Origin: Candidatus Bathyarchaeota archaeon
Lineage (GTDB): Archaea; Thermoproteota; Bathyarchaeia; TCS64
Assembly (NCBI GenBank): GCA_043826455.1
Contig: JBDRQD010000005.1
Coordinates: 1 to 15,435 of the forward strand
Length of the DNA: 15,435 nt
Direction of reading: 5' to 3'
Of the stretch, positions 1 through 15,435 are shown piece after piece. The position numbers were made by a program, and so were the translations under genes. Position 1 is the first letter of the stretch; every line of letters starts with the position of its first letter. Under the pieces are notes generated by a model that saw nothing but the letters and a program-made list of their open reading frames with translations, did no database searches and was not told the DNA's origin.

Positions 1-480
1 TTTAATTCTATCTCTTTTTTCAGAATATATAAAATAATCGTCGGTTAATTGATGTAAGAGATCTAAATAAGTTTCAATGTTATTTTGGATATTTTTTATA
101 ATACTTTCTCTTAAATTCCTTTTAATGAATGGTCCACTTAACCAGATTCCATAAGTAAAAATCTCTTTTTTATTAATGCCAAATTGAAATTGAACTCCCT
201 TTCGAGGATCATCAAATTTACTATGTGCTAGTCCGAGCCACATATGATCACGATAACTGCCGTCATCTATTCGTGGACTCCACGGTCGAGCAACATATGG
301 TGATTTATTTTTTGTTTGTAGAACCTGAAATTCTTGTGGAAGAGACGCTAGGAGCTCTGGTACTAATTGATTTTTAAATTTATCAGCAACCAATTTTATA
401 TGGTTCACCGTTTTAGATTTTCGACAGGAATCAAAATCCTGTTGTGTTAGTTTGAATAGAGTGTTTTGTATGCTTACCAT
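1..480 (-). CDS. Partial AT-rich gene (N-terminal 160 aa; runs off the left edge); resembles DUF2461/DUF1054/McrB-N-like DNA-binding domains, possibly restriction/defence-associated
   Basis: Not in the ORF track because it has no stop in the window. Hand translation from ATG (CAT at 478-480) is open for 160 codons: MVSIQNTLFKLTQQDFDSCRK...PYVARPWSPRIDDGSYRDHMWLGLAHSKFDDPRKGVQFQFGINKKEIFTYGIWLSG... An AT-rich TATA-like tract lies at ~494-512. The family call is by resemblance only. Confidence 0.75.
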   Translation of the reverse strand, partial: MVSIQNTLFKLTQQDFDSCRKSKTVNHIKLVADKFKNQLVPELLASLPQEFQVLQTKNKSPYVARPWSPRIDDGSYRDHMWLGLAHSKFDDPRKGVQFQFGINKKEIFTYGIWLSGPFIKRNLRESIIKNIQNNIETYLDLLHQLTDDYFIYSEKRDRIK

Positions 481-668
481 GAAGTATCTTCATTTTTATA
501 TCATAATAAAATTTGCTACGTGCGATTCAATAATATCCTCTTTATACGAACAGATATCAGAGGGTCAAAATGTCTCACCAGGAATAAAAACCGAGGTGCT
601 TTTCAATGCCATACCTAATAATCTAATGAACCCTGCATATTTGAATACTCAGAGATCCATTGGGAGGT

Positions 669-830
669 ATGCACGATAGGAGTCAAAGGGAGATCAGGAT
701 GACGGCTACTCTAGTCAGCAAGGACAGAGGGGCAAGCTGGCAGATCGTCAAGGTTACCGGGTTAGGCGGAACCGAGAGAGTGAGGCCCACAGACTTTGAG
801 GGAATGAAGCTCGTGAGGATGGAGTACTGA
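669..830 (+). CDS. Small hypothetical protein (53 aa) with an Asp-box-like motif
   Basis: ATG 669 to TGA 828-830: MHDRSQREIRMTATLVSKDRGASWQIVKVTGLGGTERVRPTDFEGMKLVRMEY. It is a purine-rich, higher-GC patch in AT-rich surroundings, with GGGAGGT immediately upstream. Below the ORF-track size cut-off. Confidence 0.5.
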   Translation: MHDRSQREIRMTATLVSKDRGASWQIVKVTGLGGTERVRPTDFEGMKLVRMEY

Positions 831-967
831 TACCTAATTATGTTTTTAGAGGGTTATTATTGACTCTGTCCAGGTATGAAAACTCCGCGCGCTTACAAAT
901 GCTTTTGACCAACATCCCAATGCCAATGGTTATTTAGCTCTTTTAGAACAGAGCCATGATACCCTTT

Positions 968-1636
968 TTAATTGATTACTTTACTAAAAACCGTTAATCT
1001 ATCTTTCTCGATCCAAGGATATTCAGTTATTCGGCCACCCACTTTAACCCAAATCCTATCATCATCTGCATCATACATTTCGCAAAAAGCGGTACCATGA
1101 ACCATTTTCGATGTCTGAGCAGGAGCATTGCCAAGACCGACAAGGAATCCACGTTGATCGCCTCTTCTCCAGGAAAGTTCAAGATCAATTACGCTTTCAT
1201 ATTCGCCATTCGTTACCAGCTTCACATATACCTCCATGATCACCCCGTACCCTACATCAATCTCAACAGTCGTTTCATCTAAACCATAATTTCCAGCATC
1301 CAACGTGAATTGCACTTCTCTGCTGAAATTTGATAGACTATAAACACCTGATTTGTTCAGTAACAACGCATATGAAAGTTTAAACTCTTCAAATTCCGTT
1401 GATAACTCTTCATATTGGTTTTCCATCTCACCTATAATCTGTTTGTACTAGTATTCAGTAAGATAAACCCGACGCACAATCTCATCTTCATATACCTGTC
1501 TCTCCAGTTCAAATGAAGCAACTTCAGACTCGAGTACACTTACTTGGTCCTTGAGATCGGATATATTGGATGAATTGAGGTAATTACTCGCAAGAACACC
1601 TGAAAGCCCACCGACGAGAAGACCTAAACTTATCAA
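968..1636 (-). pseudogene. Membrane-anchored coiled-coil/extracellular beta-domain protein interrupted by an in-frame TAG (1448-1450)
   Basis: Track ORFs 1448..1636 and 968..1426 are in the same frame, separated by TAG plus 7 sense codons (...LTEY*YKQIIGEMENQYEEL...). An N-terminal hydrophobic helix (LISLGLLVGGLSGVLA) is followed by a heptad pattern that continues across the stop. Confidence 0.6.
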
Positions 1637-1980
1637 AAGTACAGTCTTTTTAACAGGTAATACTAAATGAATTTCTCATAATATAAAATGCGTACACTGC
1701 ATAGTATCCAGGTTTCAGAGCTAGATCCCACGGAGCGGGAATTGAACATTAATTTAATATTCGGTATTACTGAAAATTTCGGTTTTAACCCAAAATTAAA
1801 CATTGTCATAAATACGATACATTGATTCCTTCAGCGGAAAAGTCAGAACATGAACGCCAATAAAATACATAAACACACATAATCCGGATCTTCACGCAAG
1901 CTTCAAAGGGTAACCTAAAGGAACCCCAGGTGAAAACTAGGGGAAACGCGCCTATTAACTCGGAAACCCACAAAACACAC

Positions 1981-2127
1981 GTGAAGACCAGGACCAGGCT
2001 CAGCGTCAGCCTCAGCGACCAACTCATCCAAGAGATCGACCAACGCAGAGGCCTGGCCAAACGATCCACCTACGTGGAGCACCTTATAAGAAGAGGCCTA
2101 GAAACCAGCACAGACAAGAAGCAGTGA
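1981..2127 (+). CDS. Ribbon-helix-helix (CopG/Arc/MetJ-like) DNA-binding protein, 48 aa
   Basis: MKTRTRLSVSLSDQLIQEIDQRRGLAKRSTYVEHLIRRGL has the beta-strand (RLSVSL), helix, RS-capped helix pattern of RHH proteins. A TATA-like CTATTAAC at 1952-1959, ~25 nt upstream of GTG 1981, favours this leaderless start over 1930. Confidence 0.8.
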   Translation: MKTRTRLSVSLSDQLIQEIDQRRGLAKRSTYVEHLIRRGLETSTDKKQ

Positions 2128-2150
2128 AACTAACCTGCGTGAATACTTAT

Positions 2151-2187
2151 TAGTACCCCCACCCCTACTAAGTAGGGGTACCCCTAC
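2151..2187. repeat. 37-bp palindromic direct repeat, left copy (abuts the ATPase ATG)
   Basis: TAGTACCCCCACCCCTACTAAGTAGGGGTACCCCTAC is followed directly by ATG at 2188. It contains the ACCCCTAC-TAA-GTAGGGGT inverted repeat and the perfect 16-bp palindrome GTAGGGGTACCCCTAC. Confidence 0.97.
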
Positions 2188-3282
2188 ATGTACTTTGATC
2201 CGCTGCCTAAGAAAAACCTGAAAGACCTCTTTAACCGCAAAGAAGAACTAGACAAGTTCTCCAAGGCACTAAGCTACTCGTCTCTAATAGTGATAATTGG
2301 GCTGCGAAGGACAGGTAAAACCTCTTTCATGAATGTAGCGTTATCAGAGTCAGACCAACCATACATCACGCTTGATCTAAGAAGCCTATCCTTCAACCCG
2401 TCACAAGCAGACATAATAAAAAAAACCGAGTCAGCCTTCAACAACCTTAACAAGAGATGGCTGTCAAACATCATAGATGCGTTGAGGCAGGTTAAAGGAG
2501 TAAGCATTCTCGGTAACTCCGTTTCTCTTGACTGGAGCAATAAAGGAATAGATCTCCCCGATCTATTCGACAACGTAAACAGGTGGTCTGAAGAAAACAA
2601 CAAGAGATTCCTTCTGGCGTTTGACGAGATCCAGGTCATTCGCGGCGAAAAAAGCATACCACGGTTATTCGCTCACGTCATAGACTACAATCAAAACATC
2701 TGCCTAGTCGTAACAGGGTCCGAGATGGGACTGCTGTTTGATTTCCTGGGATTCGATGACCCTGATTCCCCTCTGTACGGCAGACATTACACAGAGATCA
2801 GGATGCACAATTTCGACGCCGAAGAGTCGATGGAGTATCTTCGAGTAGGGTTCAAGCAACTGGGGCTCTCTCCAAATGAAAACGTGTTAAAGTACGCTGT
2901 CGATAATTTAGACGGGAACGTGGGGTGGCTTACACTCTTCGGTACACGGTGTAGAGACGAAAACGACGCAAGCACAGGGATCGTAGATAGCGTCGTGATG
3001 GAGGGAGGAAAACTCTCAAGGAATGAGGCACTCAAGCTGGTGAATTATTCTCCTAGATACGCAGTGGTTATGAATCACCTTGCGAGAGTCGGAAGAGCAA
3101 GCTGGAGCCAAGTAAAATCCATACTAGAGGCGCATGAGAGCCGAAGCTTACCGAACTCAACCGTCTCCGATATATTAAACAAACTTGTGAAAACCAGTCT
3201 CGTTGAAAAAAACGAAGAATACGGTATACCGGACCCTCTGATGGTTAGTGGAATTCTAGAAAACCCTCTACCGGAGAACTAG
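2188..3282 (+). CDS. Archaeal AAA+/STAND-like ATPase (COG1672/ATPase_2 type) with C-terminal winged-helix domain
   Basis: Shows MYFDPLPK..DLFNRKEEL at the start, Walker A GLRRTGKT, Walker B LLAFDEIQ, VVTGSE, SPLYGR and GNVGWL. The C-terminus is wHTH-like (SWSQVK...STVSDILNKLVKTSLVEK...YGIPDPL). No PD-(D/E)XK nuclease tail is seen. Confidence 0.9.
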   Translation: MYFDPLPKKNLKDLFNRKEELDKFSKALSYSSLIVIIGLRRTGKTSFMNVALSESDQPYITLDLRSLSFNPSQADIIKKTESAFNNLNKRWLSNIIDALRQVKGVSILGNSVSLDWSNKGIDLPDLFDNVNRWSEENNKRFLLAFDEIQVIRGEKSIPRLFAHVIDYNQNICLVVTGSEMGLLFDFLGFDDPDSPLYGRHYTEIRMHNFDAEESMEYLRVGFKQLGLSPNENVLKYAVDNLDGNVGWLTLFGTRCRDENDASTGIVDSVVMEGGKLSRNEALKLVNYSPRYAVVMNHLARVGRASWSQVKSILEAHESRSLPNSTVSDILNKLVKTSLVEKNEEYGIPDPLMVSGILENPLPEN

Positions 3283-3316
3283 TACCCCCACCCCTACCAA
3301 GTAGGGGTACCCCTAC
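3280..3316. repeat. 37-bp palindromic direct repeat, right copy (first 3 nt are the ATPase TAG stop)
   Basis: TAGTACCCCCACCCCTACCAAGTAGGGGTACCCCTAC is 36/37 identical to 2151-2187. The single T>C difference lies in the 3-nt hairpin loop. Confidence 0.97.
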
Positions 3317-3338
3317 TAATTGGCGGCTGTACACGCCC

Positions 3339-3542
3339 CTAACCTTTGCCCCGCCTCCCCGATCCCAGGTCCTTCATCTTAAGGTCCCTCTCCAGAACCA
3401 CATCATAGTAAGCCAGCAATCCATGGGCCACGGCCTCCCTCACACTACACGCCACACCCCTCCTCAGAAGCTCCCTCAACACCCACGCGGGCTCCCCAGT
3501 CAAAACACACTTGACGTACACCCGGGGCTGCTCCTCATCCAA
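3339..3542 (-). CDS. Small RHH-like/antitoxin-like DNA-binding protein, 67 aa
   Basis: From TTG 3542: MDEEQPRVYVKCVLTGEPAWVLRELLRRGVACSVREAVAHGLLAYYD..., a beta-strand, helix, RG..S..EAV helix pattern typical of archaeal RHH (Arc/MetJ) proteins. GGGGGG upstream is a possible SD. The track's N-terminal extension to 3620 looks non-coding. Confidence 0.6.
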   Translation of the reverse strand: MDEEQPRVYVKCVLTGEPAWVLRELLRRGVACSVREAVAHGLLAYYDVVLERDLKMKDLGSGRRGKG

Positions 3543-3743
3543 GCCACAGCCCCCCAACCACAACACATAGAGGGGGCACCCTGGAACACCAGTCAAAACC
3601 GGTCGGCGAAACGGGGTCACCCCGGAAGCCCACGCCCATCACCCCGGAGGAGGCCCACCTCATCAGCTAAACGATGAACAGCGCCACACCTTTAAAGCAA
3701 TATGAAGCTTAGGTAACTACTGAGAGTAGAGAAAGTGTGACAC

Positions 3744-3987
3744 CTAATCACCTGGATACTTGCCCTCGTCTCTCCTACGCTCCCCGCGAAGCTCCCATAC
3801 AAGCCTCTTAGGGTCAAGCCCCCCGACCACGGCCCTGTCCAGCAGCTCCGGGCGCTTTGCCCGGCCCTCTATCAGATACCTTATAGCATCGTTGTAGTCG
3901 ACCCTGCGCCCCAGCCTGAGCTGTAGCTCGGCAGATATCCTCAGGAGACCGTCCCATACATCGTCTTCACTTGTGATGTGTGGTCAT
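3744..3987 (-). pseudogene. Frameshifted VapB-type antitoxin-like gene (orphan)
   Basis: ATG (CAT 3985-3987) reads MTTHHK* in its own frame. After a 1-nt shift it reads ITSEDDVWDGLLRISAELQLRLGRRVDYNDAIRYLIEGRAKRPELLDRAVVGGLDPKRLVWELRGERRRDEGKYPGD* (TAG 3744-3746). The span is 244 nt = 81 codons + 1. The MTTI...ELQ.RLGRRVDYNDAI and ELR.ERRRDE pattern resembles archaeal VapB-type antitoxins. Confidence 0.7.
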
Positions 3988-4037
3988 CGGTAGACTCGAC
4001 CGACAACACCAAAAACACGAGGTACACATCAATACCC

Positions 4038-4505
4038 ATGACCATCCAAGCCACCCTATGCCAGATTATAAACAATGGCAGGCTCCTCCTGCTCAGAAAG
4101 GACCCGGGTCTTTTTGGGGAGGGCAAGTGGAACGGGGCGGGGGGCAAGCTGCTGTCTGGGGAGAGCCCCGAGGAAGGCGTCGTCAGGGAGGTCCGTGAGG
4201 AGACCGGCCTGGAGCTCAGGTCTGTCACCCATCACGGGGTCCTGGACTTTTACTTCGGTGAGAAGCCTGAGTCTGACTGGGTGGTTCACATCTTCAGCAG
4301 CAGTGATTTCAGCGGTGAGCCCAACGAGGTCTCGGAGGAGGGTGTGCTCCGCTGGTTCAGGTTCGAGAACATCCCCTACGACAGGATGTGGCAGGACGAC
4401 GAGCACTGGCTTCCTCTACTCCTGGAAGGCAAGCGGTTCAGGGGCTGGTTTCTCTTCACCGAGGACGGGGGCAAGCTGCTCAGCCACCAGCTGACCGTCC
4501 AGTAA
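4038..4505 (+). CDS. Nudix hydrolase, MTH1/8-oxo-dGTP diphosphatase-like
   Basis: Complete Nudix box GKLLSGESPEEGVVREVREETGL, plus the MTH1-type motifs GEGKWNGAGGK and IPYDRMWQDDEHW. The start is placed at ATG 4038 (MTIQATLC), where the domain begins. Confidence 0.92.
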   Translation: MTIQATLCQIINNGRLLLLRKDPGLFGEGKWNGAGGKLLSGESPEEGVVREVREETGLELRSVTHHGVLDFYFGEKPESDWVVHIFSSSDFSGEPNEVSEEGVLRWFRFENIPYDRMWQDDEHWLPLLLEGKRFRGWFLFTEDGGKLLSHQLTVQ

Positions 4506-4514
4506 ACCCGTTAC

Positions 4515-4539
4515 CCTCACCGCCCCATTCATGGTGAGG
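4515..4539 (+). promoter_or_regulatory. Anti-SD/SD hairpin in the Nudix-DUF6899 intercistronic region
   Basis: CCTCACC (4515-4521) is the exact complement of GGTGAGG (4533-4539), part of the strong SD GGTGAGGTGA before ATG 4547. Confidence 0.5.
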
Positions 4540-4546
4540 TGAAGTC

Positions 4547-4810
4547 ATGCCCTACATATTGAAGGAGGACCGGCCCAGGTACGACGAGACCCTGGACGCG
4601 CTCATAGAGAAGCTCAAGGAGAGGCCCGTGGAGAACGTGGACGGAGACATAAACTACTGTGTCACCCGGATACTGAAGGAGGTTTACCCCCTCCGCTACT
4701 TCCACATCAACCGAGCCATGGGGGTCCTGTCCTGCATCCAGCACGAGTTCTACCGCCGCGTCGCGGCCCCCTACGAGGACACCAAGATAGAGCAGAACGG
4801 GGACGTCTAG
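4547..4810 (+). CDS. Conserved small all-alpha protein, DUF6899-like
   Basis: The MPYI...R...GDINY.VT...Y..IN.AMGVLSC..HEFYRR...PYEDTKIEQNGDV signature matches a small family I recall from phage and prokaryotic nucleotide-metabolism loci (family name from memory). Strong SD and high-GC3 codon usage. Confidence 0.85.
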   Translation: MPYILKEDRPRYDETLDALIEKLKERPVENVDGDINYCVTRILKEVYPLRYFHINRAMGVLSCIQHEFYRRVAAPYEDTKIEQNGDV

Positions 4811-4821
4811 CCCCGTTTTTT
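4796..4821 (+). terminator. Hairpin plus T-tract terminator after the DUF6899-like gene
   Basis: AACGGGG (4796-4802) pairs with CCCCGTT (4811-4817), enclosing the stop codon and running into TTTTTT (4816-4821). Confidence 0.6.
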
Positions 4822-4972
4822 ATTCATCCGACCGAATCATAGGCTTACACGGCCGTGGGTCCGTTGGCGATGTATGGTCCGCCCTAAGACTCAGGGCCCA
4901 TTGACCCACCCATTTATTAACATGATAGCATCAACTTTTCGGTAAGAATCCCGGTTAAGAGTTGAGAGGCTG

Positions 4973-6130
4973 ATGTCGACGCAGAAAAGGGTCATTATAT
5001 GCACGGGGGCCCCCGGCAACGGCCGCGACGAGATGCTACAGCAGCTGAGGGAGAAGGCCCACTTCGGCTACCACCACCTCTTCAGGTACATAGTTGAGGA
5101 GGCCAGGCTGGACGGCACAAACCTCAGCAAGATCAACATCCTGGACTTCTACGACAGCCAGCCGGAGAAGATGGAGCAGCTCAGGAAGCGCGCCATCCAG
5201 AAGATCGTCCAAGAGATCAACAAGGCCGGGGGCGTCCACATCGTCAGCACCCCCATCCACTTCGAGTGGAAGGGCAACAGGTTCCAGGGCCTCCTAGAGG
5301 ACGAGGCCAGGCAGCTGAACCCCGACATGTTCATCATAGTATTCGACGACTTCGTCCGCGTCCGCCGCCGCCTCCTGGAGGACGCCCAGTGGCAGGGCCA
5401 CAAGTACACCCTGGGGGAAATAGCCAACTGGAGGCGCGAGGAGGTGAACGGCGTCTACAGGCTGGCCGAGGCCTTCACGCCCCGCCGGGAGATACAGCTG
5501 GTGGCCTACGAGAACGGCCCGGACATCCTGCGGGACCTGGTGTATAAGCCGAGCAAGGAGACGGTGTACCTGAGCCACCCCATCACGGGGGAGGGCCCAG
5601 AGTTCTTCAAACAGATAAACAAGTTTCTGGATAGCCTCAAGGAGTACTACGTCGTATACGACCCCTACCTCATCAAGGACTGGGACATCGTGGAGCAGTG
5701 GAGGGACGCCGTCAACGAGACCATCGACGCTGACGGCGAGCTGCCTGAGACCTTCACCTTCAGGATGACCTACAAGGAGGGGCCCATGGAGGAGGAGTTC
5801 GACATCCGGGAGGTGGAGACGGCCATCAAGAACCTCAGGTTCCAGATCATCGACAGCGACTACAAGATCATCGAGAACAGCGACATGACGGTGGTCTACC
5901 ATCCCCGGAAGAGCATATCGGCGGGCGTCATGTGCGAGATGGTGTACGCCAAGGCCCTGGCCAAGCTGGTTTACGCGTACTACCCCTACGAGCCGAGCCC
6001 CTTCTTCGAGTGGTACGCCACCCGCATCTTCACGGACCCCGACGAGATGAGGGACTTCCTCATCAAGGAGTCGAAGATGACAGGGCAGAGGCCCCTCGAC
6101 TTCTTCAGCCAGCCCCCTGCGAGAGATTGA
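4973..6130 (+). CDS. Fusion of an archaeal AdkA-like nucleoside monophosphate kinase domain and a nucleoside 2-deoxyribosyltransferase/nucleotide N-hydrolase (NDT/Rcl/MilB fold) domain
   Basis: The N-terminal half has RVIICTGAPGNGRD (variant P-loop) and IVSTPIHF...FQGL...LNPDMFIIV, resembling AdkA (IVDTH...PGLP..L.PD.I). The C-terminal half has VYLSHPITG, VYDPY, DSDYKIIENSDMTVVY and SAGVMCEMVYA (NDT catalytic-Glu motif). A TATA TTTATTAA lies at 4913-4920. Confidence 0.75.
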   Translation: MSTQKRVIICTGAPGNGRDEMLQQLREKAHFGYHHLFRYIVEEARLDGTNLSKINILDFYDSQPEKMEQLRKRAIQKIVQEINKAGGVHIVSTPIHFEWKGNRFQGLLEDEARQLNPDMFIIVFDDFVRVRRRLLEDAQWQGHKYTLGEIANWRREEVNGVYRLAEAFTPRREIQLVAYENGPDILRDLVYKPSKETVYLSHPITGEGPEFFKQINKFLDSLKEYYVVYDPYLIKDWDIVEQWRDAVNETIDADGELPETFTFRMTYKEGPMEEEFDIREVETAIKNLRFQIIDSDYKIIENSDMTVVYHPRKSISAGVMCEMVYAKALAKLVYAYYPYEPSPFFEWYATRIFTDPDEMRDFLIKESKMTGQRPLDFFSQPPARD

Positions 6131-6186
6131 AAAATTTCTAATTTTATATATTCATCGTGCATTACTTGTAAAAGGGGTTTGCCAAG

Positions 6187-7074
6187 TTGAGTGTTTTTCT
6201 CGTGACTTTCGTGGGGATGAAGGTCGATATGGATAGCTTGGTATTGATGAAAGCCCTCCAGAAAAGAGGCATTAAAAGCCGCAGTGTCGCATGGGATGAC
6301 CCCAAGGTTGACTGGGCTGAGCCAGACCTGTGTATTGTTAAGAGTGCAAGCAACTATGGGTTAAACCCGAAACTATTCATACAGTGGATGAAAAAAGTTG
6401 AATCTAAAACCCGCCTCTGGAACAGCGCAAAACTGATGGAGTGGAACCACGACAAACACTATCTTCAGGAACTTGAAGCTAAGGGTATCCCAATTCCACC
6501 AACCGTCTTCATCGAAAAGGAGTCGGAGGAGAGCCTCAGCAACCACTTGAGAGACATCAACTGGAGCGAGATTGTAATTAAGCCTACAATATCCGTAGGA
6601 AGCTTCGGTTTAAAACGTTTCAAAGCGGATTCCCCCGAAGCAGAGAACTACCTGAAAGAGTTGACAAAGAAGGGCTTCTCGCAGGAGTTTATGGGAGACA
6701 CATATACGTTCCCCCCAAGCGACGCCATTGCTCAACAGTATCTTCCAGAGATAGTGCATGGAGAAGTTTCCCTACTCTACTTCGGCGGCAAGTTCAGCCA
6801 CGCAGTCATGAAGAAGGCGAGGGCGGGCGACTTCCGCTCACACCCACTATGGGGAGCCACTGTTGAGAGGCATGAACCTTCCACAGAGGAGTTGAGGGTT
6901 GGTGAACATGTGCTGGACTCCATGGATTCCACAGAGTATGCACGGCTTGACATGGTGAATACATCTAAAGGTCCGCTCATCATCGAAGTGGAGCTGATTG
7001 AACCATTCCTCTTCTTCGACATGTACCCTGAGACAGCTGAGGTTTTCGCTGACCATATTAAAATGTCCCTATAA
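6187..7074 (+). CDS. ATP-grasp ligase (RimK/glutathione synthetase-like, DcsG-like subgroup)
   Basis: Shows AL.KRGI....AWDDPKVDW, WNHDKHYLQEL...GIPIPPT, IVIKPTISVGS, QQYLPEI..GEVSL, FSHAVMK..GDFR, YARLDMV and IEVELIEP. TTG start with AGGGGT SD and a TTTTATATA TATA box at 6142-6150. Confidence 0.88.
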   Translation: MSVFLVTFVGMKVDMDSLVLMKALQKRGIKSRSVAWDDPKVDWAEPDLCIVKSASNYGLNPKLFIQWMKKVESKTRLWNSAKLMEWNHDKHYLQELEAKGIPIPPTVFIEKESEESLSNHLRDINWSEIVIKPTISVGSFGLKRFKADSPEAENYLKELTKKGFSQEFMGDTYTFPPSDAIAQQYLPEIVHGEVSLLYFGGKFSHAVMKKARAGDFRSHPLWGATVERHEPSTEELRVGEHVLDSMDSTEYARLDMVNTSKGPLIIEVELIEPFLFFDMYPETAEVFADHIKMSL

Positions 7075-7227
7075 TAAAGGTCGTCTAATCAACTCGCTAG
7101 ATGGAGCCACATGGTGTCATCCATCTTGTTCTATTCCTTGCTGCTTCTAAATAGCCTTCCTCAGAGCCGTGGCTGCCCAAACAGTACAACGAAGCAGGAG
7201 GAGGGAATAACATTATTGATGGTTTCT

Positions 7228-8064
7228 CTAGGGTTTCCTGCCTGCGCATAATATGTAGCCTATGTACCTGCTAGCCACCTTATCCCGCAGCAGCACACTC
7301 TTACCCTTACTGATCTTGCCGAAGCGCTCCCGCATCTTGCCGCTCCTCACCTCTAGGACCAGCAAATCCCATAGAGTTCCCATGAGCTTGCCCCACCCCC
7401 CGAACTCGTCCACCATGTTCAACGCATAAGGTTTCTCAGAGACGTTGGAGTGCTCCTCCACCACAACCTCGGTGAACCCAGCGGACTCGAATGCTGAGCC
7501 CCAGGTCAAGGGGCTGCGCAGCGTGAAGGGCAGGTCCGTGAGCTCCCTGAACACCCTCTCACCGTAATCGACTCGATCTGTGGCTTCCGGGGGCACATGG
7601 TCGGCCCTGTACATCTCGTTGATGCCCAGGCACCCGCCCGGCTTGAGAACACGCAAGAACTCGGGGAAGGCTCTGGCTGGGTCGAGGAACTGGGACACGA
7701 ACACGGTGAGCACCGCGTCGAAGCCATCGTCCGGGAACTCCAGGCTGTAGGCGTCCCCTACCCTGAAGCTGACCCGGTCGGTGAGGCCCAGCTCGTCGGC
7801 CCTCCTCTGGGCATACTCCACCATGTGCTCGGCTATGTCCACACCTACAACGCTGCACCCGTACCTGTTGGCCAGGTAGCAGGCGTTACCCCCCGTACCG
7901 CAGCCCACCTCCAGGACCTTGGTGTTCTCCGTTATGTGGCAGAGCTCGGCAAGCCTGTCCATGCTGGCCGCGCCGCCTATGTTGAAGAAGGGGACCCCCA
8001 TGTATCCCATGAAGTCGTAGTAGCCTAGGCCCTCGATCTCCTTGAGGGTTAACGATCTGGACAT
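7228..8064 (-). CDS. Class I SAM-dependent methyltransferase (Methyltransf_11-like)
   Basis: Motif I VLEVGCGTG, VVGVDI, GDAYSLEFPDDGFDAV and LRVLKPGG. The start is placed at ATG 8064, with an AGGTGA SD and a TTATAA TATA at 8093-8098. Confidence 0.92.
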   Translation of the reverse strand: MSRSLTLKEIEGLGYYDFMGYMGVPFFNIGGAASMDRLAELCHITENTKVLEVGCGTGGNACYLANRYGCSVVGVDIAEHMVEYAQRRADELGLTDRVSFRVGDAYSLEFPDDGFDAVLTVFVSQFLDPARAFPEFLRVLKPGGCLGINEMYRADHVPPEATDRVDYGERVFRELTDLPFTLRSPLTWGSAFESAGFTEVVVEEHSNVSEKPYALNMVDEFGGWGKLMGTLWDLLVLEVRSGKMRERFGKISKGKSVLLRDKVASRYIGYILCAGRKP

Positions 8065-8251
8065 TCTTTCACCTAGAATGCTCGCAGGGCGATTATAACA
8101 TGTGCTCAAGACGAAGTCTTGAAAAATACGAGGGATGTTTGGACGCCAATAGTTACTCTAGCTGCATCCAGGGCAGCGCCACGGTCCTGTCCGGGTAATA
8201 GGGTACTCCGGGATTTTATCGATCGCATGCATAATAGTGTAAACCAGTTGC

Positions 8252-8821
8252 CTAGAACTGTACGCCCTTTCTGGAAATGAAGGAGGCAGGGGCTTTAACC
8301 TCCCTGACCTCGTTGACGAAGTCCGCCCTGTTGATGAGCTCCTGGGGGGCGTATCTGCCCGTTAAGACAGCGTCAGTTTTCTCAGGTAGACCATCTAGGA
8401 CGTCGATCAATTTTACGGGATCAACGATTCCTAAGTGAGCGGCGAGGCATACCTCGTCAAGGATGAGCAGCTCTGGCGGATTCCTTGACGCGAGCACTCT
8501 CTCCGTGTAGTCTAATGCTTTGTTTGCTGCTTCCTTATCCCTGTCGTCGACGCTACGTACATTCGCCGTGAAGCCGCCTGCACTGACTTCACGTTCTGCG
8601 CCTGATGTGATCCAGCCGGGTCTTCCAAACTGTCTAATCTCGTAAAGAGGCTTGAGCCTGTCCCTGATCCTGTACTCCCCTGTCTCCTCCCAGTGTTTAA
8701 GGAACTGTACGACGACAACGCGGTGACCATGGCCTAGAGATCGTAGGGCCAGTCCCAGAGAGGCAGCGGTCTTACCTCCGCCAGTACCAAAGTAAAGATA
8801 CACGTGACCCACTGTTGTCAC
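8252..8821 (-). CDS. cobO: ATP:cob(I)alamin/cob(I)yrinate adenosyltransferase (CobA/CobO/BtuR family)
   Basis: Shows VYLYFGTGGGKTAASLGLALRSLGHG.RVVVVQFLK, LLILDE, VLTGRYAP.ELI.RAD.V.E and RKGVQF. GTG 8821 overlaps the nrdJ TGA (GTGA, 4 nt); GTG 8812 is an alternative start. Confidence 0.92.
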   Translation of the reverse strand: MTTVGHVYLYFGTGGGKTAASLGLALRSLGHGHRVVVVQFLKHWEETGEYRIRDRLKPLYEIRQFGRPGWITSGAEREVSAGGFTANVRSVDDRDKEAANKALDYTERVLASRNPPELLILDEVCLAAHLGIVDPVKLIDVLDGLPEKTDAVLTGRYAPQELINRADFVNEVREVKAPASFISRKGVQF

Positions 8822-10953
8822 CCGCAGACTTCGCATCCCTTTGTGGGGCGGCCTCCAGCGTACTCGGCGTCAGCTGTGGTCACATTGTCCTCGCCTTGTG
8901 GCTCTCCGAGATTGAGAACCTGCTCACCTTTACTACCGTACCGATAGACGGTGACGCCCTTACATTGAAGTTTGTAGGCGAGCATGAAAACTTCCTCCAC
9001 ATCGCCCAGGCTCGCGTCCTCAGGGAGGTTAACGGTCTTTGATACGGCGTTCTCCGTGAACTTCTGGAAGGCGGCCTGCATCTTGACGTGCCATGCTGGG
9101 GCGATTTCATGAGCGGTGACGAATGTTCTGCGGATGTCACGGGGGACGCCCTTGATGTCCCTGAGGTTGCCGCGTCTGACGATCTTCTTGAGGACCTCAC
9201 TGCTGTAGAAGCCCTTCTCCTTGGCCATCCTCTCGAATATGGGGTGGAGCTCAAATAGGCGGGTGCCGTCGAGGACGTGGCGCATGAAGGCCACCGCGAA
9301 CAAGGGCTCGATACCCGAGGAGCAGCCCGCGATGATGCTTATGGTTCCGGTTGGGGCGATCGTGGTGGTCGTCGCGTTTCTACGCGCCACGTACCTTCCC
9401 TTCCATATGCTCTTCTCAAAGTTAGGGAAAGAGCCACGCTCAAGCCCGAGCTGCTCCGAGGCCTTCCCAGCCTCCTCTGTGACAAACTTGGCTACGCTTT
9501 CACCTATCTCAACCGCTTTCTCTGAGTCATAGGGGACGCCCATGAAAATCAGTAGGTCCGAGAAACCCATGACGCCGAGGCCTATCTTCCTGTTAGCCCT
9601 TGTTATGGCCTCCGTCTCCTTCAAAGGATATGGGTTGATGTCGATCACGTTATCGAGGAAGCGGACAGCTGTGTGAATAGTTCTCCTGAGCTTGTCCCAG
9701 TCTATGGTGTTATCCTCTTGGAGCATCTTTGAGAGGTTGATGCTGCCAAGGTTACACGATTCGTAGGGGAGGAGTGGTTGTTCGCCGCAGGGGTTAGTGG
9801 AATGTATGGCCCCCACCGATGGGGTGGGATTATGCCTGTTCACCTCGTCGATAAAGATGACTCCGGGGTCGCCGCTTCTCCAGGCGTTGTATATCAACCT
9901 TTCCCAAACGTATCTGGCGCTCAGCGTCCTTGCCACCAACTTGGTGCGAGGATTGATGAGGTTATAGTCTTGGTTGTTCTTTACTGCCTCCATGAAAGCG
10001 TCGGTGACTGCTACGCTTATGTTGAAATTGGTTAGAACGCCGGGCTGCGCTTTGGCGGTTATAAACTCCAGTATGTCGTGGTGGTCGACGCGGAGAACCG
10101 CCATCATAGCGCCCCTTCTTCTACCCCCTGCTTTGATAACCTCGGTCGCGGCGTCGAATATCTTCATGAAGCTCACGGGGCCTGACGCCACACCCATAGT
10201 TGTCTTGACGACGTCCCCAGCGTGACGTAGCTCACTGAAGTCGAAACCGACTCCGCCACCGCTCTGCTCTATTAGGGCCATGTTCTTTAGAGAAGTAAAG
10301 ATACCCTCGAGGGAGTCTTCGATGGGTAATACATAGCAGGCCGAGAGGCCAAAATTTGTGTCCGTCCCGGCGTTGAAGAGTGTAGGCGAATTGGGGAGAA
10401 ACTCGAGCCTACTCATAATTTTAAAAAACTCTTTCGCCTTCCCATCCACGTCGCCACCATACATTGTTTCCGCGCTGGCTACCGCCACAGCGACTCTCCA
10501 GAACATCTCAGTAGGGGTCTCGATCATTTCCCCTCGCTCGTTCCTAAGGAGGTACCTCTTCTCAAGGACCTCAATGGCGTTGACGGTGAGCTTCGGGGCG
10601 TCTAGGATACCCAGCTCGCCTCTGAGGGCCCTGAGTTCAGCTTTCCTCTCCCTGTAGGATTTATACTCAGACGAGACTCTTTCATAGCCCGTCTCTCTTA
10701 AGGTCTCAACAACAACGTCTTGAATGGTTTCGATGGAGATTATCTGCCCTTCGTAAAGCCTATCGAGTTTCTCAATGACGATACCCGAAATAGTGTTAGC
10801 GGTCTCATCGTTCTCACCCTCTACAGCGTAGAGGGCTTTGAAAATGGCGTTAGTTATCTTCTTTTTATCGAAATCTACTATCTTTCCGTCCCTTTTCCTG
10901 ACTTTCTTGACTGTACCAGTCAAAGATTTTTTCCTCGAGTTATCATCGATCAT
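8818..10953 (-). CDS. nrdJ: Adenosylcobalamin-dependent (class II) ribonucleotide reductase with N-terminal ATP-cone
   Basis: ATP-cone VRKRDGKIVDFDKKKI, FLPNSPTLFNAG, LSACYV, GGRRRGA, radical-site TNPCGEQ, ESCNLGS, APTGTIS, KGVTVYR and C-terminal CxxC (CEVC). No beta-subunit gene is nearby and the gene is adjacent to cobO. Confidence 0.95.
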   Translation of the reverse strand: MIDDNSRKKSLTGTVKKVRKRDGKIVDFDKKKITNAIFKALYAVEGENDETANTISGIVIEKLDRLYEGQIISIETIQDVVVETLRETGYERVSSEYKSYRERKAELRALRGELGILDAPKLTVNAIEVLEKRYLLRNERGEMIETPTEMFWRVAVAVASAETMYGGDVDGKAKEFFKIMSRLEFLPNSPTLFNAGTDTNFGLSACYVLPIEDSLEGIFTSLKNMALIEQSGGGVGFDFSELRHAGDVVKTTMGVASGPVSFMKIFDAATEVIKAGGRRRGAMMAVLRVDHHDILEFITAKAQPGVLTNFNISVAVTDAFMEAVKNNQDYNLINPRTKLVARTLSARYVWERLIYNAWRSGDPGVIFIDEVNRHNPTPSVGAIHSTNPCGEQPLLPYESCNLGSINLSKMLQEDNTIDWDKLRRTIHTAVRFLDNVIDINPYPLKETEAITRANRKIGLGVMGFSDLLIFMGVPYDSEKAVEIGESVAKFVTEEAGKASEQLGLERGSFPNFEKSIWKGRYVARRNATTTTIAPTGTISIIAGCSSGIEPLFAVAFMRHVLDGTRLFELHPIFERMAKEKGFYSSEVLKKIVRRGNLRDIKGVPRDIRRTFVTAHEIAPAWHVKMQAAFQKFTENAVSKTVNLPEDASLGDVEEVFMLAYKLQCKGVTVYRYGSKGEQVLNLGEPQGEDNVTTADAEYAGGRPTKGCEVCG

Positions 10954-11162
10954 GGTTGTATTAGAACCCCAACGTTTTTTCTTCTGGCGTTAAGCGAAGG
11001 AGAACACTCGTATTTCTAAACCTGTGACCGTTACACGGCTTGTTCGATGCCTTCTAACTATTCATATTACTGACGGAATATGGTTAAGAGCGTCTATTAT
11101 TCACCAAGAAACCGGAGAAGTTTTTATTACATGTTGTGCTTTATTGCGGAGATGGAGAATTC

Positions 11163-12302
11163 ATGGAAATGAACGGGAGAAAACTTCCCATAATAATTTT
11201 GGTGTCCCTGACACTTTTACTAATCGCAGTTATGCCCGCGAACGCGGAGGTTAAACCCATAGTGGTGGCCCACTCTAAGGGTGCCCTGGAGCCGGACCTC
11301 CAGCTGAAGGCTCTCATCAACTTGACCTACGTCGAGTGGAGGGTCGTGCTGGGTGTCCTGACTCCCGCCCACCTGAGCGGAGCGGACATGCTTATAATGA
11401 GCAAGAGCGACCCCGCCGCCGAGTATACGGCGGCTGAGCTCAACGCCATCGCCTCATGGTTCAGCCAGGGCGGCAAGACTCTATGGGTGGCCGCTGACGG
11501 CGACCAAGGGACAAGCCGACTTAGACAGCACACGGCCAATGAGGTGTTGGAGAAGGTAGGCAGCAAGCTCAGGATAGAAGACTGCTCCGTAGAGGATGTC
11601 ACCAGTAACGCTGGAACAGGCTACAGGGTCCTAGGCATCTCTACGAATGCTGATCCCATGTTCAGGTTCCTCGTCACTGGAGTTGAAAGAGCCCTCTTCC
11701 ACGCCCCATCCCTAGTGATCGGGTACACGGGTGGAGAGTACGTTGACCTCACCAGCGAGGACGTTGAGAACGTATACATTATCATGACTACGAGCGACGG
11801 CGGCGTAGTGATGGACAGCAGTGAGCCCGCCCCCAAAGTCATGGAGGCGGGCGCTGAGGGCAGCTTCCCGCTGATGGTCTTCGAGATCGACTGGGCCAAG
11901 AAGAACACAGTCATCGCCACAGGCGAGTCCCCCTTCGACCAGGACGAGGGAATGTACAAGCCCGAGCTACAAAACCCGGAGAGGTACGGTCCCACGGGCA
12001 GCTGGCAGCAGGGCGCGGTCCTCATGGAGAACATCCTCAAGTACGCCACAGTCTTCGGGGACGAGATCATGGGACTCCAGACAAACGTCTGGGGCAAAGA
12101 GACGACCATCACAGGCCTCACGGCCGACAAGACCAGCCTCCAGAGCCAGGTTAGCACCCTCACCACGGAGAAGAGCCAGCTCCAGGCAAACCTGACGGCG
12201 GCTCAGAGCGGCGCCACCATCATGCAGCTGGTGGCGGTGGCGGCCCTGGCCGTCGGCGTCGTCGTGGGTTACTTCGTGGGGCCCAGGATCAAGAAGCAGT
12301 GA
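11163..12302 (+). CDS. Secreted, C-terminally membrane-anchored protein with a GATase-like (DUF4350/GIFT-like) domain and coiled-coil stalk
   Basis: Signal peptide (RKLPIIILVSLTLLLIAVMPANA), ADMLIMSK...YTAAELNAIASWFSQGGKTLWVAAD, NEVLEKVGSKLR and VIATGES. Heptad repeats (ITGLTADKTSLQSQVSTLTTEKSQLQ) precede a C-terminal TM helix and basic tail (RIKKQ). Start at ATG 11163 (GGAG SD) or 11169. Confidence 0.75.
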   Translation: MEMNGRKLPIIILVSLTLLLIAVMPANAEVKPIVVAHSKGALEPDLQLKALINLTYVEWRVVLGVLTPAHLSGADMLIMSKSDPAAEYTAAELNAIASWFSQGGKTLWVAADGDQGTSRLRQHTANEVLEKVGSKLRIEDCSVEDVTSNAGTGYRVLGISTNADPMFRFLVTGVERALFHAPSLVIGYTGGEYVDLTSEDVENVYIIMTTSDGGVVMDSSEPAPKVMEAGAEGSFPLMVFEIDWAKKNTVIATGESPFDQDEGMYKPELQNPERYGPTGSWQQGAVLMENILKYATVFGDEIMGLQTNVWGKETTITGLTADKTSLQSQVSTLTTEKSQLQANLTAAQSGATIMQLVAVAALAVGVVVGYFVGPRIKKQ

Positions 12303-12322
12303 CCCCTTTTTTCCCTCCTTTC
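12303..12322 (+). terminator. Archaeal pyrimidine/T-tract terminator
   Basis: CCCCTTTTTTCCCTCCTTTC directly follows the TGA at 12300-12302. Confidence 0.55.
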
Positions 12323-12328
12323 ACTCGT

Positions 12329-12403
12329 TGACACCTCTCAACCCACGTCACCGATGGACATTAACGTGATATGGGTGTTATCCACATTAAAGGAGAGGTG
12401 TCA
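12329..12403 (+). promoter_or_regulatory. 11-bp perfect inverted repeat whose right arm is the SD of the CoA-transferase
   Basis: TGACACCTCTC (12329-12339) pairs with GAGAGGTGTCA (12393-12403); the ATG is at 12406. Inner pairings ACCCA/TGGGT and CACGT/ACGTG are also possible. Confidence 0.55.
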
Positions 12404-12405
12404 TT

Positions 12406-13536
12406 ATGGCTGCCCTCGAAGGATTAAAGGTGCTAGACCTCACCCAGGTCCAGGCCGGCCCGGTTTGCACGATGCTCCTGGCCGGGCTGGGCGCGGAGGT
12501 CATCAAGGTCGAGCGCCCAGGCGGGGAACTGGGGCGCAGGTACCCGCCAACCAGGGGTGACATGAACCCCTACATCGCCTTCCTAGGCCGAGGCAAGAAG
12601 GGTGTGACCCTCAACCTCAAGGACCCCGAGGGCGTGGAGCTGCTGAAGAGGCTCGCAGCCGCCTCGGATGTCCTAGTGGAGAACTACAGCCCGGGCACCA
12701 TGGAGGCCTTGGGCCTGGACTACGAGACTCTGAAGGAGGTGAACCCGAGGCTCGTCTACGCCTCCATATCCGGGTTCGGCCAGACGGGGCCCTGGAGCAG
12801 CAGAAGAAGCTTCGACCCCATAGCCCAGGCCCTGAGCGGCTTCATGTGGCTGGGCAAGGAGATGCTGGACCCGGAGGGGCCTCCGAGGCAGGCGCCGGAG
12901 GCCGTGGGGGACACCATCCCAGGCATACTGGCAGCCTACGGGATACTCGCGGCGCTGATCAGCCGCGGCAGAACCGGCGCCGGCCAGAGGATAGACGTAT
13001 CCCAGATGGAGAGCCTCGTCTCCGTGTCCCCCAGCTTCGCCTACTGGGTCCTGGAGGGCACAACACTGCTGCGGTCCCTGGCCGCCTATAATTTGCCTTG
13101 CTCAGGCTACCACAGGGCCAGGGACGGCCACGTCATGTTCTTCATACCCCAGGGACGCCTGGCTGAGTGGTTCCACGAGACCACAGGCCTCACCGGAGAC
13201 GACCACCAGGAGGTAGCTGACTGGGTGGCGGAGAGGACCGTGGAGGAGGTCGTCAGGATCATGGATGAGGCCGGGGTGCCCGCCGCCCCCGTCTACACCG
13301 TCGAGGACGTGCTGGAGAACGAGCACAGCCGCGCCCGCGGCCTCTTCGTGGAAGTGGATACCCCGCTGTATGGTAAGGCGAGGCTGCCCGGTTTCCCCTT
13401 CAAGCTCTCCGAGGCGGAGGGGGACCTCTCAAGGCCGGCGCCCCGTGTAGGTGAGCACAACCGTGAGGTCTACGGGGGCCTGCTAGGGCTCTCCGAGGAT
13501 GACATCAAGAGGCTGACCGAGAGAGGGGCCATCTGA
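12406..13536 (+). CDS. Family III CoA-transferase (CaiB/BaiF/Frc-like)
   Basis: Shows ALEGLKVLDLTQVQAGP, LGAEVIKVERP, RGKKGVTLNLK, DVLVENYSPG, NPRLVYASISGFGQTGP, AVGDTIPG (candidate catalytic Asp), GQRIDVSQ and PAPRVGEH. Confidence 0.95.
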   Translation: MAALEGLKVLDLTQVQAGPVCTMLLAGLGAEVIKVERPGGELGRRYPPTRGDMNPYIAFLGRGKKGVTLNLKDPEGVELLKRLAAASDVLVENYSPGTMEALGLDYETLKEVNPRLVYASISGFGQTGPWSSRRSFDPIAQALSGFMWLGKEMLDPEGPPRQAPEAVGDTIPGILAAYGILAALISRGRTGAGQRIDVSQMESLVSVSPSFAYWVLEGTTLLRSLAAYNLPCSGYHRARDGHVMFFIPQGRLAEWFHETTGLTGDDHQEVADWVAERTVEEVVRIMDEAGVPAAPVYTVEDVLENEHSRARGLFVEVDTPLYGKARLPGFPFKLSEAEGDLSRPAPRVGEHNREVYGGLLGLSEDDIKRLTERGAI

Positions 13537-13781
13537 CTAGGTACGCAACCCGAATGAGAACCTGAAGGTACTCCACGTCAACCGAGAGAACGGTTATTAA
13601 ACCCTTATAATCATGAGTGGCGCCAAAAACGGGTTTTAAGAATTAGTGTGGTGTGAGGATAAAATATTTGATGTCAGGATGTTTTTTTAGTTGTTATGAT
13701 GTTGCTCTTTTCACCAAGCACATGCAATTATTGCGCGCGCACACCCACAGGTTGATTAATTAATAAACGTCGATATACAGC

Positions 13782-14681
13782 ATGGTTCTCAAACTCATCC
13801 ACACCATGAATTTACCGAGCCACCAGTCTGGCGGATTCGATCACGGCGACGTCTTCGAGAAAAGTGGCTTATCCTTCGTCGCCCACACAGGGAACAGCAC
13901 AGTTGAGATGTATGAGGGTTGGGAGGGAATCCACTTAAAGACCATTTCAGGCGTCCCTGAGGCGAGCGGGGTATTGTGTGCTCAGGCTGAAAAGATAGCC
14001 TTCGCGGCTTCGAGGGGTACAGGTAAAATCCTCGTTTTGGACGGGGTAACAGGTGCGACGATTCGTGAAGTTCAAGCTGGTTCCAAGTCTAATGGCCTCG
14101 CGTGGGACCCCCGTAGACATAGGCTTCTAGTCGCAGATGTCGGCGACTTCCATATCAGAGTCGTTGACCCAGGCGATGGAAAACTCATCGCGGATATGCC
14201 TCTACCTGGGAGGCCACGCTGGTGCAAATACTCCAGCAGCCTGGATAGATTCGTCGTGAATATTCACGAGCCCTCCGAGGTGGCTATTATTAGTCCAGAG
14301 ACGGCTAGAGTTGAGGCGCTGATACCGTTATCTGCGAGCGGCGCCCATGGACTCGACATCGATGACGAGAGCGGTTTCGCCTACATAGCATGCGACGGAG
14401 GAGCCGTCGTCTCCGTTGACCTCAATAAGAGAAAGGAGTTGGATAAAGTAGGGATTCTGCCTAATCCAGATGTCGCTTGGTTGAACGTGAAGCGAGGGCT
14501 GCTCTACTGTGCTAACTCTAAGCCTGGAGTGGTCCAGGTTGTGGACGTCAAAGCGATGAGGATCAGGGAGGAGGTTCCAACTGAAGAAGGTTGCCACACA
14601 GTCGCCTTCCATCAGGAGGCGCAGAAGCTTCACGCTTATCTCCCTAAGAGTTGTAGGGTAGCTTTCTACAGGGAAGGCTAG
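13782..14681 (+). CDS. YncE/YVTN-like beta-propeller protein (no signal peptide)
   Basis: GGFDH...FVAHT..NSTVE, followed by repeated ~40-aa blades (SNGLAWDPRRHRLLVAD, AHGLDIDDESGFAYIAC, PDVAWLN...LLYCAN, TEEGCHTVAFH). ATTAATTAAT TATA-like element at 13755-13764. Confidence 0.85.
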   Translation: MVLKLIHTMNLPSHQSGGFDHGDVFEKSGLSFVAHTGNSTVEMYEGWEGIHLKTISGVPEASGVLCAQAEKIAFAASRGTGKILVLDGVTGATIREVQAGSKSNGLAWDPRRHRLLVADVGDFHIRVVDPGDGKLIADMPLPGRPRWCKYSSSLDRFVVNIHEPSEVAIISPETARVEALIPLSASGAHGLDIDDESGFAYIACDGGAVVSVDLNKRKELDKVGILPNPDVAWLNVKRGLLYCANSKPGVVQVVDVKAMRIREEVPTEEGCHTVAFHQEAQKLHAYLPKSCRVAFYREG

Positions 14682-14860
14682 CCGCTTCTCTTCTCGGGAT
14701 GGCTTGATGTCTTTGAAGATGAGGTACATCGAAGTGGAGGAGGCAGACTGAAAGAAACCAGCCGCGCGCGCAGATGAGGATAAGATTATGCCCCCTCCTT
14801 CCCGGTGGCTACGCGTGCCAAAGAGAGCTGGAAAGCGGATGCGAAGCACTCAAATACGTC

Positions 14861-14884
14861 TACATCGTATTACATTGTATACGA
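14861..14884. promoter_or_regulatory. Probable antitoxin operator upstream of the TA pair
   Basis: Tandem 10-mers TACATCGTAT/TACATTGTAT (14861-14880) overlap the inverted repeat TCGTAT-N8-ATACGA (14865-14884), 12 nt before the antitoxin ATG. Confidence 0.5.
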
Positions 14885-14896
14885 AGTGATGTGTCG

Positions 14897-15205
14897 ATGA
14901 CCACGGAAGTCATGTCGGCTCGGCTCCCGAAGGAGAAAGTGGACATCATAGAGGAGATCGCCCGAGAGGAAAAGGTGGACAAGTCCACGGTTCTGGACAG
15001 AGCACTTGACCACTATATACGGGAATGGAAGCTGCGGAGAGCCATAGAGTCGTATGAGGAGGGGGCCGCCACGCTGCCCCGGGTGGCGGAGATCGCGGGG
15101 CTCTCAGTATGGGAGATGATTGACGTACTGGCGAAGAGAAAGATACAGCCCCAATACGATGTAGAGGATCTGGAAGAAGATCTGAAGGCATTCGGGCATG
15201 ACTGA
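14897..15205 (+). CDS. UPF0175-family antitoxin with N-terminal RHH domain
   Basis: MTTEVMSARLPKE...IEEIAREEKVDKSTVL..AL (RHH) followed by AIESYEEG..TL..AEIAGLSVWEMID.L..RKI..QYDVEDLEEDL (UPF0175). The start is ATG 14897, not 14774. Confidence 0.85.
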   Translation: MTTEVMSARLPKEKVDIIEEIAREEKVDKSTVLDRALDHYIREWKLRRAIESYEEGAATLPRVAEIAGLSVWEMIDVLAKRKIQPQYDVEDLEEDLKAFGHD

Positions 15206-15435
15206 TGTTCGAGGGCCAGCCGTCTCAGATTCGACCCCCCTCATCTACCTGGCCAAGATCGGCAGGTTAGACATCCTCAAAGGAGTCTTCAAGAGCATCT
15301 ATGTTCCCGAGGCCGTGTTCGACGAGGCAGTGACGCAGGGTAAGGCGCATAACATAGTCGATGCCTTCATCATCGAGAAGGCTGTGGGTGACTGGATCAT
15401 CAAGGAGCGGGTGAAGCCTGAGATAGAAGCCGAGT
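15198..15435 (+). CDS. PIN-domain VapC-like toxin, DUF3368/COG2405 type (partial; runs off the right edge)
   Basis: Not in the ORF track. ATG 15198 overlaps the antitoxin end by 8 nt: MTDVRGPAVSDSTPLIYLAKIGRLDILKGVFKSIYVPEAVFDEAV..., matching the DUF3368 N-terminal D.S/TPLI.LAKIG.L..L...F..I.VP.AV..E motif. Confidence 0.9.
   Translation, partial: MTDVRGPAVSDSTPLIYLAKIGRLDILKGVFKSIYVPEAVFDEAVTQGKAHNIVDAFIIEKAVGDWIIKERVKPEIEAE

Follow-up and report, generated by a model that had tools for sequence, protein, structure and literature searches.

Several described systems combine genes with repeated or palindromic DNA sites. Orc1/Cdc6 proteins bind repeated ORB boxes near their own gene, and the lac, gal and deo repressors act on promoter-overlapping operators together with auxiliary operators that allow looping. 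Integron cassettes hold a single ORF closely enclosed by imperfect palindromes that resemble each other (attC), while the IS200/IS605 elements and their palindrome-associated derivatives carry similar, like-oriented subterminal hairpins at either end. Long direct repeats flank certain restriction-modification units, which are said to have been described by Furuta, Abe and Kobayashi in 2010. The locus analysed here shares some features with each of these systems. It lies in a 15,435-nt stretch of Candidatus Bathyarchaeota archaeon contig JBDRQD010000005.1 (the whole stretch analysed, here the window), and its features are as follows.

1930..2127, + strand: left neighbour, a small RHH-like gene with weak NikR-N (RHH) and PHROG repressor matches, outside the unit
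2146..2155, + strand: TATA-like A/T box CTTATTAGTA, overlapping the 5' edge of the left site; presumed ATPase promoter element
2151..2187, + strand: left site, two boxes and a 3-nt spacer, between the TATA-like box and the ATG
2153-2168, + strand: left box 1, GTACCCCCACCCCTAC, first box of the left site
2169-2171, + strand: left spacer TAA, separating the left boxes
2172-2187, + strand: left box 2, GTAGGGGTACCCCTAC, a perfect 16-bp palindrome touching the ATG
2188..3282, + strand: ATPase gene, 364 aa, with AAA+ P-loop domain, helical lid and C-terminal winged helix
3280..3316, + strand: right site, a direct repeat of the left site that opens with the TAG stop
3282-3297, + strand: right box 1, first box of the right site
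3298-3300, + strand: right spacer CAA, separating the right boxes
3301-3316, + strand: right box 2, second box of the right site
3339..3620, - strand: right neighbour, a convergent small ORF with no family match, outside the unit

A repeat search located the two 37-nt direct repeats at 2151-2187 and 3280-3316 (97% identity, one mismatch, spacing 1129), in agreement with the initial annotation, which had described an ATPase ORF enclosed by 37-bp repeats at its ATG and TAG. The ATG at 2188 directly follows the left repeat, which ends at 2187, and the stop codon TAG (3280-3282) forms the opening three bases of the right one. Each site is composed of two 16-bp boxes, 19 bp apart, with the structure GTA-(G/C-rich 10-mer)-TAC. 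The chance expectation for the 26-nt core with <=3 mismatches was 0.00 (200 shuffles), and in the entire 2.95-Mb assembly the 37-mer with <=8 substitutions occurred only twice, at the two copies already proposed, while a reversed-pattern control gave 0 matches in the same genome; a chance origin of the repeats was thus ruled out. An assembly artefact was also ruled out. In an independent assembly of run X1 the left copy was spanned by a contig covering 1500-2735 and the right copy by one covering 2756-4000, both with unique sequence on either side and with no excess of depth (10.1 and 10.6), and the site-ORF-site layout was seen again in further assemblies. Neither of the reservations attached to the initial annotation, a one-off duplication or an artefact of assembly, was borne out, given the presence of the layout across orthologues and the contigs that cross each copy into unique flanks.

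Two small genes flank the unit. The 1930..2127 gene also adjoins it in loci G000, L091 and L116, and adjoins a one-site allele in L088; the 3339..3620 region is ~80% conserved in L088, L091, L107 and L116. They had been described as two convergent RHH genes, which has some backing for the left one, with its weak RHH matches, but not for the right one, which has no family match. The 3339-3620 ORF is RHH-like by eye only. Among the RNA runs listed, none contained the ATPase gene, and two from the same study as X1 had almost nothing of the stretch; in one of these two, X9, a lone 182-nt contig was found over 3384-3565 (~94%).

The ORF between the sites has 46% GC and encodes a protein with Walker A (GLRRTGKTS) and Walker B (AFDEIQ) motifs that are invariant in the alignment. 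It matched PF01637 ATPase_2 (8.5e-15; 55.6 bits against a cut-off of 33.2), and a profile search detected an MCM_C-like winged helix at residues 288-343, in accordance with the AAA ATPase-wHTH protein read from the sequence initially. Full-length similarity to PDB 2FNA (1.7e-68, residues 1-352) and PDB 2QEN (9.3e-65) places it in the 2FNA/2QEN type of archaeal ATPases, for which structures have been solved; to our knowledge, these proteins have no assigned function, and none was found in the parts of the literature on PF01637/COG1672 and DUF234 ATPases that were available. A Foldseek search with a predicted model of medium confidence (pLDDT 71.9) returned 2FNA and 2QEN on top, followed by archaeal Orc1/Cdc6 and then by STAND proteins; the Orc1/Cdc6 structures that came nearest after the protein's own family were bound to origin DNA. 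The other Pfam matches were weak ones to AAA_16/AAA_22, and none placed the protein in the Orc1/Cdc6 family. No match to PF03008 (DUF234) was obtained; the C-terminus is a winged helix, which sets the protein apart from COG1672 ATPases with DUF234, a domain listed as a PD-(D/E)XK-like nuclease fold in the portion of PMC3424549 that was available. The gene is the single PF01637 member in the genome, contrary to the lineage-specific expansions from which the initial annotation had argued. PADLOC gave weak matches only, to the candidate systems PDC-S01 and PDC-S27, and a defence role is not claimed.

The left site was found at the same position in every orthologue examined (54-84% amino acid identity), behind a TATA-like box and 0 to 2 nt from the start codon (4 in L056). 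At all orthologue loci an A/T-rich element (TTTAT, TTGAT or CTTAT) lies immediately 5' of the TAG of the site; it is the presumed promoter element of the ATPase. Most orthologues also have a copy or a palindromic variant of the site at the stop codon, as do 16/20 full-length metagenome loci; in L080, L128 and L150 the right copy has the lineage's own sequence, which in L150 is a 40-nt repeat that again begins at the TAG stop. The right copy is decayed or absent in G002, G005, G012, L044, L050, L084, L090, L106 and L112, and is therefore dispensable in those lineages. In the closest clade (7 loci, 21 pairs), the mean pairwise difference at the 34 non-spacer positions was 0.8% for the left site and 6.4% for the right site, compared with 37.5% at four-fold degenerate sites, some of the conservation figures being taken from loci retrieved via an exact match to the left core. 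Judged by these differences, both copies are under purifying selection in the window's closest clade. The spacer triplets vary freely and those of the left and right sites are unequal in 7/7 of these loci, which argues against recent gene conversion. The selection on both copies and the presence of the left site in all orthologues support the initial view that the repeats are functional rather than a one-off.

Two boxes are also characteristic of more distant homologues (30-65% identity to the query). Among 18 such loci in Bathyarchaeia, two tandem boxes were found in the same place in 16 and a single box in one. The box sequences are lineage-specific in 17/18 loci (for example, GTATCAGGGGTGATAC twice, ACTTAAGGGGGTTAAGT twice and CTGGTGGTACCACCAGT twice), and within a locus one box hardly differs from the other. 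Of the factors linked to these sites, the ATPase alone is lineage-specific, and because the boxes change with the protein lineage, the ATPase's own winged helix is the most likely predicted reader of the site; this co-variation lends weight to the binding by the protein's own wHTH that had been suggested initially. In three further Thermoproteota genomes, canonical PF01637 genes stand in tandem arrays, with the Walker A GPEGCGK[ST] and overlapping stop and start codons; they were unmatched by the orthologue profile, and no two-box sites were found at them. The two-box rule is thus confined to the subfamily sampled in Bathyarchaeia and does not extend to all PF01637 proteins.

Our preferred explanation, to which we give somewhat better than even chances, is a single-gene module that regulates itself through an operator at each end and in which the repeats cause precise loss of the gene. 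Such a module would be self-contained, made up of promoter, operator, ORF and second operator. We infer that the C-terminal winged helix binds the boxes, probably as an oligomer of the Orc1/Cdc6-like AAA+ protein, and ATPase bound at the left site would repress or gate its own transcription. The right copy would be a second binding site, which might help to form a loop, mark the 3' boundary or act as a roadblock. Two properties expected of an operator were found: the dyad site overlaps or directly follows the predicted core promoter of its own gene, and its sequence co-varies with the candidate regulator. A two-operator autoregulatory unit had been offered initially as the alternative to a mobile cassette, and the TATA-site-start arrangement and the purifying selection make it the better fit. 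Since the copies are direct repeats, recombination between them would remove exactly the ORF and leave one site. The module is an accessory one and has changed chromosomal position many times in Bathyarchaeia over long timescales.

The likeness to autoregulated repressors lies in the dyad operator between TATA-like box and start codon, in the near-identical second predicted operator ~1.1 kb away, and in the absence of sites elsewhere in the genome. Where those systems use a small transcription factor, however, the candidate regulator here is an AAA+ ATPase; the second predicted operator opens with the stop codon itself, and the unit taken together is an accessory gene that relocates. The predicted model resembles Orc1/Cdc6 in its succession of AAA+ domain, lid and winged helix, and here too repeated G-rich dyad boxes adjoin the gene of the presumed binder. 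In contrast to the Orc1/Cdc6-ORB system, the protein is of the PF01637 (2FNA/2QEN) type, it is the ORF, rather than an AT-rich unwinding region, that lies between the boxes, and there is no sign of replication. Two observations are left unexplained by autoregulation: homology between contexts ends within a few bases of the unit edges, and independent lineages have the same site placed precisely on the stop codon.

In four contexts, alleles were identified that have a single site and are syntenic with occupied loci to the left and right of it. In context A, which includes the window's own locus, L088 carries a lone site between the two small neighbour genes, where G000, L091 and L116 are occupied, and thereby provides the empty allele that the initial annotation had predicted. 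In context B, G045 has one site and G003 and G004 are occupied; in context C, the one-site alleles are G024, L087 and L115 and the occupied ones G002, G012, G020, G043 and G046; and in context F, one-site L105 compares with occupied L108. Three of the one-site alleles were compared (L088, G045 and G024), and in each the TATA-like box has degenerated, as expected once the gene is lost. Altogether ~10 distinct solo-site loci were found, and in 32 congeners the site occurs beside the ATPase or where the ATPase was lost, and nowhere else. The unit occupies >20 contexts among ~35 distinct loci.

These alleles, together with direct repeats exactly at the gene boundaries, would also be produced by a dedicated mobile cassette, the reading that the initial annotation had put first and that we consider possible but not probable. 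Its sites would recombine through a recombinase, or with the ATPase as specificity factor for a host enzyme, and a 1129-bp circle of ORF plus one site would re-integrate at solo or secondary sites. In its favour, homology between contexts reaches no further than 41-53 nt upstream of the start codon and 0-4 or 31-40 nt downstream of the stop, and L090 and L106 are 91.5% identical over the unit alone (-47 to +3). Locus L108 has the order site-ORF-site-5' remnant of another ATPase gene, its right copy being followed by decayed first codons (ATGTACTTT...), and L105 has a site with the same 5' remnant, as though a fresh copy had inserted at a defunct copy's site. The occurrence of site-ORF-site in separate lineages, each with its own site sequence, and the selection on the right copy point in the same direction.

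Ordinary homologous recombination at 37-bp repeats, however, yields identical one-site alleles, and no recombinase is linked to the unit. As the initial annotation had stated, there is none in the window, which a profile search confirmed, and in G017 and G002, where the unit lies on long contigs, none adjoins it; the six tyrosine recombinases (PF00589) and the one Y1 transposase of the genome are all on other contigs, and no CCCCTAC/GTAGGGG was found within ~2-3 kb of that only Y1 gene. A shared trans-acting recombinase is not compatible with a site that changes with the ATPase lineage. Tyrosine-recombinase cores have overlaps of 6-8 nt, longer than the 3-nt central spacer, and comparison of the spacer triplets of solo sites with those of left and right copies gave no consistent crossover position. 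Some relocated units (L090 and L106) are without any right copy, remnants with truncations or internal deletions occur roughly as often as clean solo sites, and ORF and flanks diverge similarly within a context, which indicates slow turnover. The protein had no match in plasmids or phages at E <= 1e-8 and the site had 0 exact matches in viral contigs. The circle junctions proposed as a check were not seen, nor were deletion joints, among the assembled contigs of X1, X2, X3 and X9, a weak test because contigs drop rare variants. At the variable spot of context C, no comparable palindromes bracketing other DNA were found in 8 genomes; this region is too variable for a clean comparison with a naive site-free target. 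Of the cassette as first proposed, the empty alleles and the many contexts hold, whereas a dedicated mechanism of site-specific recombination found no support.

Like an integron cassette, the unit has a single ORF set closely between similar, imperfectly palindromic sites, it has empty alleles with one site, and it could conceivably form a circle of ORF plus one site. Unlike integron cassettes, it has no integron integrase and no attI, and the 37-mer is without any GTT or AAC triplet, so that the R''/R' cores RYYYAAC and GTTRRRY cannot be present, in line with the lack of attC features remarked on initially. The 37-nt site is also shorter than attC and, located 5' of its ORF, bears the presumed promoter and changes in step with the protein that the unit encodes. 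No arrays of the unit were seen, the nearest being L108 with its unit and dead remnant. With the restriction-modification units it shares a selfish appearance, direct-repeat flanks, a one-repeat empty allele and varied contexts; their repeat, however, comes from the target and differs between insertions, whereas here it is the unit's own and is the same in all contexts. The similar hairpins in the same orientation recall IS200/IS605, but the unit has no TnpA or TnpB, the genome's Y1 gene is elsewhere, and the empty alleles keep a full site, which IS200/IS605 excision would not leave.

A rather unlikely further reading is that of a new kind of minimal mobile element, in which the AAA+/winged-helix protein would pair its own two-box ends and drive excision and re-entry of a circle of ORF plus site. 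Excision would use host recombination or an unlinked nuclease, and in the circle the site would supply both stop codon and promoter. The circle would re-enter at solo sites, which would be landing pads, or at new places, and the lineage-specific boxes would act as a specificity code.

It appears improbable that the sites function at the RNA level, with a 5' hairpin controlling translation at the start codon and a 3' one, past the stop, affecting stability or termination. The central 8-bp hairpin folds as RNA at -13.4 and -15.8 kcal/mol and its loop triplet varies freely, and in G020 a palindromic right-site variant reaches -30.8 kcal/mol (z = -4.8); for the two sites of the window itself, however, the z-scores are weak (-1.6 and -2.5). 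G005 has one compensatory pair change in this hairpin (CCCATAC/GTATGGG) and L056 a T-G pair, which is G-U-compatible. Both changes would be compatible with an RNA hairpin or a single-strand one, too. Conservation, however, covers all 34 non-spacer positions and not only the 16 of the stem; L053 and L055, where box 1 was replaced, lost the central hairpin but retain two boxes; and the two direct boxes of distant homologues require no stem between them. Transcription from a start inferred ~25 nt past the TATA-like box would, moreover, leave box 1 untranscribed.

We find it improbable that the right copy is a by-product of tandem duplication, that is, the functionless promoter and operator of a lost second gene copy. 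The decayed ATPase codons behind the right copy of L108 are what such an origin would leave, and right copies decay in many lineages, but in the window's clade the right copy changes about six times more slowly than four-fold sites, contexts A and B have no remnant of a second gene after it, and it begins exactly at the stop codon in separate lineages. An initiator-origin pair, in which the Orc1/Cdc6-like ATPase and its boxes would form a minimal replicator and possibly a small circle, is very improbable: the predicted model does have Orc1/Cdc6 on origin DNA as nearest folds after its own family and the boxes are G-string palindromes beside the gene, like ORB elements, but the boxes do not enclose any AT-rich unwinding element, neither small circular contigs nor excess depth (10.1 and 10.6 in X1) nor any plasmid or viral relative was found, and the family is PF01637.

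No description of the site-ORF-site arrangement was found in the available parts of the literature on archaeal ATPases, Bathyarchaeia mobile elements and integrons. For an orphan ATPase family, the locus provides a concrete and testable candidate DNA ligand, one that tracks the protein lineage. The comparative series of occupied loci, one-site alleles and remnants documents gene loss via 37-nt repeats in uncultured archaea, and the sharply bounded, one-gene unit that it defines has been at >20 positions on the chromosome. If the ATPase itself promotes its relocation, it would represent a new type of mobile element without a recognisable recombinase.

The ATPase gene of the window is bracketed by two direct copies of a 37-nt site, at 2151-2187 and 3280-3316, which in a repeat search of the window differed by 1 mismatch and were spaced 1129 bp apart. 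The ATG at 2188 follows directly on the last base of the left copy (2187), and the right copy opens with the TAG stop of the ORF (3280-3282), confirming the tight fit described in the initial annotation. The features of the region are the following.

1930-2127, plus strand: small RHH-like gene
2146-2155: A/T-rich element CTTATTAGTA, immediately upstream of the site
2151-2187: left copy of the site, with TA as its first two bases
2153-2168: box 1, GTACCCCCACCCCTAC, separated from box 2 by a 3-nt spacer
2172-2187: box 2, GTAGGGGTACCCCTAC, a perfect palindrome
2188-3282, plus strand: ATPase gene
3280-3316: right copy of the site
3339-3620, minus strand: small ORF
3978-4505: NUDIX gene
4547-4810: DUF6899 gene, next to the NUDIX gene
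4973-6130: AAA_17/nucleoside deoxyribosyltransferase-like gene, next to the NUDIX gene

The distance from box 1 to box 2 is 19 bp. The 26-nt core of the site had 0.00 expected occurrences in 200 shuffles, and a search of the entire assembly (81 contigs, 2.95 Mb, GC 57.8%; the window comprises all of contig C5) with up to 8 substitutions found the 37-mer only in these two places. An assembly artefact, considered earlier, is contradicted by contigs of the independently assembled run X1, which cross both copies with unique sequence on either side of each, and by the same architecture in many other assemblies.

The 364-aa product matches ATPase_2 (PF01637), with a C-terminal winged helix matching the MCM_C model, and is encoded by the genome's sole PF01637 gene. 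A profile from 11 orthologues gave full-length matches to PDB entries 2FNA and 2QEN, and both also ranked first in a fold search with a medium-confidence model (pLDDT 71.9). A domain search found no DUF234 in the product, a domain listed as PD-(D/E)XK-like in longer COG1672 proteins (PMC3424549).

Orthologues were found by protein search in 8 of the 24 congeners drawn, and the site core by pattern search in 13 of the 32 genomes of the genus, the window's own (G000) included; the hosts of related contigs are Bathyarchaeia. The site layout is conserved within the gene family. All orthologue loci examined (54-84% amino acid identity) carry the left site, preceded by TTTAT, TTGAT or CTTAT and placed 0-2 nt from the start codon in nearly all of them (4 nt in L056). 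The state of the stop codon in genomes (G) and loci (L) was as follows.

Direct-repeat copy: G000, G003, G004 and the remnant in G013; also L080 (54% identity)
Perfect palindromic variant: G020, with box 1 and its inverse, GTACCCCCACCCCTAC ATG GTAGGGGTGGGGTAC
Deleted or degenerate palindromic variant: G046, G043, G017, L053, L054 and L056
Right copy decayed or absent: G002, G005, G012, L044 and L050

The right end of 20 full-length metagenome loci was a direct-repeat copy in 11, a palindromic variant in 5 and neither in 4, counts that include duplicate contigs (9, 4 and 4 when distinct). Similar paired repeats at homologous genes thus recur in many other assemblies, contrary to a one-off duplication.

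A 38%-identical homologue, used as query against 301 genomes of the class, recovered the ATPase family in 34. Two tandem boxes were present at 16 of 18 further homologue loci, with one box at another and an unclear case at a pseudogene. These boxes occupy the same position, with an A/T box before and the start codon after them. Their sequences are lineage-specific (for example GTATCAGGGGTGATAC, AGTATGGGTGGGGATAC, CTGGTGGTACCACCAGT, GTTAGGGGGGTAACT and ACTTAAGGGGGTTAAGT, each occurring twice), and the two within a locus nearly match each other. In L150, the locus's own two-box site is repeated at the stop codon, again with TAG as its start. The two-box rule fails for PF01637 as a whole: in other Thermoproteota (L189, L190 and L191, from G422, G350 and G459), with up to 13 canonical genes per genome, many genes are packed in same-strand arrays where stop codons overlap start codons; they have a different Walker A (GPEGCGK[ST]) and no boxes upstream, as seen in three tandem arrays.

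L149 (G207:C1) carries a further two-box site, ACTTAAGGAGGTTAAGT ACTAAACCGGGTTAAGC, approximately 95 nt past its ATPase stop and outside its own degenerate right site. These boxes are those of another ATPase subfamily (L156/L157 type), and no ATPase gene follows them; they may represent a second subfamily's solo site beside a resident unit, or an insertion hot spot.

The winged-helix ATPase is the sole lineage-specific factor always linked to the boxes, and would bind its own flanks, with the left site as a putative operator over the ATPase promoter. The best-supported reading, which we consider somewhat more probable than the others combined, is a one-gene, autoregulated module flanked on either side by an operator copy.

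The unit of site and gene, with or without a second site, was found at about 35 distinct loci; besides the chromosomal contexts named A, B, C, D (G017), E (G005) and F there are over a dozen more. Two conserved genes that are adjacent in G007 border a variable spot in context C. Homology between contexts starts 41-53 nt before the start codon, and stops 31-40 nt past the stop codon if both loci carry the right site but 0-4 nt past it if at least one is without a usable right copy. In the most recent relocation case, L090 and L106 share 91.5% identity from -47 to +3 only, with different flanks and no right copy in either. Comparison of divergence within a context gave 92.1% versus 91.3% and 85.2% versus 85.1% for ORF and flanks; as both diverge alike, relocation is rare relative to speciation. 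The outer edge of the right site is the exact position of indels in G004 (1277 bp) and in L113 and G013 (~100 nt). The 1277-bp segment directly follows the right site in G004, L099 and L118 and is absent in G003 and G045; in G004 (L030, contig C184, ~2907-4183) it holds an opine-dehydrogenase-like gene, named by eye.

The empty-site alleles predicted in the initial annotation exist in four contexts, including the window's own locus.

Context A (window): occupied in G000, L091, L116 and also L107; one-site in L088
Context B: occupied in G003, G004, L099, L118 and L101; one-site in G045
Context C: occupied in G002, G012, G020, G043, G046 and L120; one-site in G024, L087 and L115
Context F: occupied in L108; one-site in L105

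L088 aligns to window positions 1903-2187 and then directly to 3278-3745, with one site alone separating the small genes on either side. The TATA-like box has degraded in the one-site alleles of contexts A, B and C (GCTCAC for GCTTAT; GTTTAT lost; ATGGAT for ATTGAT), the G045 site has 2 changes that break the dyad, and in context C a one-site genome is nested among occupied relatives. The box decay and this nesting indicate that one-site alleles are scars of loss by inter-repeat recombination. At the sequence level, comparison shows precise gene loss through the repeats in four contexts, with products that would be compatible with general homologous recombination or a dedicated activity alike. 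The L108/L105 pair resembles the entry of a live copy into a dead copy's site, or its duplication there.

Among 44 metagenome contigs with the exact core, the ATPase lay directly behind the site in 22 (3 cut by the contig end, 1 broken), and on the opposite strand behind a symmetric site in 2; the site stood behind the ATPase or its 3' remnant in 2, the first 46 codons alone remained in 2, and 16 had no profile match. Inspection by eye of these 16 showed 3-20 first codons in 4 (L103, L105, L111 and L126), a degenerate 3' end in L123, 10 clean solo sites (7 distinct loci) and one contig, L104, that could not be judged. Two more solos (L073, L075) came from GTDB contigs, along with an internal deletion (L072) and a 3' remnant (L074). 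By these counts, imprecise decay is about as frequent as precise loss.

In L037 (G013:C2), and also L117, only ATPase codons ~294-304 to 364 survive, with the right site; in G013 the remnant is preceded by, and fused to, a 157-bp duplicate from the NUDIX gene's 5' part, with the full NUDIX gene 90 bp further. A 151-nt freshwater-sediment metagenome contig (run X3, record 8) with the site (2 mismatches) and unrelated flanks on both sides is probably another solo site.

The initial annotation had proposed a mobile cassette, with a two-operator unit as its alternative. The empty alleles and the many contexts would fit a dedicated cassette mechanism in which the ATPase might serve as end-binding specificity factor, but no recombinase is linked to the unit: ORF searches agreed that the window has none, and none was found among the neighbors in long contigs of G017 and G002, which are ordinary metabolic genes. 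The six tyrosine recombinases and single Y1 transposase of the window's genome are all on other contigs. We regard this mechanism as unlikely, though the strongest competitor of the autoregulated module.

The other readings are lesser rivals. Hairpins acting at the RNA level appear distinctly improbable. Box 1 pairs through its right half with the left half of box 2 in an 8-bp hairpin, and the palindromic right site of G020 folds at -30.8 kcal/mol (z = -4.8); the central hairpin is modest as RNA (-13.4 and -15.8 kcal/mol; z = -1.6 and -2.5) and reaches -7.1 kcal/mol as DNA. Box orientation is inverted between lineages (L053, L100, L112), which fits protein-binding boxes better than a fixed hairpin. 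In 21 pairs from 7 loci of the window's own clade, the mean difference at 34 non-spacer positions was 0.8% for the left copy and 6.4% for the right, versus 37.5% at four-fold degenerate ORF sites, with the caveat that 4 of the 7 loci had been picked up by exact matching to one copy's core. Constraint therefore extends over the entire length of both copies, beyond the hairpin stem. That the right copy is a functionless leftover of tandem duplication, as its decay in some loci might suggest, is slightly less credible still given this constraint. Spacer triplets vary freely, and left differs from right in 7/7 clade loci; recent gene conversion across the site seems unlikely. An initiator-origin pair is very improbable, even with archaeal Orc1/Cdc6 bound to origin DNA next in the fold search, followed by ORC subunits and STAND proteins such as Apaf-1.

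Window positions 1-2146, at the contig end, are of low GC (31-49% versus a genome mean of 57.8%) and may be foreign DNA; the shift to ~58-60% coincides with the right site. Positions 1-2146 and 3322-3763 had no match in a DNA search of the other 31 genomes of the genus. The minus-strand ORFs at 1-480, 968-1426 and 1448-1636 had no meaningful match in Pfam, NCBIfam, PHROGs or PADLOC, the sole match of the last (Csn2, E 0.008) being at chance level. The NUDIX region is partly duplicated in G008 and G013. A 208-nt contig of metatranscriptome run X9, from the study of X1, maps to 3384-3565 (~94% identity) over the convergent small ORF, and the ATPase gene was covered by none of the RNA contigs compared with the window.

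No description of the bracketed-ATPase arrangement was found in the literature searched. The autoregulated module remains the better supported reading; a dedicated cassette mechanism, if true, would make the unit a mobile element of a new type.
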